This document shows, piece after piece, positions 1 to 64,000 of a stretch of 64,000 nucleotides of DNA. The position numbers were made by a program, and so were the translations under genes. How positions within the stretch are numbered: the first letter of the stretch is position 1; the number at the start of each line of letters is the position of its first letter. Location: NCBI GenBank assembly GCA_012026655.1, contig JAAILG010000396.1, forward strand, positions 1 through 64,000, read 5' to 3'. The DNA comes from Hydrolagus affinis (Eukaryota). The notes beneath the pieces are model-generated. The model saw only the letters and a program-made list of their open reading frames with translations. It did not search any database and was not told the origin of the DNA.

Positions 1-363
1 AAAAAAATATCGGTCTTTAGCTGAAAAGTTGTCAGGACAAGAACATGCTGTTCATTGCTGGAACAACAATCTGCTTTTTTCAGTGATGTCCTTGTGTTTC
101 CTCCAGCTGGCTCCTGCTAGTCTGCACCAACACAAGCCTGCTCTGAGAGCCGGAAGCCATGCAACTGGTATGAAATTCCATGAAAAGAAACCCGATTCCA
201 GTCAAGAATTTCTGAGGTACCAGCAGCATGTGTTATCTAACTTACAAAAATCAGCACAGCAGGAATGCCAGCTAATTAATACAACTGTGACATGCTCCTT
301 AAAAAGCTTGAAACATCACCCTCCCTCCATTCCTATTTTGCTGTGATTGCTTGACAAAACAGA

Positions 364-384
364 CACACACACACACACACACAC
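364..384. repeat. (CA)n microsatellite
   Basis: Pure CA run; a shorter imperfect run lies at ~661-683. Confidence 0.9.
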
Positions 385-919
385 AACGCAAGCGTCTGTT
401 GATTTTTATAAATATAAGGATTCATTCACTTGGGCAGCTATTCAGAAATGTACCCTTCATCATTATTCTCACTGGCTAAAAGCTGTGTTGCTTAGTTACA
501 CTTATTTTACATCACCTCTTCCCACAGCTGTCTCCCTGACTGACGACGCAAGTGGACACGTTACTCAGTTTCCTATGACGTCTCTATAATCATTTGAAAT
601 GCACAACATGTACTCCCCTCACTGCTATTTGTTTGTAAATCCCCTGGTTTTAATCACGCACGCACACAAACACACACACACACATTTCAGGTTTGAAATG
701 AGGAAGTGGGAGATTGTATCCTTTTTTAAATGCCTCGAAAAGTGTATTCAACACAGTGGCAAATACAACCTAATTGCGAGTAAATCTAATTTTTCCAAAT
801 AAATGTCTTTATTGTTTCTCATCTCTATATCATTCTTGTCTAATTCTCCACTTGTCCCTACCACACTTGGTATGTAGAAATATACAGGACTGGAAATGGG
901 GTATTATGGTCCATGTTCC

Positions 920-1090
920 CAATGCCAAATATACAGTCAATCCACTTCACAGTATATCCTGTGAAGTGCTTTGAGACGTCTCAACGACATGATATAACAA
1001 CAGAATTACATTTGTATAGCACCTTTTACATTGGGAGGACATCACAAGGTGCTGGAAGGCTCTATATCAAATGCAAGGAATTAATATTAT
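920..1090 (+). mobile_element. 3' part of SINE family A, interrupted by an antisense L2 3' tail (~997-1055)
   Basis: aaatatacagtcaatccacttcacagtatatcctgtgaagtgctttgagacgtctc...ctatatcaaatgcaagg matches the tail of the full-length copies; the acaacagaattacatttgtatagcacctttt...gggaggacatc insert is the reverse L2 tail. Confidence 0.7.
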
Positions 1091-1093
1091 AGA

Positions 1094-1223
1094 CAAAAAC
1101 GCAAAGTTGCAGATACTGGAAATCTGAAAGGAAGGGTCGTGGACCTGAAACGTTGACTCACTTTTCCTTTCTCCATAGATGCTGCCTGACCTGCTGAATG
1201 TTCCCAGCGATATCGGCTTTCGT
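1094..1223. mobile_element. Penelope-like element pseudo-LTR fragment with inverted first segment and 13-bp target-site duplication
   Basis: TTAATATTATAGA at 1081-1093 and 1224-1236 flanks the insert; contains gaagggtc-gtg-gacct-gaaacgttgac (hammerhead stem II + GAAA-like) followed by gatgctgcctgacctgctga, a common chondrichthyan repeat. Confidence 0.6.
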
Positions 1224-1978
1224 TTAATATTATAGATTTGTTTATAAAAAACAAAATATTTTTATCCTAACTTCACTACCTTCCCTACTAATTTAGTTTT
1301 AGGCCAGCAGGCTTCCTTGCTAAGCTAAATTAGCAAGGAAGGTGGTGAAGCCAAGATACAACTATTGTATCTTCCAAGTCAAATGGTCAGTAAAAGACTT
1401 TGTTATCTTTAGAGTCTTTCAGACAAAGCCTTCGTTCTGTGATGTGGACAGACATAGCCTGCAGTATTTTGTGGTGAATAAGTCTCCATATGGCAGTCTT
1501 ACAGTGCATGGTTAAACTTGGCCATAATCTTGAAGCTGTCCTGGTTGAGTAACTGCAAACTACACCTAGAGGAGATCTTCCAATGATAGTAACTCATTGC
1601 AATCCTGGATCATTCCCATGCCCATTTTCATAATCTGTTCTGCATGAAAGTGTTCCCCGAGGGACACATATGGCTGTCCAGCCTACAGTTGATGGATTTG
1701 TTTAGTTTGAGTAAACAAATTGTTTTGTATGCACAATATCATTGCCTACAATTTTTTGAGGTGTGCGTAAAGAATTTGTACATAAAGAGGTACTCTGAGG
1801 TGACTAAAAGTTTGACCACCGATGGTGGGTTGGATTGAGTTTGAAGCGGGTGCAGGAAATACCCAGGGCAATAGGGTTACAAATGTAGGGATTGGTGAGG
1901 CCATGGAGGATTCTAAAAGTAAGGACAAGTAAACCGTAAAGAATGCAGAATTTATTGGCTCTGCCCCAATATTTTACA

Positions 1979-2446
1979 AACAACAACAACAGCAAAATTG
2001 CACTTTAAAGCGCCTTTCGCGTCAGGAGGACATCCCAAAGTGCTGAACAGTCAGGTTCAGACTCGAGTGGGGTAGGGGGGGGTGGGGGGGGGAAGGTCAG
2101 GGTAGGGGGAAGGAGAGGGGGAAGAGTTAGTGGGGAGCTGAAGACCAGCCTTGAAGGAGGAAAGAGAGGAAGCAAGGCGGAGGAGCTGCGGAATGGAGTT
2201 CCACAGTGTGGGACCAGAGAGGCTGAAAGCCTGGCCGCCGACGGTTGGACGGTTAGGGCGGTGGACACGAAGCAGGCCTGAGTCTGCTGAATGGAGGGGG
2301 CGGGCAGGCTGATAGGGAGACAGTGGGTCAGAGAGATAGGTGGGGGCAAGGCCGTGAATGGCCTTAGAGTGAGGACGAGGATCTTGAATTCTCCTCTTGG
2401 GGATGGGGAGCCAGTGGAGACGGGCAAGGATGGGAATGATGTGGTC
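1979..2446 (-). mobile_element. L2 LINE 3' fragment (frameshifted ORF2 C-terminus, 3' UTR stem-loop, (TTG)n tail)
   Basis: Translation HIIPILARLHWLP..FKILVLT..HGLAPTYLSD..GGQAFS..PTLWNSIP..LSSFK is the canonical L2 ORF2 end; caacaacaac tail at ~1980. Confidence 0.92.
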
Positions 2447-2754
2447 ACAAAACAACTACATGTTATCTGGCTTTCAGAAGGGAAGAGCAAATAGAAAGAG
2501 TTTTGAGTTGGAAGAATTTGTAGTAAAGGCCCAGCCAGATTCTAAGATCCATCTTTCAACTGCAGGCTTTCCAAATGGATTCATTGCAGAATCTATTTTT
2601 TTTCCAGAGTTAACAGGGAATATAGCCAGTGAGGCAGAGACAATTCTTTAAACCCTTGAATCTTTATCCTGCAAGAGGGGTGGAATTATCACAAGTAGGC
2701 AAACTAGCAGTCAATGATATTGCCTACACAAACAGTTATCTCACTGAAGTATGA

Positions 2755-2912
2755 TTACTTGGGACATGTTTTGAGATATTTGTGTGCAATTGGCTACCCA
2801 CAAAAAACAGTCACTCCAATCACTTTACAGTATATTCTGTGAAGCGCTTTGAGATGCCTCGAAGACATGATGAGGTGCTATATCAAATATAAGGATTACT
2901 ATTATTATTTAT
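2755..2912 (+). mobile_element. SINE 3' half (core + L2-like tail + (TTA)n)
   Basis: cactttacagtatattctgtgaagcgctttgagatg...gctatatcaaat..aaggattactattatt. Confidence 0.8.
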
Positions 2913-4220
2913 TCTGATATGATAGTATCCTATAAAATATAAACTCTTTCTTTCCCTTCTTAAGTCCCATTGTCAGTATCACCTCAATGTTCTGTGACGC
3001 ATCACACAGCTTTCTGTTACAGCTGACTCTGTAACCATAGAGATTATGGCTCTGTGATATCAACCCCATCTGCTGTACAATGGCCAATCAGCAGGCCTGG
3101 GCTCTCCTCAAATGCAGGACCAAGACACGTGTCCAAGGCATTGTGCGTCAATGCTCAGCGTGTAGAGCATCAGAAAAGACGGTTTACTCATGCAATTTTA
3201 TCTTAAAAAGAAAACTGAGATGGGAACAAATCTTCCGTGTGTGTTGCGCAACAATGCCAAACCCTTCTGTCTAATCAAGCCATCAATTAAGTCACAAAAC
3301 AAAGTTAAGAAAAACCTTCAGCTAAAGTCAAAGTATTAAAATGAACAGCTTATCAGTACTAAACACTGATACATTGTGCAGAATTTGTCCATCTGTAGCT
3401 GCCCTCCCTGTAAGGGCTTCTAACTTGAGGACATGTCTACACTGTCAAGTCTCATCGATGAGACAGTAACAAGGCTTTGTTGATGGTTGACCAGCCTGTT
3501 CCTTTGAGCCAGTTCAATCCCTTGAGACATCACACATGACCAAAGGCTTTAACGCAAGATGGTAGTGCACTGAGAAATAACAGGTTTAAATTTAGATTTT
3601 AACACTACGATAATACCTTAATCCAAAACATCCAAATACATGTTTTATGCAAAAATGTACATTATTTTCCATTGTCATCAGGGGGAATTTGAAATGCAAT
3701 GGTAATATTTGTTTAGTAGCCTATTACAATAGTTCTTCCATCCCAATCAGCTTCATCATCCTTTCAATGACATGATGCTATTGTTACTATGCACAATGTA
3801 CTTGCTGCATCCTGGTTTGATAAGTCAAATGTTAAATGTTATTTTTAACCCTTGGACTGTCAAGATTTTTGGTATAGTCAGTTTCTTACGCTTTCAGAAT
3901 CGGAATGTATCAAAGACTCTTGTCACAGTAAATGAATCTGCTCAAATCTCATTAGTTTTGGTACTGAAACATCTGCCTTCAAACTACAATTGCTGAGGAC
4001 CAAAGCCATAATTTGAATCCAAAATATAATAAGACTGTAAACACTAGGAGTTAACACTAAACCACAGATTGGGGAAGGAAGGCGGGTGGGTTTATCACTC
4101 AGTGATTTGGAATCTTTAATGACTTGCAAGTAGTGATTTCCGCTAGTAATGCCAACTCCGTGTTCTAATCCAGGTGTCTGGGAGGGACGCTCCCTTAGGT
4201 CAGCATGAGGTTCTTCTACT

Positions 4221-4400
4221 TATAATAACAATAATAATCCTTACATTTGATGTAGTGCTTTTCACATCTTCTAGACGTCTCGAAGTACTTCACAGAGTAT
4301 ACTGTAAAGTGAATTGACTGTATATTTGTGAGTGAAATGTGGCAGCCAATTGCACACAAACAGTAATGGATTGAAATGACCAATTTATTATAGTTTTTTT
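4221..4400 (-). mobile_element. SINE family A, 3' half
   Basis: Closely matches 25481-25660 and 57749-57900. Confidence 0.85.
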
Positions 4401-6771
4401 TTAGTTACTGGCAAGAGCCTCCATTTGCAAACCATACAGATTTCTAGTACAATTTATCACATAGCATGAAACGCATGATATCAAATGCAAGGATTATTAT
4501 TATTATTTAATGAAGGATAACACACAGCCGGTAACTTTATGGGAGCAATTCAAACGCAAATCTTGGCTGGCATTCAGAAACTGCTAAACCTTTACCTTTG
4601 AGGTTTGTGCGAGGGGGACGATTGAATTCTGCTCTGTAACCCATCGACAGGCAATTGTTACATACAATGTATAGACACTCATACATTACATATAAACAGA
4701 TTGTACTATCTCCTTTGTTAATGATCAAAACACTCGACAAAGAGAACTAGCCTTCCACACCCACTAAATGATTCCAAGCACGGCTCCAGATGATATCAGC
4801 ATCTATTAACAAAAAGCGCCAGGTTTCCGACCATCTCAGTCAAGGTGAAAGTGCCTTCCTATTTTTCATCCCTTGTACAACAGGCTACTAGTCTCAATGA
4901 TTTCTCTCTGTAGAGGCAGCTTATAATGGTCCAGCTGTTCATCCAGTCCCCTGTCTGTCGTATCCAATGCAGTCCTAAAAATATTCACTGGTAATGCTCG
5001 CTAAGGTTAATGGTTCATTCTATTATAGTGCGGCCATAAGCAAATTATATTTTCTGGGAATTCATCAGTTTAGTAAAATAAAAACATTCAAAGATACTTA
5101 AGGGATAACAACACCAAAGCAATTGCAGAATAGAGATCCAGAATGCAGGACCAAAATAATGCTGGGTTCTGTTTGGTTTTCATCATCTTTATAGATAAAT
5201 AAACCATGGTTACAGTTCACTCAAATCATACAATAGAGTTAGCAACCCCATAAAGACAGCTTCAGCAGATTAAAACTAAAAAGCACTTAGATAAATAATC
5301 GCACAGAATTGATAGCTGCTGCTGCCGAAGAGATCCCAAAAGTGGTTGAAGAGAGTTCCTAAGCTGAATTCTGTACCATATAAAGAGATGTAGAAAAGGG
5401 TTGGAAGAACAAACCCTCGTTTTACAGGGTAAAACGCTACCAACAGAGAACAGTGATTGGTGACGAACTAAAACACTAGCTCGCAAATTCTGAAAGATTT
5501 CCAACAGCTCCAGCAACACAGTCTCTAAATGTATGGTGAGAAGGTGCTCGCTTGAAAACACAGTGGGAGCAATAAATAAGATGTTTTCTTCACCACTAAC
5601 TTCCTCTTGCAACTGCAGGAATCTGGATTGTCCCCGACTCTGATGCTTCATCTTTGCGCCTGGAATACATTTCACTGACAAGCCTCCACCCTTTGCTATC
5701 CACTACTAACGTTTCATCAGGAAAGCCTGAAGAATTACACAATTGAAATGTGGGTCAAACTCCATTGGAAAGGAAATAAATTGAAGGAAATAGTAGTGCA
5801 GAGAGGGTGTATTGCTGGTGTTCAGCCCCGCAGTTTATATTGGGCTGATATGTACACTGCAAACCCCCAAAATATATATTTCTTTTGATTCTTTCCAAAA
5901 CAGCCTGTCTGTAAGCCAAGTTCAATTCTATCTGTTGATTTTGACTGGCTAAGAAATATGATGTACATTTTAATGTTAGTTGCAAATGAAAAATTCTCCC
6001 AAGAGCACTGGTGCCTCTTGTATTGCGTTTCTATTAATTCTGACAAGAGGTTTTGACTCCAGTTTTTGAAAAAAAAAGCCTGTGATATTTAATCCCATAA
6101 GCCGTCACGATAAGAGTGGAGATAAAAAGTGCACCAACCCGTAATATTTCTTCCACACAGCTGGTCTCGTTCGAAAGGCTGACCTGAGTGAAAAAAGAAC
6201 GAAAAATAATCATTCAAACATTATCCTGCTTTGAGATCTCACTGGTGAAAACATTAAATTACCATGTCTTGAATAGTATGTACATTTTAATCTATACACT
6301 CACTGACTAAGAACTCTATATATTTCATCTGAGCATAGGGAATACCCATCAAAAGTTTTCCATTCATTTATTTGAACCTGCATTATATTCCCCACTTGGT
6401 GTAATAATTGTTTTTTTTAAGAAAATGAAACATAATGCAATTGTCATAAGATCTCAGTTCTTATGTTGTTATAACATTTTGTATATGTGAGAATATAAAA
6501 CACAGGTTATGGGCAATGTTATTCTGGGTGTATCTCATGGTAGGCTATAGCACTCCCTTTAATATGTCCAGTTCAATTCCTAGTTTTGATTGGCAATCAA
6601 TTCTACTGCTTCTGGAGAGAACAACAGTCAAAATGGCGGTGGTAACAACTGAGCAAAAAAACACTCACGTGAGCCTTATAATGTGTTATTACCCTTACTT
6701 GTGTGAGTGTGCCATCCAGGAACTAATTCAATCACCTTGCGACTACCCTGTCATTAGGCAAATCAATGAAT

Positions 6772-6833
6772 CAGCACCTTGGGGCGTCCTCCCGACTTGA
6801 AAGGTGCTCTATAAATGTAATTTTGTTGTTGTT
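6772..6833 (+). mobile_element. Minimal L2 3' end (stem-loop + TTG tail)
   Basis: cagcaccttggggcgtcctcccgacttgaaaggtgctctataaatgtaattttgttgttgtt. Confidence 0.8.
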
Positions 6834-7609
6834 AATTGAGAGGTGACTGGAATGCGATGGGATAGGCAGGTTTATTTGTTAATTTGCTAATAAAACTCAG
6901 AAGCAACACCTTTTTTTAAAAAAAATGATTCACTTAAATAGGCATAAGGGAGAGTTGCCACAAAATAAACATCGCTTCCCACATGGAATCACGCAATAGG
7001 AAAAGAAGATTCATCTGAATAACATTTCAACATCATTTTGCAGACATCAGAGAAGGCCACTTCTTTTGATGCATCCCTTGAGGTTAATGTCTAAGAGTAA
7101 TCAGCCTGTTCGTTACAAGTGTTAGACAATTGCATAAAGAATGAAGATAAATGACCAAGATATGTGCAACGACTAGGGCCTACGTGAAATTTCATGATGA
7201 TGCCAATTGTGTCCTCGGGGGATCAAATGCACCACTGTATCCTGTTTGGAAACACAATTACTACAAGCAAGAAATGTGGGTTTGATGTATCCACGTATGA
7301 AATTTATTTAAGGAAATTTAGGTGGAAAATTAGATGAGCTTTTGGTATTAGTTCCCATCTTTGGTCATAAATGATTTTAATATGCTGCAGTAGGCAATAC
7401 ATGTAAACAGGTTAGGCTAGAAATGATTCACATTAGTTGACTAATTTCATTCCAGTCAATAATCTGAGCATCGCTGATGCCTCAGAAACTACGTGCGAAT
7501 GGACACCGGAAAGCAGCCATAGAGAGCTCCAGGCACAAAAATAACTTCCAGTCCTTGTGAGTACGGGAAGATAACCTAGGGGCAGGAAAAGAGATACCCA
7601 CTGTATCAA

Positions 7610-7790
7610 ATACAAAACTTATCCTTTACAGAGAGGCATCAACAGCTCAAATTGGTTGGTGTTTTGGTTCGGCACACACTGAGTTCATTTAAGAAACTAC
7701 TTGATATTGTACTGGGAAGAAGGCTATTCGAGAAAGATGAGAGCAAATGGGCCAAAGGTCCTTCTTCATCCATTCTTCCCTTGTGATGTA
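7610..7790 (+). mobile_element. Old CR1 LINE 3' fragment
   Basis: ttcatttaagaaactacttgat...aaatgggccaaaggtccttctt resembles the CR1 ORF2 end/3' UTR. Confidence 0.55.
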
Positions 7791-8699
7791 GTAATTGAAA
7801 AGTGATTGCGAAACATTAATCCTTTGCTGACACCAAAAACTTCATATCCTGAACAAATATACAGATTTTAAGGCACTACTCAGTGTGTATCTACATCTTG
7901 ATCTTTTCTCTGCACTCTTATAAACAGAAATGTATTCAGGTAATTCTGGACAAGTTCTGTCATAATCTTGGCCAGTGCTCACTACTGATTAGTACATTTT
8001 CCTCAGATCTTTTTTTTTGTGTGTGTGTGGATATTCTGAAGCAGTTATTATGCTACCAGAGAACTGACTGGCTCCAGATCAAAATCAAACCCCATCAATA
8101 CAAGACAACGATCAGAATTATGATTTAATGTTTCAAAGCTGAATAGGTCCCTGAAACACAGTGAGTTCACATAAATACATAGACACACTGTAAAACTTCT
8201 AAATGAATGTCGACATGCAATATAAAGAATAATTCTATCATCTAGTTCAAGCAGACAGCGAGCATGAAAAATAATTACAATAATAAGACAGCTACAAGAG
8301 TGACATGGCTACCTGCTGATAGAACATTTCTCTTTTTAAACACTATTATAAAACCACATGGAGACAGAGATATTAATGATGTTGGGGTATATCATACACC
8401 AACTGCTAAATACAGGCCTCCTTTCATTATAGAGATACATCAGAACTGCTATTTTTAGCAGTTGGCATTTGATCGATCCCACTGTGTCTAGTTATCCAGA
8501 CTGTGTGCAATTCTGTACCAGCTCTAGATTGGATTAATATGTCACCACTATATTTCAAGTAATGTTGCAAATTTCTATTCAATATGGGACATGACATAAC
8601 CAGCTAGCTAGCGTTATATTTATTAGTTATTGTTATTGCATGTTTCTCCTGTGTCAATAAGCATAACAATATTTGTGATACAGTACTTATAAATAATAA

Positions 8700-9085
8700 A
8701 CCTGGCATTCTATTGAGTACCTATAATATAGGGAGAATATCTCAAAGCGCTTGAAAGGATTCACTGCAAATGTAAAGACTGTGTATTTTGTAGGAGGGTG
8801 CGGCAGTCAAAAGTTGCACACCACAATATCTCACAAACAGCTTTTAAGCGAATGCTCAATTTTATCGAGGCAATTGTTGGCTGGGACGGCAGGAGAAACT
8901 CTTTTTTTGAATAGTGCCACGGGGTCGTTAATGTCCATATGACGAGATAGACGGAACCTCAGTTTATCGCTTTATTTGAGGTCCAATGCCTCTGACAATG
9001 CAGTATTTCCCCTGCCCCACACTGAAGTGTCTGCCTAGACTGTGAGCTCAACATCCAGATGTGAGGGCTTGCACCCACAACCTTC
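8700..9085 (-). mobile_element. SacSINE1/DeuSINE-like tRNA SINE
   Basis: gaatagtgccacggggtc..tttaatgtcca..cctcagttta..ctgacaatgcagta..cactgaagtgtc.gcctagac..gggcttgcacccacaaccttct; shared with 41135-41615. Confidence 0.75.
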
Positions 9086-11106
9086 TTATTCAAGGCAGGT
9101 TCAGTTGGTAAATAACACAGTGATGGACTCTGCCAGGCTTACACCACACATTATCAATGTCCATGAGACCAGCAACCCCTAGAATTTCTCGCTACCTCGT
9201 TTCCTGACAAATTAAGATGGATGCTTAACTCTGAGCAATGTTGTACTGTTTAGAACTGGAGTTCCTAAAGCTGCAATTACTTTTAGAGCAGAGCAACATC
9301 TGGGCAAGATATTAGGCAAACACAGTAGGGGTTAATAATGCCATTTAGGTAGTACTGCAGCTCAGTTAGATTTATGAAGGGTAACAAAAGGCCTGCTGCA
9401 TCTTACATACAGAAGTGAGTCAGATTGCTTGCGGTAGAAGTCAAGAGGAATTTTATGAATTTCTATTCATATACCACACAAAGAAACCATTCTAAAATAA
9501 CCTCAAATGTGTTTATGTTAGATTACTCTAATCTTTTCTTTCTCTCTCTACAAAAAGTTTTAAAAAATCAATTTAGGTTTAATATAAACTCAATTTTAAA
9601 ACCCTGAGTGTACTCTAAAGCAGCAAATTATTAAAAAAAACTGTGGCTCTGAAATATTGACTCGCAAGTCTCTGGGTGTGGGAGGTGACAAATCCAAATA
9701 CTGGACACTGGTCTGTTACTGAAAGCATTGCATTAAATAACATGAAATACTCAACCGAATGGGCTTAATCAAAACATTGCCGAGGAAAATGAATGACTGC
9801 AGCATTACAAAATGATGAGGTGCCTATCTGTATTAACACATTACAACCAACCAATATGAAAGGTCAACTTCCACTTCACAAACAGTGAAAACCAGTCTGA
9901 ACTCCACCTATTCTTACACTCAGCCACTTTTTTTTTCTTGACCTTAATTTTCTCTTTCAAACCACATAGCAAAGTTCCATAACAGAATAACACAATTTAG
10001 ACATGTCCTTCTTGACATGAAAGGTGCAATAAAAATGCGTATTTTATTATGTTTAATAAATGCATAAATAACAATAGCACTACTACTGTATATTAGTCCA
10101 AAAGGATCTTCAAATTGATTTACTTGAAAATACCACACACCTTGCTTCAGTTTATTAACTCTAAAATCCTAGTGATTGAAGTAGTAGAACACTCGTTTAC
10201 ACCAACAACGGGTTCAGGGAACATATTTAATCTCTCAGCGGATGAGGCCAGTCCAAGTTCTCAGCTAACTGTTGGGTGAGGAAAGCCACCTGTGTTAAAC
10301 TGATAACCTTGGCTTTGTGGCCCCGTGCAAGTCCTTTCACTCATGTCCACCGAGGAGTTTAAGTGCTTGTCTGTGATTTACTCAGGAGCTTCACTGTCAT
10401 GGTGCAGTGGCTTGTGTAAACTGAAGAATACCAGAGACCTATAAAATCCCTGAGATTAGGATCTGTCATGAACTGGATAACTGAAACAATCCAATCACTC
10501 AACAGTAATCATCATGGGGGATTACAATCTAAAAGAGCCATGACAAAAGAAATACATTTATTTTCGTAAGTCAGACATTTATTGCGTTTATTAGAACTTT
10601 TTTTTCCACTGATCCCTTTGATGTGACTGTTGACTCCCCAGCCTTTGGGGAATAAAGTTGGAGGTTTGTATCTTTTGTTTCCGCGGGTCATTGGAAGTGA
10701 ATAGAAAACAGAATTTAATTTACTCCAGACGGATGTAACTATGTTAGAATTGCTGTCGTTCTCTCCTGCTTTTCATGTGGGGCACATGTGGGAAAATTAG
10801 CTTGGTTTCTAATCAGCGGGTATCTCCTAACTTAAATGTAGTTCATGGTCTCAACTTGTTTCATAATGCTGTGACAGGCCTATTGTAGAGGACGTGCTGA
10901 TGTAGGAAAGGGCTCCAATTAACTACGTCAACTATCAGATTGAATTTAGTAGAATTTATTTTCAGTTTTAAATTTACATCACCATTCAGCTATAGCTACT
11001 CGCAATGTATTAAGAACATTCTGGCCTTTTGATTTCAGCTGCATTTAAAACTGGTAGTTACAGCCAGTGTCAGATGATGTCAGCGCTAAATTAGAAAATA
11101 GATATT

Positions 11107-11458
11107 GGGTTGAAATTTGCAGTGTTTCATAAAGTATGCATAGAAGATCCCTTTCAAAGCAGCCCAACCGTCAATTTGCAAAGGAATTATTAGCCGCACT
11201 TCCTGCACAGGACGTTTGCCTACAAAGAAACATCCTCTATGCTTCACATCAAATACTCTTTGAGATATCCTCAGAAGGTAAAGGACATTACATCAAATGC
11301 AACGATTATTGATATTAGTAGTTGTATTAATTGAAGTCAGTTGGCTATTTTCCACGCTGCATTTATAACATTGTAGCTGAGACATTGGACCCAGCCTACA
11401 GCGAGGATTCCTTGTATAACACAAGGAACGCATTATGAAATGCCGCAAATTTCGCCCC
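11107..11458. mobile_element. Degenerate MITE with ~26-bp terminal inverted repeats, containing a SINE tail fragment
   Basis: Left gggttgaaatttgcagtgtttcataa versus reverse complement of right end ggggcgaaatttgcggcatttcataa; TSD unclear. Confidence 0.6.
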
Positions 11459-12832
11459 ATGGTTAATTATTGTGTGAACGGTGCCAGTTCAAGGCTGAGA
11501 AAGGTGCAGGAGAGGCTTGGTTCAATGTTGGGTCAAATACATTTTCAACAATTTGATGTGGACTTGACATAACCTCTGACCCTCAGCCAATTCACTCATC
11601 CCAAGTTACTATTTCCCAATGGGAGGTGAAACGTATAGGGTTACCTGGAGATATTGTATCGGCACTACATTTGGCCAGGATGTCTGGATGCTTGCTGCTT
11701 TGCAGATCATTCAGGAATGCTTCACCTCACACTGGTTTAATTCAATACTGAATTATTTGAGTCTGGAGCTGAACCACCATTTGCAAAAAAAAAAATTCTG
11801 ATGAGATTTCCCCCCTTGGCTTCCATCCAAACTGAGGCACATCACATCATGCTGCAGTTCATTTCGAAAACAAGTCGTAATTCGTATGAAATTGAAATGA
11901 AGAGACTCTGAGTAAATATAGTTTTAGGCAAGTTTTCCTTGTACCCATGACCAGAGCTGTATTGGCCCTCAAGGTTATCAGTTGTTAGGTGCCCAGGGAA
12001 TGTAAAAGGGAAGAAGATAATTACTCCCAGCTTTAGACAGACTGACAACACAGAGACTTTGTAAACACTCCATCATAGAGAACGCTTTGAAATCCTGTAA
12101 ACTTCCTGCTTGCTTGAGGGTGGCAGCTATTGCATGGTTTCCATGGAAACAGACTGAGCAGATTTAGGACAGAGAATGTTACACCGATGATAAGGATTAA
12201 GAGTAAACTGTTACTATCCAACACAATTTTCCTTCATCTGTTTGCAAGAGCGTATAGAATAATAAACACTTACAGGGTGCAATGCAATCAAGGGATTTGT
12301 CATGATTTCTTGGATCTTGAAGTGCAGAGAGACTATGCCAGCTTTAGGTGTGTTTTTTATCCTTAATAAACTTACTGGATGTAACAGTTAACAGATAACT
12401 GCCAAAGAAATCTCAAACAGCTGTGTACAGACCGACTTTGGAAAGTCACCTCCATCTCTTAAACAAATAATATTGCATTTCGTAAATTCACTTCATCCTG
12501 TCAAAATGTAGTGAGTGACTCTTACTGTGTAGTTAACAACAACAGTCATCCTGTGTCAGTAATAGCAATGAGATTAAAAGATAATTTATCTGAGTTGGAG
12601 CCGGGTGGGCACGGGGTGAGTTGAGGGGAGGGGGAAAGACGAGAGGGGAACTTGGATGAGGAAGGAATATTAGTCAGGATACCAAAAACCTTTCTATTCT
12701 CTGAATCTGGGATCTTTAATGCCCACCTTATTCAGGCAGCTCAGTTTAAAAGTCTCACCAAAACTAGGTACGTGTTTCTCACATTTCAAGTTCCTGAACT
12801 TTATTGTGGTAACTTGCACATTTCCCTATTTA

Positions 12833-13038
12833 CAGTAAAAGCCCATTTATCCGGCACCCGATCAACCGCAACTTCCGTATAACCGGCATCGCAAAAAAAA
12901 ATCTGCATTCGATTAACCGGAATTTATCCTGAAAAATGCATTGGAATTTTTTTTTCGCATTTTCGGCTGAATATCCGGCACGTGCTTTAACCGGCATTGC
13001 CTAGGTCCCATGGGTGCCGGATAAACGGGCTTTTACTG
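12833..13038. mobile_element. 206-bp Tigger/pogo-type (Tc1/mariner superfamily) MITE
   Basis: 27-bp TIR CAGTAAAAGCCC(A/G)TTTATCCGGCACCC with one mismatch, TA duplication on both sides, subterminal AACCGGCA repeats. Confidence 0.93.
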
Positions 13039-14694
13039 TACTTGGTAAAATATGTAGGTTAGCGGGTGGAATTGCTGGAGTGGTAGGGTACAAAGTAGCA
13101 GAAGTCTGTCAGGCCTGTGTTTTCACAGTATGAAACAAATAGATTTACAGTCCACTTTACGGCACTAAAATGTTGTGGCTTCTTGTACATCTCAATTCTT
13201 TGAACCAACATATAGTATTTGTAAATAGTGAGGAAAGTAAGTAAAGCTTTGTTACAATCTTTCTTTCATTATGTACTTACTATTTTGTATACGCAAGGCC
13301 TAAGAAGTTTGTTTTGCAACAGTTTTAAACTGTAAATATTCTTCCATAACAAAAGTACAGAGGAAAGGAAGAGATTAAGCTAGATTTCATGTGAAGCCCA
13401 AATTCCTACTTTGCAGTAAACTACCGAGATTTTATTTCAGCAATGGATATTAACATACCAAACCTCATATTGGAAAGTGATGTACAACTTTGTATTTGAT
13501 GTACCGTACACTTTTGTATGTATTACGTGTTTTATTTGGCCAGTCAGCAAAATATCAAGCATACTGATCATGACGCACAGCACTGCTATTGATAGTAAAA
13601 ACAGCCACTTCTAGATTTTACGATGTACATAACTGTATTGCAGCATACTGTGCATATTTTGAAATTACAGTTCAGGAAATTATAATCAAATACCAACGTA
13701 GTCGGTTGTAGTCACAAAGGTGGTCATTCTGCCCCCAACTGACTGGAAACAATTGGCAGAATAACCCAGTTACATCATTCACACAGAGCTTGCTATTTGG
13801 CAACTTATGAAGAAAAAGTCACTTGTGTTCAGGCTATGTGCATACATCAACAGAAAGTGCTTTTAAAGGAATTCACCAAACTAATTGGAACAGAGAACTG
13901 GTAATCACAAAAGTCTAACACTGCGCTTGAGCTTTTTATAGACACTTACAAATAAACTAACCTTCTGCTCCTGAAAGACTCCATTAGCTGCTGTTGATTT
14001 AATTTCTGCCTCATGGTTTGTGGGTTTCCACTTTCATCTGCTGTAGCCCTGTGCAGTATATTTTGAGTACAGGTCAGGTATGCAGCCTCTGCATTACACT
14101 CTAGACTTTCCACCCTGGAATCCAGCTGTTTAGGTGTTGGGGTGGGAGATACAGTAATATCACATCAGTAGACTAGTTGCCAGGGCATAAGACAAGAAGC
14201 AAAACCGAGACAAGGACTCCAATAATGATGTTATATACTGTATTTATCACATACTGATTGAAAGAGGTGCAGGATTTTACATACAGGGTTGCAGCCTAGA
14301 GTTTTGGAGAGTGAAGATAAAGATGTATTTTAGTCTGGGGATGTAGGAAATCAATTTGTTTTAAAGGGGAAGCATTACTGTGCTGCAAAGAGTTTATAGA
14401 ACTGGTCTACTTGAGCTGTATCTGGACTTTCCTTGTTTGATTCTCTGCAGGTTGTTCTCTTAATCTTTTCTCTTCCCCCCCAAACAAACGCAGTTGCAAT
14501 AAATGATAATATCAGAGGGTTAAAAGATCACATCACAAGTCCGCTTGTAAACCTTGTAAAATTACACTGAAGTGATTTAACAAGGCAATAAGACTTCTTT
14601 TGATAATGTTCCCAAAGTCAAGGATTTCCAGCAGAGGGTCACAACTGTGGTTGGAGAAGAATGCTTTCATGTAGCAGCACCACAGTTGGATTGC

Positions 14695-14865
14695 GTCAAC
14701 TTGGCTCAGTTGGTAGCACTTTTGCCTTTGGTTCAGAGGGTTGGTGGTTCAAGCCCCATGCAGAGTCCTGAGCTCCAATAGTTTAGGCAAGAATAGGGAT
14801 GCATTCTGTTGTTGGAGGAGCCATATTTGGGATGAAACATTATTCCGAGGTCCACCATTCACATT
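14695..14865 (+). mobile_element. SacSINE1-like SINE 5' part (tRNA head with A/B boxes)
   Basis: tggctcagttggtagcac...ggttcaagcccc. Confidence 0.7.
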
Positions 14866-16134
14866 AAGTTGAATCTTGCTTATAAAAAACACTGACTAAA
14901 TTGAGAGTGATTACTTACAACAACCTGCATTTATATATTGACCACATATCGGAGTGCTTACCTATGAAGTGTTTAGTCATATTTTGACATAAAGCATTAT
15001 AGGCATTTTCTTTCTTTCAATAATAGACTTACTGTGCAATTAACTGTGTGGTAGAAATTTAAGCTTGGAATTTCTCACACAGTACAAGCCTATTCAAAAT
15101 GTAATTTCTCCATTTTTTTTGTTCTACATGATCTGGTTCTAAGCACACATAACTAATTGTTGGATATTTATTTTCAATTGCAATACATCGTAAGCCCCAG
15201 CAAATATTTTAGTCATTACACTGAGCCAATAATTTCCCTCGGTAGCCTATTTAAAAATGCTTACATCACTCCAGTTCATTTATATGCAGATCCAAAAATA
15301 ATAGCAATGATTTTTTTTATTACTATGTATAATAGAGATGGGAACTGTCTTGAAAATGATCGCTCTGCGCCAGACATTTGATTAGCCCCTTGACGTTTGC
15401 AAGGCCTTGACCTAAAAGTGGTTATTTCAATGTGTTCTAGAATCTGTGCCTGCGAGCTGCTTTAGGTAATGCATCTCTTCCCAAGGATGTGACCCACCTT
15501 CAGCTCCCATCAGACACAGACCCAAAGAAATACCGATGTATGGGGAGACCAGGGACAGTTCAGTAATAGTCCCTACAGAAACCTTGGCAGTTTGCCTTTC
15601 TTCCATTTATTCTGTTCATGTGCTTAAAGAAAGGGAATTTGTAGCAATATATATTATTTATATACTGTATATATATATAACTTGAAGTCTGTGAGATCAA
15701 TGAAAGTAATTTTGAGGGCCTTCCTGAATGAAAAGGCTGATAAACTGGGTGTCAAAGAGGGAGGCTTGTGTTCTTGAATGGTGTTTAATAAATAGGCATT
15801 ATTCAGAGCCGACAATGGCCTCTGTGTTTCTAATAACAGTTCAATAATGTGGTTCCTTTTCGCCCACGCCCATTACAAAGACTTGTCATCTTAATCCTAG
15901 CTGCAGATTGTTCTCCCTGGTACTTATATGTCATTTTATAAACATTGATCGCTGCCCTTTTTTCCCCCCTCAATTATTATTTTACAGGGTGGACTGCCAA
16001 CGGAGAGGACAGACTGATCATCCCAAATAAATCCATTCCTGCATTTCAAAAAAGAACAGTTCTCCCCTCAATTCACTCCATATGTCTAGCAACTTTAACT
16101 TCTAATTGCAATTAAGTTTCACTGCTAGCCAAAA

Positions 16135-16240
16135 TAAAATACAGTCAATTCACTTTATAGTACATTCTGTGACGTGTTTTGAAACGTCGCAAAGACTTGG
16201 TAAGGCGCTATATTAAATGCAACGATTATTATTATTATTA
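16135..16240 (+). mobile_element. SINE family A 3' tail
   Basis: acagtcaattcacttta...ggcgctatattaaatgcaacgattattattatt. Confidence 0.75.
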
Positions 16241-18036
16241 TAAGCCAATGCACAGCCTCTTTCCTATCTCGACTATTGTACCAAACAGATTTTAGTATTA
16301 ACCATCAGTGGGCACGAGCCACATCACTAATGAGTGAGGAAGCATCAGAGGCATAACAGAGGTAATAAATGAGGCTAATTGCCATGCAACTCACGGCCTC
16401 CTTTAGAAGCCTGACTTCATCAAAGCCTGCATCTGTGTGTGTTAGTGAAAATGTCTAAATATGATCATCCAAGCATAATGGAGAGGATTACACGAGGAAA
16501 ATAAAATAGTTGCACTCAGTGTCCGACTGAATGAAACCTTTAATTTACAGTACATCTGAAGCAAGTAGAAAACTAAAACTAAAACTATTTGTTGGACATT
16601 AATATATTTTTCACACTGGCCGTCGAGACCGAATGCAGAGCGATGTTCAAGAAATTACATTCTTGTTTCCTGATTGATTTTGTTTTAGTTCTGCCCATTG
16701 ACATTGACGCAATTGTGGAACAGATGCAATGGGCTGAACAGTCGGTCTTCTTCTCCACTGTAAATATCTGTCTAGCTGTGTTTTTTTTAATCAATGCTGC
16801 TGGGGGCAACAGTCACAAAACACTCGCAAACACTGTGCAGTTCAACACCCTGCTCTTTCACTGCCTTTTGACGTTGGTTTCTGTTTTGGGGATGTCTTTG
16901 CCAAACCTGTTCTGCATATACCAATTGACTCATTAACTGGGGGGAGGATCCAGTTAAATTGGGCCACGCTACAGTTTTCACGTTCATCAGAGATGGATAA
17001 ATGTGTCGCCTGGATCTACAGCTCAGAGCTAGCACTCGTGGAACCAATTTTGACAAAACACAGAACGAGCACAGCAACCACGATTCCTGAAAAGGAGTTA
17101 CGTTCTTTGCTGATAAAAATTCACAGTCACTTGGAAATTATACTAGCATCGTGTGAAGTGCTTAGAGACACCTCATCTATGTGACCAGGCTATACCTAAT
17201 GCAAGGTTTATTATTATATGAATAGCTATTTTTTGTCCCTCGATTTTATATCTGGGAAAGGGTCAAACTCATCACTTTGACCTGACTTTCTCTTTCAGAC
17301 GGCGGTTGACCGGCTGTCCGTTTCTAGCTTGTATTTTATTGAGTATAGGGTTGAGGCTTAAGGTCTCACTCCCTTGGGTGTGGGGGCCATGCTTGTGGGA
17401 ATTCCAGGGGAGGTGAGAGTCTTTGTTAGCCAGATCATGTTACCCCTGGGTCAAGGCTGAGAGGAATGGCATCTAACAGGAGAAAACGTGCTGTAACAAA
17501 TTGGTTCTCAACTTCTGCTGCACTTATTCCTCCAACAACATAAAATGATTTACAGTATAGCCACTGTTTTCAATATTGTTTCACAAACCCAGCAAAAAAT
17601 ATTACAGTAGCTAGATTCTCCACCATACAGAGTGCAGCCAAGGTCATTTTTCTCAATTAAAACAGGACAAATCTCTGTGGAATGTTGCAAAATGATCGTT
17701 TGGATTCTTATTTGTTTTTGTTTGTTCCTGAAGGTCCACAAAAAACTCTGGCCTATTCTGCAATAAAAAAAACAACCAAATGAACTTGAATGCTGATGAT
17801 AACAACGCCCTTTAGGCTGTGTAAATGCACAATTTTCTAAATCGGCCTTGAGTAATTCTTGACAGATCATGTTTGCTTGTGCTGTTGCACATTACCGTGG
17901 TCCTAACCGAATTATAGCAAAAGAGAGAAAGCTGGCTTCAAAACGTGTCTAAATATAACCAGCACTAAATATACCAACAAGAAGATTGCTGAGAATCACC
18001 GAAGAACAGTCCATAGCAAACCACTCACTGTACATC

Positions 18037-18074
18037 TTATGCACTCACTATATAATTATGCACTCACTATATAT
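18037..18074. repeat. 19-bp tandem duplication
   Basis: ttatgcactcactatataa ttatgcactcactatatat. Confidence 0.85.
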
Positions 18075-18934
18075 TTAAGCAGTCTAAAGGACATAGTTAC
18101 CATATTAAAATGAAATTAGTTTTCATTTTAAAACAGATAAGAAATATTTTATGGGCCTTTTGATTTAATTCACCAGGATACAATTAATATAGATTTCTGG
18201 GGGGGAAAAGCTTCAAACCGTATCTTTTAAAAAATTTATGGACAATGCGTAAAAATATTCTGTTGCTTCACCCGAGTCATTTTAACATAATTAAGGACAG
18301 CTCTGCATTTGCCATGAATATTTCTCTTTTAGCTTTCAACTACATTACACTGAAGTTTAATGTTATTAAGTGACTTATTAACACTGGCATAGCACTCCTT
18401 TCATCCATTACCGTATCGTTCAAGCGTCGACACTTGAAGCTAGCAGGAAGTGCACAGAAACAGTAGCTTCACAAAGGCTGAGGTTTCATACAGATACATG
18501 GCAAACATATGCAAATACTCCTGCTACCAATCAATTAAGTGTGTCCAATTCAGAGCAGGACTTGGAAATAAGACTGAAACATGATACTTGTAACACACAG
18601 TTTAGCAGGTGTGCACAACTATACAATTCTATAAATGTTCTTGAGCCAAACAGTATTTTGTGCTGTAAATAACTGGGCATAGTGGTTAATTTTTTACACA
18701 CAAACAAACACACATACACACACACACACCACAGTCTTAAATTGCAGTGTTTCTTAACAGGTTTCCATAGAATTCCTATTGATCTGCAGGAACTTTGTTC
18801 AGGACACACAACAAAGTCTCATGCCTCACCGTAACCCACATTCAGTGACCAGGAGGATTCCCCAGTTGCATGACTTGGATTCCTTATCAATCCCTCTGCG
18901 GTGTAACAATTCAGGTCAGACAGAATCACAGAAT

Positions 18935-19260
18935 CTTGGGTCATCTGGTTCATTTGGTAGCACTCTCGCTTCTGAGTCCCATTGCTTGAACATTGGTTCA
19001 AGCAATGGGACTTTGAACTCATATGCTGGGATTATGCAGCATTTATGGAGATGCTGTTCTTCGGGTGAGATTTAACTGAAGTCTGCATGTTCAGGTAGAC
19101 GTAAAGTATCCCTTGGCACTAATCGAAAATAAATTGGCATTTCTCCCTGCGTGCTTGCCAACAATCCCCCAAATAAAGTTGATCATTCACTTAATGGCTC
19201 TGTGAAGGACATCTCAAAGGATTTCACTTTATTCACTGTAAAGTCTAGCGATTGTGTAAT
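18935..19260 (+). mobile_element. SacSINE1/DeuSINE-like SINE, degraded
   Basis: tggttcatttggtagcactctcgcttctgagtc..ggttcaag..caggtagacgtaaagtatcccttggcacta. Confidence 0.7.
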
Positions 19261-20340
19261 TTTGTTGAAGGCCAGAACCTACATTGACTTATTCTGAACA
19301 CCTCCAATCTGTCTGGAACAGAATACATTGTATGTGGAAGTGCTCTGAGACACCGTCCGGCGTGGAGGGCGCTATATAAATCAAAGTTCTTGTTGCTGTT
19401 GGAAGTGTGGTTGGATCAGATAATACAATCACCTTAGACTATATCAGTTAAATTCTTTCATTGCTGTTTTGTTCTGGGCTATCTAATTCTCTATTAAAGG
19501 ACTGGACCATTTTTTTCTTATTTCTGTTCTGTATTATTAATTTAGAATCATTTTGCCATTCTGCTGATTTGGGGTGGTGGATTACTTTGTGAATTGCTGT
19601 TTCTGTGAGTCAATGCATGATAAACAGGCAGGGTACAATGGACTCACTCACTACCAGATTAAGGTACTTGAACCAGAATCAATTTCATTTGAGAGGGAAA
19701 GATAAATAAATGATCAAATGAATGAACAATCTTCCGAGACTCCAAAAAATCTTCAATGTTAGGTTTGTTTTTATAGCATTTGTAAAATTTAGACTTGGCT
19801 GGATTTCAGAATGGATAATTACAGAGCGTCATTTTTTTGGTATCTCACACACTCTTTCCAATTTAAAGCTCTACCTCTATCTTCAGGGACTGGACAGTTC
19901 AAGAATTGGATACAATAGAGATTAACCCACAAGTCCTCATTCTCCCACCTCCCGAAGATAGGAAGCAAGCTGCCTGCAGTTTTCTCTCTCACTCTCTCTC
20001 CCCCACTCAGATGATCCAATAACACTGACAGGGTTAGCCTGTGTGCAAATGTCAATGGAAACCTCAAATCAGGCTCAGGCTTCCAGGGTGACAATCTTGA
20101 TGTACCAGTGTTGTAACCAGAGGGCTGGCAGTGCTTGGCCTCTCAAACTACGCCAATGTTTCTTTACCCCCGGTCAAAAATGTCATAATTTCTTTTTAAA
20201 AAAAATTGTATTTGTCATTCCACGGTTATTTGGGGGGGCGGAAATCATTCATCGTTACCAATTATCCGTTGCACTTTGATTTACACTTCTGAATTACACA
20301 GATTCATTAGATTCACACAAACATATATAGATATTATATA

Positions 20341-21077
20341 CAGTAGAAGCCCGTTTATCCGTGACTTGATGAACCGGCACTTTCGTAAAACCGGCACACC
20401 CCAAAAAATATATCCCCATTCGATAAACCGGAACTTATCGGGAACAATAGCAGTGGAGGAATTGTAAATGCATAAATAATAGCAGATAATAACAGAATAT
20501 TGTATTGGTACTTATTGTTAAAACTACTCTCTTGCGCTTCTCACCTTTACTGGTAGATGCTGCGCTTGAAGCCATGATGCTGTGGTTGAGGTTTATAGTC
20601 CAGCGATTCTTTTTAAAATGGAGCACGCCAAGCGGGTGAAAAAAAAACGGAGCGCGACTTTAAAGCCTTTCTAGCGGCAAGCTGATAACGCAAGCCAATA
20701 ATCCACATTGTCGCGCAGGTGCAGTATTTTGGTTTGCCGCTAGTAGAGTCTAGGGTTATCGGCTTGCCGCTCATAAAGCTTTAAAGTCTCGCTGCCATTT
20801 TTGTCACCCGCTTGGTGTCCTCCATTTTACAAAGAATCGCCGGACAATAAACCCCAACTAGAAAAGGTGAGAATGGCAAGAGAGTAGTTAACAATAAGTA
20901 CCAATACAATATTCTTTTATTATCTATTATTATTTAGTCTGGTGTGTATGGTGTGTGTTAAAATAACTTTAATTTCTTTGTGGTGAGTTTTCAGCCGCGG
21001 GCCACCCGAATATGCGACAGGCGCATTAACCGGCATTGGCCAGGTCCCGCAGGTGCCGCATAAACGGGCTTTTACTT
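20341..21077. mobile_element. ~740-bp non-autonomous Tigger/pogo element, copy 1 (unedited), with internal ~200-bp inverted repeat
   Basis: TIR CAGTAGAAGCCCGTTTATCC, TA flanks; arms ~20473-20689 and ~20755-20935 are reverse complements; minus strand encodes MASSAASTSKGEKRKRVVLTIS, like a Tigger/CENP-B-family transposase N-terminus. Confidence 0.92.
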
Positions 21078-21664
21078 TATATAGAATATGTATATTTGCT
21101 CAGATTGGAGTGTAACAGAGTCACATTTATCCTCTGGCGTTCAGCAATTGCCAAGACATACAGGCCCTTTATATGAACTTGCCAGTAGGGCAATAGAGGG
21201 CTTCCCTCAAGGTCCAGTGCTTAACACATGAGCATAATTCAGTTCACTGGGTTTAAATGAACTTTTATTCACCCTGTGTTTCTAAAAATGTGAATTCATT
21301 AAGGTTGAAGATTTAAAAAAAAGTGATTTTCTCTGTCCACTTGCCCAACTTTTAATAAACAGATATAAATTGTGAAGTCTAAATGGAATGGATGGATGGG
21401 GAGTTGGTAACAACAATAGGCAAGGGGCCACTTTTTGTATGGGGCGAATTGGTCTTGTGGAAAATATTCTCATTGTCCTGATGGTTTGCACCCACAAGTC
21501 AAAATGAGAGTGAAAAGGACACGAGTAGTCAATTGTGTGTCACATGTTTGCACATATTCAAAGGGAAATGGTATATATCACAGCTTGTGCCACAAGTGTA
21601 AAGATCGATGGTCTCAGTGCCTTGGCTTGTTTTTCAAACTACCCCTAAAATCAACTGAAGGACC

Positions 21665-21830
21665 AGCATAGGACAGAGGTTCAGATGAAAGAAAGGTCCA
21701 TTTTACCTCATCCTTCCAGCATACCAATCCTAGTCTCTTCCAATTACAGTATCAAATGGATACTTTAATAAGCCATTGTCTCAATTTTAGCCACATTTCT
21801 TGGTAACCGGTTCCAGTTAAGTGACATTGA
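21665..21830 (-). mobile_element. Old CR1 3' fragment
   Basis: cataggacagagg..aaggtccattttacctcatcc...ggtaaccggttccagtt, similar to 58720-58900. Confidence 0.5.
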
Positions 21831-21872
21831 CAATGTGTGCTATCCCAGCTCGGGTCTGAAACAATGACTGCC

Positions 21873-21938
21873 CAGCGCCTTGGGACGTCCCTCTGTCGTG
21901 AAAGGCGCCGTACAAGTGTAATTTTGTTGTTGTTGTTG
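21873..21938 (+). mobile_element. Minimal L2 3' end
   Basis: cagcgccttgggacgtccctctgtcgtgaaaggcgccgtacaagtgtaattttgttgttgttg. Confidence 0.8.
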
Positions 21939-23019
21939 GTCAGCGTTTAAAACTATCTGAACTGCAGCCGCACATTTTACACTACGAGTGCCTGTTAGAG
22001 TTACTGAATGTTTCCCTGTGTGTGAGTCAGAGAGGGTTGCCACTTTACCCTTCTTCCCTCCACGCGAAGAAGAGTCTGACCTCCACTCGATGTTAGTGAA
22101 GTGGCTGAGCTCAGCAGCTCGACAGTCTGTGTGAGAGAGTACAGGCACCGACTGGCCCACAGCCAAGCATTCCAGCAGCACTACCTTCTGCAGCCCCACT
22201 AAGTGCTGGCACTTCAAAGAAAATGACCGGATAAAATGCCCACACAAGCTTCAGAACAACAGCAGCTTACATACAACATCAGCGGGAAAATCAGGCTTGC
22301 AAACAACTTGGTTAGAACTCAATGGTGTGGATGCGCTGGTTATTATCAGAATTGACAGGTGATCAAAGCACCAAAATTTAAAAAACATTCTTTCCTACAG
22401 AAAAACTCAATGGTGTATAAATTCAGAACTGAAAAAAGGTCATTTTGCCTATTCAACCTGTCCAACTTAACAACAGCAACGCACTACGCTGGTATAGTGC
22501 CCTTCACATTGGAAAGACCTAAGAGATCAAGCTGAAAGAAAGTCACTGATAGGAGTTCGTTATTATAGGAAATAACAACCCTCTCCATTGGTGATAAGAC
22601 TCCTCCTGCCCATAGTAGACCAAAGGGCCAGCAGTTCAGAAACAGCCTGCAGAAATACATTTTCCTTTTTTACCCAATGCCAAAATTTTATTAATTGGGC
22701 AAACATAACTGGCAATTCAGTTTCATTGCAATGTATTGAAGAAGCCTTGTGTGGATCTTGTGTTCGAGTCACATTGCATTCAATCATTTCTTATTTTTTT
22801 TAAAACACGCAAGAATATATTTCAAAATGAACAATGAAATGTATCTGAGCCACGGGATGAGGCCCCCCCAACCACCACAAGGCCCCTGTAGCTTGACAGT
22901 CCTCTAGTACTGAAGGCAACAATGAAAGGTATATAGATAAACCAAAAATGACACAGTACCCTAAGGTTCCCACAGTATTAAGAGCTGGAACTGTGACAGG
23001 TTCTGCACAGGGCAAGCTG

Positions 23020-23403
23020 ATTGTCAGATCAGTTCAACTGGCTCCTCAACATGTCCCTATCATCAGAACAGTCTTTTTCTTACCAGTGTGTCCCTTTTAT
23101 CAGGTCAGACTGTTTGCTGCTCAGTGTGTCCCTGTTATTGATCCGTCCATCTCCTACTAAATGTGTCCCTATTTTGAGACCATTCTTCAATATGTCCCCA
23201 TTATCAGACAATGTAATTCCTACTATCAGATCATTCTGCAGCTTTGCAGGCATATACCTATTATCAGGCAATTCTTTCTGCATGCTCAGTGTCTCCTCGC
23301 TGTCGGCTCAATACAATCCTTCAAGGGCGTTCCCATTATCAGATCAGTCTGCATTTCATTCAAGGCGTCCCTATTATCAGGTCAATCTGTTGTTGCTCAG
23401 CGT
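23020..23403. repeat. Degenerate minisatellite, ~35-38-bp unit, about 10-11 copies
   Basis: Recurring tgtccctattatcagatcagtctg...gctcagtg. Confidence 0.8.
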
Positions 23404-23754
23404 AAATGGGAGAGTGCTTTAAGGGTTGGCGAAGTAAATCTAAACAAGATGGCCAGTGATTGAAAATGAATTTTCTCTGCAAATCCTTCTCCTCTCTGTA
23501 CTGTTTGGTATTTAACTGGATGTCAATCACATTTAACATATTCTTTCGCAAATCATTCCCAGACACATATCTAACAGTATTTTTCTTTGAGCAGGTTGAG
23601 TCCCCACATACCCCAGAAGCAATATGAACAAAATTGCTAAGAGCAACAGAAAAGTGTCTCTTTCTTTCAAAGATCTGTGCCACTTTCGGATGCTGCTGTG
23701 ACCCTTGGTATCTTTTTCAAAAAAAGTATCTTATATAGCTATTTATACACAGTA

Positions 23755-23850
23755 TAGATAGATTAGATAAGATAGATAAGATAGATTAGATAGATTAGAT
23801 TAATAGATTAATAGATTGATAGATTGATAGATTGATAGATTGATAGATAG
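23755..23850. repeat. Compound GATA/TAGAT/TAGATTGA microsatellite
   Basis: Seen directly. Confidence 0.9.
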
Positions 23851-25480
23851 GACAAACCCAATACAGATGAAGAGAGAAAACCTGTAAATGTTGCCTGGCT
23901 CTGCTGAATGCCTGAAAGTCCGACGTCAGGTTTGGATCAATACTTATCCTTATCAGAGGCCCCGGCTTAATCTTTACAAAATGTATGAAAGTGAAATTGA
24001 TTTTTTTCCTCTCTTTTATAAGATTTGAAGAGTTTTTTTGGGGAAAAAATATACATCCAAAATAAACCACAGAATCTAAACAAGAACTATGCCTTGTTAT
24101 TAGCACCAGCCATCAGACAGTAAACACATCACTGCTTACAAAGGAGGGATTATGCAGTTCTGAAGTATCATAGTCTATTGATTAATGCAATTACTGCACA
24201 ATAATCCTTTCCTTCTGCCAATTGTGAATTTTGCAACTCGTTCACAGGTCGACCACTCAGGTAACAATCGCAATGATTTGGGGGTCTCATTTTCAAAAGG
24301 CACAAAGGTACTTGCAAACAGTGAATCCCGTACGTCACCAGAGGCACTGAAGTAGAGTCAGCCACAACTCTATGCAGGATAGAAGCCAATTTCCTGCCGG
24401 AGCTAGGAGCCTTCTTTGGCCACTATCTGGGTTTCTGAAAGTCGGGATGGGAAATTGGCATGTGAACAGAGCTCCAGAGGATGGATCCTGACACAGTGAG
24501 AACTTTGCAGGATTCACCATTTACAAATCCTGTTTGCAAACCTCACAAATTCGCTGCCAGCGACTCGACAGTGATGCTGGCAACACTTGTTGAGATGGTC
24601 GAGGAGTAATGAGGTTGTGTAATATTCCTAATGCACAAACCATTTGTTTGTTGCGTAACATGCTCAAAGGATACACATTAATGAAACTTTGAATCTGTCA
24701 CAAATAAAATAATAGGGTTAGAGAGGTTGGAGGGTTGACCATACAGTTTAAACCATTTTAAACCCTGCGCTGGTTGTTCAAACATTTAATCACATTCCGA
24801 TTGTTTCTGGTTCTGATGAAAAGAAGATGTAAAACCACTGATAGCATTGCAATATGTGAGCCCCGTGTTCTTTCTCAATAACAATATTTATACTGAAATG
24901 TTTCCAGAAGTTAAAACAGCACAATGCTTTGTAAATGAGATCATACTCTGCCAGTTACATGACTGAACACAGACCAAGTTCAACAGGGGTGGGGGCGGAG
25001 AAGAGAGAGATTCTCCAAGTACAGAAAAACCTATGCTAACTCTACCGCAAGAGATTTGAATTAGAATTTTTTTCTTTGAAGCCATGAACCAAAAGAAAAT
25101 TTAGCAATAGCATTTCGCTGTCAGTCATTTCGATTCAAACAATATGGATCACATACGGTCATTGTAAATGTTTATCTATATGGCAGCACGGAGCAAGTTA
25201 CTGTAGGATATGACGAAATTGTTTGCCAAGTTTTGTTAGAATACACATAAGGCTGTTTGGCACAGCGCGCATGGGACGAGATGCCATGACTGCAACTCTT
25301 CACATGATGTAGTGCAGGTACCAGCCAGACAGTGGCACCAAGAAGCTTGGTCATAGTGGGCTAAGGTGGTTGTTGGGTGGGCAGGGGGAAGAGTTAGAAA
25401 GGCGGCAAGTCAGAGCAACTAACAACCGAATGAAATATGCACAGATGGAGGGCACAAAACAGCTTTACCTGCCTCCTTTA

Positions 25481-25771
25481 TAATAATAGTCATCCTTGGA
25501 TTTGATATAGCGCTTTTCACGTCTTCTAGACATCTCAAAGCGCCTCACAGAATACATTGTAAAGTAAATTGACTGTGCATTTGTGGGCGAAACGTGGCTG
25601 CCAATTGTGCACAGCGGTGTCCCACAAACAGTCGTGGATTGAAATGACCCATTCTTTACTGATTTTTTTTCAAGGGATTATTATTATTAGGCATGTGGGG
25701 TAAGGAAACTTGCCTGGAATTGAACCCAGGTCTCTCACTTGCAAGGCGAGTGCGCCAGCCACTGAGCTACA
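25481..25771 (-). mobile_element. Full-length SINE family A (tRNA-Ala-like head, core, L2-like tail)
   Basis: Minus strand tgtagctcagtgg..ctcgc-ctTGCaa-gtgag..ggttcaattcc (A box, TGC anticodon-like loop, B box); (TTA)n tail. Confidence 0.9.
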
Positions 25772-26421
25772 TATCTCCGCCTGTGTGTCACATAATCGTG
25801 TCTTCCAGGTGATTCAAAGGTAAACTGTTTTCACTCTTCCTTTCACATTTTTCAATTAAGATTTCTTGCATTGTTCTTGTATTTTCCCGGGGTTACAAAG
25901 GAGTATTGTCTTATAGATCAACAAAAAACAAAGATTCCAGTCCATTTTGAACTTGGTAACTACTGATTCCTCTATGACTTAACTGAAACATCTCCTGCCA
26001 GAATTTAAATTAACATATTTTATTACAGACCCGATGGAAACCTTGGGTTCTTACAAAAATAGCTTCACAAGTTCTACTCCACTGAGCAAGGATTAGCCTA
26101 TTTTTGTTATTTTCCACCCCGTGGTATAACACTGGCCCTTGCATAAACAAACTTGTCCGATACATGCAGTCATCATACCGTTTAGTGTACTTTTTTTTGT
26201 TTCTTTTCAATTAACTTTTGATCCTTCCTGTTGGGTCTCCCTGCGCCTGACACTATTCGCCAGCCAAGAGAATGGGCAGGAAATCCCTGTTCCCCGGCCT
26301 TTCACAATTCAGTGTTTGATCTGATCGCTAAATGCAATGCACAAAAGCAGTATGATCTGTCCTCCCTCCAAGGCAGGCCAAGTTCTCAGCATCCACTCAC
26401 CCTGCACCTCCCTTGTGAAGG

Positions 26422-26805
26422 CCTGTAGCTCAGCGGTTCAGAGCACTCGCCTGTCAAGTGGGAGATCTCGGTTCCATTCCCAGCAGGCCAAAATATTGGG
26501 CAAGTTTCCTTGCTCCACACTCCTCCGTTTACCTAGCAGTCAGTAGGAACCTGGTTGTTAGTCGATTGGCAGATTGCTTTTCCGGGGGTAATAATTCCTT
26601 TAAAAAATTATAAGAATAATAAATTGGTCACTTTAATCCATGACTGTCGGTGGGACACTGCTGTGCACAATTGGCAGCTGCGTTTTGCTAACAAAAATAT
26701 ACAGTGAATTCACTTTACAGCATATTTTGTGAAATGCTTTGAGATGTCTCGAGGATGTGATAATGCGCTCAATAAAATGCAAACAATATTATTATTAATA
26801 TTATT
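26422..26805 (+). mobile_element. Full-length SINE family A, long variant
   Basis: cctgtagctcagcgg...ttgggcaagtttccttgctccacac + extra ccgtttacctagcagtcagtaggaacctggttgttagtcga segment + shared tail. Confidence 0.88.
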
Positions 26806-26831
26806 GCTTAGAAGAATAATATTAATAGTAG

Positions 26832-27055
26832 TGCTTTCAGCTAGGCCTCGAAACTCTGGAGCTCTCTCCCTCAACCCTTTCAACTCGCTCCCTCCTTTCG
26901 CATCTTCAGGTCGCGCCTGAAGATCTTTGTCTTTGACCTTGTTTAAAGTCACCTTTTTCCCCTGACCCCATAGCTCGGCCTCAGCCATTGTGAAGCTTCC
27001 TGAGAGCCGCCTGGCGAGGCAAGCGCTATATAAATGCAAGTCGTCGTCGTCGTTG
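26832..27055 (+). mobile_element. L2 3' fragment
   Basis: aactctggagctctctccctc..ttcaggtcgcgcctgaagatctttgtctttgac..gcgctatataaatgcaagtcgtcgtcgtcgttg. Confidence 0.8.
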
Positions 27056-27783
27056 TAGAAGGAACTTCCTAGGTGTGGAACTGCAGGTGGGGACTTGTTG
27101 CCCTACTCCCTGGAGTGGCAAGGCATTATGCCACAATGTAGTTTCACTCATCTTATCTTTCAGTAGATCTTTTACTTGCAATCCACTCGTTATCATATAT
27201 TATATTTATCGGTCCATAAAGGGTCTTGAAATGTTACTACAAGTACTTCCCCTTCCATTTTATGATTTCCCTCTTATATGTTTCAAAGGACTGCGCCCTG
27301 CTGAGTCCAAACCCTGAATTTCTTTGCCATTATCTGTCATTTTCTTTGCTGGGTAAGAATGTCTGTGATCAGACTAAATGACATTAGCTGGGGCTGTTGA
27401 AAAGCCTCTTTATTAACCTGCTGGCCACTTTTTGTACTTCTAATCTTGAAAATGTGGGCACTAAGTATAAAACATTGTTGGATTACCATGCACTGTGTTT
27501 ACAAGTGGCTAAAGTACATATCAAGCTGCAATTTGGAATATCCATTCAATCTGAATTATAGCTTTTCAGTATATTAATACATCGTCTATTGGTGTTAGCA
27601 AGAAATACTGTATGCGTAGATAATTGTTAACACATAGCACAGCAACTTATCAAATAGATCAGAGAGAATGTAATTGCACTGATTTAATGTTCTTATCACT
27701 GTTATTGTGCATGTTGCGGTGTAATGTTTTACACTGAAGGAATTCAATCATTTCATTCCAGCAAAAACTCGCAGCTAAAGGCC

Positions 27784-27832
27784 TGTGTGTGTGTGTGTGT
27801 GTGTGTGCGTGCATGCTTGCGTGCGTGCGTGC
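27784..27832. repeat. (TG)n/(TGCG)n microsatellite
   Basis: Seen directly. Confidence 0.9.
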
Positions 27833-28647
27833 GGAATGGATCCAGATGGGAAAAAACATGTACTTCTTCATGACGGTCTCCTGGAGGACAATCTGTACAC
27901 TGTTTCAGTTGGAAGATGCCCAGAAAGATAATAAGAGTTTGCAAATCTGTGACACAGATCAATAATTTTCTGTAGCTGCTGATCCACTTTATCGATCGCT
28001 ATCTATCTCGGTGTCATGATTAGAAAGTCTGCATACGACCACCACCACCCCTTCCTTCCTCAGATCAATGCCACAGAACAGTCAAAGGGCTCAGGGACCA
28101 TAACTATCCCCATTATCTGGGCAGCTGCTTTCACACTGTCGGCAGGGTGTAAATCATTCGGATCATTTAAAAGAGGCACAGAGAGGAAACAAAAACATAA
28201 ATGGTTACCAGTACAGAAAAATAATAAAGTGATTAAGAAACCACAAATGATTAACGGGAATCCAGGGAGGCCGCAGCTTTGCTTCCTTTGGGAGTTGGTT
28301 CTTCCAATACTTCGCAATGTCTGGGTCAGCAGGTAAATTTCTCTTCTTGTTCCTGAATCAGCTTGCTCATTAAAGACTCTGGGCTGAATGAAGCGGTTGC
28401 TGAAAGGTGTATTGCAAAATTGAAGCAAATACCAGGCTAGCTAGAGATATAGATTCCCCAAAATAGCTCTATCCTTTGAGCGGGCTGAGTAATCACTTTT
28501 ACCGGTACCTCTTATAGTATTTGCCGCATTGGAAGCTGGGGAGCAAGTCATTCTGTAGATGTGCAGGATGATGAGGGTGGGCAGGAGAATGGAGAGACGG
28601 CAAAAGTGACTGAGAGCAAAGGGCATCAGAGTGATCAGAGTGGGTTT

Positions 28648-28717
28648 CAGCGCCTTGGGACGTCCTCCCGACGTGAAAGGCGCTCTATAAATGTAATTTG
28701 TTGTTGTTGTTGTTGTC
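28648..28717 (+). mobile_element. Minimal L2 3' end, near consensus
   Basis: agcgcctt-ggg-acgtc-ctccc-gacgt-ga-aaggcgct stem-loop, then ctataaatgtaatt(tgt)n. Confidence 0.85.
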
Positions 28718-29254
28718 AGTAGGGTGAGGGCAAGAATGACAAGAGGCGTAACAAACATTGTAGGAAAATCGGCCAAAGGGTGAGGGTGCGTTGGGGAGAG
28801 AGCGGTGGGGAGAGAAGAGGGCAGCAATGGCTGCGCCCTCAGCTACTGGCTCTGGCACCACTTACAACATAAATGGGGCCAGAGCCAAAAGGAGAGTTTG
28901 TGAAAATGCCACAAACTCCCAGGAGAGGCATGACTGCTGAACAGTCACTTCCAAGCCAGTGTCGAATGAACATCTAGAACCTGTAAGAGGCTGACATTTT
29001 CATTGAAAAAAATTTATCGTATTAGATGGTGAATTGAACTGGTCACCAGGTTATATGTGCTGCGCTATCGATTGCACTGCTAACAAACTTGGTGCTAGCA
29101 GGACCGTCTATTTAACAGCCCTCTGATAGCCCCAGGGTGTTATTCAACAGAGTTAAAGCAACCTTCCCCTTTCCCTCTCAGAGTCCTAACATATGGTTGC
29201 AGTGTCAGTTTTTTTTTACTGAACGCTGACAAAACTAATCATATCTTGTGAAGT

Positions 29255-29345
29255 GTTCTGGGGAAGGGTCACACCCGAAACACTAGCCTGCCTTTTCGCT
29301 TCCAGCTGCCGAATGACCTATTGCGCATTTTCATCATTTAAGATT
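29255..29345 (+). mobile_element. Penelope-like pseudo-LTR fragment
   Basis: gaagggtcacacccgaaacactagcctgcctttt..gctgccgaatgacc resembles 1131-1205; a more decayed copy lies at ~17250-17335. Confidence 0.5.
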
Positions 29346-29706
29346 TTTTTCGGGGGTGGAATTTAAAAAAAAGTCTGTTATCACTTCCTGTTCCTGGTTA
29401 GCAGGCTCAAATCCCTGGTACCGTTGCAATTCGAACCTTCAAAGCAGCCCGAAGAGACTCGCCCTTTGAACAGAAAGGTTTCTGTCTTTGTACATGTTAC
29501 GTCTAGAGATTGGCAGCGCAGTATTTTGCTAATGAGGTCCGCAATCCAATGCCTTGGTAGCGTCCTTGCATTCACTTCTCATTTTGTCACCCTGCCCTTC
29601 ACTCTCACATTGATTCTCATTAGATTTGCTAGTCTTATGGTTTTTTTTCCTTATTTCTTTCTGAGTGACAGTTATAGCCACTAGGGGAAAAAAAATGTCA
29701 TCTTGT

Positions 29707-29729
29707 TGAGAGAGAGAGAGAGAGAGAGA
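29707..29729. repeat. (GA)n microsatellite
   Basis: Seen directly. Confidence 0.9.
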
Positions 29730-30844
29730 AAATCTTCAATTCAAATCTTGAGATTGATGGAACCACTTTGGAAGATATACGTGTGTCTTGGGCGTCTTGA
29801 AGAATTACACTGTTGCACCTGAAGCCAGGCAATGTACAGCCAGCAATACAGAGGCCAAATCCACTAGCAGGATAGATGAAGTACCTCAGGTGACAGCAGA
29901 TACTCTTTATTGAATTCTCGGCGACTGTACTGGAAATCATGGTTCAAAGAGGCACATTCAGCTGAAACGGTGAAGGCATTAGGAGTTATGATGCCAGTGT
30001 TGAATGGCCTGAACTCTCGTCAATTAGCAATACTGTATTAATAAGGGTTGGAAAACGCAGCGGTTTCTAATAGGATTCTTTTATAAGGATTAACCGTATT
30101 TCAGAACAAGGCTAGTATGATTTTTAAAAATGGTGATTCTCCCAGCCAAACCACTCTTTATATAAAAATTGCAATAGCTAACTTTGCTACGAGGTACTGT
30201 ACATCGCAGAATTGGAGATGAAAGCTTTTTGCGCTGCTATTAATAGTGCAATATTTTTAAGTAGGCTGTAAAAGTCCAAGGAAAACCAAAGTGGTTTTAC
30301 CCTAAAAATGGGATAGTACAATCCCATGTACTAAAAGAGCCTCTATGTTTTCAACATTGAATGGACCTACAGATGCACATTTAAATTAAGACTTTAGTTA
30401 AAATAAAATCCAAATAAGGCAAAGAACAGATGCAAAACACTGTATTTTCATTCCAACAGTCAGGCCCCATCTATTAGGCACATTGTGCTTTTTTTTCCTG
30501 CCCTTAGGATAAAACGTTAAACTGAGCTTCTGTTTTGCTGAAATGATAAGGCACTATATCAAATTCAATGTTTTTTAACAAATGTTTGCTTATGTATTTG
30601 ACAATTAATAGTAACTAGCCTAAATTTAAGTACTGTACTATGTAAATCACTCTATCCTAGTTGTATATGAAAGTTTCTGAGTTTATGGCGATGTCATTGG
30701 CTACAAGGATCAAACACCCTCGTCTGCCGATGATCTCTCTTAGCAAGTAGTGAACGTTGGTTTATGAAATATTGATCGTGGTAGTTTTAGAATTATGCTG
30801 ACATTCATTTTGCTGATCTAAGTTTTCTTCCAACTTGAATACCT

Positions 30845-31160
30845 GTCTCAGTTATTAACACTAACACCTCTTGGCCAGAGGACTGTGGGTTCAAGTCTCT
30901 CGTTGGGACATGAGCTATTATGTTGGCTGATATTGGAGAATAGCACTGTGGGAGGGCAGCATTGACGGGGGTGCAATCCCTCAGATGAAACATTAAAACA
31001 CTATTCTGAAAGAGAAGGTTGTTTCCACTAATCTGGCCAACAATCTTCTTGATTAATAGGATATTTGCCTGTTGGCTGCTAAGGTAAATAGCTCCTTTGT
31101 TTCCCTAAAATAAAAGCCACACCAGTTGACAGCAATTACCCCTGAAGCATTTTGGAGACG
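30845..31160 (+). mobile_element. SacSINE1-like SINE, degraded
   Basis: tctcagtt..cacctctt..tgtgggttcaagtc..cagatgaaacattaaa. Confidence 0.6.
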
Positions 31161-31299
31161 TCGCAAACAGCTTCAGAAAATGAGTCATCTGAAGGTGCCG
31201 TAATTCTTGTACCGTGGACAAACCTGTAGCCAATCAGCAGCAGGAACATCTCACAAACAATAGTGAAATGGATGGCCAATTAGAATAGAAAAAATAGTT

Positions 31300-32038
31300 C
31301 AGTAGAAGCCCGTTTATCCATCACCCGCGGGACCTGGCCAATGCCAGTTAAAGCACCTGCCGGATACTCGGACGGCCCGCGGCCGAAAACACACTACAAA
31401 AAAATCAAAGTTCTTTTAACACACATCATATACACCAGACTAAGAAATGGCAGATAGTGACAGAATGTTGTGTTGGTGCTTGTTGTTGGGGCTGCTCTCT
31501 TGCGCTTCTCACCTTTGCTGGTTGGGGTTTGCAATCCAGTGATTCTTTTTTGAATGGAGGGCGCCAGGCGGGTGGAAAAGGCGGCAGCACGATTTTAAAG
31601 TAGAACAACTTTACTAGCTGCAAGCCGAAGCCCCTAGACTCTACTAGTGGCAAACCGAAATACTGCACCTGTGCAACAATGTACGTTATCGGCTAGCGTT
31701 ATCGGCTTGCCGCTAGTATGACTTTAAAGTCGCGCTCCGTTTTTTTCGCCCGCTTGGCATGCTCCATTTTGGGGGAGTCGCTGGACTGTAAACCTCAACC
31801 GCAGCATCATGGCTTCAAGCGCAGCATCTACTAGCGGGGGTAGGGGGCGTGGGAGAGTGGTTTTGATGGTGAGTGACAATGCAGTATTCTGTTATTATGT
31901 TATTATTTATACATTTACAAATCCTCCACTGCTATTGTTCTGGATAAGTCCCGGTTTATTGAATAGGACTTTTTTTTTGGAGTGCCGGTTATATGGAAGT
32001 GCCGGTGCATCGAGTCATGGATAAACGGGCTTCTACTG
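31300..32038. mobile_element. ~740-bp Tigger/pogo element, copy 2 (opposite orientation to copy 1; A-to-G hypermutated arms)
   Basis: TIR CAGTAGAAGCCCGTTTATCCAT at both ends, TA on right flank; colinear with the reverse complement of 20341-21077. Confidence 0.93.
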
Positions 32039-33545
32039 TACAGTGTTTACATCACACATCATGAAAATGAGTTGCTATGAATAATAGCTGCGACCCCAAA
32101 CTAAACACTGGAACAATTACATTACCATTCTGACAATGTTAACTGTCTGCACCCAACTAGATTTTTCTAGTGGTAAATATTAGTTAAGAATTCCTCCCCG
32201 ATCATTGTCCAATAATTTACACTAATTTTCTTTGTAGAATAATTGGTCTATGAACTCTCACAAGCACAGCAGGGATCTACTTAATTATTAAAGCACAGAC
32301 TTCTGGAAGAGATACACAATAGTTATTGAATAACGATTCATATTTAATTTTCTATTTTAATTAGGTTTACATTGCAATCATTTCAAGCTGTTAATTTTTT
32401 TTCATTTTGTGCTGGAAATTGGAGAGAACAGGTCATTTCTGCTCCACGTTAGGTTATTTTGTTGCAGAATTATGGTTATTTATTTTGTGTTATTCAATTT
32501 GGTCACATTTGTTGAGAGAGGGTGAAATGACCTCAGTTTCATTCTGCAATTCTCTCATCTTCTGAAATGTCAGACTGATGCAGATGTACTTTTCCATAGC
32601 TACCAGGAATCACACCCATATCTCACCCAAACAACCATTGTCAGGGATACTAATAATATTACTGCTAATAATACTAATAATATTATGGCGTATTTTGGCA
32701 AGTGTTTTGATTGTTGGGAATCCCAGTGGGAATTAAAACTGTTCTCATCCTAACTCACACTTGTTAATTGTTCCAGTGGGGGTCACCAATAGTATCCCAA
32801 GATAGGAAGTCTGACCAATTTCCCCCTCACATATACAGTCCTCCCTACAATCAAACACACCAGCCTTCACTGCCCTGAGTGAGTTAAACTAAGCCAGAAG
32901 AAACCCAGGTTCAAGCCTGGGGCTGTCCTAGACATATTGTTCAAACTGTAATATGCATTGTGTGCAAGCACAGAAGCTAAGGAACCCAATCTCGGTGTAT
33001 TTAAACAACACTGCTACTCTTCTCACTTTGGCTCAAAGATGCATATGGAATAGGTGGCAAACAGCTGATTAAGACACAAGAGCATGACTTTACATACAAG
33101 TGATTTTATGAGATTGAAGGCCTCTGGTATAAAATACAATATACAAATTCCAGTGAGATATAGCCAGTAAATAGCTTGGCTTTAGGTCCCTCTGCACACA
33201 CATGGTACCATTTTTGAAATGGAAATTGAATCCTTGGAATGTGTAACTCTAGTGAGAAAAGGCACCTGCTTGCCAAGCTTAAATCAGGCTATTTTAATAA
33301 ACTAACTTGAAACTATTTACCTTTGCAATTGTTCTATATTTTTACAGGCCTTCTGGATGTTCTACTCTGCTATAAAGCACAGAGAACCTGAATTAATGCA
33401 TTGAGAGAGAAATTAGGAAAATTGTAGTTGCAATCCCCATCAATGCAGAATCTATTCGGATATTTAAAATGGAGATGGATATTTAGGGAGCCAGGCTATT
33501 ATAGGATATCAAAAGCCCCAACAAATGAAATTGAAACACCTGACA

Positions 33546-34140
33546 TAACAATAACAACAACTTCTATTTATATAATGTCCTCCATCACAGAATGCTTAAC
33601 GATAGCGGAGCCAGAGGCTGAGCCAGGTGGAGGGGGAAGGTGACCATAGGTGCGGTCGAAAAGGAGGGTCTTCAGGCACGACCTGAAAATAGGGAAGAAG
33701 GGGATGGGGTGAAGTGGACGAGGGAGGGAGCATAGTTGCTGAAAGCACGGACATGGAAGGTGGAGCGGAGGATTCGTGGGACAATAAGGAGACCGGATCC
33801 AGTAGAGCAGAGGTAGTGGGTACTGCTGTGAGGAGAAAGAAAATTACAGAGGTAGGGATGGTGCTGAGGAATGGAGGGATTTAAACTCTAGAGGGAGGAT
33901 CTTAAACTCAATCCACTCTGTAGGTGTTGGACAAGGACTGGGATAATCAGGATACGAAGTTTGATGCGGGTAAGAATACGGGTGACAAAGTTTTGAATGA
34001 GCTGAATCTTGTCAAAGGTGGAGGTGGGGTGACCGTCGAGGAGGAAATTAGAATAGTCTAGCTGAGAGGTGAAAAAGGCATGGACAAGGGTTTCGGCAGC
34101 TTTTTAGGTGAGGTATTGATGGAGATGGGCAATGTGGCAG
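33546..34140 (-). mobile_element. L2 LINE 3' fragment (~600 bp, decayed)
   Basis: (CAA)n tail at ~33546; aaaaggagggtcttcagg, gagggaggatcttaaactcaatcc, gagtttt/gaatgagctgaatc, gaatagtctagctgagaggtgaaaaaggcatggacaagggtttcggc correspond to L2 ORF2 motifs (AETLVHAFFTSQLDYSN). Confidence 0.88.
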
Positions 34141-34307
34141 TATAATAGAGATTGACAAGTTGAATGTCCTATATTCCATTCTATAAGTTTCTATGTTCTT
34201 ATTCCATGATATGCAGAGATCAACTTTATCACAACAACAACTTGCATTTATATAGCATTCTTCACCCAGCAGTGCGTGGAACAATGGAATTCCCAGTGTT
34301 CTTTAAA

Positions 34308-34333
34308 TACACACACACACACACACACACACA
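34308..34333. repeat. (CA)n microsatellite
   Basis: Seen directly. Confidence 0.9.
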
Positions 34334-35934
34334 GTTAGTATGAAATCATGACCTGGCCTGGAATAAGTTATAAGGGCCCAAGAGCGCATTTGAGTAAATT
34401 ACTCTTGTGTTTTAAAACTATCTGAAAAATTACATTAATCTGGTCCAGAAAAATGAAGCATGGTATACATTTTCATAGTGCAAAGTGTGCTCCTGTGGAA
34501 ACTTTCAATTGTTCAATAAACCACATCGCTGCAGATTTAATATTACATTTAAAACTGGCAATGCACATCAGATAAAGAATAATTTTTAATCATATTCATT
34601 TGTGCAGAACATTCATTCACTGTGACTAGCTTCCTCCTAGTATTCTAATTAGCCTCAGCAGTAAGTGTTCACATGAATTCTAATTATACCATCTATTGGC
34701 AGAATAAGTATCTTCTCTTATCCTAATTATCTGTTTTCCAATTTAAATTTTGGCTTTGACTTTGCAGCCAGCTATGTAAATATATACGTGTACGTCATTT
34801 AAGAAGTACTGGTATCTGGTTTGAGGTTAGCCTAGTCCATTTGAATGTACTACTGATGTTTAGAGCAGCTTTGGTCAGTGAGATGTCCAGAGAGCTATCA
34901 CATAAATAAGTGCATTAACAGGATTTTCTGCACTTACCACCACCACCAACAACAACAACAAAGTGTTCATTAGGGTTTGATCTGGTACAGCCTTCTAATG
35001 ATAGGAACACAGTGCTCTGTATAAAAAAGCCAAAATAACATGATGCGACTAAAGAAGACTAAAGAAGTCACCATTCCCCTTCTGAGGGCGGCATTTCTAA
35101 TGTTTCAGTCTTAATTCTGTCTGCCCATCAACTTGCATCTCCCATCTCTACTTCATAGACTACAATGTTATTGGATTGGGCATGTGGTTCACGGGGGGCA
35201 GGGCTAACGTAAAAAAGTTCACATGACAGAAAGGAATTGAACTTCAGAAACTTCTTCAAACGACTGAATATGGATATGGTCTGTGCCATTACTGTCAATG
35301 ACACCTTTGATATTATGGCTTTACTTTTTTACATTGCATCTTTATTGTGAATTTGTTGTTCATGAGTAATAGGCTAGATAAAGGCGTACTCATAGCAACC
35401 GCCTGCACAGAACTGGCACAAAACTGCTGGCACGTCAGCATTGCTCTGATGCTCTTTGATGTGCATCATAAAAGCACTCCCCCTTCCCCCAAAACAGTGT
35501 AATTTAGCACTGTGGCAGACATCCCAGAACTTGTAACTCAATAACATATCTGTGGGCACTAACATTCTGAAACTGCTTGTATTTTGCAAACAAACTTTAG
35601 CAGGAAAACAAGTAAGCATTGACCTAACATTCAGGATTGTTTTTCCCCCTGAGTAGACAATCATTTCACTTGTTATGGTTCTAGAGCTGATCTTAAAGCT
35701 GTTTAACTCTTTCCCTCTTTCATACACACCCAACCCAATAATATTTTGGAGAAATGAACATTAATCTTGATGTGAAAGGCGCTATGCAAATGTAATTTTG
35801 TTGTTTTGTTGCTACTGATCGAATTAAGTAAATCCAGTTAAAAAAAAACTACTTAAATATGAATTGGATGTTTGAGATAATGAAAGTGGAATTTTGATTA
35901 TAATAACAATCCCTTCAAAATCTTTTTAAAAAAA

Positions 35935-36107
35935 TGTGGTCACTCAATCCACTACTCTTTGTTGTGGGGCGCTACTGTGCGCAATTGATTGCCGCATTTC
36001 ACTTACAAAATATACAGTCAATTCATTACAAGTATACTCTGTGAAGAGCTTTGAGAATTTTCGGTGATACAGCACCATATCAAATGCTAGGATTATTATT
36101 ATTATTA
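35935..36107 (+). mobile_element. SINE family A 3' half
   Basis: tgtggggcgctactgtgcgcaattgattgccgcatttc..atatacagtcaattca..atatcaaatgctaggattattatt. Confidence 0.82.
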
Positions 36108-39100
36108 TGCTGAGTTGGGTATAGGATGCTAACTTGTAAATTCTGAACCATCTGCAATTGAGCCTGTAAATCAACAGGCGGTCGGTCACAGCACATACCA
36201 GGGGGACCAGAAAGGACATTTATCTAAAAACAATAAATCTAAACATATATCCATACAACAGGCAAATGGGCTGATGCAGGGGTGGCGTTTTATATGCTGT
36301 GCCTATTATTTAAATATCGAGCCATCAAACAATGTGGGCGTGAATATATGATCCGCTATCAATGCCAATACTTTTGTACTGTACATTGAGAATAATATAA
36401 TTGTTGCTAATTAAAAAGTAACTTGGAACAAGATGCCTAGTTACTATGAGAAGCATTGAGGAACGGCGGGTGTGTAAATCAAAGACAAGGAAGTGGATGT
36501 GCTTCGAATGTTTCTAGGCGGATTGACCATTTTTCATCTGGATTCAGAATGAAATTACCACCATGGTCCCATTTGCCACACTTGGTTTCAATTAGTGGTC
36601 AGTCCTGTCTGAATTAGGAGGACCGATTTATACAGTCTTTGGTAACCCACAGTCCACTTACCCGCTTTATCTTCCAGTCAGTAACTTCTGCTTATTACGC
36701 TTGCTGGCAATCCTAACATTAAAAAAAGTGCAGTTTTCGCTATACTTTTACAAACATTACAGTAAGAACACAATGGGTACTGTGTTCTGCTTCTGACATC
36801 TTTCAGGCTGGGCAGTCACTTTTCCCAGCAGTTTGTTTTCTTCTCTGTTAAAATGACTAAATGTTTATATCTGCTCCCTTGAGTTGATCCATAGTCTCTA
36901 GATGAGATCAATTTAAGCGAGTTGCCCTATGTCGACTAGCAGATTGATTCTTAGAGGCAGTTAAAGCCAATGTAGATCAGTTTTCCTCCACAGACAGCTA
37001 GACAAACACACACGCCTGCAGGCGCGCGTGCACACACACACGTTCATGCTAGTGCACACATTGTATCTTTAACACATGGTGAAAATCTCCACAGAGAAGT
37101 AATGCTGAATTCTCAGTATGAAGCTAAGCATCCAACCTTAAAAGCACACCTAAGGTTGCCCATTAAAATGTCTTATCCGCACAACATTAATCTTAACCCA
37201 GAAGGAAAAGATCGAAAGCAGATGTGCGCATAGCTTTTTTGCTTTGTAGATTTTTTTGTGTGTTCCCATAACAAAGTGAGGACATTGGGATCTTGCTGTG
37301 TAATGTAAACACATGTGTGCGTCAATCCGCATCCACCTCCCCAGCAGATTTATCAGATTGAACTGCCCTTTCCCTTAAGAGTGTCAGAGTGAAAAAAAAT
37401 CAATCCCTGAACTAATCGTCAACTTAGTTAGAAAACCAAATAATAGAGGAAGGAACACTTTCAGTTCACAGGATGGAGATTTGTTGGGGGGTGGGGGGGG
37501 GGTCGGAGGGAGGATTGAAAACATGAGCCAAATAAAACATAATCCTAAAGTTCCCTTTGCCAGAAAGGAAATAAACTAATTGTAAAATCCGAGTAATTAT
37601 AGATCTTAATTTCCCCCCCTTTTAGTATATTTGCAGCCTGACAGACATCTGCTTTGATTTAGTATCGCTGTTCTCAGAAATATTGGTCCTTTCTGTTACT
37701 CAGGCAAGCTTCCAGCACATGATGACTAATAATTGACATTTCATGAAAAGGGACATAGACTATCTGGTAAATTCATGATCTAGATTGCTACATAATTTGC
37801 TTTATACATAAAATACACCCATTAACAGAGGACCTTTTCAACATGTTCGCTGCAAGGAAATATAAGTACACTGCGGAATTCAAAGAAAGCCAAATAGAGT
37901 AGTAACGTAATAGACAAAGTGCATTAGTGAACAACAATTTCACCCAATAATCTAACCACTAGCTGTGGAATCAATCATTTCACTTCAATCTGGTGTCACA
38001 ACTTTTTATTTCCCTCCTCTCTCATTTTAATGCAACTTCCTTTGTTTTTTCATGGAACATCGGAAAAATACCAAAATACGGTTGTTGCCTGAAATGTATT
38101 TCAAGCCGCACTGCCATTTAAATCATGGATGTAACCTTCCTAAAACAAGCGTGTCATGAAACACTTTATTTTTCCCTGCTAAATATAACAATCTGAACTG
38201 CCAATTATACCATGGCCCCCTTAGAGACTGCATTTGCTTTGAATCAGGAGGATCAAACTGAATCAGATCTCACAGGGTTTAAATTTACAGCTGCCCACGT
38301 TCATTGACATGTTTGTAAAACACCAAGCACAAGATGGATGGCATGTTCATGAATGCAATGTGGAAATGGCACTGTTCATTAGTGTGCAAGGATCAGAGTA
38401 TTTTTTTTCCCCACACTTCTTGAATGTAGGTAAAAATCAACATTTTTTTTGTTGACTACGATGTGTACTGCAACAAGAATGGAGCTACCATTGAGACCGG
38501 GGTAGTAATTTGTAACCATTTTTTGTAATTGAGATTATCCGACCTTTGCTCAATGCAAAGCGTTTTATAGTATTACAGAATATGGTAATCAAGAATGAGT
38601 CAATGAAGGCGCTGCTTGTTTGCTATTTGGCCCATTTAAATCGTGTGTAATCTTCAGGGACATTACTATTACTATTATACTGTAGCTTGTTTGAATTTTT
38701 TTTTTAAAATGATTGTCGCCATAAATTGGTTGAAGTCATGGACCCACATGAAAACAGGGGCTGTAGCCACAAGTTAGCACTGCAGTCAGGGGTGATGGGA
38801 GAAGAGAACAGTTTTAAACAGAGTACTGTATTGCATTACTGTGGCTCTTGTACCTTTGAGTCCAGCTGTGCAGGCACTCTGAAGAGACAGCAGTGTGGTG
38901 ACACATGCTATTATACTGGTGTTTCCCTATTGCCTGGAGATAAGTGAAAAGGATCAAACATGGACATGGAGTGATAGAGGGACTGAGTTGTTCCAGTATG
39001 AATTAGACAACCAGAAGGATGAGTTTCAGCACTGGCAAAATCCCAGTGTGAGAGATTGCTACTACAACTAGCCCAGAACACATTCTGTTACGTAAGTGGG

Positions 39101-41134
39101 GATAATGAGCAATTAAAAAGACCCCATATGAGGTAAACACAAGTCCCATTGTTTTTGCATCTGCAGTATCCAAATGATGAACAATAAATGTTTTGCTGGT
39201 TGTTTTAAAAGGCTTTCTGTTGATAGCAGTATTTAGCCTTCAAATCGGCTTCAGATACATAATGTCACGGTGCAGGCTGCAATCCAGCAAAGCAGAATGG
39301 GTTGCAAAGGGTTCTATTTTTGTCCTAAGAAAATGTCACCAGAATAGCAATGTAAAAGGAGATTGACAAAAATGATTTAAAGCCAGCTATTTTGAAGACG
39401 TTCACAAACGCACATCCCCTTTTTAAATACAAAACATTGGGTTGAATGACTCGGCTCATGATGCTCTGACACACATTGAACCTTGTACTAGTAAGATAGG
39501 GAGTACATGTCCGCGATCCCCAGTCTCACTGTAAAGGGAAGGAGGTAATAAGAGTTCACATCCTTCCCCACAGGAAGGGAGGGAAATGTGGACAGGTCAT
39601 GCTGGGTTTGCTCTTGTATGTCTTGTTTTGTTGGCTTCAGAGGTCTGGGAGAACAGGTTCCCTCACCAAGGAATTATGTGTAGGAGACTGCGATAGAGGA
39701 CTGGCAATGAAATGTAACATTTATTCAATATAATCTCTATAACTTTATTTTAAGATTTATTAAGTGGAAATGAAGATGAGTTTTTTTTTAAAGATTATTA
39801 TAGATTCACCCTACATATTAAATACATAATTATAGCTGTCACTTCATTCCACAAACATACCATAGAAGTAATATATTATTAACTGACTTCATAAATGATC
39901 CATACTTTGAGTTCATTTACCCAACCACTCCTGTTCATTAAAAACCTGGGCAGTCAATCTGGCAAAGATTCTTGCTACATTTTCAGCTTGTTCCACAATT
40001 CTTTTTTGTCCTTTCCTTTATTAAAAAGAAGCATTTTGCCCCCATCATTTACTTTGGATTTTTAACAGTGGCATAATTTTCATTATTGCTCAGTTTGTTT
40101 TCCTTTTTTTTTCTCTCTGGGTATAGAAAATGAGTCATGATTAGCAGATTGAGCTGACACGTACAGAACGCGTAATTTGCATTGCATGAATGGCAAGCAA
40201 CAATGCATCCTCCTCATTATAAGCTGGCCCGCTCCTGCAACTTGCGGTTCAAGCTCTTACAAGAGCGGAGTAGACGGAGGAAGCCTAAATAACCTTTCTT
40301 TCATATATATTTTTAATCAATGGAGAAAATGAGGAGCATTAAGGTTCATTGAGAAACCGTTCTCATTATTTCAGATGAGCACCTAAAACATAAGTGAAAT
40401 GAAGAGTTGAAATAATAGAATGCAGGATAAGTGCCCCAGTGGTGCTCACTTATTACGTTAATTAGTGCAAAGCTCCCGCAAATTCTGTGCAATTCAGCTT
40501 TTTATTGGGTTTCGATTAGTTCACCCACAGTGAAAAGAGCATTAATATTTTACAATTGCGGCAACGCTAAAGACTCTAGCATTTGAAGAGTCAATGAAAT
40601 GCAGCGGGGAACACACGGGAAGCTACAGCGTGACAGAACAGCATTCTAAAGCAGGGAGGTCAAGTGACAGTCTCAATATTGAGTGAGTTGCCCCATGGCT
40701 TCATGAAGCAGCCAGTATCAGTCTACCAGGTTGACTCAGAGAGTGACAGAGGTTGGAAACATGGCTTCTTTCCTGTACTCCAGAATCATTTCATAAGGTA
40801 TTTAAGTCAAGCAGTAGCACTGACGTCCAAACCAATTTATAATTATAGCATGCATTGGGGGAAGGCACATATATTAGTCATATATTTATATTATTTGTTT
40901 TGAAAAAAAATTATATTTTGTCATCGGAAATATCTTTACAAGATTATATGTTGTTACATCAATTCTTAGACCCAATACATAGCAGTACCAACTCTCTTTG
41001 TTTCACAATATTGCCAAGGCAATAAATGATTGTATTGCAATTCTGTTTCCTGGATACTAGGCTGCCAGAAGCATTCATCCTTTAATCCACAAAGCAATTG
41101 CAAAAGGAAATCCATCCAACATTCTCCGAATACA

Positions 41135-41615
41135 GTAATCATCCTTGCATTTGGTATAGCCAGTTATCACCCTGGAAGCACGTCTCAAAGCGCTTCACAG
41201 GATTTACTGTGAAATGGAATGACAATGTGCTTATAGGCAAACATTGCAGCACAGTGACGCAGGGCAATGTCCCACAAACAGCCGTGTAATAAATAGCGAC
41301 AATAACAAAATAAAATTTTTTATAGCACCTTTCACGTAGGGAGGATGTCCCAAGGCTCTGAACAATCACATTTATTTGGGGATTGATCACCAGGGCACCG
41401 GAAGAAACTGCCTTCTCTTTTTGAACAGTGCCACGGGATCTTTAACATCCATCTGAACAAGCTGACGGGACCTTGGTCTGACGTCTGAAGGATAGCACCT
41501 TTGACCATGCAACACACTTCCAGCACTGCATTGGAGTGTCAGCTTAAGAGTACGTGAGTTGAAGTCTCGATATGGGACTCAAGCCCACAAACTTCTGACA
41601 CTGAGCCAAGCTGAC
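41135..41615 (-). mobile_element. SacSINE1/DeuSINE-like SINE with nested minimal L2 tail (~41298-41365)
   Basis: Head cactgagccaagctgacac; body gaacagtgccacgggatctttaacatccatctgaac; tail shared with family A. Confidence 0.82.
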
Positions 41616-43034
41616 ACACTATGTACTTGAGACCACAGTAAGATTCAGTTATCTTTCCCTCCCAACAGGAATTTTAATTTTATGAAACCATTTTGTGCAC
41701 TCTTACATCTCGGCTAGTCTGGTGAACAAATGCTATGTTCACTCTAGTGCCATGGAGATCTTTGATTAAACTTATTAATTATGCACTGCTGTTCCAGTGC
41801 TTTTATTCTAATTCCACAAATGTGAGTGTATTAAATATTTCAGCAGCTGACCAAAGCATTACTTCTGTCATATGCCTACAACTTGTTATTCAGTATATCA
41901 GTTACAGTGCAAGTAACGCTAATGGTATTTTATATAATGTGATATCTGCAGGAAGGCAGATAAGCATTTGATTTAACATCCAATTAAAAGCTGTCATTGA
42001 AAAATTACTTCAAATAGGCTCTTTATTTTTTCATCAGTCTTTGATTCCAACTCTTCTCTAACCTACTGAACCAAACTCAGAAACTCATGAATTTTGATTA
42101 AAAAAATTTGAGACCATTTCCAAGTACAGCAGACTTTTTTTTTCCTTTATTTGATAGAAATTTAATAAATCTATGAAACCTTGCCAGCATCATCTATCTT
42201 CTTTTTTTTCCACAAGACTGGCCTATTATGCTGAGGCTGTAAATTATGAAGAAGCCAGCAAACCAAAACTTTTCAGGCTGAGATGGAAGCAGAGATGTAA
42301 TCAGTTTCAGTGAACCATATAATTACACTGGAATATGAATCACTGAAACATTAGGGCCCATTGCTAATCTGTGACGTTCACACTTTGTGAGGCTGCTGAA
42401 ATCACGCAATGATGTATTGAGGCCCAACCTACTGTTTCTCAGAACTATCTATCTTTATGCACTGTGCATATGGAGGATAGCAGAGAATGGGTACTGGACT
42501 TAAGCAATCACTTAAAAAAAAGAACCAGCATCAGTGTGATGAATGCAGTGTTATTCATCTGGGAAGAATTTCATACACAACAGTTTGTCATGTGTGAATT
42601 CCAAGCTACGCTGGATTCTTCCCCCTTGAACGTCGAGGTAAATTACTGCCAGGAGCTTTTCTCGGAGCAAAATTGGGCAGTTGTGCACAGCAGATCAATC
42701 AGAAAACAAAATGCCTTCTGTAAACTTACTTCTAAAGATCGTGTTTACTTCCAGCCTCAACTCTTAATCAAACACATTGATTCTCACTAGATCAGATGGA
42801 ACTGTCATCACTTCCTAATGGCAGCTTGATGGGGAGGGGAAAGGAGTGCATCGCCACTTGTGTATTTAATAGGCCAGTTACACCACAACATTGATGGTAA
42901 TCATAAAAATGTCTGTGACCCGCAGGCGCTGTAGTTCATGGGGCTACAGGATTTATTGAGGTGAAAATGGGAACATAAGTAAATCAAAACATCTCCTAAT
43001 ACACCACTCGAGAAGCTCAAGAGGTAAATGTACC

Positions 43035-43258
43035 ATTCGGTGTGGCACATGCAGAACATGAAGGTAGAAGGTTTGATCCCTGGTTCAGGCTGAGTTAGCT
43101 TATTGTAGTTAACTTGGTGGTTGAGGGCAATACACCAGTTATTGGGGTCACCGAGTTAAGTACAGAGAAATTGGCCCTGGTTCTCCAGTTTGATTGTTGC
43201 CCAATGACCCCATTGGAAGAGCCTATGTGTGAATGGTGGGCGAGGACATGATCGATGG
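43035..43258 (+). mobile_element. Ancient tRNA-type SINE (AmnSINE2-like, tentative)
   Basis: ggtttgatccctggttcaggctgagttagct...ccaatgaccccattggaaga..tgtgtgaatggtgggcgaggaca; a possible reverse copy lies at ~32760-32930. Confidence 0.45.
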
Positions 43259-43259
43259 C

Positions 43260-43375
43260 ATATAAGGGGTGTGAGGAAAAGGCAGGTTAAATGGCAATGA
43301 AAGGATTGCTCTTAAGAAGAGCTAGCACAGACACGATGGGCCGAATGGCCTACTTCTATGCTATAAATTTGTGAT
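43260..43375 (+). mobile_element. CR1 3' UTR fragment
   Basis: aagagctagcacagacacgatgggccgaatggcctacttctatgct. Confidence 0.75.
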
Positions 43376-46300
43376 GCCCAGTTGGGATGTCCTCCTGACG
43401 TGAAAGGCGTTACACAAGTGTAATTTTGTTGTTATTGTTGAATCACCTACTGATTTTTATGAGCCAGGCTAACCCTGGAAGAACAGATACCAATGAGCAG
43501 CACTCCATCTGTGGAGCTGCCACAACAACAACAGCAACAGCTTACATTTGTATAGCGCCCTTTTCACGTCACGTTTTAGTAACTCTAGGAGAGGAAGGTA
43601 AGGCCGGAACAAATGATATTCCCCCCCCCCACCCACCCACACACCCAATTTTACAGTTCCCAACCCTTAAACCTATAAAAGAAAGTGCTGGCAATAAGAA
43701 ATAAGATAGCTCTGTGAGTGTTTGCACGGGAAGGCCACAGCGCTTACTGAAACACAGTATTCTATTTGAAAGAAAAACACAATTTGCTCATCTTGCAGCT
43801 GTTGATGAATCTTTAATTGGGACTTATGTTTGGGAATACTTGAGTGAACAGAAGACTTCATTTTCTGAACCAATTAATGCAACATAAAATTCCTCCTACA
43901 TTTTTACAACATAGGGTATTAGACCGTTTTAGTGGGCAATAACTTGTCCAGCACCTCACAAGAGTTGTATTTTAGAACTTTTAGCAAAAAAATTCCAACA
44001 GTCAGCATAAATTGGTCTTTAGATAACTTCTAAAGCAGTTTTCATCAGTTGATCTGTAAAAGAGAACTGGCCAAGGTAAAGATCTGAGGATCCCTGTTAA
44101 AACAGCTTATATTAGTATCAGCAATAGTTTTAGTGAAGGCCAGTGCACACTGACAAGAATAGCCTATAGATATTGTGTGTGAGATAACCCTGCTACCCTC
44201 TGAACCTCCCACAAAGAATACAGTGTGTTCAAATCTGCTTTTGCTAATAACATGCGGCTCATTGTGAACGAGACGACAAATCCCTGCGCCAGGGTGCAAA
44301 CAATAACATTTTATCAGGTTTAATTACAGAGGCTGTTGGGATGTGCATGAAGTAGGCATATTAAGCCATGGCAGCCCTCCAGTACACCAAGAATAAAGCA
44401 CAAGAATCCCGTAATTATCTGATTGAACGAGCGAGGTTCATGCATACGCAAGAATCCTACATCTGCATCTAATGCATGAGGATAAGTAATGAGAAGTGAT
44501 ATACTTTAATCTTCAATTAGAAATACTCCAAAGACTTTGATCATTTTTGTTAGCTGGGAGAAAAATCAGGCTAGCACAATGCTTCACAAGGACTTTGGAC
44601 ATACAAATCCATACTGTGCTTTCCTTGTGTAGATTTGTACTTAAACATCACATTATTTATTCCTGGAGTAACACTTTAAAAAAGAAAAGAAAATTGAGTA
44701 TAAAAAACATGCTACCCATGATGTTAATTAATTAACAATAATGGTGTAAGTACATTTAAACACTGGCAATATAAAATGATCGTGTAATATGGTTTAGAGT
44801 TACACAAATCATTTAAGCTTGAGGAATCTTTCCCACTTCATGCTGAATAAGCTTATTAACCAAACATTTGAAGATATTGCCTGCTTGGCAGATGTGCAAT
44901 CATTTCCCCACCTCTACAACAATGGTTAGGCCTGAACCTGCCCTCCGGTGCACACTAGACTTCGCCAGGTATGGAGGGTTTATATAAATGCAAGTTGTTG
45001 TTGCACACTGGACTTGCTGCCTCAAGAATCGCTCCATTGTATTGCCAGGGAGCACGATAGTGCTTAAACTCGCATTGTTTGGTTTATGTCAACTCAGCAT
45101 CCCCCTAATCAATGCTCCAATAATGCCATCGGTATTCTGGTAAGTGCCTATGGTAATGCTAGATGACGTCTGGACAATTTCCTGGAACAAACGACCCATC
45201 TCTCCATTGAATATGAGGACACAAACGTAGCGAAAGGAATACAGTAATTGGAATTAAATTGGTCTGTTCAGAGTGTACTCTCTTGATGTTGCAACAAGGT
45301 AAAATGTTGAGCAACAGAGATGGTCCTAACTTTATATGTACTCTGTCTAGTCCTGACATGAGAGTACTTATCCTGAAAGTCAGCACATAAAGTGGCAGAG
45401 TGCTCTATTCCCTTGTACTAACATCCCTTCCTCTGAAAATTGTTTTCTTTTTTTTAAAAAAACAAGATTAAGTAGCACGGACAAAATTTACTACACTGGA
45501 TCCATAAACTACCACTATATGTGTGTACTAAAACAATAGGCACTGGCCAAGACTTGAGTTGAATGAGATAATGCTAGAAACACAATTCAGGATGTTCAGA
45601 CATTATACACGACACTGCTCAGATTCGGCTCTGATGGTTTATGGTGCCACTCAGTTATATCAGAACTAGTAATTCACTCCAGCATGACTCGATTATATTA
45701 GTACCCAAGGATTTTCATACCTTTATATCTTTGAGAGGTTGTGCTGCTGCAAAGACAGTCCTGGCTGACGAATCCACTTTTATTAAAGAAAAATACATTG
45801 ATTCTCTTAATCATTTTTTTTTAAAAAAAAGGGCCCAAAAAGAGCAAGAGAACAAGATACTGGCTATTCAGACTCGGAGTGATATAATTAAAAGATTGTA
45901 TTACATTGGTATCATCGTGCACTTCTTGCAAGATCCCAGCTACATTTTTTTGTCAGCGAGTTACCTTGGCTCATGTAAAATAGCAGTCTTGGCCAGCAAC
46001 CCTTTCAGAAGTTGCAAATACTTTGACGTTCCACATTTATATTGTAATACAATTTTCATTCCATTAGGCCTCATATTAAATGCCAAAAATAAATAAAAAA
46101 TGCCTCGCGTCAGCTTTCAAGTTCCTGCCAAGAAAATTGTGGAAAAAATGTCTTCATTTGGAATGGCTCTAAACAAAAGTGAGTCTCAACTGAGCTCAAG
46201 CCTTACATCAAACATGTTCTTTCATAGCACAGGTGTTGGTCTCGCTATGAAGCCCGCCAAACTATTTTTTTTGTTGGCATGCTGGGATCTTAGAATCTCC

Positions 46301-46944
46301 ACAGACTCACGGCAGGATAGGCTCTTCTGACTGTAATTGGTACCATCTGTAGCTGTCAGACCACAGGCTCGCATTCCAGAATTACATCTTTCCTGCAAAG
46401 GCATTTATCATTACTACAAAACTCACTCATCTGACACTGAAAGATTAACTGGCATTGATTTGCTTGAGCAAACTTATTTGAGCCCAGTATTGAACAAAGT
46501 GTTTCTGTTTTAATAGTCTTCCGAAGATAGCTACAAGACGATTGACTATTTCCTCCTATTCCCCCTCTACTTGTGTCCTCTGTATTTAGTTGTGCGGTTT
46601 AAATTAAAGGGGCAGGATTGTTTGCCGTTGTCGCGTTACCTCAAATATTTTAAGAGTCTCATATTAATACAAGCCAACTGGCACAACTGTAACATGTAGG
46701 TGCATTAAAAATGTATTTAGTTACAGCTTACATATGATGCCAAAATAAAAGCCTTTTAGAATGAGCTATTATGTAGAACAGATTTAGGAAGCTTATATTT
46801 ATAAATTGAAATCGAGTTGATTGTTGTCTATTCAAGAGAATTTTGTCTTAGATTATGTAAACTGAATTTTAATGTACAGTCGTCCCTGTTTTAAATGCAG
46901 TGCAATATAATATCCAATTTCTCAAAGTTGCATGGATTAAACAA

Positions 46945-47152
46945 TTTACACAGAGGGTGTGGAGACTGGATCTCACTGCCTGAAGTGGTGGTTGAATTAG
47001 ATGGGGCTTTCAAGAGGAACCCTTTACATGAGGGAGCGGGGAATAGAAAGATATGGGAGGACATAAGGATGAAGACTCATATGGAGTATAAACACTGGCA
47101 TGGATCAGTTGGGCCAAGTGGCATGTTTCTATGCAGTAAATTCTGTAATCTT
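46945..47152 (+). mobile_element. CR1 3' fragment
   Basis: tttacacagagggtgtggagactggatctcactgcctgaagtggtggttga...taaacactggcatggatcagttgggccaagtggc. Confidence 0.75.
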
Positions 47153-47159
47153 TGTACAA

Positions 47160-47590
47160 AAGCATAGGAATAGGCTTATTCTATCTGACTCTGCAAGCTT
47201 GTTCTACCTTATTGGTCGATCATAAAATCCCATTTGTTCCTCAGCATTTTGGGTCATCCTCCGAACATAAGAGGCACTGTGTAAATGTACATTTGCTGTT
47301 TTTGTCCTATTCATCATACCCTTAATTTCCAAGTATTTATTTTCCTTTTAAATGTTCCAATTGATTCTGCATCAGTGGTCCTCTGGGACATTGCATTCCA
47401 CATCCTCCCAACCCTTTTATCTGGTTTAGTAATTTAAAGACTATGTCCCCTTGTTTTAGATGTTCCTCCCAGAATGATCTATCTAGCTTGTCAATTCCTT
47501 CCATTATTAAAACACCTCAATCAGATCACCCTTTAACCTCCCCAGCTCCAACAAATATAACTCACACTTACCCAGCATCTCCCCATAGCG
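47160..47590 (-). mobile_element. CR1 3' fragment, tail-to-tail with the preceding copy
   Basis: gcattccacatcctccc..ctatgtccccttgtt..attaaaacacctcaatcagatcaccctttaacctc (reverse strand RLKGDLIEVF). Confidence 0.7.
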
Positions 47591-50500
47591 AAACCACGGT
47601 CACTGTTCTTTACTAAAGGAGCATACAACTATCTAATCAAACAGTGAATATTGTCAGCATTATTCCACTAAAAGTATATCTCTCCAGTAACTAGATGCAG
47701 GGAATTTTCTATTTGGTTTGGATACTTCTAAGCATAGTGATGGGTTTCCGCATGTGTCAGACACCTGGCTGACCAAACAAAATAGTAATTGGCACATTCC
47801 ACAGAGTAGTAAATATTTTAACTGCTATTTGTTTAATCATCTACTCCAATATTATGCATGTTAACAAGTTAATAATATTCAAGGTACATACAGGTGTTTT
47901 GTACCTACAATCTGTTATTAGGTGCTCACCTCTGCTTTCTGTTCTATTCTCGATTGTTACGCAAAACAGAGCTTGTAATTTTTAGGCTTTTTTTTAAAGT
48001 ATGGGGGGGGGTGGGGGGGGGTGATGGATAAGGTTTATATGCAAGAATCATTCTCAGAATAAAATGTCTGCCATTTGTAATAATTTTTATCACTGATATC
48101 AAAAGATTACAAAAAGTCAAATAGATTTCATTACAGCTGGATCTTCAATAAAACTGCACCGTAATCCAACCTTCTAAATGATTTTGTACTAATAAAAGGA
48201 GAAAAAAAAATGATGTAAAGTAGTGCTGAGCCTTGCTCAAATATTTTATGGACACATAACACCTTTGTTTCACGCTCCACATGTACCTTGCCTGCCAGTC
48301 ACTTTACAACCTCAGAAAACGAAGCATATAAAATTAAATATCAATACACATAAAACGTTTATCTAAGGAAGATCTGGCAGGAAATGAACTTCTGTATATT
48401 AGACACAGTTAATCAAGCAAAGCAGCGTTACAGTGCGTGTTTTGCTTTTGTTTTGTGAGCTTCGTTTCATATTAAAGTTCATTTTATATTTCGCCTTGTT
48501 GCCCCAATTTATGCAGTGATTATCAACTTCCCAAGCTGGAAAGAATTACTATTTGTGTGGGCTTATCACTATTTTAGGTGCGACGTCCCGCAAGAGTAAT
48601 TAGGTTAACAACCTTCAAAAACTCCCTTGATGGCAGACTGAAAACAGCCCTGCCAATTTAACCTGAATGGATTTTGTGACTGCACCACTGCCAACCAACC
48701 CACTAAACCAAATCACTGCATACACCTGGAGGCTGCATACACAGCCACAGCTCTGCCACAGGCAAAGGTACAAGACTGAATCAAGAGGGAAAAATGTGGC
48801 ATTAAGAATTTGTATGGTCGGGACAACTTAACTACTCCATCTATAGAGTTTCCATCCACGCTTGAGTTGCAAATTCAGAGAGCTGAGTCAGTTCAAGGTT
48901 GGTCTTAGGACGAAGTTTGTCGGCACTGCTGTCTTCTCCCTTTCTCCCTTCAGACTCCATCCTCTGAGGTATTGACTGTCCTGTACTGTCCAGATTCCTT
49001 AAGGCTTGTAACATTTTGGTTTCCAATTTTGGCTCCTAGATATAACATCTACTTGCAATACTTTTCCGCACTGTACATAATAACATTTTTAAATAAGAAA
49101 GCTCATCACAGTTTGTATGTTTGCGTTTACTTCTGTGTGTTTTATTATAAATAATTTTCAGGAAAGAAAACCAGCTGGAATACTGGACTGCGTCAAAGTG
49201 GCGGAATCCTCTGTCAGGCAATTATCTGGAGACTTGGAGCGTGTCTGCTGGGTCACACAGGGTGAAGAGCAACTCATGTTGGAAGATATAGGATAAAAAT
49301 AAGAGGAACAGACATCTTCATGTGTGGGAGGACATGTGGATATGGCATGGCTGACAGCAAGCAGATAAAAGGAGAAATAACAGCGAAAGGCAAAAAACAT
49401 GGATGGAGAACAGGGAGAAGAAAAGCATTGTTAGTGGAGCACAACTAAATAAACCTAATTTTGTAAAACACATGTGCAACATTCTTGAGTCAGGGATATA
49501 ACCTCCAGGTGTGTTCCTCTCAGTAAAACAAAGCCAGAAGATGATATGAGTCATTTCAAAGATCAAGTCACTTAACAGTGTACAATGAGTAATCGTAATA
49601 TTAAAATATATTTTGCTGGAAATTCTTTGGCTGACACATTTATTGAACACATATATTAATGGTCTTAAAAATTAGAGCAATAAAATACTGCCACTCATAT
49701 CCACTTCACATCTACACTGTGATATGTTGCACTGATGAATACAGGTATTGTAATGTGGCATTCAGTCTTGTATCCCTATTTTCAACAATCTATTTAGCAA
49801 TCTTGGTTAGTTTTTTATGCATCCATAGAGAATACATACTGACAGCATTGGTTTGCAAAAAATAATTCATTTTGTGCTGCAGACATGAATGAATTACTAA
49901 GATTGGTACCAAGAATGGGTTCGTTATAAAGCATTGCACCCAACTAATGTGTATCCTACTTATACGACTACATGTGTATGTGTTTTTAATAAGAAAACAC
50001 GATTGATATTTTTTAATTTTATTAGGTGTTGCTCTGTCAGGCTTGTCAGAACCAAACAGTCGATGAAGATCTCATCCCATCAGTCAAACATCCACCACTG
50101 CACAGAAACACAGACAGCACATCAAATCAGCCAGTGATCTCTATATATTCAGGCTGGCTGCCAGCAAGATTAGAAGACTGCAAGAGCAGGAGAAAATTCC
50201 TGAAACAAACTCATTAAAGAAAATGCAATAGGACACAGTAAGCAGTAGGGAAAGAGACCAGTTTAATTTAAAGGAACTTGCAACTCATCCCTGGTTTACC
50301 ATTGTAACATTGCAATTCACTAGTGTCTGTGGGGACCATTTTTCTTCCAGTTGGTATAATTAGTGAATGAAGGGCAACAGGAGGGAATTTCAGAGCTTCA
50401 GCAGCATAGAAAGTTTGTGTGTTTGGAATAGAAGTTCATTCTTTCCTCTGAATAGAATGGGTGACAACAACATTTTGTTGAAACAAGAATTACAGCAGTT

Positions 50501-50600
50501 AGGTGATGCGAGAAGCTAAAATTAACAAGAATTGTGAATTTCCATGGTCTTAGTGGCTCAGTGAACAGAAGCAATTTAATTTCCATGTGATTGGTGAATT

Positions 50601-50792
50601 CCTGTATCTCAGTGGTTAAAGTACTTGTCTTGCAAGCGAGAGACATAAGTTTCGATTCCAGGCCGACCAGGGCGAAACCTTGGGCAAGTTTCCTTACTCT
50701 ACACACCTAATAATAATCCGTCAAGAAAACCCCCCAATAATAAATTGGTCATTTCAATTCATGACTGTTTGTGGGACACTACTGTGTGCAAT
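50601..50792 (+). mobile_element. SINE family A 5' two-thirds
   Basis: cctgtatctcagtggttaaagtacttgtcttgcaagcgagagac..ttcgattcc..ccttgggcaagtttccttactctacac. Confidence 0.85.
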
Positions 50793-50847
50793 GAGCAAAA
50801 AGTCTCTAATTCTTGTATAAGACTTAATAACTTCCATTTCCTTTGCC

Positions 50848-51162
50848 GGAGTCATGTAACTAAGGAGTTAGAATACTCAATTTGCAAGCAAGAGACCTGA
50901 GTTTGATTCCCGGCAGAGCGAAATCTTGGGCAAGTTTCCCTACTCCACACGCCTGATAATAATCTCTTGAAAAAGAAACAATAAAAAATTGGTCATTTCA
51001 ATCCATGAATCTTTGTGGGACACTGCTGCTGTGCCAAATTGATTGCTGCATTTCACCCACAAATATACAGCCAATTCACTTTACAGCATATTCTGTGAAA
51101 TGCTCTGAGATATCCAGAAGACATGAAAAGTGCTATATCAAATGCAAGGGATAATTATTATT
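50848..51162 (+). mobile_element. Full-length SINE family A
   Basis: Head to (TTA) tail, colinear with other copies. Confidence 0.88.
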
Positions 51163-53734
51163 AGTACAGTAGTACTAACTGGCAATGTTACGATACAGAA
51201 TTCTATCATCCAGCTCGGGGATTTTAAATGGAAGCTGAGTCGAGAGGGTGGAGGGGGAGAGAAAAGCCAATGGCTTGGATTCTGTGAGTGCCCTGGACAG
51301 GAGTGGTCACATCAGAACAGCTTTAGGAGAATTGTTTTTAAGATTCAAAATGTAATCCTCTGGAGAAATTAACAGTACTAGCCCTGCCTGGTTTGATATC
51401 ATGATACAAGCCAGTTACATTTTCAAACAAACAATCCCTGTAAACACTGAAAAGCCACAGACAAATAAGTATTTGCTGTTCACAAATCGCCTGCCACTGT
51501 CTCCCCACAAAATACAGTCACCACACCTTACAGTTAAAAACCTGTGGCATTCCAAACCAGAAATCACCGTGCTACCTAAAAAATATTGGTAAAATCAATA
51601 TTTTAAAAAAACAACTGTGATGCAAATCCTTTTCGATAATTTACAATCATGTAGATTAAACATTGAACAGTGTTAAAATCAGAATGATCAGACTACCACT
51701 TTATGTAACTGTGATTAAAAAAAATCCCCATGACATAAAAAAATTGCTCCATTAAATAACAGTTCAGCTTTGTTTCACTGCTTGTTGACCAGTATCTATT
51801 GGATTAGCAAAGGAACTTTTATTTGCTTCCAATATAAAAATCCCTGTGACTGCACAGCCCATCCATAATACACCCGCAAAGATATAATTCAATAAGAAAT
51901 TTAGTGGGCCAATAAAATTAATTAGCAGATGTTTACTCTATTAGAGTGTGTATTACTCATATCCATGTTATACAGTATTAATCACTCAAGTTAAGCACAT
52001 TGCACAATGCCACTATGATCTGAAAAATATGCAATGCACAATAAAACATTTACAGTGCTTCCTGCTGAATTTGTTTATTTAAATTACATAATTAAATGTT
52101 TGAAAGCTCTGTTAATTCTTCTGGATGGGTGGCATTATTTTTTTCTGTGTGAACGCCTAACAAGAATTTGCAATTATTTTTCATTTAGGTCACACTATGT
52201 TCATATTATTCATTTATGGAGTTCCTTGAAAGGCAATGCACACGTGAAGCATTCTGAATGCCGTTTTGGCACTTCAGTTTCATATTTGCATATTGGGTCA
52301 TGCTCTCTTTGACATACATCCGAAATTCCACAGCAAGTGTGTTATTACAAGCCACCAAAGAAATACCAAAACTGCATATGGCATCAAATATAAATTAAAA
52401 TGACTTAAAAGGCCTAACAACATGCCACAGTGATCCATTATTCTGCATCACCCTCTGCTACTAAGCCTTTTTAGTCAATAGAATAAAGCTGAGCTAAAAT
52501 ATTTGGTCATCTGGATGTTGCATTGACTTTCTATTACTGAACATTACAGTAATGACCACAGATTATCTTCACAGGAGCACTTCATAATGATGGGATCTTT
52601 TTGATGATGTATGCAGAGTGAATTTTCAAATGATTTCACATCTCAACCTCCTATTAATGGAGTTTGCTAACATTTCCAGGAGGAAAAATGGGTATGAAAA
52701 TGGAGCAGTTACTGTGACACCATTATCATTTGAAAATGAAATAAAAAAATACATACAATCTTACAGAGTGCAAACCAACGAGGTTTATATCACATTATTC
52801 TAAATGCTTTACATGCCATTACAAAATAAGACGTATTTTGAAACCGTACAAGGAACATACTTTATTGCATTTTTTTTCTCTCTCGTGACTAACCTTAATG
52901 CTCACACTGAACGGCTCTGAATATCAATTAATTCTGAAAGGTCTTTAAACAGCTGCACTGAAAATGCTTAGAACCAAGTTTAATCAATGATTGTTTGCTG
53001 TCAATTGACAGTGCTTTTTTTTTAACCAAATCTACCTAGAATCCCGCCTCCCCAGCCAAACGAAACCAGAAACTCAATTATTATTCTGATCCACAGCACG
53101 GTTTGTGCTCAATTCATCTGCATTCACTGTAGGTCACTCACTGGCTCCATCAGCTTTCATATAAAGTCTATAAATGCTGCACTTGAATTCACTGGCGCAT
53201 CAACACAGCAGACACACGCATTACCACTTTGCATTTGCACTTCATTTGCATTAGCGTGAGCATCAGAAACCAATCCCACAAGAATGCACCTGGTCAAAAA
53301 CGTTTGCCTTTAAACAAAGAAAGATTTAATAAAAGAGCAGAGCCAACGATGTCTCTGCACTTAGCCACAGATCATTATTGTTGCTCAGTACACCTCAACC
53401 ATTAAACAGTGTTTCACTAGAACTATTAGTGAATCTGAAAGATGGTGCTTCAGATAGACACATTGCTGGTAAAGCACACAGTACTTCAAGGGATTTATGT
53501 TGAGATGCACTTAATTGAGGAGTTCCTGGACCAACTATTTACCTAGTGAGGGCTCAAATCCGCACTTGTTAATAAAGATGTTTCATGGCAAACTAGTGAC
53601 TCTCCTCAATGGATAGAAGATCTGCTTGGGGTGCAGTGGGTTTCAAGATAACACACTTGGCAATGGAAGTTTGGAATCGAGCTGATTTTTTGTGGCCTCA
53701 GTAGTCGAGCAACTGAACCAGGCTGATCCACGGT

Positions 53735-53960
53735 CAACAACAACAACAAAATTACATTTATATTGCGCCTTTCACATCAGAAGGACGTCCCAAGCCACTG
53801 AACAGTTAAGTTGGGACCTGAGCAAGGGGTTGGGGTAGGGGGAAGGAGAGTAGGGAGAGTTAGGAGGGGAGCAGAAGGCACGGTCGAAGTGGCCTTGAAG
53901 GCGGAAAGGGAAGAAGCAAGGCGAAGGATTGCTGGATGAACTTCCAGAGTGTGGGGGTCA
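53735..53960 (-). mobile_element. L2 3' fragment
   Basis: (CAA)n tail, stem-loop, translation ILRLASSLSAFKA; same subfamily as 1979-2446. Confidence 0.85.
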
Positions 53961-54014
53961 AATGTAGTAAGCAAACATGACCGCCGATTTGAACAACAAG
54001 GTCCCATGAATAGT

Positions 54015-54318
54015 CATGAAGTGAATGACCAATTTAGCTGGAGAATTATTGGCCAGGACACCAGGATGCCAGAAACTCTCTTCTCTTTTCCAATACTGTC
54101 GGAGCATCTTCAATTTCCATCTGAACAGGCAGGCGGAGCCTAGATTTGAACATCTTCATCTGAATAACAGTACCTGCTATGAAGCTATGCTCATTCCCCC
54201 AGAAATGCGCTTGCTGGGAGTGTCAACCTGGCTATGAGCTCAGTACCCCAAATGAGGCTTTAATCCATACTCATTTGAGCCAAGGAGGAATGTGTTACCA
54301 ACTGAACTAAGCTGATAC
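54015..54318 (-). mobile_element. SacSINE1-like SINE
   Basis: attggccaggacaccagga..atcttcaatttccatctgaacaggcag..gagtgtcaacctgg..accaactgaactaagctgatac. Confidence 0.72.
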
Positions 54319-57300
54319 CTAATATTCATTAAAACATTTGAAAACACACCCCATATATATCAACTCTCCATATATTTACCACAGCTTGGTTGACCACAGA
54401 AGTGATTAACAGGCATGTTTTGCTCACCTTAGGGATTAGAGTTCTTCAATGGCAATCATTCAATTTTGCCAGATAGATATCATTGTTCTAAACTTAGCCC
54501 AATACTAATATGTTTTTAGTTTGGGTCCTTTCTTTTCCGAAGTCTCTCTCAGTCCTTTTTTCCTTTTAGAACCTTAAAACCTAATGGTCTCCCAAAGATA
54601 AACGTAAATTGGCGTTGCCTCAGGAAATTGCTTCAACATTTAAGTTTGTGGAAACCCTGAAGTCATTCCAATTATACTTCTTTTAAAGCCTTTAATTGCA
54701 GTAACCTAGTTACTGACTCTCAGTTGGAGTATACAGATATTACAATTGAAGTACATTGTTAGTGGAGTAGCAGAGTAGCACATATTTTTCTTATTCAAAA
54801 AGGTAAATTGAAAAGGGGTGACGTCAATGCAACTGATGGGAACTCTACAGCGAGAATTTAGCTTTTAGCCAGAAGTAAAATATGCTATAATTATTAGAAC
54901 TGCAATTAAGCTTTCCACACTGCTTCTCCTATTGATTTATTACAGGAAAATAACCTGGAATTTAACGCTTAAAATTAGATACTAAATGATGGGGTATTAC
55001 TTGTTTTGATTGACGCTATTAAACAGCGTAACTTGTACTAAAACCTATACGGTGTGGAATTTTTTTCCTCAGGCAGTCTACGACACTTGCTTTAAATCAT
55101 CCAGCACTAGACACAAATTTATGACAGTTTAGATTACCATCTACAACAAAATATTCCCACCTCATGTCCCATGTGTAGCAAGGGAACACTTCCAAAGTTA
55201 ATGGGGAATTCACTACAATACACTGTCTATATGGTGGGATTCTGAGTTTAGTTTTAACCTTCTAAGCAATCCCTAGAATCGACACCTTGCCAGGAAGAAT
55301 GAAATAAACCAAAGCATCCTGGAATGCTTTCAAAACTAGCTATTAAACTGGATTAACAGGCTGAGCACCCATCTAATCTTCCAAGACCCTGACAGTTTTA
55401 GGTTTTAGAAACCAGGCTATTGCATAATATCTCCTAACTCCGACCATAATTATTTTGTTTGAAGTCTATAAAGCTTTTTTGCCAAATGAAAACATTGTAA
55501 CATAGTAAAATAATTCAACACACCCTTAACTGGGCAGAATTCTGTTTTAGTTAAACGTGTTTCTGTTGCACAAAGTTTGTTTGTTTGTTTTAATCACCAC
55601 AGCCTGATAGATTCACCCATTAATAGGAAAAGACAGATGCATTAACACAACAACAACAAAATTACATTTGTATAGCACCTGTCAAGTCGGGAGGACATCC
55701 CAAGGTGCTGGACAATCGATGTTTCAGAAAAAATAACAGTGATCCTTTCAGTTGCATTTCACATCAAGAGCACGTCTCAAAGCGCTTCACAGTTTTTTTT
55801 ACTGTAAAGAGAAGTGACTGTGTATTTGTAGGAAAATAGTACATCTACTGAAAGAAACAGGTAGAAAATTGTTGAATACAGATGTGAAAAATACTGCCAT
55901 TATTTTCTCTTTCTGTTTCCTGGTGGATCCCCTCACCTCAAATTTGAGGGTAAACAGTGAAAAGCCACTGGTCCACTCACAGAATGTGCATCCTGCCTGC
56001 TCGCTTAAGTGGCATTGATGTTGTGCCCAGTTCAAATTGTGTTAGTGGTAAAATGACACAGCGCAGAAGTGAAGGGAGCAGATATACGGATGTGCAGGAA
56101 CATAGGATTTCTATTAAAAAAACTCATCGTATATTATTTGTAGACTATGCGCTACTATAATCAGAAGGATTTATGTCTGAGAGCACATCCAGTAGCCACA
56201 AAAATACTATACTCTTCAATCTCAGGTCAATACTGTTACAATGCTATTAATTTTTCTTAGTGAGTGCAATAGAAAGGCTGCAGATATTTATGCATCACCA
56301 TGAAGTAGGACCCTGCTTTCTAAATCAATATTTCTTGGGAGGACAGGGTAATTATAGACATGTTTAACAAATTCAGCAAAGTCTACAGATTTCACTATTT
56401 GTAGTCGAAAGATCACAAAAATAGCCAATAGACTAATTTGCTGTTCTCCTCTGGATCCATGGGGAAATGGAAGGATTTATCTTTCAATTTACAACCGCAA
56501 GCACATGAATGTGATTCACGCCTCTGAACGTCTGCTCATGTGTTATTTCTAGGGATCCTTCAAAAGATTGGTCACAATGCACTGCAGTAGGAACGTAACT
56601 CGTCTGACAAAGGTTACCACCTCCTCCACGATTCATCATCGATTTCCATTGCATGTAACCACTAAAAATACAATTTTTGCAATTTAACACGCTCTTTTTA
56701 AGCGTACCTTACTATTTATTGTGTGTAACAATTGTTACCGTAGTCTTTTGGAGCTATATATATATATAAAAGAATGAGGATAAGCCTTCTCTGAAGCTTG
56801 TAACTGTCTGACCAGACATCCTTTATTCCGATACATTGATACCTGCTCCGACTGCTAAGACTCAGCTAATGGTTCATTCTCAAGAAGATTATCAGGTGAA
56901 GTGGTTCTGTGCTTACAAGTGACTTCAGGTTAATCCTGAGTTACAAAGGTTGGATAGTTGGAACTACTGTAGGGGATACTCAATTAATTGGTGCAAGAGT
57001 TTTTTTTTGTACATAAATCATCACGGTCACCATCGGTCGCTATTTTATTATTATTGCATTTGGGGGTGGGGGAGATGCAATTAGATCTGGTGAAGCAACT
57101 TCCTGTACTCAGATCTGCACATGCTCAGATTCATGTTGCCCTGCTGATCATGTTGAGGTCACTTCCTGTCAATCATTTTAGGACAGTTGCGCAGACATAA
57201 CCTTCTAACATTATCTTGTGAAGTCAGCTGCAGCAAGAGATCGAGCTATAGCCTTTTGAGTAGCTGAATGAGGCCTATTGTTACGGCATGAATGGAGCTT

Positions 57301-57748
57301 TCTAATCAGCATTAACTCGCCTGAGTCCAAACTGCGTTAGGCTGCTGCTAGTTGGTTCAAAATGGTGCAAACAAAAGCATCTCTGCCCTCACCTAGCTGA
57401 GCCCGATTAAACATAGAATCAATTGAAACAAGACATTCAAAAGAAAACCACCACACGCACCATCTGTGCAAAATACATTTGCCTCCCTCTTTCTAAGTTA
57501 ACTATTGAAAAAAAAACCTCAACGGTATTACTTTATAACAATTGCTCATACACTGCCTGGTGGAATAATTTTTGATACTGATATTGATTCCAAAGCTGTC
57601 TCATGTGACAGCGCTGCACTGAATCAAGTGTATTTCAGAAAGGTTTAGATTTCAGACTTACTGTCATAAGTAGCCAACAGATTGAGCAGCCTAGTAAGTG
57701 TCAGTGTAACATATACCATCAAAGTTAGCAGCAGGTTATAGTACTGAT

Positions 57749-58046
57749 GAATAATAATCTTTGCATTTGATGTCGCGCTTTCCACGTCTTCTAGACATCT
57801 CAAAGCGCTTCACAGAATATACTGTAAAGTGAATTGACTGTATATTTGTGGCAAAATGCTGCAGCCAATTGCACACAGCAGTGTCCCACAAACAGTCACG
57901 ATTGAGTGCCAAAATTTTTTTTTTTTTTTAGGGATTATTGTTAGGCGTGTAGAGTAAGGAAACTTGTCCAAGGTTTCGCCCTGCCTGTAATCAATCCCAG
58001 GTCTCTTGCTTGTGAGGCAAGTGCTCTAATCACTGAGCTACAGGAC
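57749..58046 (-). mobile_element. Full-length SINE family A
   Basis: Tail ataataatctttgcatttga to head cactgagctacagga. Confidence 0.9.
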
Positions 58047-58719
58047 TTATGGCTTTAAGTCTGATTGCTACCCGTCACTGAGAGTGCCCTGACTGCAGGC
58101 AGAGGAAGGGGTTGTTCTAGTCTCAGCAGGCCTGCTGGAGGCAACATCAGACACAAACAAAGCATTCTGTCTCAGGGAGGGGAGAACCTGGCAGGGACAT
58201 GGCAGCCTACACCTCACTAAAGCCAAATACCACTGTCCCAACAACAACAACAAATTACATTTGTACAGTGCCTTTCATGTCGGAAGGCATCCAATTCTCC
58301 CAGGGTGGGTAGAAAGATAACTGTACCAAGGTACCCACTAAAATGAAAATGGGAAAATATAAATACAGAAAAAAACATTTTCAATACAATCCATTTTCTC
58401 TTTAAATGATTTTTGAACAGAAATCAATGCAACTTACAGTTCAATGACATGATTTGAAGCAGCAATCTAAATCCAGCAGGAGCTAGGGAGGCATTGGACT
58501 GACCAGTTATGTCTACACGTTTCGCCCACAAAATATACAGTCAATTCGTTTCACAGTATATTCTGTGAAGGCGCCGTATCCAATGCAAGAATTATTATTA
58601 TTACACTGAATCTAATTTAGCACAGTGGATCCACAGAAATGAGAGCTGGCATCCATGCACCACTGAACAATGGAGAGCCAACGTTACTTCTACACCCAGA
58701 GTGCTTCAGCTTGACATAT

Positions 58720-59095
58720 AAATAGAAACACATAGGATCACAAGAGAGATTTGGATAAAGAAGGCCCTTTGCTCCCACTTGATCTTAAAGTTCCATAACA
58801 TACTCCCATTACAGCAAAAAGTTTTTCTATAAAACTGGTTCAGCTTTCTAATCTCAACCACCCTACCTGGAAACCTGTTCCAGTCGTTAAATACCCTCAG
58901 TGAGGAGATAAAGAAAAAGGGTGAAGAAATACTTTGCAGCCCTTCTGTTCCTCTGTAGTGGGGCATCAAAAACTATTACTGTGTGTTTAACTTTCTCAAT
59001 CTCATATAAAATCTTGTGTACCTCTACAAGGTCCCCTCTGAGACATCTCCTTTCAGTACTGAAGGCACGTTGGCTCTCACAGTCTCATCAATGTA
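58720..59095 (-). mobile_element. CR1 LINE 3' fragment
   Basis: Minus-strand peptides RCLRGDLVEVHKIL and LRVFNDWNRFPGRVVE match CR1 ORF2 C-terminal motifs. Confidence 0.82.
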
Positions 59096-61239
59096 AAACA
59101 GTTTGACATTTTGTGTAAACAGGACTTATCTGATTTTCCTGAGTTCTTGTGTCCACTTATGAGTTTAACCACGATGAGAACTGCATCTTTTGTACAGCAC
59201 ACTCTGTACCTCCACAATTTATTATTTGGCATCTACATCAGTAGCTTGTAATTCTGCCAGCCTGGACTCAGTTCCCAGTAAAATGTTCCTGTCAATGACT
59301 CAATAACACTCTACTGGTTTGATTGAACTTCATTGTGTGTGTTCTGATTTGTAAAGCAACTCTTGCCGTCACTAAAGGTGAAACATCCATTATGTAGCCA
59401 GCTAAACAATACCTCAAGGTACAGGACCATTTAAATGTTCTTTTCTTTTCAATCCGCAGAAGGGTTTCCATGAATTTCCTCCTTGTGGTTTCCCGTAATC
59501 AAATGACGGTTTTAGGCTAGGGAATCCGATTCTGGCCAGACCGGGTATAAAAGTATTCACAGGTTGTGCAAGGTCAAGAAAAATGAAATTTACTAAAAAC
59601 AAATAGTTTCACGAGTCAACCATAGCAATCACCTTTTTAATATGGGGTGCACTACAAAACAATTAACAACATGCAAACTGGCAGACTTGCTGAAAATAAA
59701 AGGTTGTCTTTCTATAAGGCTGTAGTTTATAGATGGCATCAAGAATTAATTGCTGTTAATGCTGTTTGAAAAGTGAGTTAAATCCAAATTGGACTGGATT
59801 TATTGTGTCAATTACAAGTTGCGCTCAGAGAATATCGGATTGTGAAATTGGCAGCGAGATTCGGGATCGCCATATCCCAAGTTGGCAAAGGATGGAGAAC
59901 CAAACAGTCCATTGTTGTTCTGCAAACGTCAAAGGAAATGCACCTTAAGAGCTTTAAGTAAACATTGCATTTAGTTTTTGTACTGAACTGTTGACTTCTT
60001 GAGGTTAACTTCCCAATGCATCATTGCTTATCCCACTCACTGTGAGATCAAGTGAGAGTATGACCCCCTTATCTTTAAGCTACCATATGTTTTGCTCCCA
60101 TTCGAAATACATGCAACTTTTCACCCTTTACCATCCATTTATAAAATTTTAAATTAAAACCCGCCCTTTTTCCATGGCCCATTCTCTCCGTCTTCTTGAT
60201 TTTTTTAATAATCGAAAATATTCTTGCTGTTTGCTGCAACACGGCTTTCATTTGCCAGCGTTTATTTATAAAATGAATATTGACAACATTCTCTGAGGCG
60301 TAAAAGATGTTCCCCAGCGCATTTTGTATTGAAGTAAAAATAAACAGTAACATCTGCAGCCCAAACTGGTAAATGCTGTATATAGAAAGAAACCCTTTTT
60401 TAAAAAAAAACTAAACACCATCTGCAATCATGCTCAGATCTTTTTAGTGCATATAAATAGCCCTTTGTACCATTTCCTTACATGCAACACGCTTTCTTTA
60501 CCAGAACACACCAGCCTCTGTGGGCAATCGTTTCCCCGTAGTGTTTCAGACACAGCTATATAAGGACAATTTGCATATTCTACAACCCCCAACTCACACA
60601 ATGCTGCCACAAATTAATCCTCTAGGACTAATAACTAAACACTGTTTTCCTTCACTTCCAAAACAGTTCTGCATTTTAAAACATATCGCAAGACTAATGG
60701 GGAGGGCAGTTACAATTCCATACACTAACACCTTTAGAATGCTCTGCTGCCTGCCTTGCAGCATATAAATAACATTCTTGTGACATGCTATCATTTTGGT
60801 TAAAGTGAAAGGCGCTGTACAAATGTAATTTGTTGTTGTTGTTAAAGCTGTGTGTCAGAAGGTACATTACCGAAAAAATTTCACCTCTCACTGAAAATCA
60901 ATAATGCCTTGAAATCTTAAAACAGCTTAAAATATCAATCACACTTCCCCCAACAAATATATCGTAAACAGTCCTTTCAATGCTTTCTTAAAATGCACAC
61001 CTCGGAATTTCAATTTCTTCCACCCTCCCCGCAACCTCTATCAAGAAAGGCACATTTCAATGATTCATTGATAGGCACAGCAAAATGTTGCAAATCCATT
61101 GGGCCATATTACTTACTATTCCATGCCTGAGAAAGACATGGAAATTTTGATTTGTGGCAGTGAACCAGATTTTTTTTTGGTGGGGGATTGGGGGACCATG
61201 GGCAAATAAATGGAACAAACAAGGAAACATAATATACAG

Positions 61240-61620
61240 CTTTTGCCCACAAATTATACAATCCATTCACTTTACAGTATATTCTGGGACGTCTAAATGA
61301 TGTGATAAGTAGCTATATCAAATAATAATAATAATCCTTGCATTTGATGTAGTGCTTTTCATGTCTTCTAGACGTCTCAAAGTGCTTCACAGAATATACT
61401 AAAAAATGAATTGACTCTATATATGTTGTCAAAACGGGACAGCCAATTGCGCACAGCAGTGTCCCACAACAGTCGTGGGTTGAAATGACTGATATATTAT
61501 CGCTTTTTTTTTTAGGGATTATTATTAGATGTGTGGAGTAAGGAAACTTGCCCAAAGTTTCACCCTGCCTGGAATTGAACCCAGGTCTCTCTCTTATAAG
61601 GCGAGTGGCTACAGGACTCC
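61240..61620. mobile_element. Two family A SINEs tail-to-tail (+ tail fragment 61240-61322; - near full-length 61322-61620)
   Basis: gctatatcaaataataataataatccttgcatttgatgtag junction. Confidence 0.85.
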
Positions 61621-62856
61621 ACAAATGTAAGGATTATTTCTACAAAAAAATACAGTGAAGCAGAATTTTGGTCACAAAACCTCCATTCCCAATTTCCAGA
61701 TACTGTGAGTTTTTACCAATTTAGGGACACCTCATCATACGTCATGTGTTGGTCGGGAACAAATGAGGTTGCAGTGAATATTATTTGTTTACTCACGAGC
61801 ACTATCATATGCCAGATTCTTTTAGTCATATTGCATTGCACATACAAAGTACACAGTCACTACAATTTACAATGAAAACCCGTGAAGTGCTTTGAGAATC
61901 CCAGGATATGAAAGAAATCATATCAATTGCAAGAACATGCATTATTAATTATTATTATTATTATTTATTATTCTTTGACCTGCAGGATCAATTAGACCTG
62001 CCAGCAGAATCAATTCAGAAAGTTATTTTTTCTTAAATTGACATGGGTAAGACGTTAGAAAATAGGGATTTAATAGATAATGCTCTGGAAACATAATGGA
62101 AGATTTTTTGTTGACATTGTTGAATTTCTTTCATAAAAAGGAAAAAAAAACTTTCTTCCACAGTTTCCCTACCCCTCCAATTCTCTTCCGCGGGTTTTAT
62201 GTTTTTGTTTTTCCACCATGCAGTTTGAATTTGACAACAAATGCAAAGCAATGAATCTGTATTTTTAAAAACAAATAGAAATGCCAACTCAACTCTCTCC
62301 CCTTCTCCCCCAACAAGGGAGCATCAGCCAAACTCATCTCCAGTCATGAGGAAACACAGTCACTCAGGCTTGCCTTTTAGTTTAAGTAACAACCGTAGAG
62401 ACATAGCAAAATGCCTCTTGTCTTGTGAAAACAGTGTTAATAGAGGCTTTGTGGAAAAGTAAGGATAGGTAAAAGTTCACTGACGGTTGGAAATTTACTG
62501 GTGGTTGGAGATCACAGTAGCCAATACAACTATTGTTTCACTGTTTTAAAGAGAGAGTAAGCAAGCAAGTAAAAGTACCAAAAGACCTTGAATTGCGAAG
62601 AGAAACAGACTGGACAGTCCCATTATGAGGTTGCTCTACATCAGCAAACATTTCACTCGGTGCTGAGTATAATAAATTGAGGAGAAGCAGGTTGCTCAAG
62701 AGAGAATCCCAGTGGGAATGTAGTGTGCTTCAAGGAAATGTATTGCACTTAAAGAGACTTACTTTCCAGTGGGCTAAATAGTAAGAATAGTCAACACAGA
62801 CGGGTGGCAGAACATATCCAAGGCTGTATCTATGAAATGATTTCCATCCTACAAAC

Positions 62857-63650
62857 GTCAGCCTGGCTCAGTTGGTATCATCCAAAACTCTGCTGCCCAC
62901 ATACTCACCCGCACCAAACTTCACTCCCCCATTACCCCAGTCCTTGCCAAACTTCACTGGCTCCCTATCCCCGAGAGGATCGACTTCAAGATCCTCACCC
63001 TTCTTTTCAAATCCCTCCACTCTTCTGCACCCCCCCTACCTATCTGACCTCCTCTCGCCTCAAACCAGCTCCCGTTGCCTTTGCTCCACTGGGTCTGGCC
63101 ACTTCCATGTCCCCCGAATCCTCCGCTCTACCCTCGGCGGCCGTGCCTTCAGCCACTATGCCCCAAGGCTCTGGAATTCCCTTCCTCACTCCCTTCGCCT
63201 CGCCCAACTCTTTTCTCAGTTTCAGGTCCCAGCTGAAGACCTTTCTCTTCGACCGCGCCTTTGGTCACCTTTCTACCCTTGCCCTTGGCTTGGTCCCGGG
63301 ATCCGCTATTGCGAAGCGCTCTGAGACGCTGTCCGGTATGGAGGGCACTATATAAATCAAAGTTGTTGTTGTTGTATCATTCTCACCTCTGAGTGAGGAC
63401 ATTGTGGGCTCAAGCCCCATGTCTGGACTCACATAGTCCAGGCTGCATTGTTTGAGGTGCCTTCCATCAGATGAGATATTAAAATGACACATCCCAGCTA
63501 ACAATCCCCAGATAAAATGTTATCATCAGTTCTGTGGCTGTTTGTGAGATATTGCTTTGTGGAAATTCACTGCCAACAAAATACAGTCACTACACTTTAA
63601 ATGAATTCTGCATAGCTCTTTGAAACATCCTCCTGATGTCAAAAGGTGCT
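62857..63650 (+). mobile_element. SacSINE1-like SINE split by an L2 insertion
   Basis: gtcagcctggctcagttggtatcat [L2] tctcacctctgagtgaggacattgtgggctcaagcccc. Confidence 0.75.
62882..63373 (+). mobile_element. 5'-truncated L2 LINE with 7-bp TSD
   Basis: Peptides QNSAAHILTRTKLHSPITPVLAKLHWLPIPERIDFKIL, PYLSDLL..LGGRAFSHYAPRLWNSLP, FRSQLKTFLFDRAF; GTATCAT at 62875-62881 and 63374-63380. Confidence 0.93.
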
Positions 63651-64000
63651 TTATTCCTTTGTTGTTGGACGTTGGATTGGATTTTTGACTCATTGCTTTC
63701 CAAATCTAAAATTATCCAAATGTTCTTGGATAAATTGTTTAAACATTGTGAAATGATTATATTACTATACTGCCATTTCCTTTTCAAAAGAACAAAGCCC
63801 AGTTAATTTAATAATCTAGTGGTATGGACTTTAAGAACAATAAAGTGATCAGTTCACAAGGATATCCTGAATCCCAGATGACATGCCTGGAAATGGGAGG
63901 AACCCTGCTTCTCTGGCAAGGTTACAGGCAGCTTTTAGTCACCCCTGCAGCAATGAACACTTTATGTCTCTTGACACAAAATTTGCATTGTTTGCATGTA

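Follow-up and report, generated by a model that had tools for sequence, protein, structure and literature searches.

The window examined in this study is a stretch of 64,000 nucleotides from Hydrolagus affinis, an organism whose assembled genome spans 1.11 Gb. Three copies of one transposable element family lie within this 64-kb window (copies 1, 2, and 3) and their features are as follows, with the As of each segment of copy 2 counted where they bear on the argument.

31300..32038, + strand: copy 2, a non-autonomous pogo/Tigger-type element, A>G-edited, with editing pattern alpha
31300..31320, + strand: left terminal inverted repeat of copy 2, unedited
31441..31581, + strand: outer arm 1 of the fold-back, with G at 24 of its 47 As
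31582..31765, + strand: loop with the inner arms, G at 1 of 37 As (mean of 0.04 over 115 edited copies)
31766..31794, + strand: arm 2a, 6 of 12 As are G
31795..31832, + strand: bulge lacking a partner in arm 1, none of its 10 As changed, with the start codon of a transposase remnant inside
31833..31894, + strand: arm 2b, 17 of 28 As are G, overlapping the remnant of the transposase N-terminus
32018..32038, + strand: right terminal inverted repeat of copy 2
20341..21077, - strand: copy 1, an unedited copy of the same family from another sub-lineage (U1)
12833..13038, - strand: copy 3, a 206-bp internal-deletion derivative with both ends present and without the fold-back

Copy 2 is flanked by TA at 32039-32040 and, on the other side, by a decayed TT at 31298-31299. 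The terminal inverted repeats of the family are 21-23 bp long and the two ends pair in folds and in alignments. The G at 31305, within the left repeat, pre-exists in the unedited parent sub-lineage. Copy 3 (12833-13038) carries an A variant in both terminal repeats. An Rfam scan of 19000-34000 returned two tRNA-like hits only, both outside the element; these hits, at 25705-25776 (-) and 26419-26491 (+), lie in dispersed repeats and are probably the heads of tRNA-derived SINEs.

The assignment to a pogo-type element in the original prediction is supported by the terminal repeats, the TA target sites and autonomous relatives of the CENP-B type. The target-site TA is present at both ends in 90 of 120 A>G-edited copies, 14 of 22 copies edited on the opposite strand (T>C) and 75 of 100 unedited copies; overall, TA flanks both ends in 179 of 242 copies and neither end in 5 of 242, and the flanks are otherwise unrelated. 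A guessed sequence pattern for the autonomous element found only four ordinary copies. Autonomous relatives were also sought by a CENP-B_N profile search of the genome, from which 30 of at least 150 matches were retrieved. Two long relatives, L200 and L201, match the family by 92% at one element end and by 78-85% in the arm region; the right end of copy 2 resembles the 5' end of these autonomous relatives with 92% identity over 125 nt. Separate pieces of L200 match CENP-B_N, HTH_Tnp_Tc5, and DDE_1 (PF04218, PF03221, PF03184) above the cut-off, and every copy of the autonomous relatives that was seen is decayed. The transposase group to which they belong is presumably Jerky-like. The element is a non-autonomous pogo/Tigger derivative in which the 5' region of the transposase has been duplicated in inverted orientation to form the arms. 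From this duplication, either strand can form a stem of ~170 pairs. A long stem is predicted for copy 1 with a z-score of -23.8 relative to 20 shuffles, and copy 2 retains the stem by means of G:U pairs (z = -11.8).

The CENP-B_N matches, at least 150 in the genome, include several further decayed pogo/Tigger families (L185-L214), and long open frames are found among them in L203 (598 aa) and L210 (611 aa), which may be domesticated genes. Four shorter, single-arm relatives (L079, L104, L131, and L132) have the same ends and no fold-back; two of them, L104 and L131, keep an A at most of the sites that are edited in copy 2.

Compared over the whole element from copy 1 to copy 2, there are 53 A>G, 16 G>A, 15 C>T, and 14 T>C changes, and 48 of the 53 A>G changes fall within 31447-31908. 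The original prediction of roughly 40 such changes on the + strand in both arms was therefore a slight undercount of a real pattern. Copy 1 had also been taken as ancestral; its A state is ancestral, as discussed below, and it is not the parent, since sub-lineage U1 gave no edited copies. The proper reference for copy 2 is the consensus of 21 unedited copies from the same sub-lineage. Relative to this parent consensus, 48 of the 138 As in the fold-back are changed to G while no T>C change is present, in agreement with the expectation of very few, and no A>G change is found outside the fold-back. Because the 21 unedited copies carry a mean of only 2.9 A>G changes over the whole element (and 2.7 T>C), the A>G load of copy 2 is far above chance.

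The distribution of the changes along copy 2 also follows the original prediction. The unpaired parts are spared, namely the unique left part (0 of 41 As), the bulge (0 of 10) and the unique right part (0 of 26), and the innermost arms together with the loop are barely changed (1 of 37). Pairing is predicted for the inner arms at 31582-31765, which are nearly unedited in all patterns; competing local hairpins are a possible cause. With respect to the 5' neighbor, 18 of 37 As after T are changed, 18 of 45 after A, 7 of 26 after C and 5 of 18 after G. A preference for 5' T or A with avoidance of 5' G had been suggested and the direction is correct; the avoidance of G is moderate, however, and C is avoided equally in copy 2.

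Where the decayed autonomous relatives cover the edited sites, an A is present at 19 of 21 sites in L200 and 20 of 21 sites in L201. The arms of unedited copies are Watson-Crick complementary, and the counts of G>A and C>T are equal in edited and unedited copies. From these three comparisons, A is judged to be the ancestral state. A model in which G is ancestral and G>A changes occurred elsewhere is ruled out by the arm complementarity and the outgroups. An APOBEC-type origin does not fit either, given that G>A and C>T are not raised in edited copies and that the outgroups carry A. In 86 edited copies, the arm As are G in 44.7%, C in 0.3%, and T in 0.6% of cases, and mutagenesis of the diversity-generating retroelement type, in which A changes to any base, does not fit this disparity between A>C (0.3%) or A>T (0.6%) and A>G.

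About half of the arm As are edited in each pattern. With a threshold of at least 15% of 52 copies, the edited sites comprise 55 of 103 paired arm As versus 7 of 107 other As (p = 3e-14), and the seven exceptions are mismatches or small bulges inside the arms. On the plus strand, per-site editing is 0.55 after a 5' T or A versus 0.28 after a 5' C or G (p = 0.003), and the minus-strand family is similar with 26 of 59 versus 2 of 18 (p = 0.012). When the plus-strand values are separated by 5' base (A 0.61, T 0.48, G 0.32, C 0.24), T is not above A. An enrichment of 3' G is absent (3' G 0.51, A 0.51, C 0.52, T 0.34). Of three As that lie opposite a C, two are G in 96-99% of copies and the third in only 36%; three of the mismatch Gs coincide with the G of an older lineage and could be inherited rather than edited. 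Same-strand A>G changes restricted to the fold-back are the ADAR-type signature that had been proposed, and in this class II element the signature is real, recurrent, and heritable. No convincing second edited family was identified when 46 further inverted repeats from 0.82 Mb were compared, the best p value of 0.0015 being inflated by double counting.

The 30 best matches to copy 1 have 1-10 A>G changes and the 30 best matches to copy 2 have 34-46 at common sites. An 18-mer of the unedited bulge has 1,874 exact hits in the genome, compared with 563 for a 20-mer specific to the edited form. A sample blind to editing was assembled from the first 90 hits of the 18-mer, taken contig by contig and without the two that lie in the window; with seven other or rearranged relatives and one duplicate removed, 82 copies remained. 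These consist of 59 unedited copies (0-9 A>G), 22 of the A>G type (32-50) and one of the T>C type (L105). Edited copies are about a quarter of the family, and the A>G counts per copy are bimodal (0-9 versus 30-52). A rough calculation that allows for ~5% decay per site, rather than a count, gives ~4,000 copies of which 1,000-1,500 are edited. Hits on contigs C55, C773, and C2000 of the assembly (G000) recur with the same spacing or belong to identical copies in one contig, which suggests assembly or segmental duplications.

In a later set, 10 incomplete or poorly aligned loci were dropped before counting, duplicates were collapsed, and the sub-lineage background was assigned by the majority of seven single markers. 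All 137 edited copies (115 A>G and 22 T>C) are on the background of the unedited sub-lineage U2. Within the editing-blind sample, the edited share is 23 of 44 on the U2 background versus 0 of 38 on the other (U1, p = 2e-8). All groups have diverged 4.1-5.1% from their own consensus, making the edited copies as old as U2. CpG sites in this genome decay, with G>A at 15.8% in CpG versus 3.8% outside.

The 115 A>G copies present five patterns plus mosaics. Pattern clustering made use of 86 A>G copies that had not been picked by their likeness to copy 2: alpha has 19 members including copy 2, beta 19, gamma 31, delta 5, and epsilon 2, and the rest are single or mixed. The clustering surpasses all 300 permutations (variance of 0.036 versus a maximum of 0.012). 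Among the four patterns with at least five copies (alpha, beta, gamma, and delta), none is nested in another: in every pair, each pattern has 3-14 Gs that are absent from the other. Epsilon was too small for this comparison. When fit to the five profiles and the unedited state, 97 of 115 copies follow one pattern and 18 of 115 are mosaic, four of these with unedited tracts. A few A>G copies that fit poorly may be further founders. Sharp unedited tracts mark the mosaics L058, L237, L081, and L111; L058 and L237 have a similar unedited tract in arm 2. In L073, a copy of the unedited type, there is instead a short T>C tract of four sites.

A search with the single T>C copy of the blind sample retrieved a subfamily edited in the opposite sense:

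L105 (G000:C249), L152-L170, L176, and L178, opposite strand: members of the T>C subfamily, 22 copies

The 22 distinct copies have essentially one pattern, which is equivalent to A>G on the opposite strand; the right part of one member, L165, is unedited. At mirror sites ordered by rising frequency among the plus-strand patterns, this family matches at 0/39, 2/13, 2/8, 5/13, 4/8, and 17/22 sites. From this agreement, the core sites shared among patterns are intrinsic hot spots, and thus founders can be independent despite having them in common. Descent from a single founder is ruled out by the non-nested patterns and by the opposite-strand family. A serial model for the plus strand, in which a core founder was re-edited, is less likely: none of the 115 copies has the core alone, and the mirror test already accounts for the core. 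At the sites assessed outside CpGs and the A/T columns of the arms, the founder consensuses are the same as the parent, with one exception in a five-copy group, and the masters of the edited subfamilies have 32-47 same-strand A>G changes in the stem only.

There were several independent edited founders on both strands, each of which was amplified by transposition. The alternatives posed earlier, one edited founder that later transposed or a recurrent process, therefore both apply. An editing event at 31300-32038 itself, as first supposed, does not hold: copy 2 is one transposed daughter of an edited master with pattern alpha and, as a result, the direction of local transcription is irrelevant. 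While the bulk of the amplification looks like cut-and-paste, an RNA stage seems to lie behind the founding copy of each edited subfamily. No copy among 237 is edited on both strands, which suggests that RNA passages were rare relative to insertions. That a few founders gave rise to half of a sub-lineage suggests that they either arose early or had an advantage.

Contigs of three DNA runs, from two related organisms and three studies, enter both ends of the element from the flanks; from this, the copy 2 insertion is shared. The flanks in these runs are ~2% different, and the best-matching runs could be related to the source of the assembly. Pieces of the G form are present in all three runs; no piece spans the element. 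Among the matches listed for the three runs, in which paralogs mix, no reversal at edited sites was seen. In an RNA run of a related organism, paralogs mix as well and editing is inseparable from paralog differences.

Hallmarks of retrocopies (carried flanks, a tail, a variable target duplication or a source locus) were absent among 242 of several thousand copies, a small sample that need not include the founders. Flanks shared in register within these 242 copies are abundant repeats that are common to edited and unedited copies in both orientations. LINE-carried retrocopies, sought through such shared flanks, were likewise not found in this sample. Two loci with different edited patterns, L102 and L279, are inserted in opposite orientations at one and the same TA within a young LINE-like repeat (90% over 514 nt); the repeat is one that we take to be CR1-like. 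A third edited-type locus, L272, has the same LINE-like repeat with the L102/L279 site empty. Gamma copies L090, L100, L255, and L109 share an insertion position, or lie next to it, in a SINE-like repeat that is abundant; this looks like a target hot spot.

The writing back of edited hairpin RNA, as first suggested, remains the likeliest cause, and from the pattern of changes we infer both the enzyme, ADAR, and a reverse-transcription route. With a probability of about 0.78, fold-back transcripts that ADAR had hyper-edited returned to germline DNA by reverse transcription some six or more times, and transposase then spread the resulting copies. In this sequence of events, read-through transcripts of unedited copies in either direction would fold back and would be hyper-edited by ADAR in the germline or early embryo. 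A reverse transcriptase, in all likelihood of the LINE type, would copy the inosine-containing RNA and read inosine as G. The resulting cDNA would enter the genome with both transposon ends, with about even chances for a retrocopy and for a copy already present being repaired by homology or converted. The edited copy would then serve the transposase as an ordinary donor. The edited masters did multiply into TA sites with their terminal repeats intact, and some recombination followed among their descendants. The mosaics fit template switching or conversion without proving a cDNA template. Several observations sit less well with this reading: the nearly unedited inner arms, the absent 3'-G enrichment, 5' T not exceeding 5' A on the plus strand, the restriction of editing to one sub-lineage, the low value at one A opposite C, the mismatch Gs that could be inherited, and the absence of retrocopy hallmarks and of a second edited family in the samples compared. 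It is possible, though at well under even odds, that an excision break was repaired from the element's own ADAR-edited transcript, either directly or as cDNA, to yield donors whose weaker DNA hairpins let them out-replicate the unedited form. The predicted stability of the DNA hairpin changes from -236 kcal/mol in the parent to about -148 kcal/mol in copy 2, a value that includes later decay; that a weaker DNA hairpin from editing may have helped the masters spread is speculation.

ADAR might instead have edited the DNA itself within RNA:DNA hybrids in which a transcript pairs with the non-template strand via the opposite arm. Such hybrids predict the same strand and the same geography, with both arms edited and the bulge, loop and ends spared; they require no RNA-to-DNA step, and full-length ADAR2 is described in PMC5389660 as editing the DNA strand of long matched hybrids. 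However, the wild-type deaminase domains are less reactive on hybrids than on RNA and gave no reaction on an all-DNA duplex in the experiments described there, and these reactivities favor an RNA substrate over a hybrid or DNA (PMC5389660). Hybrid editing would also require ~45 edits on two hybrids of one molecule, all escaping inosine repair, and would leave many lightly edited copies in all sub-lineages, whereas unedited copies have background levels only and U1 presents 0 of 38. Overall, this explanation is improbable. Slightly less probable again is a DNA-acting adenine deaminase working on single-stranded DNA that folds while the element is replicated or a gap in it is repaired. A strong DNA fold is predicted for the parent (-236 and -239 kcal/mol), single strands are exposed in gap repair, and the mosaics (18 of 115) would fit template switching; yet we know of no DNA-acting adenine deaminase in vertebrates, which counts against this possibility, as does a 5' neighbor bias that is ADAR's own. 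Frequent editing across all sub-lineages would be expected, and for ADAR there is the inactivity of its domains on all-DNA duplexes noted above (PMC5389660).

Point mutation with selection for an RNA stem containing G:U pairs, or for a weaker DNA cruciform, followed by amplification is largely refuted. While A>G changes do preserve the predicted plus-strand RNA fold (-378 to -338 kcal/mol) as DNA pairing is weakened, C>T changes also give G:U pairs and yet are not raised (11.9 versus 12.6 per copy). Moreover, the founder consensuses otherwise equal the parent, the groups are equally old (4.1-5.1%), and the counts are bimodal. Lastly, clustered mismatches can arise from sequencing, as noted in PMC2873906, and an artefact of sequencing or assembly, or the inclusion of RNA reads in the assembly, was considered. 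It is refuted by patterns shared over hundreds of loci that have since decayed independently, at CpGs among other sites, and by the G-form pieces in three DNA runs of three studies; an assembly or hairpin error in particular was rejected on finding the same Gs in hundreds of copies with unrelated flanks.

Like other pogo/Tigger MITE-like elements, the family has short terminal inverted repeats beginning from CAGT, a TA target, and no coding capacity; it is distinct in its long internal fold-back and in having subfamilies defined almost only by same-strand A>G changes. Retroviral A-to-G hypermutation, attributed to Kim et al. in 1996, is reportedly a case in which edited RNA was fixed as DNA via reverse transcription. 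Unlike retroviruses, which must pass through RNA and bring a reverse transcriptase of their own, the element encodes no reverse transcriptase and is moved by a transposase. LINE proteins make retrocopies in trans, and breaks can be repaired from RNA or cDNA. Either process would provide the RNA-to-DNA step, and neither was described as an origin of class II founders in the literature searched.

Hyper-editing is reported to alter up to 50% of As (PMC2075533). As described in PMC4365171 and PMC2873906, ADAR hyper-edited inverted-repeat RNA shares with this family the clustered A>G changes in a long duplex, the change of about half of the As, the depletion of 5' G, and the sparing of unpaired parts. 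In contrast, that editing is known in RNA, whereas the changes here are in inherited DNA and are without the 3'-G enrichment expected from a reported ADAR preference (PMC4365171). APOBEC-edited LTR retrotransposons (Knisbacher and Levanon, PMC4866542) also have clustered, strand-biased, deaminase-type changes in germline copies, with the direction set by a consensus or outgroup. The APOBEC changes are G>A on retroelement cDNA, while those described here are A>G in the fold-back stem of a class II element. In PMC4866542, DNA transposons were taken as a negative control; here, edited copies founded subfamilies. No report of A>G-edited DNA-transposon subfamilies was found in full-text searches of a library with few subscription journals; the supplements of PMC4866542 may list such clusters. 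For every step of the proposed sequence there is a known parallel, but no publication found in these searches combines them.

It has long been asked if the information carried by edited RNA returns to germline DNA outside of retroelements. Class II elements have no RNA stage by definition and have served as a negative control for genomic editing (PMC4866542). With A-to-I marks as a tracer, passages of a class II element from RNA to DNA may be dated and counted, and the family may be viewed as six natural editing read-outs of one substrate. The signature, an excess of G:T over A:C inside a genomic hairpin, can be screened for in any assembly. A subfamily can be founded by a single burst of ~45 changes, which distorts the ages and trees derived from such subfamilies. 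If the repair of excision breaks from edited transcripts is the true explanation, the life cycle of this DNA transposon would have had an RNA arm while it was active, and the family would preserve traces of ancient repair from RNA templates in the germline of a vertebrate, which would be categorically new. RNA editing would then be a heritable and recurrent mutagen behind more than half of a transposon sub-lineage.

Follow-up and report, generated by a model that had tools for sequence, protein, structure and literature searches.

The T's at positions 31850 and 31867 of the window (the whole 64,000-nucleotide stretch of Hydrolagus affinis DNA analysed here) are best explained as CpG-decay scars on G's that a short DNA transposon inherited from its founder. 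At a probability of roughly 0.8, that founder would have come from a hairpin RNA that was edited by ADAR, reverse-transcribed and then multiplied by cut-and-paste transposition. The A>G changes beneath the scars were not made at the 31300-32040 locus, a point that the first-pass annotation of this DNA had missed. Previously known editing fossils are APOBEC G>A changes in LTR elements and ADAR A>G changes in retroviral proviruses; what appears to be new here is the existence of ADAR-type subfamilies in a cut-and-paste transposon.

The element and the features discussed below are collected in Table 1. Terminal inverted repeats of the MITE family are about 28-31 nt long, 90% matched and start with CAGT. 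Target sites were scored in 106 aligned copies: of the 35 with both end motifs intact, 29 have TA at either end, and the flanks are unrelated to each other. Genome searches return thousands of candidate copies. A search for DDE_1 led to three transposase-bearing relatives (L129, L137 and L138), all of them broken, whose first 110-190 nt are common with the MITE. L137 additionally shares the transposase 5′ region, which aligns to window 31742-31878 (the ATG of the remnant, read by eye, is at 31809), and the Pfam domains CENP-B_N, HTH_Tnp_Tc5 and DDE_1 are found in both L137 and L127. These shared ends and transposase domains indicate that the 741-bp element is an internally deleted, folded-back pogo/Tigger derivative, and its ends and target sites suggest mobilisation by a pogo/Tigger transposase. 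As a transposon, the family is an ordinary Tigger-type one.

Table 1. Features of the MITE copy, its hairpin, its CpG sites and its inverted relative (positions in the window)
Feature	Position	Strand	Remark
Non-autonomous pogo/Tigger element (MITE), edited G-type, lineage G1	31300..32040	+	741 bp
Left terminal inverted repeat, extent approximate	31300..31327	+	preceded by TT, a decayed TA target site
Right terminal inverted repeat	32013..32040	-	TA directly after
Left arm of the long hairpin, with A>G changes	31441..31600	+	
Right arm of the hairpin, with A>G changes	31720..31909	+	holds the transposase 5′ region remnant
33-nt bulge in the right arm	31800..31832	+	unedited: 0/8 A in G-type, 0/6 T in C-type
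Edit-made CpG, still CG in the 31300-32040 copy	31747..31748	+	TG in 7/74 G-type copies
Edit-made CpG, still CG in the 31300-32040 copy	31835..31836	+	TG in 9/74 G-type copies
CA>CG>TG footprint 1	31850..31851	+	partner G31502 kept
CA>CG>TG footprint 2	31867..31868	+	partner G31485 kept
A-type (unedited, lineage A1) family copy, inverted	20339..21076	-	about 10 kb from 31300-32040

Two further loci carry the same terminal repeats. A pogo-like transposase region at L145:535-2896, also present in L144 and L148, was considered as the autonomous parent and rejected: apparently another element has inserted itself there into a related shell with the family's terminal repeats, and a partial G-type copy adjoins it. 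Within the window, positions 12833-13040 hold an element of about 208 bp with the same terminal repeats and TA sites and without the hairpin.

G at 31300-32040 against A at the inverted copy 20339-21076 dominates the differences between these two neighbours. Family-wide, the G-type majority differs from its source lineage A2 (19 copies) by 50 A>G changes and no other substitution, and the C-type majority (25 sampled copies) differs from the same source by 32 T>C changes and, again, nothing else; T>C of the C-type is A>G read on the opposite strand. In 44 columns both unedited lineages have A and the G-type has G, while none of the 199 T columns of the G-type contains more than 5% C. The state of a copy is all-or-none: when 25 core sites are scored, 56 copies carry G at no more than one of them and 50 copies at 19-25, with no intermediates.

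Exact 18-mer matches across the genome number 480 for the G-type, 3092 for the A-type (up to two per copy) and 50 for the C-type, the last count including at least two G-type right arms (on C1184 and on C18232, the latter being L023), so that 48 were used. Calibrated on alignments, these counts give about 800-1200 G-type, 2400-2650 A-type and about 90 C-type copies; founder-edited descendants would make up an estimated 900-1300 of some 3500-3700 copies, about a quarter to a third. Query-based samples of copies are biased to their queries and end-based samples to the A2/G lineage. The first alignment left out nine partial copies and five duplicates, L201 was omitted because it apparently duplicates L206, and L007 fitted the rules of both G1 and G3.

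Judged by comparison of copies and relatives, the A state is ancestral, because A gives Watson-Crick pairs and because the transposase-bearing relatives mostly have A at the columns edited in the G-type (17 of the 22 aligned columns in L137 and 10 of 13 in L129). All groups are of similar age, with a divergence from their own majority of 3.2-4.0% at non-CpG and 16-18% at CpG sites. Columns 31470, 31842 and 31844 stand apart: A2 has A there, A1 and the G-type have G, and the A of A2 leaves the stem with A-C mismatches at these columns. Editing may have turned them back, or the G-type may have branched off before they arose.

Ten unedited copies fold as a long, near-perfect hairpin with a bulge in the right arm. 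G-type edits affect 48 of the 85 outer-stem A's and 10 of the 123 elsewhere (p = 2e-14); the corresponding figures for the C-type are 29/82 and 3/118 (p = 3e-10). Bulge and element ends hold no edits at all, and the short inner stem is almost unedited. Editing has reached 67 of the 122 adenosines preceded by U or A and 10 of the 45 preceded by C or G (p = 2e-4). A 3′ G preference or a clear 3′ bias is absent from the edited sites. The 5′ U/A neighbour is the one favoured by ADAR1 and ADAR2 according to the text extracted from PMC3113232. A's with a 5′ G are moderately depleted, 5 of 20 being edited, a weaker effect than the strong 5′ G depletion described for hyper-edited reads in the extract of PMC5625713.

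One arm on the minus strand is nearly the other arm on the plus strand, and therefore the G-type and the C-type test each other. In this mirror comparison the partner of a C-type site is an edited G-type site in 28 of 30 cases, and 43 of the 45 sites left unedited in the G-type have an unedited mirror (p = 2e-8). The C-type retains the arm-specific letters of A2 and lacks 21 mirror edits; it is therefore a separate event and not an arm swap. Private re-editing of single copies gave no firm sign: rare A>G changes are slightly more frequent in the G-type left arm (17/795) than in the A-type (23/2295), and no such rise is seen in the right arm (12/1029).

Turning to the footprints themselves, the first-pass annotation had seen that at two sites the C directly 5′ of a changed A is now T, that the partner arm keeps its pairing G, and had proposed a path from CA through CG to TG. 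The letters are as described: the window has T before G at both positions, the unedited 20339-21076 copy has CA at both, and the G's opposite are retained (Table 1). Its caution that two sites are merely suggestive was also well placed. Two of five candidate sites in this copy are TG, an outcome with a probability of 0.007 at the non-CpG rate of 2.8% and of 0.18 at the CpG rate of 16%; the two sites alone are therefore only suggestive, and it is the family data that settle the matter.

T is not the family consensus at either position in the 74 G-type, the unedited and the C-type copies checked. The 74 G-type copies read CA 41, CG 25, TG 6, TA 1 and CT 1 times at 31850-51 and CG 40, TG 27, CA 3 and something else 4 times at 31867-68; the CG intermediate sought in paralogues is common among them. 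Unedited A1 (24), A2 (19) and C-type (19) copies have no T at 31850 and three at 31867, all of them as TA. Considering 50 G-type copies, C>T reaches 17.9% (44/246) at the five edit-made CpGs against 2.8% (167/5922) at non-CpG C (p = 1e-20), which supports the proposed path across the family, and edit-made CpGs decay like old ones (15.8%, 379/2401; p = 0.41).

A conditional test leads to the same picture. Over four sites in the 74 G-type copies, T precedes a site holding G in 49 of 200 cases and a site holding A in 3 of 83 (p = 8e-6). Taken singly, 31850 gives p = 0.04 and 31867 is uninformative, only four copies holding A there; compared with unedited copies, 31867 gives p = 3e-6. Lineage G2, never edited at 31851, has CA at 31850-51 in 27 of 28 copies and TG in none. 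The naive contrast between the G-type and all A-type copies is weak (17.9% vs 10.9%, p = 0.024; p = 0.06 over four sites) because lineage A1 has T at 31835 and unedited copies vary at 31656-57, and at the three clean sites the G-type stands at 31/147 against 2/157 in unedited copies (p = 7e-9). The mirror path, TG>CG>CA, is found in the C-type at 31484-85, with CG in 9, TG in 6 and CA in 4 of 25 copies. C>T and G>A are raised only where CG exists, which fits decay of CpGs that presumably were methylated. Given the similar divergence of the groups and this decay, the edits are as old as the copies, with the CpG footprints serving as an internal clock: they were inherited from the founder and spread by transposition, and only the TG changes arose at the 31300-32040 locus.

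The course of events that we propose begins with a Tigger derivative that had been deleted internally and folded back into the long near-perfect hairpin still visible in its copies. These would have been present in RNA in both orientations, as today's family is in a related organism, where each run yields more than 8000 family reads and both orientations occur. Read-through RNA is the likely hyper-edited substrate: the pattern suggests that about one in two stem adenosines of the transcribed strand, whichever of the two that was, was converted by ADAR. The edited RNA would then have passed into DNA with both ends intact, through a LINE reverse transcriptase or through RNA-templated repair of an excision gap. 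Edited copies then spread, presumably by the transposase, as their TA target sites and unrelated flanks show, and new CpGs, presumably methylated, decayed at the rate measured for old ones.

Among the places listed for the RNA runs, A>G changes number 79 and 77 and T>C changes 60 and 58, whereas contigs have 17 and 11, a comparison confounded by transcripts of edited genomic copies; no RNA run is listed for the 31300-32040 locus itself. Retrocopy founder, poly(A) tail, long target duplication and retroposed flank were all absent from about 165 sampled copies of several thousand, among which a founder would be rare. An all-against-all comparison of 324 flanks for shared flanks returned six matches only, 86-88% alike over about 200-245 nt, which we read as ordinary repeats. 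By eye, LINE-like fragments occur in the window, along with many dispersed SINE/LINE-like repeats; the open frames at 2005-2541 and 62753-63355 presumably resemble the 3′ end of LINE reverse transcriptases. RNA-templated break repair has been reported in human cells (extracts of PMC12065846 and PMC10011834).

On an all-DNA duplex ADAR gives no product, and its rate on hybrids is lower than on RNA:RNA by a factor of at least 20 (kobs 0.02 per min compared with 0.4 or more; extract of PMC5389660), which favours the RNA route and makes a route through hybrids unlikely without closing it. Along the latter, a self-complementary transcript would pair with the displaced same-sense strand of both arms, and dA deaminated in the hybrid would be fixed by replication, so that DNA is edited directly and reverse transcription is dispensed with. 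Full-length ADAR2 does deaminate dA in hybrids in vitro (same extract). Edits in both arms, on one strand and with a spared bulge are predicted by this route as well, and it needs no retrocopy flank, of which none was found. Partial products should then exist, however, and the family is all-or-none. Deoxyinosine in DNA is subject to repair, and about 50 of these lesions would have had to escape it at once, several times over.

Still less probable is an error-prone polymerase, eta- or iota-like, that put G opposite T while copying the hairpin in post-excision gap repair. Such repair is the usual source of deleted elements of this kind, and the 5′ A/T preference fits the WA motif of eta-/iota-like errors. 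Polymerase errors are, however, mixed and far sparser, whereas the family presents a single substitution type, more than half of the stem adenosines changed, a spared bulge and the same mirror sites on both strands. We give next to no credence to a reversed direction, with the G-type ancestral and the A-type hypermutated G>A by APOBEC/AID. Well documented as G>A editing of genomic repeats is (extract of PMC4866542), it would start from an ancestral G, and the ancestral letter here is A by pairing and outgroup: A restores pairing, the transposase-bearing outgroups mostly have it, and the T>C subfamily comes from the same A2 source.

An artefact of assembly, sequencing or cDNA contamination, which fragmentation into 245,464 contigs and a 3.5-kb stretch present twice at 100% identity might invite, is negligible in view of the 480 exact matches of the G-type 18-mer, the unrelated TA-bearing flanks, the CpG decay that followed the edits, and the presence of this insertion and of G-type pieces in runs of other organisms. 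The earlier proposal that the A-to-G changes are old and genomic, not an RNA or assembly artefact, is borne out by the same four lines. Contigs run from unique flank into the element in 4/4 runs on the left and 3/4 on the right, stopping short of 31850/31867. The four runs with the insertion come from four studies, two organisms included; three are listed as probable DNA and one is of unstated kind, their flanks differ by about 1.5-2.5%, and G-type pieces are abundant in all. The 31300-32040 insertion is common to DNA runs of related organisms. As for the doubled stretch, 3515 bp of G000:C773 occur at 21300-24814 and 59200-62714 (L211 and L212), inverted and each with two G-type copies, either by recent duplication or as an assembly artefact. 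This inverted pair was discarded as a special case: both members are ordinary copies, and the stretch around them is the one found in duplicate at 100% identity.

If the founders were copied from edited RNA, as we prefer, the number of passages can be approached through the lineages. G1, G2 and G3 carry 49, 46 and 49 edits, 37 of them common to all three; the remaining ones fall in every private and pairwise class, and only two other substitutions separate the majorities. Allowing a tolerance of three differences, the 74 G-type copies fall into three groups, of 30, 27 and 5 members, and leave 12 singles, with less than one expected reversion per copy. The G lineages may be separate RNA molecules, which is possible because independent events pick the same sites. 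All four combinations are present for 104 of 136 site pairs, linkage among G-type sites shows no fall with distance, and a tree with nine copies per group leaves G1, G2 and G3 unresolved. Recombination among the G lineages could explain some singles and mosaic G patterns in part, and a founder count above two is therefore soft. On this reading RNA would have passed into DNA at least twice, once for the founder from each strand, and four or more passages are probable. A G-type copy at L028 (G000:C30263) contains a run of unedited A's at the columns of window 31748-31776, possibly converted, with either its own left arm or an unedited copy as the donor; conversion therefore does occur.

The family is like other pogo/Tigger MITEs (Tc1/mariner superfamily) in being short and non-coding, with CAGT terminal inverted repeats, a TA target and thousands of copies, and differs from them in that several of its subfamilies owe their distinction to nothing but A>G hypermutation of an internal hairpin on one strand. 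ADAR A>G hypermutation of retroviral proviruses was reportedly described by Felder in 1994 and by Hajjar and Linial in 1995, and there too an RNA-editing pattern is written into DNA by reverse transcription. Retroviruses, however, have an obligatory RNA stage and the reported ADAR mutants are single clones, whereas the MITE has no reverse transcriptase and its edited forms are germline subfamilies of about 90 to 1000 copies.

Similarly, APOBEC-edited LTR retrotransposons, as portrayed in the extracts of PMC4866542 and PMC2873906, owe their pattern to a one-strand deamination burst fixed in a repeat and recognised against the family majority; here the change is A>G instead of G>A, is confined to the paired stem, affects either strand and sits in a class II element. 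ADAR hyper-edited inverted repeats in animal transcripts share the change of about half of the stem A's and the preferred 5′ U/A (extracts of PMC5625713 and PMC3113232). Their edits are normally confined to RNA, whereas those of the MITE stand in DNA and show the weaker 5′ G depletion.

DNA transposons are held to have no RNA stage, and in the extract of PMC4866542 Knisbacher and Levanon used them as a negative control for editing because they go without reverse transcription; yet MITE founders with an ADAR-type pattern come from both strands. Searches of largely non-subscription literature, repeat-database annotations and supplements aside, turned up no description of a DNA transposon with ADAR-type subfamilies. 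The family would preserve, as a natural record, the entry of RNA edits into the germline.

How MITEs reach thousands of copies is described as an open question in the extract of PMC4055405, and the editing pattern is a barcode that makes an RNA-templated step in their amplification testable. We speculate, tentatively and leaning against it for now, that such copying was a regular step: excision gaps at transcribed loci would be refilled from their own RNA, the C-type and every G-type pattern, three large ones and up to a dozen singles, would each be a separate RNA molecule written into the germline, and ADAR marks would expose a hidden RNA route to high MITE copy number.

A simple genome-wide screen follows from these observations, namely for hairpin repeats in which mismatches between the arms lean to G-T or to A-C. 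Applied to 39 inverted repeats from outside the family, taken from the window and the retrieved loci, this test returned no convincing skew (best p = 0.004, uncorrected); it is low-powered, having flagged only 24 of 111 family hits. That best p value belongs to an inverted repeat formed by L060:365-522 and 1489-1646, which has 2 G-T against 14 A-C mismatches and partly overlaps a family copy.
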